Shown: positions 1 through 64,000 of the stretch, one piece after another | How the letters are laid out: each line of letters opens with the position of its first letter | Position numbering within the stretch: position 1 is the first letter of the stretch | IMG/VR virus record: IMGVR_UViG_2925639251_000002 | From: a virus | DNA length: 64,000 nucleotides | Reading direction: 5' to 3' (one strand) | Notes under the pieces: generated by a model | Seen by the model: only the letters and a program-made list of their open reading frames with translations | What the model was told of the DNA's origin: nothing | Database searches by the model: none | Translations under genes and position numbers: made by a program

Positions 1-273
1 TTGTTTGAAAGTGAAGCAGAACTGAGACGAATCAGGATTGCACTTGTATGGATAGCTGTCTTTTTACTGTTCGGGGCGTGCGGGAATCAAGATACCATTA
101 TTGAAACAGACAGCGGCAATTCAGACTATGAAACGCCTCAGCCCACCTCGTTTCCACTTGAACATAACCATTTTGGCGTGATGGAGGACGGCTATATCAA
201 AATTTATGAGTATAATGAGTCCCGCAATGAGGTAAAGCTGAAGAAAGAATACGCGGATGATGAGCTTGAATAA
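1..273 (+). CDS. ymzC: Small lipoprotein-like protein
   Basis: 90 aa, hydrophobic N-terminus with FGAC lipobox-like motif; position upstream of ymzA-nrdI. Confidence 0.75.
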   Translation: MFESEAELRRIRIALVWIAVFLLFGACGNQDTIIETDSGNSDYETPQPTSFPLEHNHFGVMEDGYIKIYEYNESRNEVKLKKEYADDELE

Positions 274-354
274 AATTCACAAGCATTCGAATTTACAAAG
301 CGGATGCCAGCCGCTAAACTAAATACAGACACAGATCAAACAGAGGGTGAAAAC

Positions 355-585
355 ATGAAGCATAAAGTGATCGTGAATCATTGGGAAGAAATTTGCGAAG
401 ATGATTCTTGCTATGAATACGGAACAAGTATCATTGTGAACGGAAAAGAATTAATCAGAGAAGCGTCAATTATCACTGCTTTGAAGGCGGTTTTAGAAGA
501 GATCGGCGCGGATGTTGAAATAGAAGAAACAGTAGAGAGCGAAAAATGCTGTGATAGCTTAAGAAAAAAAAATCTAGACTACTAA
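355..585 (+). CDS. ymzA: Hypothetical protein
   Basis: ATG at 355 after GAGGG RBS; synteny. Confidence 0.75.
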   Translation: MKHKVIVNHWEEICEDDSCYEYGTSIIVNGKELIREASIITALKAVLEEIGADVEIEETVESEKCCDSLRKKNLDY

Positions 586-735
586 GCAGTTTTTTTTCAT
601 GTTATGATATACATCGGCTAAAAACGACACCCCGAGTAGGACGAGAGATGATTCTCGTTCTGCTCTCTTTTTTGGGCCCTAATGAGTCTGTCCATTTGCC
701 TGATTTGATCAAAATATGAATTTTTCATAAAAACG

Positions 736-784
736 AATCTATATATTGTGTTTTTGCTAGAGGGTAGTATACTATATATAGTGT
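736..784. promoter_or_regulatory. Two NrdR boxes
   Basis: aatCtAtATaTtGtgt (736-751) and ataCtAtATaTaGtgt (769-784) match acaCwAtATaTwGtgt upstream of nrdI. Confidence 0.85.
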
Positions 785-824
785 TAGTGATGAGAGATTC
801 ATATTTTTTGATAGGTCGTGATAA

Positions 825-3282
<2,458 letters not shown>

Positions 3283-3299
3283 TTAAAGGAGAGTTTATA

Positions 3300-4289
3300 G
3301 TGACAAAAATTTATGACGCAGCAAACTGGTCAAAGCATGAAGATGATTTTACCCAAATGTTCTATAACCAAAACGTGAAACAGTTCTGGCTTCCGGAAGA
3401 GATTGCTTTAAACGGCGATCTCCTCACATGGAAGTACCTCGGAAAAAATGAGCAGGATACTTATATGAAGGTACTGGCCGGACTTACGCTTCTTGATACA
3501 GAGCAGGGGAATACGGGGATGCCGATCGTGGCTGAACACGTAGACGGCCACCAGCGGAAAGCGGTGCTGAACTTTATGGCGATGATGGAGAACGCTGTCC
3601 ATGCGAAGTCGTACTCTAATATTTTCATGACCCTTGCACCGACTGAAACGATCAATGAAGTATTTGAATGGGTTAAACAAAATAAATATTTGCAGAAAAA
3701 AGCGCAAATGATTGTCGGGCTTTACAAAGCCATTCAAAAAGATGATGAAATTTCACTGTTCAAAGCCATGGTTGCTTCCGTCTATCTGGAAAGCTTCCTT
3801 TTCTACAGCGGTTTCTATTATCCGTTATATTTCTACGGACAAGGAAAACTGATGCAAAGCGGTGAGATCATTAACCTGATCCTTCGTGACGAAGCGATTC
3901 ACGGCGTGTATGTCGGTCTCCTTGCTCAGGAAATTTATAATAAACAGACAGAAGAGAAAAAAGCAGAGCTTCGTGAATTTGCGATTGACCTTCTGAATCA
4001 GTTATATGAAAATGAGCTTGAGTATACAGAGGACTTGTACGATCAAGTCGGGCTCTCACACGATGTAAAGAAATTCATCCGCTATAATGCGAATAAAGCG
4101 CTGATGAATCTTGGATTTGATCCATACTTCGAAGAGGAAGATATTAATCCGATCGTATTAAACGGATTAAACACAAAAACAAAATCGCATGACTTCTTCT
4201 CTATGAAGGGGAATGGTTATAAAAAAGCGACAGTTGAGCCGCTCAAAGATGATGACTTTTATTTTGAAGATGAAAAAGAGCAGATATAA
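3300..4289 (+). CDS. nrdF: Ribonucleotide reductase beta subunit, class Ib
   Basis: GTG after AAGGAG; ENAVHAKSY and DEAIH di-metal motifs. Confidence 0.97.
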
Positions 4290-4338
4290 TATCTGCTCTT
4301 TTCGGCTTGAAGGTTCAAATGAGGAGGACGCAGTACCC

Positions 4339-4959
4339 ATGGGAAAAATGGACGAAATGATTTTAGTTGCCCCGCGCGATGATGTGTTTAAGAAAGAAAG
4401 CTTAACCTTCCAGGGCGTGTACAGTGAAGATAGCAGAGTAGCCGAAATCATGGCTCAGATTGAAGCGGCCTATCGTGAAATGAGAAGAGGGGACGCAGAA
4501 GAAGATCCGCGTTTCAAGCAGCCGATACCTTATGTCGTCATTAAGCGTGAAGATGAAGTTTTTCTTTACGAGCGGCTGGCTGGCGGCGGTGAATCACGAC
4601 TGCACAACAAGCTTTCTCTCGGCTTTGGCGGTCATATGAACGCCATCGAAGGGGCAGCTTCATTTGCTGAAGTCTTAAAGCTGAACACAGACCGTGAGCT
4701 TGAGGAAGAACTGCAAATAAATGAAGAAGATAAACAGGCGATTGTCACACTGGGATTGATCAATGATGATGAAAACAGTGTTGGCAAAGTGCATATCGGT
4801 ATTCTTTCTGCGCTTCAATTAAAGCCTGGCGCACAAGTGGAAGTGAAGGAGAAAGAACAAATTGCGGGTAAATGGATGAAAGTTTCTGAATTAAAACAGG
4901 ATGACATCTACAACCGTCTGGAAACATGGTCACAGTTTGTTGTTGATATTCTTGAATAA
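4339..4959 (+). CDS. ymaB: NUDIX-fold phosphoesterase-like protein
   Basis: GGAGG RBS; GFGGHMN...RELEEE Nudix-like motif; last gene of nrd operon. Confidence 0.85.
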   Translation: MGKMDEMILVAPRDDVFKKESLTFQGVYSEDSRVAEIMAQIEAAYREMRRGDAEEDPRFKQPIPYVVIKREDEVFLYERLAGGGESRLHNKLSLGFGGHMNAIEGAASFAEVLKLNTDRELEEELQINEEDKQAIVTLGLINDDENSVGKVHIGILSALQLKPGAQVEVKEKEQIAGKWMKVSELKQDDIYNRLETWSQFVVDILE

Positions 4960-4998
4960 AAAAACCCGGTTTCTCGCGATGAGGAGCCGGGTTTTTTT
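4957..4998. terminator. Bidirectional intrinsic terminator between ymaB and cwlC
   Basis: AAAAAACCCGGTTTCTC-loop-GAGGAGCCGGGTTTTTTT. Confidence 0.9.
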
Positions 4999-5022
4999 AT
5001 GAGACGCTCGTCCCAGTCTCGG

Positions 5023-5790
5023 CTATGATTCTAGGATCACAATAGCGTCAAAGCCGGCATTTTTCGCTCTGGCAGCGAGGGTGTCTGCATTGTCTTTGGA
5101 TGAAAATGCGCCAATCTGCACTTTATATAATCCGTCCTTTAAAAGGACAATCGAGTCAAAACCTTTGGCTTCGGCTTTACTTGCGAGCGAGTCGGCATTC
5201 GCTTTGACTTTAAATGCGCCGATTTGAACCTTATATAACCCTGAGCTGGAAGTCTTTTTAAGGTTAAAGGCTTGCTCCAGCCCGTTTGCATGTCCTCTCG
5301 CTAAGCTTTGAATAAAACTGCTCGTTTTCAGCTTATTTGCATCGGCAACGGTATCAATGAAGCCGTTCTCGGTCAAGAGGGCAGGCATTGCCGACTCCCT
5401 TAGGACGTGGAAGTTCGCTGTTTTTTTGCCGCGATCGGCAAAGTCGACAGCTTGTATCACTTCAGAGTGAATTGTCGATTGATAAGTCGTCGTCGGAGCT
5501 CCTACACCTGGATAAATATAGCTTTCAAAACCTGTGCCTCCCCCGGAATTAACGTGAATGGACAAAAAGAAATCTGCTCCCCAGTTATTTGCGGCATTTG
5601 TCCGGTCGTTTAAGCTGACATATTGGTCGCTTGTCCGGCTCAGCAGCAAAGAAACGCCTTCATATTCATTAGTTAATATCGTACGTAAGGCTAAAGCGAT
5701 TTGCAGGGTTAACGTTTTTTCCTGAAGGCCATTACCTGTTGCGCCTGGATCAGACCCGCCATGGCCAGGATCAATAAAAATTTTAACCAT
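5023..5790 (-). CDS. cwlC: Sporulation N-acetylmuramoyl-L-alanine amidase
   Basis: Amidase_3 motif IDPGHGG; two SPOR repeats (LYKVQIGAF). Confidence 0.95.
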   Translation of the reverse strand: MVKIFIDPGHGGSDPGATGNGLQEKTLTLQIALALRTILTNEYEGVSLLLSRTSDQYVSLNDRTNAANNWGADFFLSIHVNSGGGTGFESYIYPGVGAPTTTYQSTIHSEVIQAVDFADRGKKTANFHVLRESAMPALLTENGFIDTVADANKLKTSSFIQSLARGHANGLEQAFNLKKTSSSGLYKVQIGAFKVKANADSLASKAEAKGFDSIVLLKDGLYKVQIGAFSSKDNADTLAARAKNAGFDAIVILES

Positions 5791-6416
5791 TTTTCATCAC
5801 CTCATTACAGGATATGAAAAAACACGGCTTCTGCTTGTACGATTATCATTCAACTGAAAAATGAGGAAATAACCCTTTTACATCCGGAAATTATTTCTCG
5901 GGAAAGCGCACAATTCAACATGAAGCGACAACAGATACGGTCCGACATGAAATATGTACATATACCATATGTTTGTATGTACTTTGAGTTCGGTTAACCT
6001 GCACTGATTCCTGCTGATTTTAAACTTTACGTTCATAAGCATTTGAAACGTAAATTGATGAGAAAAGCTCCTTTCATTAAAGACACCACTTTATAAATCG
6101 AAAAAAAGAAAAACACTTCAGGTATCTTACGGCGGGTAATACGCTTCGTGCAAAAAACAGCCCGTTGCATGAAAAAAGGATTGGCGAATGGAGAAAATAA
6201 TGAGAAAGAAGCTCACTATAATACTTTGACAAAATGATTAAAAACAAAATCTCATGGTTTGTCCACCCCATGTCCGTGAATACAATAAGAAATAAAGTAT
6301 TTCTCGGGAAAGCGCAGGATTCCTTATTGTTCCCGAAAAAAGCAATTGTTTCGACACATGATAGGCGTTTGTCACAATCGGCATCCGCTTGAATATCATA
6401 TAGAGAGAACAGAGAG

Positions 6417-6977
6417 GTGAAGATGTTGGAGCGCGCTGTGACTTATAAAAACAACGGACAGATCAACATTATTCTGAACGGGCAAAAGCAGGTGCTGACG
6501 AATGCTGAGGCAGAGGCGGAATATCAGGCTGCATTGCAAAAAAACGAAGCAAAGCACGGCATTTTGAAGGAAATCGAAAAAGAGATGAGCGCATTAGTTG
6601 GGATGGAGGAAATGAAACGCAACATCAAGGAAATATACGCCTGGATTTTTGTGAACCAAAAACGCGCGGAGCAAGGCTTGAAGGTTGGAAAGCAAGCGTT
6701 GCACATGATGTTTAAAGGAAATCCGGGAACGGGAAAAACGACGGTTGCACGGCTCATCGGCAAGCTGTTCTTTGAAATGAATGTCCTGTCAAAAGGCCAC
6801 TTAATAGAAGCGGAGCGGGCTGACCTGGTCGGGGAGTATATCGGACACACCGCCCAAAAGACGAGAGACTTAATCAAAAAGTCATTAGGTGGCATTTTGT
6901 TTATAGACGAAGCCTACTCGCTGGCAAGAGGCGGCGAAAAGGACTTTGGGAAAGAAGCGATCGACACACTTGTCAAG
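6417..6977 (+). pseudogene. spoVK: 5' part of spoVK (AAA+ ATPase), interrupted by the prophage; the frame runs on to a stop at 7064
   Basis: Walker A GNPGTGKT, Walker B ILFIDE; SpoVK-like sequence ends at ...EAIDTLVK and GC content drops sharply. Confidence 0.92.
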
Positions 6978-7381
6978 AACAAGGTTTTAACTTTTATGCC
7001 ACTTCTCAACTCGATATCCCACAGCCTCAACGTCAGTATAAATACGTATGGCAGCAATATTTAGAGCGATTTAATGAGATCAAAAAAATGCACTTTGAAG
7101 AGCTTAAAACTGTAGGAGAGATTTCTAAGGAACTAAATATCTCAGATTGGATTATTTTAGATTTATTTAAATCACAAAATGTGGACAAGCTTTCATTTCA
7201 GGAATTGTCTAAGCGTAGACGAACTAAGGACTTTGCTTTTCTTTATGATCTACATTTCAATAAGAAAATGAGCCTGAAGGAAATTAGTCGAGCTTTCGAT
7301 TATTCTCCACCTTATATCCGTCAAGTTTTTAAGGATCAGGGAATTAAACACTTAACCTTTAAAAATCAGTATAAAAATTGA
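6974..7381 (+). CDS. Tandem-HTH protein; probably the 3' part of a phage gene cut at att (internal ATG at 7088)
   Basis: Frame open from the junction (QEQGFNFYATSQ...) to TGA 7381; HTH-like segments TVGEISKELNIS and SLKEISRAFDYS; no clear RBS at 7088. Confidence 0.6.
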   Translation, partial: QEQGFNFYATSQLDIPQPQRQYKYVWQQYLERFNEIKKMHFEELKTVGEISKELNISDWIILDLFKSQNVDKLSFQELSKRRRTKDFAFLYDLHFNKKMSLKEISRAFDYSPPYIRQVFKDQGIKHLTFKNQYKN

Positions 7382-7543
7382 ATTTGATTCTACATCTAGT
7401 TTTGGCTTTATCGGATATGTCTGTATATAATAATTAATTCTAAATAAAATTCCCATTTTATTTAAACCCGAAAGCTGCTTGAATACATCGCAAATATAAG
7501 GTACCCTGTATATGTATCATAGGGGTTTAACAGCCACTATAAC

Positions 7544-7580
7544 ACCAGAGAGCTCCCTCACATAGCTCTCTGGTTCTTTT
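7544..7580 (+). terminator. Intrinsic terminator-like hairpin
   Basis: Perfect 11 bp stem ACCAGAGAGCT/AGCTCTCTGGT followed by TCTTTT. Confidence 0.75.
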
Positions 7581-7836
7581 AATTTATAGGCTGTTTTTGT
7601 ATAAAGACCATCGTGAAGATGGAAATTTTAAAGATGAACTCAAATAAACTAAGGGAATAAAATAGTGAAGTTGATCCCAAATACGCAAATTTCATACAAT
7701 AAGTACATACTAATCTGTATATTAAACTTACGTGTAGAGCTGGGTAAGTAAATGTTCTTAATGGCATTAAGGGAGTGCAATTTATAGGATGAAGAAAAAT
7801 CTTATGGTAATTAATTAAAAGAACAGGAGGCTATGA

Positions 7837-8370
7837 ATGGAATTCTTAATTAGACAAGAACTCACACATGAATATAATACGACTGAAGAAATTGTTAAAA
7901 GAGCTTTTTTAAATGAAGAATATAGTGACAAGAAAGAGCATTTACTTGTAAATAGGATTAGAAAATCAGATGCATTCATTCCTGAACTTTCATTGGTCGC
8001 ATTAAATCAAGATAAAGATATCGTAGACCATGTCCTTTTATCTAAAATAAAAATCATTGATGGCGATAACACTGTCGATTCTTTAGCACTTGCTCCAGTT
8101 TCTGTTGCGCCTGATTATCAGAAAAAAGGAATTGGGAGTAAATTAATTCGTACTGCGTTAAAAAACGCAATAGAGCTTGGTTATCGTTCAGTAATTGTTT
8201 TAGGACATAAAGATTATTATCCAAGGTTTGGTTTTAAGCCAGCTAGCTTATGGAATATAAAAGCCCCATTTGAGGTGCCTGATGAAGTGTTTATGGCTCT
8301 AGAATTAGCAGATAATTCTCTTGAAGATGTGCAAGGTATCGTTAATTATTCAAAAGCTTTTTTTGAGTAA
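7837..8370 (+). CDS. GNAT N-acetyltransferase (YhbS-like)
   Basis: LAPVSVAPDYQKKGIGSKL acetyl-CoA motif; YYPRFGF; AGGAGG RBS. Confidence 0.9.
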   Translation: MEFLIRQELTHEYNTTEEIVKRAFLNEEYSDKKEHLLVNRIRKSDAFIPELSLVALNQDKDIVDHVLLSKIKIIDGDNTVDSLALAPVSVAPDYQKKGIGSKLIRTALKNAIELGYRSVIVLGHKDYYPRFGFKPASLWNIKAPFEVPDEVFMALELADNSLEDVQGIVNYSKAFFE

Positions 8371-8494
8371 AAATTAGATGATTGATTAGATATTGTTAAA
8401 AAGAGGTTGTCCCGAAAATTTTTAATCTGTGGATAGCCTCTTTTTGTGTAAAGAGCCCAAAAAAATAAAAAAGAAAGCCACAAAGGGCTTTCAA

Positions 8495-9385
8495 TTAACG
8501 TTCACATGCATAGTTGTCATGATCCCTGTCCATTTTAGATTGGTAAGCAGGGTGGGAGCTAGGCACTCCATTCGGATATTTCTTTCTTAACTCTGTGCAA
8601 TTTTTAAATGTTTCTCCAGTTGTCTCTGAAGAAGCTTCTTTTTCAGTTGTAGTCGAAGTTTCACTTGATGCCTTTGGAGTAGTAGGCTGTTTAGCTGCCG
8701 GTTTAGTTGTTGTTGCTTTTTTAACTGCAGTGGTTTTTTCTTTCACACAGCCATTAAATCCTCGGTCGGTCACATATCCATTCTTGCTCCAGATTGAAAG
8801 CTTCTCTGATTTTGCTTCCTGCTCGTCTTTCTTAAATTGGTCTATGTATTTGGTGTTTGGCTCATATACATATGCTACTCTGGCCAATCCTTCTTTTAGC
8901 AATGTTTCCTGAACAGATTTGCCATCCACATAAACATAAGCTAATAGTCTTCCGTATTTATCTCTGCGGTCACCTTTATCGAACTCCAGTTGCAGCTTAC
9001 CACTGTTGACCAATTCCTTGTTTCGCTTAGACGCATCTTCACCATATGGTTGAACACAAGAATTTGGTTTCTTAGTTTCAGGTGTATCAACGAGCAAGTA
9101 GCGAACTGTGTCTACATTTCCATTGTAGCTTACTTTAATTGTGTCACCATCAATTGCTCTATCTAGAGTAACATCGACCAATTCCTTTTTGTCTTTTTCC
9201 TTAGACTTGTCAGCAGTTTTTTCTTTAGTAGATTCCTTTAGTTCTGTTTTCTTTTCTACATCTGTAGAAGCTTGTGGTGTTTCTTTTTCTGTGCTTACTT
9301 TTTCAGAATCATTTGAGCTGCAGGCTGCCAATGATAAGCTCAAAGTGAATGCTGCAAAACCTAATAATACTTTCTTCAACTTCAT
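8495..9385 (-). CDS. yokF: Lipoprotein thermonuclease with C-terminal Excalibur domain
   Basis: LAAC lipobox; IDGDT and DKYGRLLAYVY SNase motifs; FKNCTEL...DRDHDNYACE. Confidence 0.92.
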   Translation of the reverse strand: MKLKKVLLGFAAFTLSLSLAACSSNDSEKVSTEKETPQASTDVEKKTELKESTKEKTADKSKEKDKKELVDVTLDRAIDGDTIKVSYNGNVDTVRYLLVDTPETKKPNSCVQPYGEDASKRNKELVNSGKLQLEFDKGDRRDKYGRLLAYVYVDGKSVQETLLKEGLARVAYVYEPNTKYIDQFKKDEQEAKSEKLSIWSKNGYVTDRGFNGCVKEKTTAVKKATTTKPAAKQPTTPKASSETSTTTEKEASSETTGETFKNCTELRKKYPNGVPSSHPAYQSKMDRDHDNYACER

Positions 9386-9558
9386 TTCCCCTTTTAGAAT
9401 GTTTGTTCTCTATTTATATCGGTAAACCATCAATAATTATAATCCTATATCCAATTATTGTGAATTTAATTTTTCCTTAATATCATCTCATTTCTCTTTA
9501 AAACTTCTAGGCGCATGTTAAAATTTCACTGAATTCATAGTCAAAAGGGGAATGTTTT

Positions 9559-9805
9559 ATGCTTGGAATAAAAAAACAAATGAAAACTTAATTATCAATT
9601 GGCAGCTATCAAAAATTGAAATTCCAATCAAAGAAATCAACGATGTATTCCTTGATCCAAACTATATGGAGGAGAGGAGAAAAGCGCAGTAAGGATTGGG
9701 TTTCCTTATGGCTCAACAGATAGGGTAGTAATTAAAACAGCATATAACACTTACATTTTGTTCACCACTAATCCTGCATCTATTATGAATAAAATTGTTT
9801 CCTAG
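9559..9805 (+). pseudogene. SunI/YnzG-family protein with two frameshifts
   Basis: Three frames join to MLGIKK/TNENLIINWQLSKIEIPIKEI...[27 protein letters not shown]...YILFTTN. Confidence 0.7.
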
Positions 9806-9892
9806 TAACCAATTAATGTCCTATTAGTTATGCTTTCCTTATAGTTACATGACATGGTGAAATCTAGATAATTGTTGATAGGGGGATGGGAT

Positions 9893-10426
9893 ATGGAAGA
9901 AGGCAAACTTATTCATTTGACACTTGCTGGTATTAAAGAAGCTGTTTCTAAGTATGGCACTTTTCCAATGATTCAACCAGGTGGTTTCGTATTAGAAGAT
10001 GCCACATTTGAATTTAATGAACCTGCAACAGAAGACGAAATTAGAAAATTAGAATCACATTTCAATGTAAGTTTACCCAAAGATTATAAGGAGTTCCTAG
10101 CTCTACATAATGGATTGGAGTTTCTTGATGGAATCGAAATACTCAGTATGGAAGATGTTATGAAATACAATGAAACAGAAGACCTACCAGAAAAGTGTTT
10201 TTTGATTGGATATCATTTTGATGGAAGGTATGTTATAGATTCAAATAGATATGAAAAAGGGGACTTAGATTACCTATTTTATTTGGATTCGACTGATCAT
10301 TTTGATGAAGCAGTGGATTTAAAAGCGAATTTTGAAATTTGGTTTGATCGACTTTTAAGTTCGAACGGAAATAAGTACTGGGAAGTTGAAAGAGATGCTA
10401 AAGCTTACTATAAGAACATAAATTAA
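9893..10426 (+). CDS. SMI1/KNR4 (SUKH) immunity protein, YokH-like
   Basis: PATEDEIRKLE...LPKDYKEFLALHNG motif. Confidence 0.85.
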   Translation: MEEGKLIHLTLAGIKEAVSKYGTFPMIQPGGFVLEDATFEFNEPATEDEIRKLESHFNVSLPKDYKEFLALHNGLEFLDGIEILSMEDVMKYNETEDLPEKCFLIGYHFDGRYVIDSNRYEKGDLDYLFYLDSTDHFDEAVDLKANFEIWFDRLLSSNGNKYWEVERDAKAYYKNIN

Positions 10427-10551
10427 AGATGCACCCAATGATTTTTTAGTTTCACATGTTAATCATATCATTAAAGGGCAGTCATATTTGGCTGTCTTTT
10501 TCTGTTATTGAAATAGTTGATTGTGGTAAAATTTACATAGAGTAAGCATGA

Positions 10552-12450
<1,899 letters not shown>

Positions 12451-12462
12451 GGGGGCAGTATT

Positions 12463-12921
12463 ATGTGGGTAAATTTATTAGAGGAAATTCGAAAAATTGA
12501 AGCAAAGTATGGAGATGAATTAAATTCTCCTGTTACAGACCAAGAAATAAGAAACTTTGAAGAAGCAGTATTAGGTAAGTTCCCTGTAAATGAGATTCCT
12601 TTAGAATATAAAAAATTCCTTCAAACTGTAAACGGATTAGATTTTAATGGCTTGGTAATCTATGGATTGGATCAAGAATTACTGAGAGAAGAAAATGATG
12701 AAGAAGTTTATGGTTTTATTGAAACAAATGAACAGTGGCACGAAAATGATGAGCAGAAAAAATATCTGTTTTTTGGTGACTCAGATACAGCTTGGTATTG
12801 TTTAGATGTAATTGAGAATGAATACTTAGAGCTTGATAAACCCTCTGGAACGCTGATGAACAAATTTAATGATTTTAACTCCATGTTAGCTGATGCATTG
12901 AAAGTTAGTTTAGACAATTAA
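12463..12921 (+). CDS. SMI1/KNR4 immunity protein, probably cognate to the toxin
   Basis: Directly after the toxin; IPLEYKKFLQTVNG motif. Confidence 0.85.
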   Translation: MWVNLLEEIRKIEAKYGDELNSPVTDQEIRNFEEAVLGKFPVNEIPLEYKKFLQTVNGLDFNGLVIYGLDQELLREENDEEVYGFIETNEQWHENDEQKKYLFFGDSDTAWYCLDVIENEYLELDKPSGTLMNKFNDFNSMLADALKVSLDN

Positions 12922-12976
12922 ACAAAAGTATTGCAATTGTTCATTGCTAAAGATGTGCAATGCGGAGGGGATTAAT

Positions 12977-13558
12977 ATGAGCTTCAATACTATCAAACAA
13001 AAGTTGAAAGAGTTTTCAATTGATGCAAAAACAGATCCCAGAATCAATAAAAATGAACAACTCAAAGAAATTGAAATGAACATAGGAAAACAATTACCTT
13101 CTGATTATAAGGACTTTTTGAAGGAATATGGCGGCTGTTATCTAGAAAGTACAAAAACAACAGATGAAATTGAGTATGACGTTTGCTATAAACCTATAGA
13201 GAAAGACCCTTGGATGGGTAAGGACGATGATACGCAATTGTTAGAGGATTTTTATGGTTTAGCGAACGATCATAGCAATCTTCAGAAAGCGATCGATACA
13301 TATTCTGATCGTTTTCCTAAAAATATAATTCCTATTGCAAGCTCTTCAGGCGGGAATGAAATATGTATGGATATCGATAATGAAAAGATATTGTTTTGGG
13401 ATCATGAATTAAGTCATCCAGATAAAGACTTTTTTCTGATTGCCAATTCGTTTGAGGAGTTTATCTTAAGTTTAGTTGATGAACCAATTGAAGCTGATGA
13501 AGAAGATGATGATGGAATACTGTATATTGAATTAGATGATGATTTACTAAACAGGTAA
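12977..13558 (+). CDS. SMI1/KNR4 immunity protein, YokK-like
   Basis: LPSDYKDFLKEYGG; IPIASSSGGNEIC; FWDHE; IANSFEEF. Confidence 0.85.
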   Translation: MSFNTIKQKLKEFSIDAKTDPRINKNEQLKEIEMNIGKQLPSDYKDFLKEYGGCYLESTKTTDEIEYDVCYKPIEKDPWMGKDDDTQLLEDFYGLANDHSNLQKAIDTYSDRFPKNIIPIASSSGGNEICMDIDNEKILFWDHELSHPDKDFFLIANSFEEFILSLVDEPIEADEEDDDGILYIELDDDLLNR

Positions 13559-13739
13559 ACAAAAGTCTGCAATTGCTCAATAGATACACTTGAGTTGCAC
13601 ATCCTCAATCTAAATAAAATAATGGTTTTATCCACCAAGCAATAGTATTGCAAATACCATTTTTATATGGTTATAATTAGGTTAATGATACAATTATATA
13701 ATTATTTTTTGCATTTTGTTTAATGAAATGCATAAAATA

Positions 13740-13872
13740 AAAAAGACCAGGGTGCTACCAACACCCCGGATCTGTACAAAAAGCTGCCCATCAAAGGGCT
13801 TGCTCATTGGTTCTTAGTTGAGATAGACCATTCCCTGAACTTTCTGAGGGCTCAAGGGAGGTCTATTTTTTG
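13740..13872 (+). ncRNA. Putative SR5-like antisense antitoxin RNA
   Basis: Convergent overlap with the 3' end of the type I toxin; ends in hairpin TAGACC...GGTCTA plus T-run; sigmaA-like boxes upstream; ends approximate. Confidence 0.6.
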
Positions 13873-13946
13873 TTTATATACGTCAACAGGGCAATTATAA
13901 AAGACCCAAATGCAAGCATGAGTATTAATGCTTGAAATGTTGACAT
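13863..13946 (-). CDS. Type I toxin, BsrE/BsrH family (27 aa)
   Basis: Translated by hand: MSTFQALILMLAFGSFIIALLTYINKK; AAAGGGGG RBS; absent from the ORF track. Confidence 0.88.
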   Translation of the reverse strand: MSTFQALILMLAFGSFIIALLTYINKK

Positions 13947-14107
13947 TAGCATCACCCCCTTTCATTAGGGGATGAGCAAGACTCCCTTGAGTGAGCAAAC
14001 TTAATGTACAGGAAATATTATACTATACATAAATCCCCTTGTCGTTAAAAATTCACAATAAATTACCAATATGAATCATATGTTTTAAGATTGGATAGAA
14101 CGTATCT

Positions 14108-15106
14108 CTAAATTCCCCGTGCACTAATTGATTTTAGAACCTCCTTTGCATCCTCTACAAAGAAAGGGTCATGAACTAAATTTAACTTACCTGGATTTTT
14201 ACTAAAGTATTTAGCCAATTCAACTAATGTTTGGTCGCGCATTTCTTTTGTAATCAATTTTTCTATATCGTAAAATTCAATCTCTCCATACCTTGCTTTA
14301 TAAAAACCCAGTCTATCTATGTCTAATAGGGGAGGCGCTCCTATTGCAGCGTGAACTTCTTGAGCGAGTTCATTTAATATAAAATAGCCGATCAACTGAA
14401 GGTTATCATTTTTATCCAAAGAGTTCTTTTTCGTTGTTTTAAAATCATACAACGTCCCATCAATCCAAATATCTGCGTCTGCACCGCCTACTAATGGTGA
14501 GCTAATGCCAAAAGAAGGGTTAAAAACAACTTCGCTGTTTTTTGTTAATATGCCACTGTTTATGAACTTATTTTCGAAAACCTCTAGCAGGCTTATTAGG
14601 TCATTGACTATTTCATCAGAAGAATCTATACAAGTATAAAAATCAACATTTGTCTCTCCAATTGTTCGAGATCTGTATAGCTGTTCTAGTTTGGCTAGCT
14701 TTAATGCTATTTGACATATATCTGGAGAAATTTTCGACTCACTTCTGATAAAGTCTAAAATGTCGTTTATTAAGGGTATATAGAAAGTATCCGTGAGCGA
14801 ATAGTTCTTAGTTTTGTTACTTAATTTCCTCAGTCCCTTATAGGCAATTAAATGATCTCTTGCCTCCTCTTTATTCGTGAATTGTCCAATTCTAAACCTT
14901 GCTAAGTAATCAAAAGCAACACCCACTAAACTTGAATCGTATTGATTTTCAAGTGCATAGGGAACATATGTTGAATATTCTTTTGAAAAAGGAAGATTAC
15001 CACTCAGGGTATAGTAATCTTCTTTTAATGGCTCTATAGAAGCAAGGATATTTTTAAATTCCTTGTCTTTTTGTTTTTTGCTTGTTAGTTTGCTAATCAA
15101 TGACAT
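14108..15106 (-). CDS. Uncharacterised protein with PD-(D/E)xK nuclease-like motif
   Basis: GADADIWIDGTLYDFKTT...QLIGY resembles RecB/Cas4-like motifs. Confidence 0.6.
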   Translation of the reverse strand: MSLISKLTSKKQKDKEFKNILASIEPLKEDYYTLSGNLPFSKEYSTYVPYALENQYDSSLVGVAFDYLARFRIGQFTNKEEARDHLIAYKGLRKLSNKTKNYSLTDTFYIPLINDILDFIRSESKISPDICQIALKLAKLEQLYRSRTIGETNVDFYTCIDSSDEIVNDLISLLEVFENKFINSGILTKNSEVVFNPSFGISSPLVGGADADIWIDGTLYDFKTTKKNSLDKNDNLQLIGYFILNELAQEVHAAIGAPPLLDIDRLGFYKARYGEIEFYDIEKLITKEMRDQTLVELAKYFSKNPGKLNLVHDPFFVEDAKEVLKSISARGI

Positions 15107-15196
15107 TACTTCATCTCCTCAATTAACTTATCCATTTGTTAATAAGTGTATCACGTTTAAATTGTCATAGTATCGATTCATTACCAACATTTACAT

Positions 15197-15240
15197 CGAA
15201 CTTTTGTTCTCTTTTATATTGAATAAAGAACGTTTGTTCT
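15197..15240. promoter_or_regulatory. Two LexA (SOS/Cheo) boxes
   Basis: CGAAC-TTTT-GTTCT (15197-15210) and AGAAC-GTTT-GTTCT (15227-15240) upstream of yolD-uvrX. Confidence 0.85.
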
Positions 15241-15273
15241 GTTAATATTAGATCAATAAAGGAGTGAGTCGAT

Positions 15274-15606
15274 ATGCTTAGGGATCGAGGAACAATCAAA
15301 TGGACATCAATGATGCTTCCAGAACATTTAACACAACTTAAACAAGATTTGATTGATGTGTCAAAAATTGAAAAACCATCCTTAGATGACCAACAAATTG
15401 AAGAGATGGATCTTCTCGTCTCCGAGGCACTTGAATTTAATAAAGAGTTGAGATTTAAACTCTTTAACAATGGATTCGTTGAAAATGTCACCGGCAGAGT
15501 CCATTACATTAATTTTGAACAACACAGGCTTCATGTAAAAGACCAGAATGACAATACAGTTTATATCAACATGAATGACATCATAGGAGTTACATACAAT
15601 GATTGA
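15274..15606 (+). CDS. yolD: YolD-like protein
   Basis: DRGTIKWTSMMLPEH motif; overlaps uvrX start. Confidence 0.92.
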   Translation: MLRDRGTIKWTSMMLPEHLTQLKQDLIDVSKIEKPSLDDQQIEEMDLLVSEALEFNKELRFKLFNNGFVENVTGRVHYINFEQHRLHVKDQNDNTVYINMNDIIGVTYND

Positions 15607-16849
15607 TTACTCACAATTTCCACGAAAGAATATACTTTGTGTCGATATGAAATCCTTTTATGCTTCTGTATCGGCTGTAACAAGGGGGCTTAATCCTTTA
15701 ACATGTTATCTTGCCGTTGTAGGGAATACGGAGAGACAGGGAAGTGTAGTATTAGCTGCATCTCCTGCACTTAAAAAAGATTTTGGAATCAAAACAGGGT
15801 CGAGATTGTTCGAGATACTTGAAGATCCAAGAATACACATTGTAAATCCGCAAATGAAGCTTTTCATCAGAGTTTCAACTGAGATTACAAAGCTGTTTTA
15901 CAGATTTGTGCCAGAAAAATGTGTTCATACGTATTCAATTGATGAATCTTTTTTAGATGCAGGAAAAGAAGATCCTGAAGAAATGGCCAAAGCAATTCAA
16001 AGCAGTATGTGGAGAGAGTTCGGTTTGATGTGTACTGTAGGCATTGGAGACAATATGTTGCTAAGTAAGCTTGCGCTTGACCTGGAAAGTAAGAAAACGA
16101 AGAGTGGTATTGCACGTTGGAGATATGAAGATGTGCCAAATAAACTCTGGAATGTTCATCCGTTGTCAAAAATGTGGGGGATAGGAGGGAGGATGGAAAG
16201 AAATCTGAATCGGATGGGAATATCAACAGTAGGTCAGTTAGCCAAATTTCCATTAGAGCTACTTGAGAAGAAATTTGGAATAATGGGGAACCAGTTGTAT
16301 TATCATGCCCATGGAATCGATTTATCTGAAATAGGTGCTCCATTGATGCAGGGGCAGATTAGTTTCGGTAAGAGTCAGATTTTACTGAGGGATTACACAA
16401 GGAGAGAAGAGATTAAGGCTGTTCTTCTGGAGATTTGTGAAGAAGTCGCAAGAAGGGCTCGTACACACAACAAAGTTGGTCGAACAATTAGCCTGGGAAT
16501 TGGTTACAGTAAAGATGAGCTTGGTGGCGGATTTCATCGATCTAAAACAATTGAGCTTCCCACAAATATCACGATGGATATTTATAAATGCTGCTTGATA
16601 CTCTTTAATAAGTTTTACTCAGGTAAGACTGTGAGAAGTATCTCAGTTACGTTATCAAATATTGAGGATGATGTGAATCAGCAGCTGAGTTTATTTGAAG
16701 TAGATAATGAAAAGAGAAGGAAACTTGGGTTTGTAATGGATGGGATTAGAAGTAAATACGGATCGAAAGCGATTCTGAGAGCAGTTTCTTATACATCTGC
16801 AGGGACAGCGCTTCATAGAGCTGGACTTACTGGTGGACATAAATCATAA
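15599..16849 (+). CDS. uvrX: Y-family DNA polymerase (UV damage repair)
   Basis: CVDMKSFYASV and YSIDESF motifs; 416 aa. Confidence 0.95.
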   Translation: MIDYSQFPRKNILCVDMKSFYASVSAVTRGLNPLTCYLAVVGNTERQGSVVLAASPALKKDFGIKTGSRLFEILEDPRIHIVNPQMKLFIRVSTEITKLFYRFVPEKCVHTYSIDESFLDAGKEDPEEMAKAIQSSMWREFGLMCTVGIGDNMLLSKLALDLESKKTKSGIARWRYEDVPNKLWNVHPLSKMWGIGGRMERNLNRMGISTVGQLAKFPLELLEKKFGIMGNQLYYHAHGIDLSEIGAPLMQGQISFGKSQILLRDYTRREEIKAVLLEICEEVARRARTHNKVGRTISLGIGYSKDELGGGFHRSKTIELPTNITMDIYKCCLILFNKFYSGKTVRSISVTLSNIEDDVNQQLSLFEVDNEKRRKLGFVMDGIRSKYGSKAILRAVSYTSAGTALHRAGLTGGHKS

Positions 16850-16886
16850 AAATAACCCCCTCAATTTGGAGGGGGATAAGAAAAAC
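16849..16886. terminator. Bidirectional terminator between uvrX and phr
   Basis: CCCCCTC-AATTTG-GAGGGGG hairpin with A-runs, between convergent genes. Confidence 0.75.
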
Positions 16887-16889
16887 ATA

Positions 16890-17066
16890 TTAAGAAGTAT
16901 GTCCTCTGCTTGCAATTTCATACGAATGACCATCAGTAAAACCAATACTGGCTGTATGTCCTCTGCGTGCTTCTTGGACATCTTTTTGAGTGTTAGTTAA
17001 ATAAATGCTTATAAATCCAATTAAAACAATGGCTAAAATAAAGACAGATGCATGCTTAAGTTTCAT
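16890..17066 (-). CDS. phr: Phr signalling pro-peptide (58 aa)
   Basis: Signal peptide followed by RRGHTA and SRGHTS; overlaps the rap stop. Confidence 0.88.
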   Translation of the reverse strand: MKLKHASVFILAIVLIGFISIYLTNTQKDVQEARRGHTASIGFTDGHSYEIASRGHTS

Positions 17067-18195
17067 AAAGACAATCCCCTCTCTGAATTTGTTTACGGGC
17101 ATAAAGCACTTTTTCATAATAAGCAACAGCCACTTTATGGTCTTCTTTTTCATTGTAATACTTCGCTGCATCTGATGCTAAATCCTCCACGTCTGAAAGC
17201 ATTGACTTTAATTCTAAATAATTTAGAATTGAATTTAATTTTTCATTGTCATTATCTACATATAAGGCATGAATGAATTCAAACATTTTTGCCATAATCT
17301 CATCGTTTAAATTTTTGGACAAAGACAGACCGTGTGCACACCAAGAAATTCCCTCGGAGTGATTTCTCATTTTAAAAGTGGTTTTTGTCAACATAAGTAA
17401 GATATCTAATATGCGATTTGAATGTTCATACCCATTATCCTGATATACTCTAATGCCCTCCTTGAAGTACTCAGATGCCTTTTCATAAGCTTCCTCAGCA
17501 AAGGAACATAAGCCGAGATTGTAAAGAGATGATCCGATTAATCGTGACATATCGATTTCTCTTGCTTTATCTAGAGCATCTTTAAAATGAGGGATCGCTT
17601 TTTCAGGGTAGTCCATATCCAAATAGTTCAGTCCGATAACAAATGAGCATTGAATAACTCTTACAGTGTAGTTTTCATGTGCTTTATAACTATCGATTGC
17701 TTGAACAATGTGGTGCATCGACATATGTGTTTGCTTCATATGATAATAAATTTCTGCAACTTTATAGTGGAATTCAGCTCTTTCAATTTCATCTGCAACA
17801 AGTGATAATTTTCTCTCGGCTTGCTTATAGAAGCTTATGGCATTAAGATATTCGTATTGTTCAAATTCATACATTCCCCGGAAAAAGTTAAAATAATATT
17901 CAAGAATCCCTTTCAAATCAGTTTGACTACTTTCGATCTTTTCTAATAAGTCTGAAATTTTAGGTCGTTCTTCGTTCAATGTTTTTGGTTCAAGGTAGTC
18001 CAGCATCAGCTGATGGCGAAAACACATGAGAGAATAGTACAGCAATAAATCTTGATCTTCTTTCATATGCCTTATTTCTTCCTCGACCTCAGCTTTCAAT
18101 ATTTCCGAATCTGGGACACTAAATAATCTTATGTATTTATACCACTCATTTATTTTCACTCCAACTTTAGAAGAAGAGATCATCTGCTCCAACAC
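17056..18195 (-). CDS. rap: Rap-family TPR regulator/phosphatase
   Basis: ISSSKVGVKINEWY, DQDLLLYYSLMCFRH, EIERAEFHYKVAE motifs. Confidence 0.95.
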   Translation of the reverse strand: MLEQMISSSKVGVKINEWYKYIRLFSVPDSEILKAEVEEEIRHMKEDQDLLLYYSLMCFRHQLMLDYLEPKTLNEERPKISDLLEKIESSQTDLKGILEYYFNFFRGMYEFEQYEYLNAISFYKQAERKLSLVADEIERAEFHYKVAEIYYHMKQTHMSMHHIVQAIDSYKAHENYTVRVIQCSFVIGLNYLDMDYPEKAIPHFKDALDKAREIDMSRLIGSSLYNLGLCSFAEEAYEKASEYFKEGIRVYQDNGYEHSNRILDILLMLTKTTFKMRNHSEGISWCAHGLSLSKNLNDEIMAKMFEFIHALYVDNDNEKLNSILNYLELKSMLSDVEDLASDAAKYYNEKEDHKVAVAYYEKVLYARKQIQRGDCLYET

Positions 18196-18319
18196 AAGCC
18201 CTCCTATATTAAATATCTAAATATGTAATATTTTATCATATTTAAATGAATAAGGAAGATTAATGTTATCTTAAATAACGAAAAAAATACCCTCCTCGAT
18301 TAAGAGAAGGGTAGGGGTT

Positions 18320-18571
18320 TTATCTCGGTGAATCATAATCCATTGCTTGTTCACTATCAGAAATACCTTGAGTTGTTGGGTCAACAATGATACCCATTGC
18401 AGTTAAAAAAGTCAGTAGAGCATTAAATTTCTCTGTTAAATCGTCACCAAATACAGTCAAGTCATATCCAAAAGCAGAGGCAATTGCTTGTACGAATAAC
18501 AGCGTTGCAGAGAAAATTGCGACAAGAAATGTTTTCTTTTTCAGTCTTACTTTCCAGTTGATTTTAGTCAT
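18320..18571 (-). CDS. Phage holin (phiLC3-type)
   Basis: INWKVRLK...GIIVDPTTQGISDS; two TM segments. Confidence 0.88.
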   Translation of the reverse strand: MTKINWKVRLKKKTFLVAIFSATLLFVQAIASAFGYDLTVFGDDLTEKFNALLTFLTAMGIIVDPTTQGISDSEQAMDYDSPR

Positions 18572-18591
18572 TAAATCGTCTCCTGTTAATT

Positions 18592-18984
18592 TTATTTGAG
18601 GCCAAAATGTATGAGTAACCATGCACCGATAATAGTGGCAATTACACTTGGTAGCACCTTGAATACAAGGTCTTTTGTAAATTGTGAGGGATCAATTTTA
18701 CGAGTAGAATCAGAGCGTTCCAATATTTCAACTCGATTATCTAGTTTTTCATATGATTTGCTTAGATTTTTTAAACTGTTGCTCATTTCGTTAAGAGTAC
18801 TGAACTGTTCTCTTGATTGTGCTTGAGAGTCTTTATTAATTTCAACTTGTTGCTCAACAAGTGTAGCTATACGACCGATAACATTTGTTCTTTCCTCAAG
18901 AGAGTCAATCTTGTTATTAGTGTGCTTAGCTTTTTCTTCTAGTGCACTTAATCTTGAAATGGTGCTTTGCTCAAAGTTATCCAT
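18592..18984 (-). CDS. Lysis-module coiled-coil membrane protein
   Basis: Coiled coil with C-terminal TM, between endolysin and holin. Confidence 0.7.
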   Translation of the reverse strand: MDNFEQSTISRLSALEEKAKHTNNKIDSLEERTNVIGRIATLVEQQVEINKDSQAQSREQFSTLNEMSNSLKNLSKSYEKLDNRVEILERSDSTRKIDPSQFTKDLVFKVLPSVIATIIGAWLLIHFGLK

Positions 18985-19100
18985 TTGTCACCAACCTTTA
19001 ATGATAATAGAAAGGTGACATTACATCACCTCCTAAAATAAAGAGGATATTCGCTAATTCGGAGAGGTCAGCAAATATCCTCCGAGATAATTGAATATAA

Positions 19101-20204
19101 TTAAATTTTTGAACCGAATTGTCCTGAGATGTATCCACGTTTACCGTTATAAATAACTTCCCAGTAACCTTTTGAATTGTTTTTACCTTTAACTGAACCA
19201 GAAATTGAAATAGTGCTTCCAAGCTTAACTGTGCCAATATTTTTAGAACTATTTCGATCAGGTTTGTCCATTACGATTGCAGCGCTTGATACACCAACAA
19301 TTTTGATTTTTCCAACTGATTTAATAGATGAGGAGCTTGAAGAAGTTGATGTTGTTTTTGGGGCAGAGGAAGAGGTTTTAACTGATCCTGTAACATCAAC
19401 ATATTTGTCAGAAGCAGTGATGTAATATGTAGCGCCTTTAGAGTTATTAACTTTGTATTGATAGGCAGATCCAACTTTAACTTTCTCAACAACTGTAGGA
19501 AATCCAATGCCTTTATTTACTGTACCGACAACATCTTTATCTTCCCAAGATGGTTTTGAATAGAAGCGAAGACCGTCAACTTTTGATTTTAGTGAACCAC
19601 TTGCTGCTGAGGAAGTGGAAGAGGAGGAGGTTGTTGGTTTAGTTGGAGAAGCTTTTGAAACAGATTTGCCTGACATTTTTGCCTTTACTCGATTTTTAAA
19701 GTCTACAAATTTTTGGCTGTTAGATACCCATGGTGCAGGGCAATTCTTATGGGTGATGTCATAATGACGAACAATATCATCAATAGGATCTAAACCAAAC
19801 TTATTACATAATTCAACGAACACATCCTCAGTTCTTTCAACTGTATCTGAATGGAATGAACCGTCTTTTTCAAGGCACATTTCAACTCCAATAGAAAGAA
19901 AGTTAGCATTAGGTTTCAGCGCAGCAACTCCTCGATAAGGATTTCCGGCACTATCTCTTTGCTGAATATCATTAGCATGGTAAGCTACTTCATTTAACGG
20001 AATGATACAAATTGCTTCAGTTTTATCAACGAAAATGTGAGCTGACGCATAAACTTGCGCATTGCTAAAATATCTTCGGTGATTGTCTGCCCCGGCACCC
20101 GGATTGGCTGTGTAATGAACAACTAGCTTCTTAACACCATTTAACTTTAAACCAGGGCGAGTATATTTGTTTACTGGAATATAATTGTTTGTATAAGCTG
20201 ACAA
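19101..20204 (-). CDS. blyA: Endolysin, N-acetylmuramoyl-L-alanine amidase
   Basis: Amidase_2 motifs (VHYTAN, SIGVEMC, RHYDITHKNCP) with SH3-like C-terminal domains; 367 aa. Confidence 0.93.
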   Translation of the reverse strand: MSAYTNNYIPVNKYTRPGLKLNGVKKLVVHYTANPGAGADNHRRYFSNAQVYASAHIFVDKTEAICIIPLNEVAYHANDIQQRDSAGNPYRGVAALKPNANFLSIGVEMCLEKDGSFHSDTVERTEDVFVELCNKFGLDPIDDIVRHYDITHKNCPAPWVSNSQKFVDFKNRVKAKMSGKSVSKASPTKPTTSSSSTSSAASGSLKSKVDGLRFYSKPSWEDKDVVGTVNKGIGFPTVVEKVKVGSAYQYKVNNSKGATYYITASDKYVDVTGSVKTSSSAPKTTSTSSSSSSIKSVGKIKIVGVSSAAIVMDKPDRNSSKNIGTVKLGSTISISGSVKGKNNSKGYWEVIYNGKRGYISGQFGSKI

Positions 20205-20381
20205 AAAACATCTCTCCTAATAATTAAATTTGAGCACAAAAAAGAGAGAAGGTGACTAAACCCAATCTCTCTTTATCTCACGTATGCTCTTGTTATCTCT
20301 GTCTTTCAAGTATGTATTTTAAATAAAATCTATATTTTATCTAGAACATAACCACCTCCTAAAAGAAATACATAAAATTTA

Positions 20382-22616
20382 TTATGCTTTCTTAAGAGCG
20401 GCTATTTCTTTTGCTTGCTCTTCAACTTTTGCTGAAAGCTCTTGTACAGCCTTGATTAGAGGAGCAATAAATTCTGTATAACCAATAGACATTACATCTT
20501 CGCCACCAGAAAGTTCATGGTGTTGGAAACCACCAAAATCGATACCTTCAGCTTCAATTACCTTTTGAATTTCTTGGGCGATAACACCGTGATGATATCT
20601 ATTTTTCTTTTTAGAACCGTCTCGCTCATGGGTGATTACTGTACCATCTTCTTTAATTTCAACATACTCATCACGTATGTCCCATTTATAATCAACAGGT
20701 CTGACTTTATTTATGAAATCTAGACCTAGAACTGTGTCTCGAATATCAGCTTTATCACGGAGGTCAGATCTATTTTGCAGTGCATTAAATGAGTATGGAG
20801 TAGAATTTCCATCACCAAGTTGAATCTGATTGCTTCCAGAAACCCTTGAATTGAAACCAACGCCGGTAGAGTTGCTTATATCTTTCATTTCATCTCCACC
20901 AGTTGTAAATCTTAATGCACCATATCCTAATGCAGTGTTTTGATTTCCTGTAGTGTTATTTTTAAGAGCCATGTAGCCAAGTGCAGTGTTATAATCGCCT
21001 TTGTTGTTTTCGAGTGAAAGACCACCGATAGCAGTGTTAAAACTACCTTTTTTCATTTTCCATGCAGCCTTTACACCAATAGCTGTATTATCATAATTAA
21101 CTGCCATTGGTGTAGTGTCGGAGTACTCTGTGATTTTTACTGCGCCTGATTCATCTCCGATAATATCTGTAGAGACAGTGAAACCAGAGGATGTCGAATT
21201 AGCGACAGTAAAGTAAATAGCTTCCCGTCCACCTACTGACATTAAAACTTTATATCCATTTTGGAAAGGATGATTCCCCATGGAGACTTGAATATTATTG
21301 TCTTTCCATACGTAAGTTCCAGTAGTCGTGTAATACTCTGACACTTGAGCCATACCAGAGATTTCATTCTGGGCGATCTGTGTAGTGCTTACTGTGAAGG
21401 TATCCACAGTGATGCTCTTAACCGTAGTAGAAAACTTCTCTCCACCATCTAATGCTAAAGACAAGTTCTGGCCAACAATAAAGGTGTGACCAATATGAGT
21501 AAGGGTGATGTCTTGACCTATCCAAGTGTATCCTGCTTGAATACTAGGGAAGAATCTTTGCTTTCCTTCGAATGAGACATCAGAATCGAGTTGACTCATA
21601 GCATAGTAACCCATTGCAACGTTCCGCTGACTATTTTTAATTTCCCGTCCAGCGTTTACTCCCACTCCCACATTGCCAATTCCATTTGACCAATAAAGGG
21701 AGTTAGTTCCGACTGCAACTTGGTATCCGGCAGTTTGAGGGGAATTATTTATAATTGTTTTACTGTCCAGGTTTAATGGGGCATACCCAGACATAGCAGC
21801 AGCACCTAAAGCAGTGTTCCAAAGACTCTTTTCATTTGTCTGTAAAGCGTTTCTACCCATAGCGACGTTAGAATACCCGTCTTTGTTAAAGCGCATAGAA
21901 TTATCGCCCACAGATGTATTCCGAGTCCCTTTGAAAGCATCTCCTTGTACACCGGTAACATAATATTGACTTTGTAAACCAATGGCCAAGTTATAAACGC
22001 CATATTTATTATTAAATAGTGCTCCGGCTCCTATTGCTGTAGTGTTTTTAGTGTATTCACTTGCATTTGAAAGTGCATTTTCACCGATAGCAATAATATT
22101 ATGACCTGCAATACCTTTATATTGATCTCCTGGTCGGAAGTTTTTAGCAGCATTGTTCCCGATGATGATATTTGAATTTCCTGTTTGAAACGATGATACA
22201 TATCCAGAGAAATATTTATTTCCGTCAATGATAAAGTAACCGTTCAAGTATTTATTTTTATTCGGAAAGCTATTAACGACATATGTTTTACCTGCCAAAT
22301 CAAACACATTATCTTGGTAAGTCGATTCTATGGAAGAAAACACACTAGAGTCATCAGTTGTTCCATCGCCTTTGGCTCCTAACCAGGAAATATTGATTCC
22401 TCTATAATTAAATTCACTAATAATCTTTTCAGACAGTGTGTTTCCTGTGGCTTTAATAGCGTCTATATCGCCAATTTTATTAAATTTCTGACTGATGTCA
22501 TCTGCAGTAAACCTATTATTCTCTGATTTTAAAGCTACAGCGTCAATAGGTACCCATTGTTTGGTTTCTTCATCATAATAGCCCATTGTATTTACTGGAA
22601 TTAGATTGTCACTCAA
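20382..22616 (-). CDS. Tail spike/receptor-binding protein with C-terminal intramolecular chaperone (peptidase S74)
   Basis: GAKGDGTTDD; many NxAxG beta-helix repeats; SDLRDKADI...PVDYKW. Confidence 0.85.
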   Translation of the reverse strand: MSDNLIPVNTMGYYDEETKQWVPIDAVALKSENNRFTADDISQKFNKIGDIDAIKATGNTLSEKIISEFNYRGINISWLGAKGDGTTDDSSVFSSIESTYQDNVFDLAGKTYVVNSFPNKNKYLNGYFIIDGNKYFSGYVSSFQTGNSNIIIGNNAAKNFRPGDQYKGIAGHNIIAIGENALSNASEYTKNTTAIGAGALFNNKYGVYNLAIGLQSQYYVTGVQGDAFKGTRNTSVGDNSMRFNKDGYSNVAMGRNALQTNEKSLWNTALGAAAMSGYAPLNLDSKTIINNSPQTAGYQVAVGTNSLYWSNGIGNVGVGVNAGREIKNSQRNVAMGYYAMSQLDSDVSFEGKQRFFPSIQAGYTWIGQDITLTHIGHTFIVGQNLSLALDGGEKFSTTVKSITVDTFTVSTTQIAQNEISGMAQVSEYYTTTGTYVWKDNNIQVSMGNHPFQNGYKVLMSVGGREAIYFTVANSTSSGFTVSTDIIGDESGAVKITEYSDTTPMAVNYDNTAIGVKAAWKMKKGSFNTAIGGLSLENNKGDYNTALGYMALKNNTTGNQNTALGYGALRFTTGGDEMKDISNSTGVGFNSRVSGSNQIQLGDGNSTPYSFNALQNRSDLRDKADIRDTVLGLDFINKVRPVDYKWDIRDEYVEIKEDGTVITHERDGSKKKNRYHHGVIAQEIQKVIEAEGIDFGGFQHHELSGGEDVMSIGYTEFIAPLIKAVQELSAKVEEQAKEIAALKKA

Positions 22617-22628
22617 TAATGTTCCTCC

Positions 22629-23456
22629 TTATCCTTTCCTTATCCAAACCATGCTACCGTCAGGTGCATCTTTAGAAGGTTTTACTCTTTTTTTGCTAGG
22701 CGGGCTATTTGTCCTCAGCCACACTGTTCGAATATTGTAAGGTTCAATATAACTTGAAACAACGTTATAACCATCGAATTGGTCTGAAATGCTAATATTA
22801 ATCCAGTCAAAACCATCCCAGCGATATTCAATACCTGTATCTCGAACAGTAACAACCCACCCAATTTGAGGATTTGGGTAAGTATCCATTAAATCTTGAT
22901 ATGTATAAACCATCGGCAAATATATTTTTCTAGTGTTCTCAACTACATACTCGTAATCAGAAGTTGCTTGTCTACACCAGTTTGTTATTTCGATGCATCG
23001 TTTTGTTACTCGTTCACATTCAGCAATTCGCTCATTCATCCGAATTATTGTGTCTTCAGCATCATCGATAAGTCCTTGTAGAGTCTCAATAACCATATTG
23101 CCTTGGCGTTTAATCCAAATTCGAGAGGCAGGGAAGAAGGAAGCTCCTTCACCACTATAATTAAAGGTTAGCGATTTCCCTTCATTTGAAGCATTAAAAA
23201 AGACAACTCCCATAAGGTAGTCAACCTTAAAATAATTGTCTTCTAGTTCACCATCTTCAATTTCTCGCCATTCCTTCTTATCTCCAATAACTTCTACACG
23301 AAACTCTCTGTTAGGAATCTCAGTTAGGAGTGCTCTTCCGTTGTATACAGTTAATGTCTCGCTATAAGTTAGATACGGGTCTTCAACAGAACCTATTCTC
23401 TTTTTACTTAAAATTGGGTCATTATATAATTCAGCAAAATCAGCCAGTTTAATCAC
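22629..23456 (-). CDS. yomF: Baseplate-region protein
   Basis: Size and synteny; true start uncertain (possibly CTG at 23447). Confidence 0.7.
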   Translation of the reverse strand: MIKLADFAELYNDPILSKKRIGSVEDPYLTYSETLTVYNGRALLTEIPNREFRVEVIGDKKEWREIEDGELEDNYFKVDYLMGVVFFNASNEGKSLTFNYSGEGASFFPASRIWIKRQGNMVIETLQGLIDDAEDTIIRMNERIAECERVTKRCIEITNWCRQATSDYEYVVENTRKIYLPMVYTYQDLMDTYPNPQIGWVVTVRDTGIEYRWDGFDWINISISDQFDGYNVVSSYIEPYNIRTVWLRTNSPPSKKRVKPSKDAPDGSMVWIRKG

Positions 23457-23461
23457 CTCCG

Positions 23462-26104
23462 TTAATTTTGTTGGTAAGCTTCCCAGATATATTTAACGTT
23501 TAATTTATTTCCTCTGCAGTTACTATCTGAGCCTGTGATAAAAAGGTTGTTTCCCAAAGCACCATAGCTTAAATCTCCTCCAATAAGGGAAAGTCCGGTT
23601 GAAGTAACTTGATAGGCATAGCCCCCCAATTGACTTTCAATTACTAGTTGACTGTCTTCAGGTGAAATCGGGGTTATTCTAACTAAATCGGGGGTAAAGG
23701 CAAGCGGAATTTGTTTACTTAAAGTGCCGTCTCCTGTGTAAACACCTTTAGCAAACTTGGGAGGAACGGGGATATTTTCAGTTAATGCATAGTCAGAAGC
23801 TGCTCGTCCACCTAACATCTCTGCATTTCCATCTATTGAGCCACTAATGACCCCTGATTGATCACGTACTGGTATAGAGTTTGGTGAGGTGGTTAATGAA
23901 GCTGTAAAACCATTCAGAGAGTCTGCTGAACCAGCAGATGAAACAATCCATTCCTCTCCGTTAAACAGTTCCTGTTTATTAGTCTTTGGGTCAATCCAAA
24001 TTGTTCCTGTCTCTGGATCTTCTGGCTTAGATTCCGTGGAAATTGTATAAAGACCATTAACTTTTCCACTAAGGCTTCCTTTTACTTCAATTGAAGGAGT
24101 AGGGAGGTAGGGGTTTTCAGAAGGATGATTTGACTTAACTATATCCGAAAGAAGAATTTGATTAATATCGATATCCGCATCTACTCTTCGATATGCTTGA
24201 ACACCAATTGTATAGTACATATTTGAAGGCAATCCGGTAAAAGTAGCTGTTCGCCTGTCATATTTAACATTTTGTAAATTTTCACTAGCTTGCACAGAGC
24301 CAAATGTGTACTCCTCATTGTCATCACTACCGTGTAAGTAAACCTCAAACCCATCAATGTTGTATTTGTCTTCATTGGAATCAACATAGTTCCACTGAAT
24401 GGTAATATCAACTGACCCGTTATCATTTACCTTATGGGTAATTGCCGTGCCGTCAGAAGCAATAACAGGGGGTGCTGGCTGCACTGAGATTCTGTCATTT
24501 CGAATATTGAAGTTTTCAGTTACTTTGTCCCATTCAATCTTTCTTTTGTTTAATTCAGTACTTATTTTGTTTGTTCTGTAAACGGTCTTAATGACTTTCT
24601 CAAAATCAGATTGAACTCTTTTTCCATTTGTAACTGTGACACTAATATTTGATTGTTCAAAATCAATTGTTATTGCTGAAAGAATGGCTTTAATATCGGT
24701 ATTTAAATCACTCTGTTGAACTCCTACTATGTCTCCCAAACTGAACCTATCCCAGTTATGTTTTTCACTAATACAGTTAAAAAAGTTTACAATATCGAGT
24801 GTTACATTCACTGGCGGTGTATTACGACTTTCGAGTTCTTCGTTGGCATCATCATAAAGTTCATTCTCATCATAGATGCTGTCATTTGACCACTCAGTTG
24901 TCGAAATGAAACGTGAGAGCAGTTTTTGCTGATTTTCACTAAAATTGTTCTCAAAAGAAAGCTTTTCTTTAAGCTTAGAAATTGAAGCAGATATTTGAGA
25001 AATTGTTGATTCAATCGTAGCAATTTGGTTTTTCTTTTCTGCAACTGCTTTCTGCTTTACGGCAAGTTGAGCTTTTAGTTGACTTGTGTCATCTCCAGCT
25101 TTCTTCGCAACTTCAATTCGATCTAATAACTTTTGGACTTCTAGATCAAGTGTGTAAAGCTCATTATTCAATTCGGTTAAACCAGTTTCAGCTTCGTTCT
25201 TTTGGGTGAGAAGTTTATTAAACGCATTTCCTTCGCTATTAACAAGATCATTATAATCAAGAATTGCATGACAAAGTTCATCTGGCATATAGGCACTGTG
25301 GGAAATTACATTTCGTTGTTCGTCACGTTGAAAGGGGAAGAGGAAATAAGAGAAATCATCAATGTACGATTGACCAGTCGGGTTCACTGAATTAATACTT
25401 ATGCCATCTTTTCCAGTAGCATACAGTCTTGTTACCAATTCGTCTGCATCATCAGAATCGTCCATGCTAATCATATATTGCCGAGGGTTCAGTTTGAGGC
25501 CTTTGTATTTCGAAATGTCTGATTCTTTATAAAAGCTTACAGTTTCTTTTAATGTATCAAAGACTGGAACTGCATCGAACTTCTCGCAGATTGAATATAA
25601 AAAATCAAGCTTGTTAGTTGATGATACATCAAACTGTCTTCGTTTTACGTTAAAGAGAGTATCTATGTATCCAACCGTCCAACTGGTATTCTTTAAACAG
25701 TCTGTAACTACTTCCTGCAGATTTTTAGATGTCTCCTCATATTTAAGAACGCTTATTCTGCTCAATTCATGTTGAAGAGATCTACACTCAACTTGTACAG
25801 TATCCATTTCACTGCTGAAAGACTTGGTTCTTTTTGTGATAATAAACCAAATCGCAAGCCCATAGAACTCAGTTTTAATTAGGTACCAGGGTTTTAGTAA
25901 ATCTACAACATGATTCCTTTTAATGACCCCATCATAGGTGGCCTTAAGCGGAATAGAGAAGGAGAGTTCGTGAACGCTGCTTCCATGATTTAAAGTTACA
26001 GTTGGATTCAGAACTTCATCAATGTTGGCTATTTTAGTCTTATCTGGCTTAGCAAGGGATAAGCGTATGTTTTTTATCTCTGTATCCTTGCGAATAGTTA
26101 TCAA
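23462..26104 (-). CDS. yomG: Tail tip (Tal-like) protein with FN3-like domain
   Basis: Follows Dit; [10 protein letters not shown] motif; coiled coil. Confidence 0.8.
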
Positions 26105-26116
26105 TTTTTCACCTTC

Positions 26117-26878
26117 TTACCGATACTTAAATCTGAAAGTGAATCTCAGTTTGCATTTTCCGGTCACTTTTAATCGATTTTTTCCGTAATCCAATCTAAT
26201 ATAATTGTCATTGAAATCATCATATCTTTCATTCCCATATAAAGACGACTCGATTATTTCTTTTTCACCATTCACTTTAACAATTTCTCTGTCTTTTAGA
26301 TTGCTGAATATAAAGGGATCAGTATAATCACTCAGGTTCTCGATTTTTACATCGCCGTCGCCAATTTTAAGAATTTCAACAGTAGGGTAAATCGCAACAT
26401 CGCCTTTGTTATGGAGTTCAATGGTTTTCATTCCTGATGATATATCAAAGGAATGAGTACTTGTGTTTCGACTATATGCATAAGGGGAGTTGCATTTCAT
26501 TGTCAAACGAACATATCCATGTCTAGCCGCATTATGGACTAGATCACTGGTATCTACGGGCATTGCATAATACACAATGTCTAAATTTTCACTGAAAGCT
26601 AAGGGCTTGTAATCATCAACATCTAGCCAGCGCTTAATTGCTCTTATTTTTTTCTCATCATAATTATCACCAACATAAAAGTTTAAAGGGAATTGTTTTG
26701 ATTCTCTTTTGACTCCTTCAGTGTACGGCTCTGATCTTCCTTTTACATAAGTTTCATTAACTGATCGTGAGCCCAAAAAAGATTCCTCAACTAACCCTGA
26801 TTCTATATTAACGTTTTCTACACCGTAGTCGATCGACTTTACGTTATCAAACATGAAATATTGGCTCTGTCTAATCAC
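26117..26878 (-). CDS. yomH: Distal tail (Dit) protein
   Basis: Follows tape measure; CNSPYAYS and NKGDVAIYP motifs. Confidence 0.82.
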   Translation of the reverse strand: MIRQSQYFMFDNVKSIDYGVENVNIESGLVEESFLGSRSVNETYVKGRSEPYTEGVKRESKQFPLNFYVGDNYDEKKIRAIKRWLDVDDYKPLAFSENLDIVYYAMPVDTSDLVHNAARHGYVRLTMKCNSPYAYSRNTSTHSFDISSGMKTIELHNKGDVAIYPTVEILKIGDGDVKIENLSDYTDPFIFSNLKDREIVKVNGEKEIIESSLYGNERYDDFNDNYIRLDYGKNRLKVTGKCKLRFTFRFKYR

Positions 26879-26918
26879 TTTTTCACCCCCAATATAAAAA
26901 GAGCCGGCCTTAGCCGAC

Positions 26919-29900
26919 TCATGTGATGTTGAAATTCAGTCCAGTATTTTTAAGACCATTTGCTAATTGTTTGTACACTAAGCTTGCAGTTTCTTTAGCA
27001 TTACTAGCTTCTGTTACATTAATTGTGAATGAGTTCTGATTGTTTGATGTATTCCCTTGAGGTGTAGAAGGGGATACAATAGGTGTTGATAAGTTCTTAA
27101 GAGCTGGAATTAAGCCTTTAGTTAGATTTGTTTGGCTAGTAACTGCAGCGTTCATTGCTGGGGTGACAAGGGCGATACTCTTACTTAAAACATCTGAAAT
27201 TTTACCAGGTTGACCCCATTTAGAGGCAGTCTTTGTTGAACTATCAGTAGACGTTTGACGAACTTGCTTTACAGCTTCCAGCATGTTTTCAGTATCAGTC
27301 TTATTTAAGATAAGTTCCTTGTCATGTAAGAATGCAAGCTTTCCTGTTCCAAGTCCTGTGCCTGTATATCCACCAGAAGCAAATGATGACACCTTTTTAC
27401 CTGTTGTATTTCCAGTTGTGACGGTATTTAATGCACTGGCAGCGTCCTTAAGCTTATCAATCAAGTTATTGGAGATACTTTTCCCAATCGAATTCATATT
27501 CTCGTTTATGAACTTGGTGAATTCATTAAGCTGCTTAGCGATGTCAGTGATTTTACCATCCATAAGCTTATCTTCAAGCTTTTTAAATGCTCGTTCATCA
27601 TTTACCAGGTCATCGTACTTGTTGTTGATTGACTCTTCATCTTTTTCAAGCTGATCCTGTAGGGCTTCTTTTCGTTTTGTGTTGCTACGATCTTTAATAT
27701 ACTCATCCAAAGCTTCCTGTTGTTCTTGAAGCTGTTTTTCTAGGTCTTTGACTTGAGATTTAGCCTCAGAGGAGTCGTCCATGGAAAGCTTATTGATCTT
27801 ATCTTTTGTTTCCTGTATTGCTTGGTTTTTCTCCTTCAATTCCTTCTGATACTTAGCTTCGTCATCAGTCTTGTCTATCTCATCAATCTTATCTTGAGTT
27901 GCTTTCTGATGCGCCTCTAACTCAATATCCCGCATTTTTTCGTACATCTCTTTATAGATTGACACAACTTCATCAGCCAATGATTTATAGATATCCTTGA
28001 TCGATTTCTTGGTGTTATAAAGCTCAAGATTAAAATCTTTCTGTTTATCTTTCCAGTTTTCAATTTCTTCAGTGATCTGTTCCTGGATGTCAGGGAAACC
28101 TTTCGCAGCTTTCTTTTGTTCTTCAAGCTGCTTAATGTATTTCTTCGCTTCCTTTTGTTGTTGTTGAATGAGCTTTATTTGCTTGCTATAGTATTTAACC
28201 TTGTCTTCATCTTCTTCAGTCATTGAAATTTTGTTATCGACATCTTTAATTTTCCCTTGGGTTTTAGAAGATGACTTTTCAATTGACTTAAGTGTCTCAT
28301 CAACTTTAGATTGAACAAGTTGTTTCTGTAGCTCACGAACCTGGTCTTGAACAGAAATTAAATCTAGCTTGGCTTGTTTAAGCTCTTCTTGAAGCTGTGC
28401 ACGTTGAGCGGAGTTCAATGCTTTATTTGTTTTTATTTCTTTTTGAATCCAATTAACTTTTTGCTGTTGGATTTTAGCTTGCTCTGCCACAGCTTTTTTC
28501 TGATCAGAGGTGTATTTGCGGAATTCCTTGCTGTCAGAAGTGTATCGGTTAGCCATTGATTCATCTTTAGCAATCCGAACATCAAAATCCCCAATCCTTT
28601 TATCAAACTCATCGAGTTTAGATTGAACTAGTTCATACTGAAGTTCTTGAATCTGATCATCGACTGAATCGATATCTCCTTGAAGGGAGAGAAGATCAGA
28701 TTTAGCCTGGGCTATTCCTTGTTGCCGTTCTGCCTCAGCTTGTGACGCATCTGAAATAGAAGTTCCAATACCTTGCATGTACTTTTCAGGATCGATTGTT
28801 TTTCCGTTTTGCTCAATTTGTAGGTGAAGATGGTTCCCAGTTGAGTTCCCTGTGCTACCAACTTTACCAATAGTTTGACCGGCTTTAACTGATTGACCTG
28901 TTTTAACAGAAGGAGTGTTAAGCATGTGCATGTACTTGGCAACTGTTCCATCATCCTGTTTAATAACAACCCAGTTACCTGCAGTTTTACTGTAGCCAGC
29001 AATTTGGACTTTACCACTTTGAAGAGATTTAATTGCTGTACCTGCTTTTGCAGCAAAATCAGTTCCTTTGTGTGGGGAGGAGCGGAGACCGGATTCCTGT
29101 TGTCCATATTTGGAGCTTACCCTAAAAGCGCTATTATTTGTATAATAGCTGGCGATTGAAGAAGTGGCAGAGGAGAGGGATTTGCTATAGTTGGCCATGA
29201 TCTTCTTGACGTAATTCTGTGTTTCTTTAAAAGGAGGGATACCGCCATATTTAATTACGTTACCAGGCCCAGCATTATATGCAGCCAATGCTTTTTCAAC
29301 ATTACCGCCAAACTTTTCAAGTTGTTGGGCGAGGTACTTTGTTCCACCCATAACATTTTGATAAGGATCGTAAGCGTTATTTACTCCCAAGCTTTTTGCT
29401 GTTGCTGGCATCAGTTGCATTAATCCCATGGCACCTACACCAGATCGTGCTTTAGCATTAAACCCTGATTCTTGCTGAATTACAGCTGCGATAAGGGCAG
29501 GGTCAACATTGTATTTACTAGCTGCTGAATTTATGTAGCTTGAATACTTGCCTGAATATGATCCACCAGTTGAGGAGAGGGTTCCGCCAGAAGAAGTTGT
29601 AGAGGTTACAATACCGTATTGAGTAATGTTACCGGATTTAATTTGATCTTTAAGCAGCTTAGCTTGTTCCTGCATAAGCTTTTTCTTTTGTTGAAGAGCT
29701 TTAATTTCTTTCTTGATTGCGTCTCTATATTTCTGAGAGTATTTCGGATAATCATTGACTTGCTTGTTGTACTTGTCAATCTCAGCATTAACTTTTTCTA
29801 ATGCTTCCTTGTATTTATCAACAACATACATAGAAGTTTTTACTTCTTCAGAGGCTTTTTCTGCAGATGAAGACATATCTTCCATTGATGTACCAGTCTC

Positions 29901-32900
29901 TGATAGAGAAGAGGAGGCTAAATCAGCTAATTTATCAAGTTCATCAAGTTGATCAGTAATGTCAGTAACTTGATTTAAATCTTCTTGGGTTTTAGGAAGG
30001 TATTGAATTGCTCCGCCATTACCTTTTTTCATTTCCTCAAGAATTTTCTGTTTTTGTTTTTCAAGATCTGATTTCAAATTATAAGCATCTTGAACAGTTT
30101 TGATTGCTTTAACTTCAGATTTATACATATTAATCTTCTTGTTTAAAGCATTAGCTTGATTTATTAGATCCTGCTTAACAGACTGCTGCATGTCATTGTA
30201 TGCTTTTAGCTTGGCGTCACGTAGCTTAACAACTGCATCTCTGTTTATTTTCACAACGCCATTTTCAATTGAAATAGCGTCTGCAAGATCGTTTTCTTTC
30301 TGGATTAACTTCATAGCTTCCGAAGCTGATAAACTTTTACCTTCAGCCATTTTCTCAAGCAATTCATTTAAAGGGGAGATGTTATCAGCCATGGCATCAT
30401 AAGCATCGTTTTGCAGTGCGGAAATTGCTAAATCATTTTGTTTAGAATCAACAAGGTCACTAATAATGGAACTAATTGCTTCAAAGTCACCTTTGGCATC
30501 TTTAAGTTTGTCAGATAGGGTACCAACAGATTCTCCTAAAGCATCTACGCCTTCTCCATTTTCATCCCATGTTACTTTAGCTGATTCAGCTGAATTGTTT
30601 GTTGAGTCAATAGCATCCTTCAGATCCCCATAAGAGAGCACAAGACTATTTGCTTTATCAGTACCATTCACATATTGACTTATTAGGTTTTCAAGACCTT
30701 GAGAGGCTTTAGAAAAATCAGTCTGATTTCCTGATTGTAGAGCCTTTTGGATTTTATCCATATATTGAGATACATTGATAGAAAAGGACTCTAACTGCGA
30801 TGCATCCATTTTGCTGAAGTCAATCTTGTTAAATGCATCATTGACTTCCTTGGTGAGTTGAGGGTTAATTTTTATGGAATTAAATGCTTCTACTGTTTTA
30901 GAGACTTGTTCACGGATTTTTGACTGTGAGCTAGATAGAGATTGTTCAACACGAAGAGCATCTTGTTCAGCTTTAATACCTTTATTTTTAATTGAGCTGT
31001 CATCTGCAAAAGGATTTTCAAAAAATGACCAGAAACTCTTTCCTTTTGAGTATGTGTCAGCCATCTTTTTGTATTGATCAATTTCAGCCTGAAGATCCTT
31101 AATTTCTTTCAAACTTTCTGAAAAAGTGTCTTTGACACCCGTTTGAATATCTTTCTTATTGAGGTCGGCTAGCTCTTGAGTATATTTGATGGCATCTTGT
31201 AGAGCGTCGTTATTTTTAATTATTGCTTGCCCTTGTGAGTCGTAACCAGCAACTAAGTTAGGAAACGTTTGAGCTAATTGTTGCGTGACCTGAAGATACT
31301 CCTGTTCTTTTTCAGAACTTAAAGTACCTGATGCTTTTGCTTTTTGAAGCTCTTTGTATTGAGCAATTAATTGATCTGTTGTGTCTTTATTGGTCGTAAT
31401 TGCTTCAATGCTTGTAATTTTAGCTTGTTCAAAATCTTCTCGTGCTTGTTTTAATTTGGAGTATGAGGATATTAGCTTCTCAATAACAACACCAAAAGCC
31501 ATCATTGCTGCCATAGGAAGGAAGCTACCAGCTAAGAAAGCTCCTGTAGTCATTGCTGCCTTTTTTAAGTTCGTAAGTGAAGTTGAAAAAGCAGTTGTGA
31601 TTTTACTCCAAATTGCTGTTTTGGCTGAAGCTGCTGTCACTCCAACCGTAAAAGTATTAAAGTTAAGGATAAGATTTTTTAGAGCTACACCCATTGCAGT
31701 ACCTGAAGTTATAGCACTTGCACGAAGTGAAGAGTTAAATAATATTACTGCAGCTGTCGCTGCTCCAAATACTTGCGGAAGTAATCCAACGGACTTGGTT
31801 ACTTGGGCACTTAATTGCATTAAACTTTTTAACGCATCAGCGAACACTACGATACTATCAGATATTAACGCTTCACCTGATGCCACAGACATTTCTGTAA
31901 AAGCATTGGATAAACGATTAACTCTTGCTTGCAAGCTATCGGCATATTTTTGTTGCTCTTTCCATGAACTACCGACTGAATTAGCAGCAGTATTCGCAGC
32001 ACTTTGGGCAATGGTGAAGTTATTCATCATTGCGTTAAAACGAGATAACTGGTAAATACCCGCAACGCCTATTGATGTATTTTGTTTTTGAGCATCACTT
32101 AACGTATCCCATTTCCCAGCGAGTTCCTCAATTAATTCGCTCGAAGACTTAGCTTCACCGCCAGCTGTTTTAACTGAGATACCAATCTCTTCTAATGCCT
32201 TGATTGAACTTTGGTTATTACCAATACGAGCAAAAATGGTCTTTAGTGAGTTACCTACAACATTTCCTGACTCACGAGTAGTACTGGCAATTGCTGTTGT
32301 GTAACCAATCAAGTCGTTTAATTCAACACCGAAAGTAGAGGCTGTAGAGCCGGCTTTTCTAATACTGTTTGCAAGGTCTAAGGTACTAACTGCATAGTTG
32401 TTATCGACTTCATTTAACTTATCTGCAATTGATATAGAGTCACCGGCTGCTACATTAAAGTTAAGCATTGCAGCTGTTAAGGTGTTAACAGTATCGTTAG
32501 GATTCAAATCAGAAATGTTCTGTAAGACCTGAGCGGTTTTAGTTACATCTCCAAGTTCAGATTCACTAAAGCCCATTCGTCCAAATGAACCAGTGATTTC
32601 AAGGATATCCGAAATTTTATTAGATAGCTGATCACCAAGATCAATTGAGGATTGCAGTAGTTCATTAAATTTGTAATCAGGTAAGTCCATGACTCGTCTA
32701 ATGTCTGTCATTAAAGTATCGATTTGAATGACTTGTTCCACCATTGACTTTAATGCTTGAACCCCTGAATAGAACATCGTCCCACTCAGAAAATATGCGG
32801 GCATACGACTAAATGATTGTGCTAATTGTTCTCCAAAGCCTGAAACATTAGAAGAAGCAGATGATGCATTCGCAGATACTTCTCTGAACTGCATATTTAG

Positions 32901-33812
32901 ATTCTGCATCTGTGTTCTTAAATTAGGAGTTCTTGCCGTAAGTTGGTTAACTGAGTTGAGATAATTCTGAAGGGCAGAGGAGTTAGCGGTACTAAGTGAA
33001 CTGCCGTAACGAGTATTGAGGTTTTGAACATTTATTTGCGCTTGACGTTGATATAATTGAACTTGATGCTCAAGTTCTTTTGTTTTTGCTTTAGCGGTAG
33101 AGGAATCATCAAGTCGTTTAATACGATTTGCAATTTGATCAATTTGAGCAGCAGTTTGAGCACCGTTAATTGAAGTGGAAAGTCGAGAGAGCACCTGGGA
33201 AGAGACTAATCCTTTTTCTCTTAACTTTTCTAGGCTTTGGTTTAGTTGTTCAATTGCTTTCCTTTGTTGATCGTAATTGGTTGTGGTTCTTGAAGAAGTT
33301 GCATTAGTTTTAGGGTCAGTCGTATAAACAATGTCTTCAAAACCGTTACGGTTTTTCTGTACAACCTTTGTGGTTTGGCCTTGTAAGTTCTTTTGTTCGG
33401 TCTTTTTTTGTACTTGACCTAATTTTTCAGTAGCTTGAGCGAGCTTGTTAACTTCTTGAGTTTCTTGCCTTAGAGCAGCATTGCGATTATTAATTATTTT
33501 CGTTTCACGTTGAAGAATCTCACCGTTTTTCTTGTATTGCTGAGTGAGCTTTTCAACTGATCCATCAGCATTCTTAATTACTGTGGACGTTTCTTTTACT
33601 GTTTGATTATAGGATTTTAGATTTTTTTGATACGCATCTACAGCAGAAGAGAATTCTTGCAGAGCTTTTAAGGTTGTAGAATCAATATTTGTGTTGAGTT
33701 TGAGGGAGTTAAGCTTCTTTTCTAAAGATTTGATTTGCTGATTTAACTGGTCGACAGTTTTTGATGAGGTATCAGCTTGCGGGGTTAATATGATTTTGAG
33801 GTTTTGACTCAA
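26919..33812 (-). CDS. cwlP: Tape measure protein with SLT and M23 peptidase domains
   Basis: 2297 aa; QQESGFN...GLMQLM...AYNAG and HKGTD...HLH motifs (YomI). Confidence 0.93.
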
Positions 33813-33865
33813 GTAAGAATCACTTCCTTTCAGTAGGGGAGGGGAAAAATAAAAAAGCCACTCAG

Positions 33866-34492
33866 CTATTGAGCGACTTTACTTCCTTTGCGTATTGCTA
33901 TTTCCATAATCCCTTGCCAAATTTCAACATTAGATAAAGCTTCCTTAACTTTTTGATCATCTTGTTTAAATCCTTTAGTGTTTTGTAAGCCAGTATCAGT
34001 TTTACTTGGTAAGAACTCTATTTTAGTTATGGGGTTAGAAAAATCATCAAGTTTTAACTTAAGATCAATCTTTCTAAAATATTTGGACTCAGTTCTGTCT
34101 GAAGATAACCCTCCAACAAGAGCCCCAATACCTCCTGCAGCAAGTCCTCCGATAACGGCTCCTGCCATTTGACTACCTCTAGAAACTCTTGTTATGGATT
34201 GATCGTCAATAGCTATCTCAGCTTCGATTATCTTGCTAAATGGGATTGATTTTTCTTCAATTGTCAATACTTCATTGAAATGATGAATTACAAACTTATT
34301 TTCGGATTCAACCAAAGTCAGCTTTTTATTTTTATCTGGTGTTAGATATGACTTATAATCCTTTGGGTAATTCCCTGCGGAAATTATTTTCTCTAAATTT
34401 TGTTTTTCTATTTCCTTTTGTTTATCTGCTCCAAAATCCCCTATTATAAAGAAAGCAGCTATTACTAACAAAACAATAATTGCCCAAATCAT
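33866..34492 (-). CDS. Membrane-anchored protein, YomJ-like
   Basis: N-terminal TM; Gly-zipper [18 protein letters not shown]; yomJ position. Confidence 0.65.
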
Positions 34493-34568
34493 TCAACCAC
34501 CACCGGTACCATTTTCCTGCATTATATCACGATTTCCATATCGGGGTGGAAAAGAGGAAGTGAATAAT

Positions 34569-34904
34569 TTATTTATTTCTAACAATTAGTTTAAATATTT
34601 GTTTAATCGGTTCAATCTCATGAGGGGAAAGAGGGTGCCCGTTCCAATGGAGATTATCCTTTTCTAAGAATTCTGATATATTTTTACGCTCTTTTTTAGG
34701 ATCTGGATCATCAGTTATTCCTAAAATATAGTCTACTGAGACATCGTAAATTTTAGCCAATTCTATAAGTTTGTCTAATGGCGGTTTTTTACTTTCAGAT
34801 TCATAACCACCATAACTCGACTTCGCAATACCTATTTTCTCACCAATATATTCTAGGGTGTATTTATGTGATTTTCTTAAAAATCGTAACCTTTGCCCAT
34901 ACAT
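34569..34904 (-). CDS. XRE-family HTH regulator
   Basis: RLRFLRK...IAKSSYGGYE...VSVDYILG. Confidence 0.88.
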   Translation of the reverse strand: MYGQRLRFLRKSHKYTLEYIGEKIGIAKSSYGGYESESKKPPLDKLIELAKIYDVSVDYILGITDDPDPKKERKNISEFLEKDNLHWNGHPLSPHEIEPIKQIFKLIVRNK

Positions 34905-35104
34905 ATGACACACTTCCTTTTATGGTTGTATTTACATTATAATAATAGCAAATAATCTTAAAAGGATCAACATTTTTTCATTTTATATATTTTCGTTCCC
35001 TTTTAGGGAATAAATGAACTTGCTTTCCAAAGGAGATGCTTTCATACATAAGCAAAATTCCTCAGGACGAGGAATCTTGATTCTGCATAAAAGAGGGATT
35101 TTAA

Positions 35105-36106
35105 CTAAACAAATATTTGATTCTTTTCTTCTTCAAAATCCCGTAAATCATAATGTTTGATTGTTGTTGAGACATCTTCATGATGAGCTACATATTTGCT
35201 TATCAATTCAATTTTGATTTTCTTAACTTCTAGGAGATAAGTGATGCATGAGGCTTTGAAGAGGTGAGGGTTAATACGCCGGCCAAGAATGTCTGATAAA
35301 ACGTCCGAGCAGAAATAATCAGCCCAAGACTCTGACATCTGTTTAGGCTCTCCGCCATACTGAGTAGTGAAGAGGTATTCATGATCATAACCGCGTTTTT
35401 CATGCCACAATCGAAGGTACTCCAATGCTTCTGTGTTAATCATGTACTCAAGAGGTTTTCCTTCACCTTTACCTTTTCCGAATACCTTATGACTCATTAC
35501 ATATGACTGACCCTCTGGAATAGGGTAATCTAATATTTCTGTTTTTAACTGTATGAGTTCTGCTCTTCGCCCGCCAACATTAAAAGCTGTGGCAAGCCAT
35601 GCCATCCCCAAATAATTTTCATCCTCTTTTAGAGCGTCCATCATTAGCTTGTAATCGTCATATGTAACTTTTACTTTTTCATATGTTGTGGTTTTGGGAA
35701 TAGCAGGGAGTCCACGGGTGAAGTTTCTGAATTTCTCATAATTCTCATCATCTTCTGCAACAACATTTTCAATGTAATTATTTAATGATGATACACCAGC
35801 TTTTTTTAATGCAATTCCACTTGAAGACATTCCTCGATTTTTTAAGAAACTTTGATACCTAATGAAATCACGTTTTGAGATTTTATAAAGTTTTTTGCCG
35901 TTAAGAGAGTTATGTACCCACCAAAAGAATTGACGAAGGGAGGAGTAATATTGTTTTCGTGTTTTATCTCTAAACGAGTGAGCATCTAAAAACTCTTGAA
36001 CTAAGTTTCTATGTTCCTCGTCAACTTGCTCCCACATTGATTCCGTGACCTCAGGAAGCTTTACTGCTCGAGATCTGAGCATATTCTTTTCAATTGATTT
36101 GGTCAT
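35105..36106 (-). CDS. yomM: Tyrosine recombinase
   Basis: GGRRAEL, GKG, NPHLFK, HHEDVSTT..HY catalytic pattern; 333 aa. Confidence 0.88.
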   Translation of the reverse strand: MTKSIEKNMLRSRAVKLPEVTESMWEQVDEEHRNLVQEFLDAHSFRDKTRKQYYSSLRQFFWWVHNSLNGKKLYKISKRDFIRYQSFLKNRGMSSSGIALKKAGVSSLNNYIENVVAEDDENYEKFRNFTRGLPAIPKTTTYEKVKVTYDDYKLMMDALKEDENYLGMAWLATAFNVGGRRAELIQLKTEILDYPIPEGQSYVMSHKVFGKGKGEGKPLEYMINTEALEYLRLWHEKRGYDHEYLFTTQYGGEPKQMSESWADYFCSDVLSDILGRRINPHLFKASCITYLLEVKKIKIELISKYVAHHEDVSTTIKHYDLRDFEEEKNQIFV

Positions 36107-36119
36107 TAATTCACCACCA

Positions 36120-36539
36120 TTAGTACGTTTTAATACCATCTGCTTTTAAATCTTTTTTTAGCGCTGCAGTTAATCGTCCATCTTTTAGTGTCTCAGAGGT
36201 ATTCTTCATAAAAGGACGAGGTTTACCGTAGCCATATCCATATGAATCAGGGTATGTATACCCCTGTCCGGTTTCAATGACTGTAGCAACATCTTTCCCA
36301 TCATCTTCTCTAATATTGTCCAAGGATACCCCGTTACTCTCGTTGGTGGTTATAAAAGCGTCTTTAAGCTTTCCTGTACGTTCATAGAGTAGGGGGCTAT
36401 AGGTGCCGTAAACATCTTCTTCAACATGATCTTGACCTGTTTTCGTCATGACTTGCTTAACGTTAGAGGAAGATTTATGTATAGACTGAATTGCAGCTTG
36501 TTCAACCATTGCTTTGATTTCTTTTATGTTTTTCGCCAT
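36120..36539 (-). CDS. yomN: Neck/tail-completion-like protein
   Basis: YERTGKL...PRPFM (HK97 gp10-like); synteny. Confidence 0.75.
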   Translation of the reverse strand: MAKNIKEIKAMVEQAAIQSIHKSSSNVKQVMTKTGQDHVEEDVYGTYSPLLYERTGKLKDAFITTNESNGVSLDNIREDDGKDVATVIETGQGYTYPDSYGYGYGKPRPFMKNTSETLKDGRLTAALKKDLKADGIKTY

Positions 36540-37027
36540 TACAGTGGATCAGCGCTGCTTTCAATCTCTTCGACCTTCTGAAGGATAAGATTATTTGATT
36601 CTTCCTGCGATTTTTTTGATAACTCATCTATGTTTTGTTGCAGCATAACAGTGGCTTTACCCAGTTTTTCTAAACTCTCTTTAGGGAAGCTGTTGATAAT
36701 CAAAGGGAAGAACTCTGAATCTACAAGTTTAAGATACCATTTGACTTTATTTTTAATGTCATTTGGAATGCCCAAGTCCGTAAATTCTTTAACTAGTGAA
36801 AAGAATGCCCATTGAACTTGATTTATATCCTTAAATGATTTAATCCCTGCTTTTTTTGCTTCTTCTTGATCAGAAATCAATCCGGATAACATTTTTGTCA
36901 ATCGAGAAGGAGAGAAGTATGGATAAATAAATACATGTACGTCATCAGTTAATTGGACTTTTTCTTTCTTGTCATATTTACTGACGCTCTCCTCAATTAA
37001 ACCTAAATTCAACTTTTTTGATGTCAT
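36539..37027 (-). CDS. yomO: Putative tail assembly chaperone
   Basis: Size and synteny. Confidence 0.65.
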   Translation of the reverse strand: MTSKKLNLGLIEESVSKYDKKEKVQLTDDVHVFIYPYFSPSRLTKMLSGLISDQEEAKKAGIKSFKDINQVQWAFFSLVKEFTDLGIPNDIKNKVKWYLKLVDSEFFPLIINSFPKESLEKLGKATVMLQQNIDELSKKSQEESNNLILQKVEEIESSADPL

Positions 37028-37064
37028 CTTATTTCCTCCTTAAATATCCTCCATATAATATTTC

Positions 37065-37205
37065 TTAAGCAGCTACATAGTCTTCATTAGTAATCTTTTT
37101 ATATTCTTCTGGAGTGATATCTCCAAGTTCTACAGCCTTTTTTAGATCATCTTTAGTTGCCCATTCATACCGGTATGCCATTTCCCAAAATTCAAAATCA
37201 GTCAT
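37065..37205 (-). CDS. XkdX-family small protein (46 aa)
   Basis: Translated by hand: MTDFEFWEMAYRYEWATKDDLKKAVELGDITPEEYKKITNEDYVAA; ITPEEYKKIT signature; AGGAG RBS. Confidence 0.85.
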   Translation of the reverse strand: MTDFEFWEMAYRYEWATKDDLKKAVELGDITPEEYKKITNEDYVAA

Positions 37206-37206
37206 T

Positions 37207-37626
37207 TTATAACACTCCTAATTTTATAGAAACAACAGTTTTTCCGAGATTGGAAAGTTTGTTCTCTAATTGTGTATTTTTTAGTTTTTCCGATACCAAT
37301 TGCTTACCTAACGCATCATTCAGGGTTTTTAAATCTTCAATGGTTAACACTGGCTCAGGATGTGTTTCCGTCGTTGGCGGTATGACTTTATCCGCAATTA
37401 ACTCTTCAGTGGTTTTAGCAACTACCTGACCATTTACAATCTTATAAAAGCCTTCCTCTAAATTTTCTCCGGTTACAAAAAAGTGTTTTGATAAATCATA
37501 TTCATTACTATCAAAGTAGGAAGAGAGTTCTTTATTGCTGTCATCAGGCAAGCCAATGTTTCTTTTTATAATTTTTTTCGTTATTTTATCGATAATAAAA
37601 ACGTTTATAGCAAACCCTCCTTTCAA
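37207..37626 (-). CDS. XkdW-like tail-fibre-associated protein
   Basis: C-terminal coiled coil (LGKQLVSEKL); precedes the XkdX-like gene; start uncertain. Confidence 0.65.
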   Translation of the reverse strand: MKGGFAINVFIIDKITKKIIKRNIGLPDDSNKELSSYFDSNEYDLSKHFFVTGENLEEGFYKIVNGQVVAKTTEELIADKVIPPTTETHPEPVLTIEDLKTLNDALGKQLVSEKLKNTQLENKLSNLGKTVVSIKLGVL

Positions 37627-38567
37627 TATTTCAAACCAATAATGTATCTTAAGGCATCATCTGCTTGTATAATGCTTATTGAAGTATTTGAAGTAATGCT
37701 GGCAGAGAATTTCCCCCTAGAAGTAGAGACATTAATTGTGTCGGTCAGAGGCCTGAAGGTGTACGTGTAGAAACATCTAACTAATGAAGTTCTAACATCC
37801 CCAGTTGAAACTCCTCCAGTTACAACAAGAAGTTTCTTGTACTTTGTTATGTCATCTTTTAGAGTGACTTCACCTGTAGTAACACTTAATAAATCAGTTA
37901 AATAAACCTCATTCTGTAATTCGGTTATCTTATCATTAAGTAATTTTGCGCCTTCTCCGTTTAATACTTTGGAAGTATCTCCACTGGTAACAGAGGAAGT
38001 GATATCGCTCTTTAAAAGCCATGAATTTCTTTCAGTAGCGGTAACATGTTTAGTTGTATCACCAGCGTGCAAATCAAATTCACTTTTTGTAGCCTGCTTA
38101 TCGTTAGTTAGATTACCTAGTCCGATTTGTGAGGCAGTAACACCATGTGGATTAGATTTATTGCTGGCATGGGTATCAGTGTAAGCTTTTGCATTAGTAA
38201 GTGCTTGATCAGCTTTTGATTGAGATCCTGTTGTTGTTTCTTTGGCGTTCCAAGTATTGCGTTCAGTGGTTGTAATATGTACATTAGTATCAGCGGTATG
38301 GGAGTCAAAATCTAATTTAGCTGCTTGCTCAATGTTTAATACTTTTCCTAGACCTAACTGATCCTTAGTAACTTGGTGCGGATTATTTTTATTTTCTGTA
38401 TGACTCTTCAACTCATAATTTTGTTTCTCTATGAATTCATCAACTATTTCAGTGAGCTTTTGTTCGTGAACAACCATATGCTTTTCGGCTTGTGTAGTGA
38501 TTTCCTTTAGGTTGTTTATTTGTTCATTGTTTTGTTTTAATTGACCAACAAATTTACTGCTACTCAT
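37623..38567 (-). CDS. Tail fibre/baseplate protein, YomR-like
   Basis: Repeated HxxNKxNPHxVTxxQxGLG and HxTxxERxxW units. Confidence 0.75.
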   Translation of the reverse strand: MSSSKFVGQLKQNNEQINNLKEITTQAEKHMVVHEQKLTEIVDEFIEKQNYELKSHTENKNNPHQVTKDQLGLGKVLNIEQAAKLDFDSHTADTNVHITTTERNTWNAKETTTGSQSKADQALTNAKAYTDTHASNKSNPHGVTASQIGLGNLTNDKQATKSEFDLHAGDTTKHVTATERNSWLLKSDITSSVTSGDTSKVLNGEGAKLLNDKITELQNEVYLTDLLSVTTGEVTLKDDITKYKKLLVVTGGVSTGDVRTSLVRCFYTYTFRPLTDTINVSTSRGKFSASITSNTSISIIQADDALRYIIGLKY

Positions 38568-38923
38568 TAGCTCACCGCATTTCCTTTAACAGATATATCA
38601 CCATTAACTGCGGAAACTTCAAACATTACTTTAAACAGTCCAGCAATATCAAAGTCCCAATATTCATTTGTGCTCAATGTACTGCTGGCGAGTTGAAAAT
38701 CAGTTTTGTTGGTGCCACTTAAAGCAGTCTTTTCACCGTTTTCATCGACTGCATAGAATTTAACTTCCCGGGAAGTAGAGGAACCAGAGATCTTAACAGT
38801 AAGTTCCCGAAAATGACTCACTACAAATTCTTCACCTTCTGATGGGGAAGTTGTTGCTTCATGAAATGTAAATGAAGTCTTGTCTGGAATCGTAACTACG
38901 ACATTTTCAGTCGTTTCTGTCAA
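38567..38923 (-). CDS. yomS: XepA-like protein
   Basis: TTG start after AAGGAGG; 118 aa; synteny. Confidence 0.7.
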   Translation of the reverse strand: MTETTENVVVTIPDKTSFTFHEATTSPSEGEEFVVSHFRELTVKISGSSTSREVKFYAVDENGEKTALSGTNKTDFQLASSTLSTNEYWDFDIAGLFKVMFEVSAVNGDISVKGNAVS

Positions 38924-38986
38924 CAACTCCACCTCCTTAATTTGAATAAAAACTGTCTTTTATCTAGAAAAACAAGAGGGGAGGAC

Positions 38987-39214
38987 TTATTCAAAAAGCC
39001 CATCCTCTTGTAGCTTATTCCATATACCTTCCCAAGCTGGGGTAGAAGAAGGGGATGACTGAAGCGAACTTAAAGGTTCGTATTCATTGAAGTCGCCTTC
39101 AAACCGTTGCTTGAAATCATCAACACTGATATAGGATCCATCTGATAGCAATAGGAATTTTTGTTCCAAACCATCAAATTGTTTGAACAGACCACATACT
39201 TCATCAAATGTCAT
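38987..39214 (-). CDS. yomT: Hypothetical protein
   Basis: 75 aa from MTFDEV; coupled to the upstream stop; synteny. Confidence 0.65.
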   Translation of the reverse strand: MTFDEVCGLFKQFDGLEQKFLLLSDGSYISVDDFKQRFEGDFNEYEPLSSLQSSPSSTPAWEGIWNKLQEDGLFE

Positions 39215-39825
39215 TATTCCATCCCCCAAACAACGATTTTTAACCCAGTTAGATCAACTGTACCGGCTGCTTTAACTGTCAGATGTATTTTTGGAGCAGT
39301 GAAAGTTAATTGTTTTTGTAAAGGGTAATTCTGAACAAAAGCAATGCTGTTGAATAGAACAGAATTATCATTACCTGATGTAGTTGCAGAATAAAATGGG
39401 ATGTTTTTCGGTACGGAATAAATACTTGCTAAAACTTTGCTGTTTGAGCTGTCTGTTTGAGTTGAGTACATAGCAACACCGTAAGTTCTGAAAACACCAA
39501 GTGAATCGATTAGATCAACTGTATAAGACTTAGTTGCACCTGTAGCTACGGTATCAGCATCAGTAACAACAAATTCAGAATAGGATTTTTGAACTTGGGT
39601 TTTAATTGCTGCAGTGTTTTTAACCAAAACAGGGACAGAAGCCGTATTAGTTAAATTTACATCAAGTGCAGTGTTGGCCACATTAACATTAAGAGGCTGG
39701 TCATTATTGAGACCAACCTCCAAGGGGACAGTGGAACGTTCAATTGATACAGCTGTTATGGGATTACCTGTCCCATCATCTTTTGCAGAGGTGTATTTAT
39801 CACCGTCCTGGTTTAAAAAAGCAAT
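39214..39825 (-). CDS. Structural-module protein (beta-rich); probable ATT start
   Basis: Frame extends upstream of the track TTG (39723) to ATT ATT just after AAGGAGG. Confidence 0.65.
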   Translation of the reverse strand: MAFLNQDGDKYTSAKDDGTGNPITAVSIERSTVPLEVGLNNDQPLNVNVANTALDVNLTNTASVPVLVKNTAAIKTQVQKSYSEFVVTDADTVATGATKSYTVDLIDSLGVFRTYGVAMYSTQTDSSNSKVLASIYSVPKNIPFYSATTSGNDNSVLFNSIAFVQNYPLQKQLTFTAPKIHLTVKAAGTVDLTGLKIVVWGME

Positions 39826-39842
39826 AATAAACGCCTCCTTAA

Positions 39843-40640
39843 TTATTCAGTTGTTCCGCCAAGATCTGAACTTTGAGATGAGCCAGTTCCTTCATCACTA
39901 GTGACAACGCCCTTTGTCCCATCAGCTTTACGTTTCACACGAGCAAAGTTACCGATTTTTCCGTTATTATCAGCAAGGGCTCGATAGCCGATTTCCGGAG
40001 TGTATGCATTTCCTGCTTCAAACGACATATCTGCTTCACCAGAGAAGTTTACTTTAGGGAGCTGAATATAAAGGTCACTGTAGATTTTTGAAGTCTTAGG
40101 ATCGTATTCAATTGTGTGAATTTCAAAGTAGTAATTCTCAGAGAATTTTTCACCGTTAATTTCAACAGTCTCGGCTTCAACTTCAATTTGATAATGAACT
40201 GCTAAAGCTTCCCCCTTGGTTGCAAAGGTATCAGGCACAGTAACTGTTTTAGATGCAGCGTCAACTTCAATTTGATCTCCATCTTCGTTAGTTAATGAAA
40301 CTTTAGACAATGGGAGATATGAAAGGGTAACCGTACCAGTATCACTAACTGTTAAGCTTTCATCTTCCCACACAGAAATTGTTTCGTTTTCAATTTTTAC
40401 ACCTTGCTGCATTGCCATGAAATCAAGATCAAAGAAAGCATTTCGGACATTACCCGATACTTCTTTACTTGAATTAATAACATACAGGTCTCGGTTACCC
40501 CATCCGCCTTTTAAAAAGTCTTGTTGAACTTGTTGGGAAAACTGAGTCATTTGTGTAACACCTGAAGCAATAACCTTATTATCGCTCAGACGTTTAGCTG
40601 TAATTTTTCCAACTTCATGGATTACTGTTTGTTTTGCCAA
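39843..40640 (-). CDS. yomU: Major tail tube protein
   Basis: 265 aa; position and tail-tube-like composition. Confidence 0.75.
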   Translation of the reverse strand: MAKQTVIHEVGKITAKRLSDNKVIASGVTQMTQFSQQVQQDFLKGGWGNRDLYVINSSKEVSGNVRNAFFDLDFMAMQQGVKIENETISVWEDESLTVSDTGTVTLSYLPLSKVSLTNEDGDQIEVDAASKTVTVPDTFATKGEALAVHYQIEVEAETVEINGEKFSENYYFEIHTIEYDPKTSKIYSDLYIQLPKVNFSGEADMSFEAGNAYTPEIGYRALADNNGKIGNFARVKRKADGTKGVVTSDEGTGSSQSSDLGGTTE

Positions 40641-40682
40641 ATTGTTTCCTCCTAAATAAAAATAAAAAGAGACTAAAGTTAA

Positions 40683-41393
40683 TTAGCCTCCGAATAATTG
40701 CTCGATATTTTTAGCATCTTTAGTGCTCAGGTGATAAGACTCTTCCTTGTAAAGATTAATGTGACTGCTCCAATCACTCACTTTTACATCAGGAGAGACA
40801 GTAGCAAAAAGTGTGGTTGTGTTATAATTCATTACTTCAGCCATCCTGTAGAACGACAAATAAAGTTGATACATCGTCATTTCAGATATTTCTTCATATG
40901 TGTATCCGTTAAATGCAGCAACACAGCTTACTATATCCTTTAAATCACTTTGAGAATCTTGTTGCTTGAGTGATTTACTTATATCATGGAACTCCTGAAG
41001 TTCATCATTGTCAACGACCTTGTCTTCAGTGATACAATGCATGTCTAGTATTAGTTTTCGGAGACGGGGAAAATTATGTTTTCCAATCAACGATAGGGAA
41101 TCCTTGTTTATCAATACTTTTGAAAAAACTTTGAAATAAGCCTCGTGAAAATCAGGGAGTACCGAATGTACAATTTCATAAAGATCTCTCTTTTTCATTT
41201 CAATGATAAATGGGTCAAGCGAGCCATCCTCATTAAACCTTGAATATTCTTTAATAAGACTTTTCTTATTCATGCTCAACATGCTTAGTTCTTTGGTGTA
41301 GAGAGGATAATCTTTTAAGCGGATGAAATCAATCTCACCTATTTCAGTCTGGATCGGTTTTCCCAAGAAAAAGAAATCCTTTAACTCATTCAT
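40683..41393 (-). CDS. yomV: Phage morphogenesis protein
   Basis: 236 aa; synteny. Confidence 0.7.
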   Translation of the reverse strand: MNELKDFFFLGKPIQTEIGEIDFIRLKDYPLYTKELSMLSMNKKSLIKEYSRFNEDGSLDPFIIEMKKRDLYEIVHSVLPDFHEAYFKVFSKVLINKDSLSLIGKHNFPRLRKLILDMHCITEDKVVDNDELQEFHDISKSLKQQDSQSDLKDIVSCVAAFNGYTYEEISEMTMYQLYLSFYRMAEVMNYNTTTLFATVSPDVKVSDWSSHINLYKEESYHLSTKDAKNIEQLFGG

Positions 41394-41896
41394 TTGCTTG
41401 CTCCAAAAGTAAAGATCATCTTGTAGCCCAGGTATCCGTCAGGAGGATTACTTATAAGCAAACGTCTATAATCTACAGTTACACCAAAACCAGCAATATT
41501 TTTATTGAAAAATAATTTTGAAACTCTGTCGATGATTTTCAAACTTCGATACTCAGATATCTCAAATGTATTAATGTGTGTGTATACATCGATCATCAAT
41601 TCTTGATTTAACAACATAAAGCTTTGGTTTGTCGGCTTAGGCAATGCATTCCCTAAATAAACACACATCCTACATAATGGTGAATCCGATAGATCATCTG
41701 TTTTAGGTGCTCGCTTGAATATGGTATTGATTATAGCGGGAGAGTCATTTGTGGAGTCATAATAATTTTCGAGTGATTGAACATCTGGATGAGAAGGGGA
41801 GAGAGGATCAGTTTTGTAATACAAGAGCCGATTCAGTTCAACATCATCCATAACTAATCTGAAGACTTTTGTCATCTGTTCAACAGTCATGCTCAT
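41390..41896 (-). CDS. yomW: Putative tail terminator
   Basis: 168 aa; synteny. Confidence 0.7.
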   Translation of the reverse strand: MSMTVEQMTKVFRLVMDDVELNRLLYYKTDPLSPSHPDVQSLENYYDSTNDSPAIINTIFKRAPKTDDLSDSPLCRMCVYLGNALPKPTNQSFMLLNQELMIDVYTHINTFEISEYRSLKIIDRVSKLFFNKNIAGFGVTVDYRRLLISNPPDGYLGYKMIFTFGASK

Positions 41897-42552
41897 GTCT
41901 TTTCACCAACTTTCTTTTTGGCAACCAATTTTATTGTTCCATGATCTCCATAAACTTTAGAATAGTCTATATCATCGACTTGATAATCTTCGCCAAAGAA
42001 GGTGAGGGTAAGTCCAATTTTCAATTTTTCATGAACAAGATAAGGAATTGTAATGTTTGCTTGACCATCTGGAAGATTTACAGCCAATTCAGTGCCATTT
42101 ATTGAAGTTGTCCTTTCGAATATGCAGGGGACTTCAGTTTTTTCACCAGGTACTTTTTCATAAATTGGCTTACCAGTGATTTCGTTAATTTTGCCAGTAT
42201 CGATTAGCTTGTCTTCTGAAGTAAGAAAAAATGATGTTCCACATATTTTTATCTCAGCCTTTTTGTAAATCTTATTACTGAGAGGGTGGGAGGTGATGAG
42301 CCATGTTTCATCATTAAACTTAACAACTCCGCCACGATAAATGTCAGCAATTTCACCTAATATATATCTTGCAGAACCATCGCCACTAGAGTACTTAGAG
42401 GTGATCATTACTATTTTTTCGATTCCATCAATTGTGACTTTTTCAGATTCAACCCCCTTAAGGCCTTGTTGGAAAATAAGCTTACCATCATGAAGAAGTT
42501 TATTATTAATGTTAACCTTGTGGTAATTACTGTAGTCCTTCAATTGAATCAC
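41893..42552 (-). CDS. yomX: Putative head-closure protein
   Basis: Size and synteny. Confidence 0.65.
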   Translation of the reverse strand: MIQLKDYSNYHKVNINNKLLHDGKLIFQQGLKGVESEKVTIDGIEKIVMITSKYSSGDGSARYILGEIADIYRGGVVKFNDETWLITSHPLSNKIYKKAEIKICGTSFFLTSEDKLIDTGKINEITGKPIYEKVPGEKTEVPCIFERTTSINGTELAVNLPDGQANITIPYLVHEKLKIGLTLTFFGEDYQVDDIDYSKVYGDHGTIKLVAKKKVGEKT

Positions 42553-42781
42553 CGTCTGTTACTAAGTTATACTTAAGTCTGTTTAACTCCCCACTTACTG
42601 TTAAAATAGTGTCCCTGATCTCTGTGAGTTCAGGATCACTTAGTAGCTTTTTATTAAGGTATTTCTCCAATTTGAAAAGGACTGAATTGTTTCTCTTACA
42701 CAGTTTATTGCAAAAAACATCTAAGTCCTCAAGCTTTATTTGTCCATCTTTATTTGCAGATTTAACTTTAATTGTACTCAT
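42527..42781 (-). CDS. yomY: Hypothetical protein
   Basis: 84 aa; synteny. Confidence 0.65.
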   Translation of the reverse strand: MSTIKVKSANKDGQIKLEDLDVFCNKLCKRNNSVLFKLEKYLNKKLLSDPELTEIRDTILTVSGELNRLKYNLVTDGDSIEGLQ

Positions 42782-43173
42782 AGATAATCCACCGCAGCAT
42801 TCAATATCAAACGTTCAATTTCGTTTTTCTGATCTATTACACTTTGTTTAAGGGAATTGATTTGTGTGCCAAAGTTTTTAATCCCCACGTCATTAGTGAA
42901 TGGCTGCCACGTATTCTCAAACAATGTCTTTTTATTTAGCAAAAAGATGTATCTCAAGAAATGTGCAAGAATAAGAAGATCATCCTCCGATAATTCCCTA
43001 TTTACAGTTTCTGTTGAATCATCAGCTCTTAAATTGTCTCTGAGCCTGTTATTGAAATGAAGGATTGCATTTCGAATTGATTTATAAATGTCCTCTTCTT
43101 CTTGAGGAACATCAAAATCAGATGTTTCACAGTTGTTTAAAAAGGTTTCCCATATTTGATCATAAGATGTCAT
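42778..43173 (-). CDS. yomZ: Putative head-tail adaptor
   Basis: 131 aa; synteny. Confidence 0.7.
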   Translation of the reverse strand: MTSYDQIWETFLNNCETSDFDVPQEEEDIYKSIRNAILHFNNRLRDNLRADDSTETVNRELSEDDLLILAHFLRYIFLLNKKTLFENTWQPFTNDVGIKNFGTQINSLKQSVIDQKNEIERLILNAAVDYL

Positions 43174-43187
43174 AAAAATCCCTCCTC

Positions 43188-43658
43188 TTAGTCAAAGAGA
43201 AGGGAAGGATCCGCGACTCCCATCCAATCAGCCAAAACTTTTAATTTGCCTGCAGCAATGTCATCGCTAAATTCTGAAGCAACGTCAATAATAAATTGTT
43301 TCTCAGAATCCACTGTGATTTTATCGAGCTTATTTTTTAGTTGAGCAATATTTCCTGATTTAATCATCTTTTCAATTTCTTCTTTGGTATGGATGTTATT
43401 TTCATAAGCCTCCGACTCAACAATAGAATCTTTAATTTCTTTGGTGGTATCATTATCTTCAACAATAACTAATTCACCTTTATCGAAACAAACGCTGTTC
43501 ATTGTGAGCCATTCAACAACTTCTTTTGGAACTTCTTTAATATCAGCCTTCCCATTTTTACTTCCAGCCCAAGTGTATTGTTTATGTCCGCCATCGCCGG
43601 TATACCCAACAAAATAAGACGTACTTCTGTATCGTGCTAACTTAATTTTTTCAGTCAA
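43188..43658 (-). CDS. yonA: Phage protein
   Basis: 156 aa; follows the capsid gene. Confidence 0.7.
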
Positions 43659-43693
43659 ATTAATATCCTCCTAAAAAATCCTCATATTTTGAT

Positions 43694-44710
43694 TTAGATA
43701 GATACTGCAGCTTGTTCTTCAATAATTCCGATTGCTTCTCCAAAAAGAAGGTTAACAGAAGCATCTTGAACAATTTTCATTTTGATTCTTTCATCTTCGA
43801 TATCTTGTTCTGTCAATTGACGCAGTCCGCCATACTCAACAACAGAAAATGGTTTTTGAGAAACGCCGCCGGCAAACATATAACCTTTGTTGACAGGAAG
43901 TTCGACTTTACTATTTGTATCATCTGTAAATGGGTTAGTGAGGTTAACAGCAGTTGTTCTGCCGATAGTTGTTGGATTTAGAGCAGTAAGGAGCTCTCCT
44001 TTTACTTCTTCTGTTAAGAAGTTCTTAAACGTAGAGTCTGTTCCTTGTTGGAATGCGAAGTAGTCAATGAGAAGAGTGTCAGCGACGAAGATTGGTTTTC
44101 CACCATAACGTTGAAGCACGGAAGCTACTTTGTTGTATTGCTGAAGAGTAAGGTTTGAGCCTGTTTGAACATTTTTTGCAGGGATTTTACCAGCTGTAAT
44201 TGCGCTTGCAGTTAATTGATGAATTTTATCGAGGTACAAACGGACTTTAGCATCTGCGATATCATTCACCAATTTATTGAAGTAAACAATTGAATCTGTT
44301 ACGAGATCTAGGGGTTCATAATAGAAACCTGTTGACATAGTTTTCGGAACAGCAGGAACTGTTTCTTGTCCTTCAACACGAACCAAATCAACACCAGAGC
44401 CTGTAGCAGACCAAATGACTTTTGCCTTATTCTTTTTTGGAATTTTAATTTCTTTAATATTGCCTCGTTTTTCTTGTTGGACATTGGCCAGAAGGGAGAG
44501 GAGCTGTGTTACTTTTGGTTTCGCAATTTCATCAGCTTGTTCAACGACAAGGTTATTAAATTGATGGAGCATGGAAGGGTCAGGTGTAGTACCGCCATCA
44601 CCAAATACTTTCTTAATGTAAGTTTGGATATCAGCTTGGTCTGTACCGTCCATTTTGTTATTTAATACACGGCTAAACAAGCCTTTGATTTTCACAGTAT
44701 CTAATTTCAT
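43694..44710 (-). CDS. yonB: Major capsid protein
   Basis: 338 aa; position in the head module. Confidence 0.8.
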   Translation of the reverse strand: MKLDTVKIKGLFSRVLNNKMDGTDQADIQTYIKKVFGDGGTTPDPSMLHQFNNLVVEQADEIAKPKVTQLLSLLANVQQEKRGNIKEIKIPKKNKAKVIWSATGSGVDLVRVEGQETVPAVPKTMSTGFYYEPLDLVTDSIVYFNKLVNDIADAKVRLYLDKIHQLTASAITAGKIPAKNVQTGSNLTLQQYNKVASVLQRYGGKPIFVADTLLIDYFAFQQGTDSTFKNFLTEEVKGELLTALNPTTIGRTTAVNLTNPFTDDTNSKVELPVNKGYMFAGGVSQKPFSVVEYGGLRQLTEQDIEDERIKMKIVQDASVNLLFGEAIGIIEEQAAVSI

Positions 44711-44748
44711 TTAAAATACTCCTTTTATTGAAATTTATTTGTTATGTA

Positions 44749-45285
44749 TTAGGCCTCGATTACTTCAAGGCGAACAAGCTTTTGTCCCATTGTGTAAACA
44801 AGGTCATCTTCATTATTTACAACTAGGAACTTAGCAGAAGAATCAGCATAATCCTCATGAGGTGAAGCAGGATCACTAAGAATATACTTTTGAGTAGCAA
44901 TATCAAAGTGAGCTACCTGACCTTGTTTAACCTCAGTCACTCCTGTATTAAATGAAAATGCAGAAACATCAAAACGGGTATAAGCTGGCTCAAGGATAAC
45001 AATTCGAGCATGTTCTCCTACACCGTTATAAAAATCTCTCATTGATTCACCAAGGTAGCGTGTTTCAGGAGATGCAATTAAATATGCTTTTTTTGTTTTA
45101 TCTGATAGTTTCGAAGCTGTACGGTTCCCCTCAGCATCAAAACCAAGTTCAACAAGCATAAAGTTATCAATGTCTGAACCAGTCACTTTTGCACCGTGAG
45201 CAACTGTTTTGATTTTTAAAGAATTCAAGTTTCCAGTAGTATGATTACCTACTTCAGTAAGGGCTTTTTGTAATCTTGTAGCCAT
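44749..45285 (-). CDS. yonC: Head (decoration-like) protein
   Basis: 178 aa; synteny. Confidence 0.7.
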   Translation of the reverse strand: MATRLQKALTEVGNHTTGNLNSLKIKTVAHGAKVTGSDIDNFMLVELGFDAEGNRTASKLSDKTKKAYLIASPETRYLGESMRDFYNGVGEHARIVILEPAYTRFDVSAFSFNTGVTEVKQGQVAHFDIATQKYILSDPASPHEDYADSSAKFLVVNNEDDLVYTMGQKLVRLEVIEA

Positions 45286-45309
45286 ATTTTATTCCTCCAA
45301 GTTTAAAAT

Positions 45310-46746
45310 TTATTGTGAAAAGCGTGATTCAAAAGAGTCATCGTTAGGGATTAAATTTTCCCGTTTACTTGAAAATTCTCTAATGGTTGTATTTGTTTCA
45401 GTAGGAACATTAACTAAATCAACTAACATTGTGTTAAGTTGTAATACAGCTTTTTCTCCTTCTTCATCTTGTTTAACCGAAGCATGGATAAGGTTTTGTA
45501 CTTCTTCTGTACTGAATTTTTCCTCAGCATTTAAAGCTTCAAATTTCGCTTTATAGAATTCATTTTTCTCATTTAGTTTTTGCTCTAATAAAGTTTTCTC
45601 GTGTTTTTCTTTGTAAGGCTTCAATTGTTCCACTTCAGAATTTAATTGCACAAGCTTTTCACTAGCAGTGTTGAATTGCTGTTCAATATCTGCCTTATTC
45701 TTATTGATTTGATTTACTTGATTCGTTAAACCTTTAATCTGTTCATCTTTTTGGTTAAGTTGTGTTTGAATAGGTTCAGGAAGAACTTCCTCCCAGTTAC
45801 GTGTCATGAATACCTCGGCTTTACTATCAAAATCAATTGAAACAGTATCGCCTGTTCTTGTGTAATTGAACTTAAAATATTTGTCGTAGCTATTTTCATC
45901 TGACCAGCTATACACGTTTACGATGAAATATGTATCATATACATCTGCAATATAAGATGCTGACTCCTTGTCAAGGGTTGGATCTAATTGGTTATAAAGA
46001 AGTGTCCGAACGTCAGAATGAGACAATTCAAATACTTTTCTAAACTTATTCATTTTTTCACCTTCCTCATTATTTTGTCTTGTAGCTGCTTGAGCAACTA
46101 ATCTTTCAAATTGTTGAATTTCATTAAAGCTAAGAAGTTTGGAAGAATCATAAGCGGGGAGGACAATGTCATGCTCTCCACGTTTCTCAGAATTTAAAAT
46201 TGCATGACCTTCGAAATAGATAGGGGACTGTAGGTGTTCAATGCCATCTTGCATACTGTAATTTGAATAAAGGATCTCACAACTTGTATTAATGTTAATA
46301 CCCCGACCATACCATTCAAGTAAAAGTTCACATGCATCTTTAAATCGGGAGCTCCAAAGTATTGCATCTGCTGCCAATACTTCTTTTTTACCTTCTGGGG
46401 TTTCAATTTCAGTTATGTATCCCTCAGATGTAAAGACACCAATTGGAGCAGTATCTCTTTTTACTTCAAGTTCTCCGTGCTTGTCCGTGTCTAGATAAGC
46501 TTCATGAGTTCCTAATGCATCTGTAGAAGTATTTAATTCATCAACCTCGTAATATTTTGCAACAATCGGTTTATTAATAATTGTTGAAGCAGCTTCAAGA
46601 GCAACATCCTTAGAAATTACTGCGTTATTGTGAGAGACATCGAAATCAAAAATGACAAAGCTACATGACAACTTTGTTGGGTCATCTGATGTTTTAATCT
46701 CATTCAATTGAAGTTGGCATAGTTTTTTCTTTTGCTTCTTTGTCAA
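45310..46746 (-). CDS. yonD: Prohead protease/scaffold protein
   Basis: Protease-like N-terminus (NTSCEI, FEGHAIL, PAY) and coiled-coil C-terminus; 478 aa. Confidence 0.78.
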   Translation of the reverse strand: MTKKQKKKLCQLQLNEIKTSDDPTKLSCSFVIFDFDVSHNNAVISKDVALEAASTIINKPIVAKYYEVDELNTSTDALGTHEAYLDTDKHGELEVKRDTAPIGVFTSEGYITEIETPEGKKEVLAADAILWSSRFKDACELLLEWYGRGININTSCEILYSNYSMQDGIEHLQSPIYFEGHAILNSEKRGEHDIVLPAYDSSKLLSFNEIQQFERLVAQAATRQNNEEGEKMNKFRKVFELSHSDVRTLLYNQLDPTLDKESASYIADVYDTYFIVNVYSWSDENSYDKYFKFNYTRTGDTVSIDFDSKAEVFMTRNWEEVLPEPIQTQLNQKDEQIKGLTNQVNQINKNKADIEQQFNTASEKLVQLNSEVEQLKPYKEKHEKTLLEQKLNEKNEFYKAKFEALNAEEKFSTEEVQNLIHASVKQDEEGEKAVLQLNTMLVDLVNVPTETNTTIREFSSKRENLIPNDDSFESRFSQ

Positions 46747-46776
46747 ATAATTTCACCTCCCTTCAAAAGTGAAGTT

Positions 46777-48297
46777 TTAAATAGGATTGTCATTACCGTT
46801 GGATGTGGCGGACTTCACTGTGTTGTCGTTGTTTTTATTTCCTTCATTTGGGCGACCTGATTTATTCCCAGTGAAGGTATATGAAGTTTGATAAGGTCTA
46901 ATTTTTTCTTGGAGTTTCAGTTCTTCGGTTTCATATAGAGTTTGTTCAAGGTAACTTTCCCAAGACACTCCTGCCAAATTATCAACAACGTGTTTAATAG
47001 ACCAGCCCTTATCATTTAATTTAATTAAGATGTCCATTTTTTCTTTAAGAGTGAGCGGCTTGTCTTTATCGTAATTCATATAGTAATTGTCTTTTTGGGC
47101 AGCAGGCAAAATAAGGTTGAATAGCTTTTGATAAACCTCTTGTTCAATATCTTCCATTAAAACGCCAATACGCTTATAAAATGTATCCAAGTTTAATGAC
47201 GAAGTTGCGTAATTACCTCCATCACCATTTAGAAGGGAGCCGGATAAGCCGTAAGCAGATTGAATGTCGCTATTGATATGGTCAAATTTTGCTCCATCTA
47301 ATCCATCTGCTTTAACATCTGGAAAGTTGATATCAGCAAAGTCAGGGATTGATACTACAGTTACTCCATCTTTTTGGTTCTTTTCTAAAGCTGCTTTAAC
47401 CCCACCGTGAATTTTTTGTTTAACTGCTTTAGGCAGCTTCATGTTTGTGTATTCGCCATTACCTTTATCTGTTCCAATCGTTAGAACTGCAACAGCGTTA
47501 ATAATTTTATTTGCAATCGATCTTTCAACATCTTTAAGTTTCTTTTTATGGAGAACGTCATATAGACCTGGGGTAACCCAAGATGTTCCCAATCCTTGAT
47601 TTCTTTTTAGCGTCCCTGTGCGTAGTGGAAAAGTTCTTTCTTGTGGCAATTCCTTAAATCGATATTTCTCTCGATCTTTCATGAAGTTTTCATAATCGCT
47701 TTGTTTAATATAAGGGGAGAGGCTTTTTAACAATTCATTTCTGTGATCATCTTTATACTTAGTGAACAGCTCCATGTCAACTACACATACCCAGTCTCCA
47801 TTTCTTCTGAAGGAGGGGAATACATATTTAATTTCATCAAAAATAAACGGATAGGGATTCTTAGCATCCCCAAGCCATATACCAACAAGAGTGCCAGCTG
47901 TAGCTACCTGTTTTAACAGATCCCTAGTAAGTCTTTTATGTTTGACCTTATGTAAGGATTTATTCAAAAGGGAAATGTGCTTATCTGAAGACTTAACTTT
48001 ATTAAAGGAGTCAATTTTATAGTTGAGGGTCGGGAGGGCTTCAATCAATTCAAACAATTGGTGAATCTCTGCAGTCGAAATGTAAAAATACTCAGCAAGA
48101 TCTTCAATTTCTTCTTGAAATTCATCGGGGTTAGAAAAATAATTCTTTAATTGTTCGGCTTCAATTTCCGTAACAATGCCATTGGAAAACATATTTGAGA
48201 TAAAGCCGGAAGCAAATGTAGAAGTATAAGTTGAATAGTCATTCAGCATTTGCTTATACTCTTCAGACTCAATGTCAACTTTATTTAAGGTTACCAT
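46777..48297 (-). CDS. yonE: Portal protein
   Basis: 506 aa; directly after the terminase. Confidence 0.8.
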   Translation of the reverse strand: MVTLNKVDIESEEYKQMLNDYSTYTSTFASGFISNMFSNGIVTEIEAEQLKNYFSNPDEFQEEIEDLAEYFYISTAEIHQLFELIEALPTLNYKIDSFNKVKSSDKHISLLNKSLHKVKHKRLTRDLLKQVATAGTLVGIWLGDAKNPYPFIFDEIKYVFPSFRRNGDWVCVVDMELFTKYKDDHRNELLKSLSPYIKQSDYENFMKDREKYRFKELPQERTFPLRTGTLKRNQGLGTSWVTPGLYDVLHKKKLKDVERSIANKIINAVAVLTIGTDKGNGEYTNMKLPKAVKQKIHGGVKAALEKNQKDGVTVVSIPDFADINFPDVKADGLDGAKFDHINSDIQSAYGLSGSLLNGDGGNYATSSLNLDTFYKRIGVLMEDIEQEVYQKLFNLILPAAQKDNYYMNYDKDKPLTLKEKMDILIKLNDKGWSIKHVVDNLAGVSWESYLEQTLYETEELKLQEKIRPYQTSYTFTGNKSGRPNEGNKNNDNTVKSATSNGNDNPI

Positions 48298-48314
48298 GTT
48301 TCACCTCATTTCTT

Positions 48315-50084
48315 TTAAAAATAGACTAGTTCATCTTCAACGTCATATTCAGTTTGTTTGTTTAACTGTCTTTCTAATACAGTAGCAATATAGTTGCCAT
48401 AAGCCACTGAGCTATATCTGTCTTTTCGTTTACTCTTTGGCTCTTTAAGCTTAACTTGTCCGTTATCGCTATATTCAGCTTCCAAGTTGATCATTTCATT
48501 TATCAGGAGGGTAATCTGAGCATAGCTTGAAAGGAATTTTCCTTTAACTTCAGGAGATAACCCTTCATAGCCTTTAAATCTTTTCAGATATTCTTTTCCT
48601 TCATTTTCGTTGATAGGAATTTTGATTTTTCCTCGTTTGAATCCATCTTTGAGTAATACAGCAATTTCGCTGTTTAATTGTGCATTACCTTTAATGCTAT
48701 AAATTACTTTTTCGGCATTTTGATAAGTACAACGCTCAGCCATTCTTTCATCGTTAATACATGAAAATGGCTCATATTCTTTTGCGCGTTCTTTATCATA
48801 TAAAGGCTGGCATAAAGCATCATACACACCAAGTCCGATACTTTGAGTATCTAATACAATATAATCGCAATCATAATCTTCGTATATTTGTCGAATTCTT
48901 GTTGCTTGAGTTCCTGTGTGACCGCCTACGATGCTCTCCATGTATACAATATGACGATCATATCCATTGGAGTTTGGAATCAGTCTGAATACAGTGTAAA
49001 CACTGGCATCATTATCCTTACCGGCCATTCCAGCGATATCATTGCTTACCAGTCTAATTTCTCCTGGTTTCTTGCCTTCATATTTAAAGTTGGAATCCTT
49101 GATTAGACTGTAATAGTCAGGAGGGAAGAGGGGAGAAGCAAGTTTGCGGTTCTTTTCAATGTCTTCAAATTTAAAATAGGCTTTTTCAGATTCACCAAAC
49201 CAGAGAGCTTCCATTTCCATAGACCAACCGATAGGATCAAAGTCTTCTTCGGCCATTTCATCTCTAACCTGATCTTTATCCAAAAGGCCTTCTTTAATTG
49301 CGATCTGATAAGGGAGACCGCACACAAAATATTTTGATCCTTTCATCATGGCATTGTAGTAAGTTATGAATCTGTTAAATGACCAATGAACCTTGTACCA
49401 GCAGGAAGACAAGTAAATTTCTTTGTTTCGTTCTTTTAAGTGAGCGTATTCTTCTTTTTCAAGATATTTAGGAGAACGGGGAGCTGTCAGGAATTTTCGA
49501 AGTACTTTACTGATGATTTCAAAATCAACCATTCTGAATTCATCTACAATAAGGAGGTTTGCACGCTTAGAGCGGGCGCCATCATTTGAGGCTACGATTT
49601 TAATCCAGCTGCCATTATGAAACTCCACTTTAGCATCATTTGTTGAGGTTTTTAAATCTTCAATTTCTCGCCTTAAATTAGGTGATTCTTTGCGTAAGTC
49701 ATCAATTTTCTCTATGACTTCACGAGCCTGTCCCTTTGTGCCCGATGCGATAACTATTTTAGTACCTGGGAAGAGTATGGCTTGCACACAGCAGTATACA
49801 GAGGTTAACCAAGTTTTACCCTGCCCACGACTGGCCAAGTACATAAAATAATGGTTATGTACCATCATGTAAATTAAAATACATTGAAACAATTTAAGGG
49901 TAATACCCAAGTATTCTTTTACAAAACGATGTGGGTTTGCTCTATAGAAAGAAGTCCATGCGCCGATACCATCCATTAATCGTTCGGATTTTGATTTCTT
50001 TTTAAAGTTGTTTCCCTTTTTAAAAATATTGATTCCTCGACTGTGCTTGTTGCGATCTGTTGTAAAATTTTTATGTGAGGTCAT
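48315..50084 (-). CDS. yonF: Terminase large subunit
   Basis: ASRGQGKT Walker A; LIVDE Walker B; KDRYSS nuclease motif; 589 aa. Confidence 0.92.
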
Positions 50085-50991
50085 TTTCTCGATCCTCTTC
50101 TTCTGCAACTGGTTCTTCAACAGTATGCTTATTCATTTCTTCCCAATATTCCTCTGAATATTGATTTTTCAAACCAAGCATTCGGGACAGATGCCCAAGG
50201 AAAAATACCTTAATGTATTTCCCGATTTTATCAGGATCTTTCCACCTCGGCTCCGGCTCAGGAATAGGTCTCTCATTCTCATATTTTTTGATCAGAGTGC
50301 CAAAAGACTCTTGTTCAACTCCACTTGCTCCAGTTTCTTGAACAGGTTTTAAATTACTTGATCCAAGTAAATCTTGAAGAGTTTTTTGTTGCTGATCGAC
50401 TTTTTCACCATTTTCCCGCCGTTTGCGTATATCTAACCGAGTCAAACATATTTCATTTATAAGAAGTTCCATTCCCTTAGAGTCGCATTCATACCTATTC
50501 GTGAAGTCAATGTACTCATTCTGAAGCCAAATGTAATCTTCAACATCAAGACCACGACCCCAGAATTGCATTAATTCATCTATGTCTTCCTTAGATATAT
50601 CTTCTGTACTTTTAGCTAGTAACAATTGTGTTGTGTATTCTTGTTCTTCTTCAAAGTCAAACTCACTGTCTGCCCAAGTTTTTGACTTGTAATCTTTCAT
50701 TCCGATATTTTTCATATACGTACCTAACACATTTCCAGCTGATTTTTTCTTGGACTCTGATTCATTAACAGCGGAAACCCATAAGTCGTAAACAAATGGA
50801 CGATCAATCATTCTCAAGATGTTTTGCACATTCTTTAAGTTATCTTTGTCTTTTTGGAATTCATTTTGGAGACAGCTTTTACATACTGACAGCTTGCCGG
50901 TTGCAGAATTGAAAGGAGATTCCGAGATATAATATTGATTGGCATTTTGTTCTTTGCCGCAGCATGAGCATTTTATTTTTTCTGCAGACAT
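50071..50991 (-). CDS. yonG: Zn-finger protein, possible small terminase
   Basis: CSCC and CKSC; overlaps the yonF start. Confidence 0.7.
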
Positions 50992-51091
50992 ATTTCACCT
51001 CCAAAGTTGATGTAAACACATTTTATAAAACGCCCAGCAATAGAGCGGAAGGGGAGTACCGCAATCATCTCTGGGCGTTCTAAAAAGGTGC

Positions 51092-51616
51092 TTAAACTAA
51101 AGAAGAGAGGATTTCATCGTGATGAAACCCTCCTTTGATCGCAATTCCTAATTTTTTAATTGTTTTGAGTTGATCTTTATTAACAGTACAGTCAATATAG
51201 ACGCCATTCGGAAAATGATTACCTTCTAAATAATTGGCTGAGAAAATAGTACAACTAATTCCTTTTTCTTTAGCCAAGTCTTTATAAATCTCTTTATGTG
51301 CACCTACAAGTAAAGGGATATTATTCTCTTGTGATAACCTAAGAAGAAGAGTTGTTTTGCCTTTACCTCTCTGAGAATCATTTACCAGAAGAACCTTAGG
51401 TGCATTTTTATGGAATTTTTCTTGTAGTGATTTATCAACGTCATTAAATACAAATTTCATTCGCTTGAATGGAGGTTCGATTTTATCTCCAAAAATAGTT
51501 AAATGAATAGCTTCTAATACTCGCTTAATCTCAGCATCACATTTGTATCCAGACTGTTTTAACTCTGAGAGAGTTTCTAAGTGCTTATTCAGATATTTAA
51601 AGTCTTCATTCGTCAT
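51092..51616 (-). CDS. yonH: P-loop-containing protein, YonH-like
   Basis: RGKGKTT motif; synteny. Confidence 0.6.
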
Positions 51617-51720
51617 TTTCTTCTTCATCCTCAAACGGTCGTTTTTTGTATTACTTTAATAAACCTTTTTGTAGTCAGCTATTAATGTGACTCCAATCTA
51701 AATAAAATTAAAGTTTTATA

Positions 51721-51816
51721 TCAATTAACAATTAAATTTACTAGAGTGTTCTTGCTTTCAGGGGACAGGTTGTCCCACTGTTCTGCTAATATTCCTATAA
51801 ATTCATTGGCAGACAT
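51721..51816 (-). CDS. 31-aa unannotated peptide
   Basis: AAGGGG RBS right after the yonJ stop; MSANEFIGILAEQWDNLSPESKNTLVNLIVN. Confidence 0.6.
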   Translation of the reverse strand: MSANEFIGILAEQWDNLSPESKNTLVNLIVN

Positions 51817-51828
51817 AGAATCATCCCT

Positions 51829-53028
51829 TTACTTTTCATTTTTAAAGCGAATAATGTAAGTAGCCTCAATACCATTATCATCAAAGACCATAAACTTTTG
51901 AGACGGTTTCGTGCCAAAGCGACCTTGCATAGCATAATCATCAGCGCCAACAAGCGCTCCATTTACAACAACTGTTGTGCTGCCATATTCTTTTTCATAG
52001 TTGTGATGAATATGACCACCGAATATGTAAGAAGGGATATAGCCAAGTAATTGAGGTAGGCGGGTTACGCATTGATCAACACGATCATAGTGACCGTGGA
52101 CAAACACGACTTCTTGATTGTTGATTTTAGCGGGGATAAAACCATCTTGTTCCGGTTCGATGGAAATGTTTTTAATATCTCTTAATCTAGCTTCGAGATA
52201 CCAATTAATGAGGTATTCAAAGTTTTCTTTAATCCCTACATCATTTTTAGAAGGGGAGAGGCGACCATGATTCCCTGCCACGTTGTAGAACTTAACCTCT
52301 TGAAACTCACTTGCTAACATAGCTAACACCTCAGCAAGCGTTTCTGACACATATTTAATTTGCTCTACAGCATCTTCATTAGCCTGAACTCTTGTTGAAA
52401 CATGTATAAGACCTCCAATTAAATCGCCAAGATTTGCAACATGTAATGTGGAGACATGATTCTTCTTTCCATACTCAATTACTTTGTTTGTGAGATGTTC
52501 AACTCGTTCATCGAATATTTCTTTATTGAACTTATTGATGCGGTTATCGATTTCCATTCCGAAGTGCCAGTCACTGAATAAAGCAAGCCCATGCTTTTCA
52601 GCTGCAGCAGGGAGGGGGAAAGTGAAACGAAGAGGTCTTTTTGATTCTAAATTAACAATAGCTTGGACTACATCATCCTTGATTTGTTCAAAGCGAGCTT
52701 GATTCGCTATACTTTTTCTATATTCTCTTTTTTGGTCACGAGTTCTAATCTTTTCTTTTTCAGATTGTAGTCGCACTTCCTCGTATTTCTTAAGAATTTC
52801 TTCATCCAAATTCTTGGACATTATGTAATCATTCCAACGTTCATATTGCTTAAAATCTTTGCGCCATTTACTCTCATCATAATTTGTACCTTGATCTTTG
52901 TTTAAAAGAGCGGCAATGGTTTTAGTATCAATGTGATAAGTATCTTTATTTTTAAAAAGTCGGATGTGGTAGTCGGTAAAGGATTCTTCCTTTTCACGGT
53001 GCAACACAGGGTTTAAAATAGCTGTCAT
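51829..53028 (-). CDS. yonJ: Calcineurin-like metallophosphoesterase
   Basis: SDWH, LGD, GNHG, HGH, GHIH motifs. Confidence 0.85.
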   Translation of the reverse strand: MTAILNPVLHREKEESFTDYHIRLFKNKDTYHIDTKTIAALLNKDQGTNYDESKWRKDFKQYERWNDYIMSKNLDEEILKKYEEVRLQSEKEKIRTRDQKREYRKSIANQARFEQIKDDVVQAIVNLESKRPLRFTFPLPAAAEKHGLALFSDWHFGMEIDNRINKFNKEIFDERVEHLTNKVIEYGKKNHVSTLHVANLGDLIGGLIHVSTRVQANEDAVEQIKYVSETLAEVLAMLASEFQEVKFYNVAGNHGRLSPSKNDVGIKENFEYLINWYLEARLRDIKNISIEPEQDGFIPAKINNQEVVFVHGHYDRVDQCVTRLPQLLGYIPSYIFGGHIHHNYEKEYGSTTVVVNGALVGADDYAMQGRFGTKPSQKFMVFDDNGIEATYIIRFKNEK

Positions 53029-53039
53029 TTAGTCACCGC

Positions 53040-53249
53040 CTACTCAGAGAGTCCTTCAGTTTCTTGAGGCACAACTTCACTGTCGCTTTTTAAAGTGAAA
53101 TCAATCGGTTCTGTTTTGCTTTCAATTTCTCTTAAGTACTTAGATAATGAGTGGATATGTATCCCATCATTTTTATACTCAATAATTTGATCTTCATCAA
53201 CGTTCACAGTGCATTTTTTAAAAGAATATTCTTTCTTACCTTTAGCCAA
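53040..53249 (-). CDS. yonK: YonK-family protein
   Basis: GGAGG RBS; size and synteny. Confidence 0.7.
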   Translation of the reverse strand: MAKGKKEYSFKKCTVNVDEDQIIEYKNDGIHIHSLSKYLREIESKTEPIDFTLKSDSEVVPQETEGLSE

Positions 53250-53283
53250 GACGATTCCTCCAATTATTTGTTTTATTTACGTA

Positions 53284-53402
53284 CAATAAGCTCCTTCGGA
53301 AGCCCGATGATCCGAAGCATCGGTAACATCCGAGAAGGGGACATAAAGGAGATGAAAGATAAGTCGGATAGGCGTTGGGGAAACGCCCGAAGGAGATTAT
53401 TG
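53284..53402 (-). ncRNA. Candidate four-way-junction RNA
   Basis: 15/16 bp closing stem plus three internal hairpins; C(UUCG)G on the minus strand. Confidence 0.55.
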
Positions 53403-53467
53403 ATAGCTTACGTACCGGAAGGCTCGTAAGTACATTCCGGCTGATCGATAAAGTAAAACGCAAGCAC

Positions 53468-53503
53468 AAAAAGACCTCCGCCGTAAGGTGCGGAAGCCTT
53501 TTT
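53468..53503 (-). terminator. Intrinsic terminator-like hairpin
   Basis: AAAAAGGCTTCCGCACC-TTAC-GGCGGAGGTCTTTTTG on the minus strand. Confidence 0.65.
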
Positions 53504-53741
53504 CTGACTGCTTTCAGATTGAGAAAGAATGCGTATAGCATTAATCCTCCAGCTAATGGAATATTTGAATTAGGTCATAACCCTCGTCTTCCAACGGTTT
53601 TAATTAACCCATCTCACCTACATCAGTAACTCACGTAGGAACGTAAGCCTTCGGATTGACAGGGAAATCTGAAAAAAACAAAAGGCGTCATAATGACGTC
53701 TTCAGGAACTCCTTGTACAGCATGGCACATGAGTTAAATTA

Positions 53742-53936
53742 TTGGAACAACAGAGAACAGAGTATATTTTTGATTAAAATATCACTAATAAAGGTTTGCG
53801 TCCGTAAACTCGTAAATCTCGTAATTCGTAAGCTGTAAAACGTAATCCGTCTCCAACCTAGGAAATAAATGAGTTTTGGTATTACAGTTTAGATACGCTC
53901 TAAACTAAAGCGGCTTTCTACTTCTCTGTTGTCCAA
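53742..53936 (-). ncRNA. Candidate stem-closed RNA with six UUACR repeats
   Basis: 15 bp terminal inverted repeat with one bulge; repeats at 53803-53845. Confidence 0.55.
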
Positions 53937-54009
53937 GCTGGGTAGTTTTACACCCAGCTATCAAGATAAAAGTGATTTTACCCTCATAGCTAAGTTAAAA
54001 CCTTAGCTT

Positions 54010-54525
54010 TTATAAATACTTATCTGCAGCTTCAAACTCAATTTCATAATTATGATTAGCTTTTTCAATAGAGTTTGAAAGACGATTAGCCATTCTTTCT
54101 AACTTTAATCCTTTAGCTTGCATTTTATCAGGATCAAACAAGGCTTCACGATAACTAATAACATCAGAATAAGAATTTACTCGTTCAGTTTTCTGAGAAC
54201 GACCGTAGCTTTTGAGTTTATTCGCTTCGCCTCTAAGTTGCTGTGCTAATTCAAGCGCTTCTGTGATCGATAATTCCTTTTCATCCCACAAAACTTTTGC
54301 ATCCAGGTTGGCTTTAGCTATTAGTACTACCAATTCACGATAATCTTTTTTAGTCGATTCTAGCTCAGCTGTGATTTGGTCTACAGTTTTTGTTGGTTTT
54401 GTATATTTTTCATCCTTATCATGCTCAACATATGCAACACTATCTCGTTCCTGTAAAAGTTCCTGAATACGTTTTGAGATTGCATTTCTTAAAGGTAAAG
54501 CTTCAAATAAAGCGATTTTTGACAT
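54010..54525 (-). CDS. DIP1984/septicolysin-like (DUF6847) coiled-coil protein
   Basis: LFEALPLRNAISKRIQEL...SITEAL...LSNSIEKANHNYEI pattern; AAGGAG RBS. Confidence 0.7.
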   Translation of the reverse strand: MSKIALFEALPLRNAISKRIQELLQERDSVAYVEHDKDEKYTKPTKTVDQITAELESTKKDYRELVVLIAKANLDAKVLWDEKELSITEALELAQQLRGEANKLKSYGRSQKTERVNSYSDVISYREALFDPDKMQAKGLKLERMANRLSNSIEKANHNYEIEFEAADKYL

Positions 54526-55501
54526 TTATTATCTTCTCCTTTAGACATACATCTTTTATATTCTAATAGATTCTTAAATAAATTGCCAATAAAACAAATT
54601 TTATACTTAGTTTTAATCAAAACATTTGAAAAGGTAAGACCCATATAACCCTTTTCAGAGACATTCCTATCTTTTCTTGTCAGGTCACACACCTTATCTA
54701 CATACAATGCGTGTAGATCGCAAGTCTCTTATTTTGCACAGTTTTCTCTGACTCGTGTAAGGAGGTATGTGCATGGGAAAGGTAAGTTTCTTGAAGGAAA
54801 AGTAGCGAATAAATAGCGAATATGTTACTAAGTGAAAATGAAAAGGCAAGACCGAAAATAATCCTTTTCTGTGAAATGGGAGCGGTGAGCAAGCGCCCAA
54901 AAACCATTTCACTTATTTTACGAGGGTATGTAATTACAAAGCCTCGCTAACCCGGAAAAATTTTTATGTGGCCGCATAATAAGCATCAAAGCTTACAAGG
55001 GCATTATTTAAAGGGAAGGGAGACGCATCTACCTTACCTAAGTGCAAGCCGAAGCAATACACCGCAATTAATATTCAGGCTATATGCCACCCATAATAAG
55101 ACCCTGATGGGATTCAGTCGCAATTTGCAATAATGCGTTAAGTCTTATCGGCATATTTAGCCCGATAATAGCCATTTACCTGTCTCTTTTAGATACAGAC
55201 ATTCGAGTTAACCTGAACCCTCATAAATGACCATTATCCGACTAACTACAATGACCAGTTGTAGCTGTAAAGTCGAATTTAATGCTTTTGTTCGTATGAA
55301 AGAGAGAATAGACATGTTTAGAAAAAGCTTCATCCACGATGGGGCAATACCCCGCTAATATCCACTTATCCGAAATCCTGGCATTCCACGTCCTCAAACA
55401 AATGAATATTAGCGGAGAACTGATATCCCACATATCAGTAAACAGCTTATTATTGACGACACCCCCATGCCATCAATAAAAGAACTCTAATTAACCAGGA
55501 G

Positions 55502-55620
55502 ATGAATGCGGGCGAGGATTTGCACCTCGCATACAAACTTTGTTGTTTGGGTGTACACCCTGCTCCCTTTGTTTGCGTAACGGGCTTATCCGCGTCTACC
55601 TATTCCGCCACCACATTCAT
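55502..55620 (-). ncRNA. tRNA-like element without a canonical anticodon arm
   Basis: Leu-type D arm UGGCGGAAUAGGUAGACGC; T arm GCGAGG-UGCAAAU-CCUCGC; 10 bp closing stem. Confidence 0.65.
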
Positions 55621-55661
55621 AGGTTAAAGAGGGGAGAGATACCAGTCCTTCACTTTATATA

Positions 55662-55937
55662 TTAAGCTTTCACTGCGTCTTTTAGAGCTTTAGCAGCCTT
55701 GAAGGCAGGTGCCTTTGTAGCTGGAATATCAATTTCCTCACCCGATTTTGGATTTCTCCCTTTACGAGCTGCTCGTTCTCGAACTTCAAATGTTCCAACT
55801 CCTGGAATCTTGATTGATTCACCTTTTGTAAGTGTTTCAACAATAACATCAAATACTGCTTCTACTTTTGGCGTAGCTTCTTTCTTAGTAACTCCTAATT
55901 TTTCTGCAATTGCTCCAACAAATTCTGTTTTGTTCAT
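55662..55937 (-). CDS. yonN: HU-like DNA-binding protein
   Basis: MNKTEF...GTFEVRERAARKGRNP. Confidence 0.93.
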   Translation of the reverse strand: MNKTEFVGAIAEKLGVTKKEATPKVEAVFDVIVETLTKGESIKIPGVGTFEVRERAARKGRNPKSGEEIDIPATKAPAFKAAKALKDAVKA

Positions 55938-56189
55938 GTATTAATTCCTCCTAGTGATTTTGTTTATTTTTGTGTTAAAGTATAATTACGGTAACGTTTG
56001 TGATTTTTTGAAAAAACGGGAGACTTACTCACCCTTATATGTGGAAATTAGCTTTCTTTCTCCCTTATGGCGATTATCTCAAAAGGGGCTTCCAGACCAG
56101 TCGCATCAAGGGTTTAAGGCACTTTTTTTGTTGAACTTTTTTCGGTGAAATCGCTGTACCCCTTGGGGGAGTAAGGCTGAAGGGACTTT

Positions 56190-56840
56190 CTATTTTTCTT
56201 CTTTCCTCCATTTATCCCTTTTCCACTTGTTTTTTTGCTTTTGTGCTATTTTCTTTGCACAGGTTGGACAATATTTCGCCTTGTTCGATGCTGATTTGAA
56301 CATCTTACCGCAACTACAGCATCCTCTATAAGTCTTTAAGTTATGTCTTAGATTCTCTAATAGAGTCTGGCCAAAGCACTCCCATAATGTTGATTTAAAT
56401 TTGCTTTTCTTTTTATATAAATGCTTAACCAAAACATCAGAAACATATTGCTCGTCGTTGTGAACCTTCATCAATCTGTCTTTTATAACCTTATAAACAT
56501 AAAGTTTTTGTCCAGGCTTAATGTCTTCATCATTCATCAGCCATTTCTTGTTCTGGTCTAAACGTTTGTATTCACTAATAATTGCATCGTCCACTTTAAT
56601 CTCTTTGTTCTTAAGCAGGAAACGATAATCGAACTTTCCTGCAACAGCTGCGAAATTAATTCGGTCATTAGGAATAATTGAGTCTAACTTATTTACTGTG
56701 CTTTCATTAATTAACTCAACGCTATGTTCTTCTTTATCCTTTGCATTGATGAAGAAGTGGGGCACTTTATTTTTTATGTAATCTTTGATTTTCTCATCAA
56801 CGTGATCAGGGCGGGTGGGCATGAATAAGGTTTTTGCGAA
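56190..56840 (-). CDS. yonO: YonO RNA polymerase, exon 2
   Basis: In-frame continuation [11 protein letters not shown]...; C-terminal Zn finger. Confidence 0.85.
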
Positions 56841-58129
56841 CTTTGATACCCTCGGTTTCCCGATATTTATTAGGGAATAGACCATATCATCATCTGTACT
56901 AGACAGATGGTCAGCGCTTCATAATAAGGAATTTCACCTTATTATTACTCCATAAAGGATGGTCGTTGCACCTTCATTTACAAGTACTTCTCAGCATGAT
57001 GTAAACGCTTGGCACAGGGTTTTCATATAATACATTCTACATTCATTTCACATTTTTATAGGTTCTTCCTTGTTTAATTCCATAAACAACATTGGGTTTT
57101 ATGTTACACATTTTTGCAACATGGGGTGCTGATAACCCTTTTTTAAGAAGTTCTCTTATACATAATACTTCTTCTGGAGTAAGAGTGCTTTTCTTCTTGC
57201 TTTTGTATTTAAGAATAAAGTCGTCCCACCCAGTAACATGAATATGATTCCATACTTTACACTGTAATATTGATTTAACGATGGGGTAGGAAACACGCAT
57301 TGATTTTGATACTTCAGACATCTTTTCCCCATTAATCAATCGAACTTTTATCTCGTGTGCTTTCGTTTCATTTATTTTTGAGGATTTATTTTTTGACCCT
57401 AAATGAGACTGACGCATCTTTAATCTAGATTCTGGCGAATGCCTTTTATTCATTCTAGATTGTAAAAGCTTTTCTTTATGCTGCGGAGAGAGCTTTCTGC
57501 CAATTCTCGCCTTACTCATTTTGGCTTTAGTCTCATCACTAAGCTTTCTTCCGATGTTATTAATCCTATTCTTTTCCCCAATAATCTTTTTGGTGGAGTC
57601 AGACATCTTACAATTACTCTTGCCCTCTCCGCCGGTGGTCATGTTAAAGCCATTTAAATAGGCACCTAGTTCATTTATGTAGTGAGTTTCTAATTCGTTC
57701 ATATCTGAGTTTGGATCAACTGTTTGTAAAACATGGAATTGGAAATCGTTTTCTCCATATTTATTCCAATTATTCTGCAAATGTCGATTACAGTGCGAAT
57801 TGTTTTTCAGCTTCCAAGTGTGATGCCAGTAACGCTTAATAAATTTCATCTTAGTTTTCCCCACATATATTAAGCCGGTGCTTATCTGCTCAATCTTATA
57901 TATCCCACTCAAATATTTATGCTCATCCTCATTTATAAACTTCACTTTGTCACCCCCTTGTTTTAAATATCATTGTTCAAAATGTAAAATGTATTAATTA
58001 GAATTCCCCTGTTAGCACACTCATTGACGATCATTTCCTATCGCTACTTTTCGCTGAATGCACACCCTAGTTTTCTAGGTTCACTGACTTTTCATCCGCA
58101 TATCGCTATGCGACGCGACTATAAATTTA
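56841..58129 (-). ncRNA. Group I intron (IA-like) in yonO
   Basis: U.G pair at the 5' splice site; P3, P4, P7, P8 pairings; terminal G. Confidence 0.88.
57043..57945 (-). CDS. Intron-encoded GIY-YIG homing endonuclease with NUMOD3 repeats
   Basis: SGIYKI...YVGKT; LSDETKAKMS and HSPESRLKM repeats. Confidence 0.9.
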   Translation of the reverse strand: MKFINEDEHKYLSGIYKIEQISTGLIYVGKTKMKFIKRYWHHTWKLKNNSHCNRHLQNNWNKYGENDFQFHVLQTVDPNSDMNELETHYINELGAYLNGFNMTTGGEGKSNCKMSDSTKKIIGEKNRINNIGRKLSDETKAKMSKARIGRKLSPQHKEKLLQSRMNKRHSPESRLKMRQSHLGSKNKSSKINETKAHEIKVRLINGEKMSEVSKSMRVSYPIVKSILQCKVWNHIHVTGWDDFILKYKSKKKSTLTPEEVLCIRELLKKGLSAPHVAKMCNIKPNVVYGIKQGRTYKNVK

Positions 58130-60004
58130 ATCGATAGTAAAGTTATTTTCCATACATAGCCATTTGATCACGTCCAGATTTATATTGTCACTGTTCCATA
58201 TCTTAGTGATATTGTTACTGTACTCCCCGATATTGATCCCATAAGCAAGAGTTAGTGCTTCATAGATGTTTCTGCTATTAATCTCTTGTTTCTGGGCTAC
58301 AGACATTTCATAATACAAAGGAACGATGTTCTCCATATTACGCTTGGCAATATTGACGATTAGCTCATCAGAAATAATTAAGGCCTTATCCCCGTCATTA
58401 TCAAACTGCAGCAGTTTCGATATCGGATCATGAATGCTGGTATAAACACCTCGGGTAATAAACCACTTTTCATATTCCTCATCTTTTTTGTTCCATCTAA
58501 CTCCATGTTCTCTGTATAGGTGAGGGGAGCGAAGGATATCAATATGCCCTTCATCATATAAAGAACAATAGACATTGCTGCCGGTAAGAAGTCCTTTTGG
58601 ATTCTCAATTCCAAGAAACAGTCTTTCACAAAAAGCATATAGATCTGGACATAAATATGTATACCTAGCATCACTGACAAGTAATTTTCCTGATTTGGCG
58701 TCCTTAATCATACTCTTCTTCTTATTCTTAATGATTTCTTTGGTGTGATCATCATTTAGCAGCTCTGGATATGATAGTAGAGCTTCTTGAAGGCTTGTTT
58801 TATGTTTATTTTTCTCGGTAGCCCCCAAAACTTTCATCATGGTTTCTTTATCAGTGCCTAATTGAGTAATCTCTCTGACAGTTTTTGAGCTGATTTGGTT
58901 CAATTCCTCATCTGTGATATCAGTGAGTGTTTGTAGCATTTGGTAAGTCAGTTTTCCCTCAACCGATGGATCTTCTTCATTTAACTTAGCCCCAAGACAT
59001 CCATACTTTTTAAATTTGTTGCGATAGTCATCCCATGAATCATAGTACTTCCACATCTTAAACTGGCTTTTCGTAAAAATTATTTGGATATCATCTTTAA
59101 TAATGTCCCATTCTTTACCGTAGACGTCCTTAACTATAAATGAACTGTGTTTTTCAGCAAACTTTCTAAAATCAAATGGAACTAGCAGACCCTTAACCCA
59201 AGGTAATCTGACCATAAAGCTTTTCTGGCTCAAACTGGGAAGCATCATTCCGCAACCATCTGTATGTTCTATAGGAATATCCATAACTTTACGAGTGATT
59301 TCATATGTATCACGGTCAATATAATCAACCAGGCTGGAAACGTTTGTTTCTAAGTCATTTACGACAATTGTTTTATCAATATCAATTTCCCATGGACTGC
59401 TGGCGCTATTCGATAAGGCCATGTAGCTATTCCATTTGTTTATGCTACTCCCACCTTGAGCATTGATTTGCTCCACACTAAGGCCACAAGTTAAAGCATT
59501 TTGATACTTATCTAAGGTGCTTTGCTTGATAAAACAAGACTTTTTGGTTCGTATTTGACCGGCACTGCTAGTGAAATAAACGTATTTCTCATTGTTATGT
59601 ATGAATCCTTTATCAATAATGTCCCTTAAAATTTGAAAGTGATAAGTTTGGACAACCATGATCTCTTCAGAGAGAGAGTTTTCTTTGATTCCCAATGTTC
59701 GAGTTAAGACTGAATCAAATAATGAAATAACATTATTATCTTTCAGGGAATCTGTTCTAAGTGTTCTTATTTGATTATGATTGTTAAAGGCGTTATAAAG
59801 ATTTTCTTTTAAGGAAATAATCCTTTGCGTTATGTACTTCTTATGTTTTTTATCAACATGTTCAAGTTTTTTGAGATGATCTCTGTACCTATATGATTTT
59901 AAAATCTTGTTATGTAATTTGTTTTCTTGATCATTATAAAAAGCAGAAGTATCAATACTGTAAATATGTACTTGCTTATTTAGACCGTCTTTTTTTCCTT
60001 TCAA
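58130..60004 (-). CDS. yonO: YonO single-subunit RNA polymerase, exon 1
   Basis: RSP and DNDGD catalytic motif; exons total 841 aa. Confidence 0.9.
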
Positions 60005-60043
60005 TAAATTCTCCCCTTATTACTTTTATGCATATTTTTTGAT

Positions 60044-60238
60044 TTAATAGTCGCTTTTTAGATACTTATGTACAAGATTTTTGTATGTATAGCTCTTTTT
60101 ATCGATTGTCCCAAAAAGTTTATAGTCCTCATAAAGAGTGTTTTCTTCTTGTGAAGCAGTTCCTTCAATAATAGTAGTCTCTAAAAATCCAATTAAATTA
60201 CTAAACATGTACGTTACTTTCTTTGAATCCTTTTGCAT
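60044..60238 (-). CDS. yonP: Small protein
   Basis: 64 aa; GGAGG RBS; synteny. Confidence 0.7.
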   Translation of the reverse strand: MQKDSKKVTYMFSNLIGFLETTIIEGTASQEENTLYEDYKLFGTIDKKSYTYKNLVHKYLKSDY

Positions 60239-61264
60239 TATCTCACCTCCTCACCTATGAGTTAATTATATACATATTATTTGTATTTGTCTATTGTTTT
60301 TTCGCTAGTATGTTAACAGCTCCAGGTTATTGAGATGAATTCTAAGCCATATAGAGTGATTATCGTAATCTAAAAACATGCCTATCGTAAATAATATGAT
60401 AGAGTTCAAAAATCCAGTAAACGTAAGGGTATTTGATGCATCGAATGGTGATTAGGGATAAAACGATCGTAAAACATAAGTGAGAGTAGGGGGAAGTGGC
60501 TGCATTATCTAAATATTGATGAAAACGAGGTAATTTGAAAAGGGGAAAACGTTGATATAGAAGGCTTTTACGATAGCGATTACGATGTGAAAAAGGGTGA
60601 TTTTGAGGTGGAATTAGGAAAATGAAAATTTGGATAGGGTGTGGAAATGGAAGTGCTATGGGTACATTTGTTCCCTTTATTTTGCCATTAGATGTAAATA
60701 TACCCCCATATATTGGTATTGTAATACGTGTATAAGGTACATTATACGTGTATTTAATGACTTGGGGAGGTCTGCACTGGTGCTAACATAATTCCAGGCC
60801 AAACACAAGAATTAATTTTAAAAAAATTAAATTGGTTAGCAATATAAAAATGAATAACCATTCATGAAAGATAATCGTATTTATAACGAATCCGAGGGAA
60901 TCGAAGACATATTTATTTTATCCTAATCACTATACATAACCATATCTTACCCAATCATATATCCTACACTAATCTAATCACTCTACACTAACCTCATCCG
61001 ATTCCCACATCATATATACACAACACTCATCATCATCATCATCCAATCTAATCACAATCACACGCTATCAGAACCAATATAACACGTCTCTAAGCATCCT
61101 TAATCAATTCCCAATCCAATTACATTCTTGTTCATTCAAACAGCACACAAGGCATCTCAATACCATCCATCAACACACAAATATCTCACTACGAATATAA
61201 AAAATATGTATATAAAAATCACTAATTATGTTATAATAGAGTCATAGGAAAGGAGGTGTACATA

Positions 61265-61441
61265 GTGCTTGAGAAAGTGGGTATCATAGTTGCTTTCCTC
61301 ATATCTTTAACGGTTCTTACAATCAACAGTCTAACAATAGTTGAGAAGATAAGAAACCTAAAGAATGGGACAAGCAAAAAGAAAAAGCGTATACGCAAGC
61401 GGCTCCGACCAAAGAGACAACGCCAACGTATACGCCGATGA
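61265..61441 (+). CDS. yonT: Type I toxin YonT
   Basis: TM segment plus highly basic tail; 58 aa; AAGGAGG RBS; TGnTATAAT at 61229-61237. Confidence 0.9.
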   Translation: MLEKVGIIVAFLISLTVLTINSLTIVEKIRNLKNGTSKKKKRIRKRLRPKRQRQRIRR

Positions 61442-61480
61442 GAGCTAAGCTAAAGGGGAATGAACTTCTCCTTTAGTTCT
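61380..61480 (-). ncRNA. Putative SR6-like antitoxin RNA
   Basis: Minus-strand TTTACA (61509-61514) and TGnTATAAT (-10 at 61487-61492) directed into the yonT 3' end; ends approximate. Confidence 0.6.
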
Positions 61481-61494
61481 ACCCATATTATAAC

Positions 61495-61710
61495 ATGATC
61501 AAGCACATTGTAAACATGAAACGATTCTCGCTACGGTTTACCCATGTCACATTCATTGGCTTATTCTTAATGTTTCAACTCATTAAGGATTACTTCAGCA
61601 GCGAAGCACAAACACTAATCAATATAATATTCATAGTCACATGTATCATTGCCATATTGTTGTGGATCATCTATTTTGTATTCCTTAAACTAAGAAACAA
61701 GTCTCACTAA
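61495..61710 (+). CDS. yoyJ: Two-TM membrane protein
   Basis: Two hydrophobic segments; follows yonT. Confidence 0.7.
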   Translation: MIKHIVNMKRFSLRFTHVTFIGLFLMFQLIKDYFSSEAQTLINIIFIVTCIIAILLWIIYFVFLKLRNKSH

Positions 61711-61754
61711 TCTTATAGGCCTCATGGTATAATTAAATCATTGAGGTGAGATGA

Positions 61755-61943
61755 TTGGAGAAAAAATTCCTGGATGCTATTCGGCAGCTGACAAAGGAAT
61801 TGGAAATGCTCAAGAAAGATATTGACTCCATCAAAGAAGCAACTGTCAGAATTGATAAAGACCTTTTAGAGTACAGAGAAGAGATAAGCAAAGTAAAACA
61901 AGGTGATTCAGTATTAATCATGCAGCAACATAAGGATAATTAA
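61755..61943 (+). CDS. yonU: Coiled-coil small protein
   Basis: 62 aa; GAGG RBS; synteny. Confidence 0.7.
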   Translation: MEKKFLDAIRQLTKELEMLKKDIDSIKEATVRIDKDLLEYREEISKVKQGDSVLIMQQHKDN

Positions 61944-62024
61944 ATATGCGTTATAAATAAGGGAGCGGTAAGGCAATTATCGTTCCTTATTTTTCAATAC
62001 AAAATTAAAATATAAGGAGAATAT

Positions 62025-63242
62025 ATGGAAAGAGTTAAAGTGATCGATTCTATTATGGGAAGCGGTAAAACATCTGCAGCAATTGACATGATGAATAATT
62101 CAGGGGCAGATGAAAATTTTATTTTCATTACACCGTATTTGGATGAAGTGGATCGTATTAAGAAGAGCATAAACAGTAAACAAATTTATGAGCCTAAAGT
62201 AAAGAAGAAAGGTGACAAAACACAATATAAGTTTGAGTCATTTCATGAACTTTTATCTCAGAACAAAAATATTGTTGCTACACATAATCTATTCAAAAAT
62301 GCTAATGACGAAACAAAGGAGTTGATCCTTTCAGGCAACTATACATTGATTTTAGATGAAGTTATGGAAGTAGTTGAACAGTTACGCGTTAAGAAGCATG
62401 ATCTAACTACACTATTTGAATCAAAGTTAATATATGTTGAAGACGGATTTGTCAAATGGAACGAAGAAAAAAAGGACTATGAAACACGCTATGATGATAT
62501 CCGTGATATGGCTTTAAACAATAATCTTATGTACTTTAAAGACAATATATTGATTTGGAATTTTCCTGCAGATATATTCAAGTTGTTTAAAGAAGTTTAC
62601 ATACTCACTTACATGTTTGATGCTCAAATACAAAGATATTATTATGATATAAACAATATCAAGTATCAAAAATACGTTTCTGAATTTATAGATGGGCAAT
62701 ACAGGTTTACAAAACATAATACTGAATACGAGAGTATTCTAAAGGCTCAATTAAGAAATAAAATAAAAATATATGAAGGTAACTTGAATACAGTTGGCCA
62801 ATTGGATTATTCATTATCATCTAATTGGTATAAAAATAAATCACCATATACGATCAAGAAGGTAAAGAACAATGTATTCAATTACTTTAACAACATTGTT
62901 AAGTCATCAAGTGATGAAGCTATGTGGACGACTTATTCAGAACATAAAAACAAAGTAAAGGGAAATGGATATACAAAAGGGTTTGTGTCATGTAATGCAA
63001 GAGCTACAAATGATTTTAAGCACAAAAAACATTTAGTGTATACAATAAACAGATACGTTAACACTGTTCTATATAATTATTTTAAAGAGAAATATCAAAT
63101 AACAATTGATCAAGACGCATTTGCATTATCCGAATTAGTACAATGGATTTGGAGATCTGCAATTAGAGATGGTGAAGAAATAACAGTATACATACCTTCA
63201 TTAAGGATGAGGAAGCTATTAATTGAATGGTTAAATGGGTAG
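62025..63242 (+). CDS. yonV: SF2 helicase-like protein
   Basis: MGSGKT, LILDE, QWIWRSAIR motifs. Confidence 0.8.
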   Translation: MERVKVIDSIMGSGKTSAAIDMMNNSGADENFIFITPYLDEVDRIKKSINSKQIYEPKVKKKGDKTQYKFESFHELLSQNKNIVATHNLFKNANDETKELILSGNYTLILDEVMEVVEQLRVKKHDLTTLFESKLIYVEDGFVKWNEEKKDYETRYDDIRDMALNNNLMYFKDNILIWNFPADIFKLFKEVYILTYMFDAQIQRYYYDINNIKYQKYVSEFIDGQYRFTKHNTEYESILKAQLRNKIKIYEGNLNTVGQLDYSLSSNWYKNKSPYTIKKVKNNVFNYFNNIVKSSSDEAMWTTYSEHKNKVKGNGYTKGFVSCNARATNDFKHKKHLVYTINRYVNTVLYNYFKEKYQITIDQDAFALSELVQWIWRSAIRDGEEITVYIPSLRMRKLLIEWLNG

Positions 63243-63557
63243 TTAAAGAGAATAAACCTCTTAAACTCTAAAAAAAGCTCAATAATACCAAGGGTTTTCC
63301 CGTCTAAGTCTTTAAGAGAGACAAAAATAAATTAAATAATAAAATAAGAGAATGGGGGTGCTGCTAATTGTTCAATACGGTTCGTTCCTCACCTGAACAA
63401 TTTTTGCTCACACCACCCCCAAACCCCCTCATGAGCAATCATATTTAATCATATAAAAATAAAAAATATGTATATAAATTGTTGAATTATTAAAGTGACC
63501 CGTATATAATGTAATTAACAAATATAAAAAATATGAATTAGGAGGAGAATACATAAT

Positions 63558-64000
63558 ATGAAGAATACCAATCTATATTTAATCAGGGAAAGTGAAAGAG
63601 AGCAGTACATGGATCGAATTGATGCCTTGGACAAAGTGAAAAAGTTAAAGATGCTAGGTGACAAAAAACATACTTCAATAAAATTCTTGTCAGAGTATTT
63701 CGGAATGAAAGTACCTACATTAACTACATACATCCACAGAAATAATGAGGTTTTGGTTGAAGACGGACTGAAGAAACTAGAAGGATTAGAGCTTGAAGGA
63801 TTTAAGCATAAATATAATATGCCTGGGAAATTCATTAAGCTATATATCGTTCCTAAAAGAGCAGCTTTAAGATTGGCAATGATCCTTAAAAATTCAGATA
63901 CAGCCATTAAGGTAAGAAAAGAACTCACAGATGAGGAGGACGGTGCTCAACAAGAGTTTGTTCCATCGGTTTTTCATGAAAGGAAAGAAGTTGTTGCGCC
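63558..64000 (+). CDS. Phage antirepressor-like DNA-binding protein (partial, runs off the window)
   Basis: AGGAGG RBS; MKNTNLYLIRESEREQYMDRIDALDKVK...RAALRLAMILKNS. Confidence 0.65.
   Translation, partial: MKNTNLYLIRESEREQYMDRIDALDKVKKLKMLGDKKHTSIKFLSEYFGMKVPTLTTYIHRNNEVLVEDGLKKLEGLELEGFKHKYNMPGKFIKLYIVPKRAALRLAMILKNSDTAIKVRKELTDEEDGAQQEFVPSVFHERKEVVA

Follow-up and report, generated by a model that had tools for sequence, protein, structure and literature searches.

In a 64-kb stretch of DNA belonging to an SPbeta-like Bacillus prophage (hereafter the window, meaning the whole stretch analysed), we identified a cassette of ~870 bp in the late-leader region that couples a gene for a 171-aa helical protein of the DIP1984 fold to a structured RNA carrying seven short, regularly spaced repeats. 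We consider it reasonably probable that this RNA is cut from the 3′ end of the message and bound by approximately seven protein copies or sites, forming a predicted ring-like particle.

The cassette lies in a gene-poor stretch between the genes for HU (yonN-like, 55937-55662) and YonK (53249-53040), with the terminase beyond and with BsrG and SR6 RNAs as further prophage markers in the window. In SPbeta, according to the available part of PMC5467207, the YonO-dependent late transcript begins in this HU-yonK stretch, before an unannotated non-coding RNA. All parts of the cassette are on the minus strand: a sigma-A-like promoter candidate (TTGGCA-18-TAGAAT, 54560-54589, 10 of 12 consensus matches), a ribosome-binding site read from the sequence (54536-54542), the gene itself (54010-54525; open reading frame, profiles and structure model), the RNA, and an intrinsic-terminator-like hairpin with a U tail (53679-53703), found likewise in SPbeta-like relatives. 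Because promoter-like sites are no commoner in the real sequence than in shuffled ones, we treat the promoter as putative; phages Bobb and Bp8p-C have TTGACA...TATAGT at the equivalent position. Phage SPbetaL7 aligns with the window to 54627 and resumes at 53733, with ~260 unrelated bases in place of the cassette, and in B. licheniformis-group prophages similarity within the HU-yonK stretch is confined to 54543 to ~53690. Together, these limits indicate that promoter, gene, RNA and terminator travel as one ~870-bp unit.

Other elements occupy the surroundings. A small conserved hairpin between the closing stem of the RNA and the terminator (53709-53733, minus strand) occurs twice in SPbetaL7, which is without the cassette, and probably belongs to the phage leader array. 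Outside the element, 75 nt downstream, lies a DUF3800-VIII RNA (Rfam RF03075, 58.9 bits; 53603-53668, minus strand); no DUF3800 gene was found among 12 nearby proteins scanned. Upstream of the cassette, a non-coding module (54632-54767, minus strand) shares 76–81% identity with lytic Herelleviridae (SIOphi, 015DV002 and others), in which its counterparts sit ahead of the portal gene. Farther upstream, a GIY-YIG/NUMOD3 endonuclease gene (57945-57043) separates ORFs of 625 and 231 aa (56190-60004, minus strand) that are likely pieces of a single gene, the one for the YonO RNA polymerase. The endonuclease gene may lie in an intron, but no intron match came from Rfam.

Folding of the region behind the gene (53700-54030) is unusually stable (z −5.5, with 0 of 100 shuffles equally stable). 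The initial annotation had placed here, on the minus strand, two hairpins behind the stop codon (54008-53988 and 53959-53936), a closing stem of 15 bp interrupted by a single bulge (53936-53922 paired to 53757-53742) and two small hairpins within it. All were recovered, precisely at the positions given, and the inner hairpins lie at 53906-53886 and 53782-53764. What the initial annotation had missed is a third, middle hairpin (53987-53960) between the first two, and the resulting set of three is an alternative fold of one long irregular hairpin, termed P0 (53935-54009), which begins right after the stop codon and is a predicted processing signal. The two forms are nearly isoenergetic in the window (−29.7 kcal/mol for the three hairpins versus −30.7 kcal/mol for the long hairpin, 54009-53935). 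Across 23 sequences of type A, the RNA architecture that includes the window, the alternative comprises up to three short hairpins; the long hairpin has the lower energy in 22 of these sequences, the two forms differ by no more than 1 kcal/mol in 6, and the alignment backs the long hairpin, not the three short ones, with 12 of 16 P0 pairs showing changes on both sides.

The closing stem, P1 (5′ arm, 53917-53936; 3′ arm, 53742-53762), was placed by folding and covariation. Testing it as an unanchored duplex, with shuffled partners for comparison, gave no useful signal (18 of 69 loci), and we therefore relied on covariation: 8 of 9 scored pairs change on both sides. Within it, the conserved hairpin P2 (53886-53906) covaries at 6 of 7 pairs, and its loop of five bases sits on a G-C pair that never varies (23 of 23 sequences), while a small variable hairpin, P3 (53764-53782), comes from folding and is unconserved in sequence in the alignment. 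Overall, 26 of 32 pairs change on both sides in type A (23 sequences, 8 of them close SPbeta-like kin); the corresponding figure is 15 of 21 in a second architecture, type B (20 sequences). Close kinship among many of the sequences inflates such counts. Both alignments were built by MAFFT without structure input, and the type A pair set is the RNAalifold consensus minus one isolated pair plus three added by hand. Cells at paired positions are able to pair in 93% (type A) and 96% (type B) of cases, compared to 42–59% with partners slid.

Types A and B were defined from the RNA itself, and both accompany the 171-aa protein clade. In type B, the 5′ element is an 11-bp stem behind the stop codon whose top, the nine bases GUGAGACUC, is invariant in 20 of 20 sequences, a loop that we take to resemble the T-loop of tRNA. 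A T-loop reading of P2 in clade A was rejected, as the two bases that close the P2 loop covary in Watson-Crick fashion and enclose five bases. Several other candidates were likewise set aside: a pseudoknot between a linker CCG and a repeat CGG (by inspection; L047-type loci are without the CCG), a peptide (short ORFs over the RNA are annotated in Bobb and Bp8p-C and absent from the phiAGATE and SDFMU_Pbc annotation, and the 7-nt period is out of frame) and a template for reverse transcription (none of 78 neighbouring proteins is a reverse transcriptase). Rfam 15 gave no match over the window element at E <= 5, no Rfam family reached its gathering score over the element at 20 homologous loci, and none was returned at E <= 0.5 in 12 canonical DIP1984 loci.

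Since the element combines hairpins with short direct repeats and is carried by mobile DNA, it could also act as DNA, either through iteron-like binding sites or as a single-stranded recombination site. We give this reading almost no weight: G-U pairs are conserved at two stem positions in type A (20 of 23 and 19 of 23), a period of 7 nt does not keep phase with the DNA helix, and the element keeps a fixed orientation behind a stop codon, has a terminator and is covered by RNA-seq. Furthermore, no recombinase or replication gene recurs among 78 flanking proteins.

Enclosed by the closing stem is the repeat tract (53799-53852), the predicted protein-binding site, which was delimited by repeat scoring and alignments. 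Six UUACR pentamers at 7–9 nt had been described here, and these are indeed present, spaced by 7, 7, 7, 9 and 8 nt; three spaced UUACR words match four times in 64 kb, all within the tract, where 0.01 matches are expected. The count itself required revision, as homologues show seven units with a U-N-A-C core and the leading GACGG is unit 1 of the seven (unit C positions 53849, 53842, 53835, 53828, 53821, 53812 and 53804). Among 90 units per type, U is found in 80 (type A) and 90 (type B), A in 88 and 82, and C in 88 and 85, with N free and the following base clade-specific (G in type A; C, U or A in type B); because these letters were counted on units chosen by a score that rewards them, the alignments serve as the independent view. 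Tracts span 43–47 nt, with a unit spacing of 7–9 nt and a minimal period of 7 nt. Since a strict AC-chain count misses degenerate units and best-k selection over-extends, the count of seven rests on the alignments and on the gain in chain score per added unit, which has medians of 2.3–3.9 for units 5–7 and of 0.3 for unit 8 in both clades. Agatevirus copies have just five clean units, two loci (L083 and L084) have degenerate tracts, and canonical DIP1984 loci show a weaker AC periodicity (median gain 0.8–0.9 for units 6–9) with no clear count. The consensus folds of types A and B leave the tract unpaired. As the window tract folded alone partly self-pairs (mean unpaired probability 0.35; clade A range 0.33–0.51), we term it single-stranded on the basis of the absence of conserved pairs in the alignments.

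We gathered 17 homologous IMG/VR prophage loci, four Agatevirus genomes and 31 chromosomal loci from genome samples plus L113, together with a further 10 metagenome, 7 genome and three plasmid loci. The resulting 69 intact loci (59 distinct) comprise prophages, lytic Agatevirus and chromosomes; held outside this count are L080 and L081 (contig ends), L114-L117 (broken gene), L146-L148 (plasmid) and L092-L110 (pattern hits). A conserved element downstream of the gene's homologues, as anticipated in the initial annotation, was confirmed by this comparison: 67 of the 69 intact loci beat the highest shuffled seven-unit score, compared to 0 of 67 upstream controls. The two misses, L083 and L084, still have their stems, and the RNA model recognises L084 at E 2e-10; the three plasmid loci also show the RNA behind the gene. 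At all loci with enough sequence, the stop codon is followed by a 5′ hairpin, a long closing stem, the repeat tract and, mostly, a terminator. In addition, the model finds the RNA directly 3′ of the gene in L113, L146, L147 and L148 (E 3e-8 to 1e-17), all of which were located by protein alone and none of which was used to build it. No third conserved gene emerged from 78 flanking proteins of 39 loci, where recurrence was seen just among near kin or generic families.

The type A model gave two matches in 150 genomes, both of them training loci behind the gene, and a pattern scan of IMG/VR that took no account of the gene returned 19 matches, of which 14 lie behind the gene and five (three distinct) are without the architecture. 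These results bear on the idea that the RNA, as a decoy or sponge, occupies some host factor, such as a repeat-binding protein or a MazF-like sequence-specific RNase, and that the gene is not its partner. Short repeated words are typical of decoys, and phage tRNAs and further structured RNA modules surround the element; nevertheless, 0 RNAs without the gene in 150 genomes and the distribution of the pattern matches speak against it, and the free base between U and AC is unlike the site that a UAC-type RNase requires. We therefore judge a decoy very unlikely. As a separate observation, L095 and L109 are unrelated viral contigs with a long nested inverted repeat (around 1200) flanked by four spaced ACG units.

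The gene had been assigned to DIP1984/DUF6847, a call that stands for the fold and falls short of the curated families. The predicted structure of the 171-aa protein (pLDDT 92.5) matches 3KDQ from Corynebacterium diphtheriae (Foldseek E 1.4e-5; VIA Z 12.9 and rmsd 4.3 at 22% identity, with 152 of 152 residues aligned), which is the sole full-length structure match, the next VIA rows covering <75% of its 152 aligned residues. By sequence, the protein scores 35.3 bits against NF038048 (E 1e-8; curated cut-off 70) and 26.4 bits against PF20935 (DUF6847; E 7e-6; cut-off 27), below the cut-off in both cases, and it matches phrog_25222 at E 3e-50. Thus, it shares with the DIP1984 family (NF038048, PF20935 DUF6847, 3KDQ) a whole-chain fold and, with canonical members, a structured RNA behind the gene, whereas its length (171 versus ~152 aa), its sub-threshold scores, its separate long branch and the architecture of its RNA set it apart. 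The two halves of the protein are homologous (HHalign probability 96%), the gene is under purifying selection (dN/dS 0.04–0.09 in 6 of 6 pairs), and basic residues are conserved across clades A and B at positions 13, 18, 19, 27, 98, 105 and 144. A profile search returned 229 cluster representatives at E <= 0.001, and six viral models match at this same threshold, including Vibrio, Erwinia, Aeromonas and Cronobacter phage proteins; giant viruses give weaker matches. Weak matches to 6un9 (PDB sequence), Cmr1 (PADLOC) and a tail fibre (PHROG) were set aside as coiled-coil noise. In a quick protein tree, types A, B and the canonical type each occupy one side of a branch (support 94, 94 and 100), an agreement that indicates co-inheritance only and is no proof of co-evolution, because kin share labels.

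Expression was assessed in eight RNA-seq runs, all of which are contigs that cannot show level, strand or ends and that show presence, not absence; we consequently use them as hints only. In run X3, depth is 11,667 on a 60-nt contig that lies within the RNA, 1,183 on a contig with the remainder of the RNA plus DNA downstream of it, and 40 on the gene contig; by arithmetic, an abundant species in this run could reach <= ~16 words into the gene-side contig and not beyond ~53965. Run X1 has a depth of 78 on the RNA versus 6–7 on the gene, and runs X9, X10 (probably DNA) and X13 have contigs over the RNA only (53608-53982, 53751-53947 and 53766-53920, respectively). Run X8 has gene and RNA at similar depth, run X2 has a depth of 22 on the 3′ half of the RNA and of 321 on the gene contig, and run X4 consists of one flat contig. 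Collectively, these runs are a weak and uneven indication of an RNA that is both separate and abundant. In the contigs of the eight runs, which show presence rather than absence, no head-to-tail (circular) join of the RNA 3′ to 5′ end was found.

The element could alternatively act in cis, with the protein binding its own message and shifting the balance between the long hairpin and the three hairpins of P0, so as to set processing or stability. Consistent with such feedback, the element is always a 3′ UTR on the same strand that begins at the stop codon, the two near-isoenergetic P0 folds are conserved, and runs X8 and X2 are without RNA excess. An elaborate closed domain and the contig depths of X3 and X1, however, suit a separate stable RNA; pairing of the RNA with its own gene's ribosome-binding region was not beyond shuffles in 12 of 14 loci; and feedback gives the protein no other job. 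On this evidence, we regard the cis reading as improbable.

For the reading that we prefer, a particle built on a processed RNA, the following course is proposed. One transcript would run from the upstream promoter through the terminator, and the long P0 hairpin would be cleaved by a host nuclease that acts on double strands, for example RNase III; where a type B T-loop hairpin or an adjacent tRNA is present, cutting could instead fall to RNase P or Z, in line with the general cleavage specificities of these three enzymes. The invariant GUGAGACUC hairpin of clade B and the tRNA-Ser gene of L146, which begins a few bases past the closing stem, hint at such processing. Following P0 cleavage, the 3′ arm would refold as the 53959-53936 hairpin, capping a stable RNA of ~218 nt (53959-53742) in which P1 would present the seven-unit tract as a loop. 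Each protomer would take up one U-N-A-C unit, with ~seven protomers assembling as in TRAP.

TRAP (MtrB) places 11 subunits on 11 GAG/UAG repeats separated by 2–3 spacer bases, as given in the available part of PMC1635260. The resemblance lies in a fixed number of short repeats with variable spacers, the oligomer being a prediction here. In contrast to TRAP, the window tract has a period of 7 versus 5–6, its RNA is 3′ of its own gene inside a closed stem, there is no downstream operon to attenuate, and the ring is a predicted one; moreover, the window protein has no Pfam, NCBIfam, PDB-sequence or fold match to MtrB. Counting against the predicted particle are a neutral to acidic protein (net charge +1 to −8), the lack of a known RNA-binding fold (neither ToxN nor TRAP nor any other such fold is among the listed structure matches) and the five clean units of Agatevirus.

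A type III toxin-antitoxin-like module had also been proposed, and membership of these systems was not supported. Like ToxIN, CptIN and TenpIN, the cassette combines one protein gene and one repeat RNA in a single small mobile transcription unit. Type III systems have 34–36 nt pseudoknot repeats upstream of the toxin with a terminator between the two, and their toxins are endoribonucleases that cut their own repeats (PMC5086642, as available in part). The window RNA, in contrast, starts at the stop codon and is followed by the terminator, and its units are of 7–9 nt with no conserved pairing. Among the listed structure matches of the protein, 3KDQ alone is full-length and the ToxN/CptN endoribonuclease fold does not appear. 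Because order, terminator position and repeat length differ, the cassette is not a member of the type III systems.

The main rival to our reading likewise needs a protein-RNA particle and differs in the purpose of that particle: the protein would be a latent toxic or polymerising effector capped by abundant RNA, and loss of the RNA on phage infection would free it, in the manner of type III toxin-antitoxin or abortive infection. Such an arrangement would fit a two-part, mobile cassette that is patchy in distribution (~35 strong matches in 401 genomes of the order), an RNA that possibly exceeds its message by contig depth, and canonical relatives on 372 plasmid records (343 of them Acinetobacter; some label the gene septicolysin). 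It would also fit the four loci with a broken gene and an intact RNA (L114, L116, L117 and L148), compared to 0 of 69 intact genes clearly without RNA; this asymmetry is weak, because gene breakage is easier to spot than RNA decay, and L115 combines a truncated gene with no RNA within the 300 nt examined. Conversely, an RNA that lies downstream with no intervening terminator would not be favoured by transcription towards antitoxin excess, strictly lytic phages have the cassette behind a strong promoter-like site, and its neighbours are not defence genes (the best PADLOC match is at E 0.026). We accordingly view a capped toxin as unlikely.

As for the job of the particle that we prefer, Agatevirus and two Paenibacillus megaplasmids have the cassette among tRNA genes, between those for tRNA-Leu and tRNA-Ser in the megaplasmid loci L146 (3312-3399) and L147 (3783-3867); chromosomal copies lie among ordinary genes, not tRNA genes, and a scan of 10 loci found tRNAs at 2. 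Since it is in this company that lytic phages and megaplasmids have the cassette, we favour a translation-side job, and the particle might help the phage or mobile element through infection or stress by sustaining or protecting host translation, a suggestion drawn from gene neighbourhood that we rate as rather doubtful. More broadly, and tentatively, the cassette may represent a widespread two-gene RNP class in which the processed RNA is a counting scaffold, the number of 7-nt units determining how large a ring or short helix the DIP1984-fold protein forms; host-phage conflict would be its field of use in large phages, plasmids and bacteria, and related folds would reach jumbo phages and giant viruses. 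If so, a function class would become available for 3KDQ, a solved orphan fold released in 2009, and for a gene common on Acinetobacter plasmids, where 'septicolysin' is the name in some records. The fixed count of seven repeats yields a sharp stoichiometry prediction, and a particle made of one protein and one RNA, whose repeat words differ by clade, could constitute a novel kind of phage-host conflict module and a compact programmable RNA-binding scaffold.

The gene-RNA unit, of which the initial annotation knew no description, is undescribed within the sources searched: no description was found in the literature (mostly open papers, main texts rather than supplementary motif tables) or in bioRxiv main texts since 2023, no RNA partner for the DIP1984 family appears in the papers searched, and no paper there concerns DUF6847 or the family accessions. 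In the portions available, DIP1984 occurs as a passing annotation and 3KDQ as a chance HHpred row. The closest described company comprises the DUF3800-associated, skipping-rope and drum RNAs, which are structured, have 3′ terminators and are tied to one protein family (Weinberg et al. 2017, PMC5737381, as available in part); these motifs differ from the present element in their protein family, and Rfam gave no match to the present element in the window or in 32 homologous loci.

Canonical DIP1984 genes carry a conserved RNA of their own (200–260 nt, termed type C), which was recognised by inspection in 20 of 20 Bacillales loci. The type C loci comprise L055-L074, L118, L120-L133, L144 (1660-1900) and L145 (1657-1900); a T-loop-like hairpin and a G-rich 3′ tail are found in many of these RNAs, and the type also occurs at further Bacillota, Acinetobacter-plasmid and cyanobacterial-plasmid loci. 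Two genomes (L122/L141 and L123/L140) each contain two diverged canonical gene-RNA cassettes 2 kb apart.
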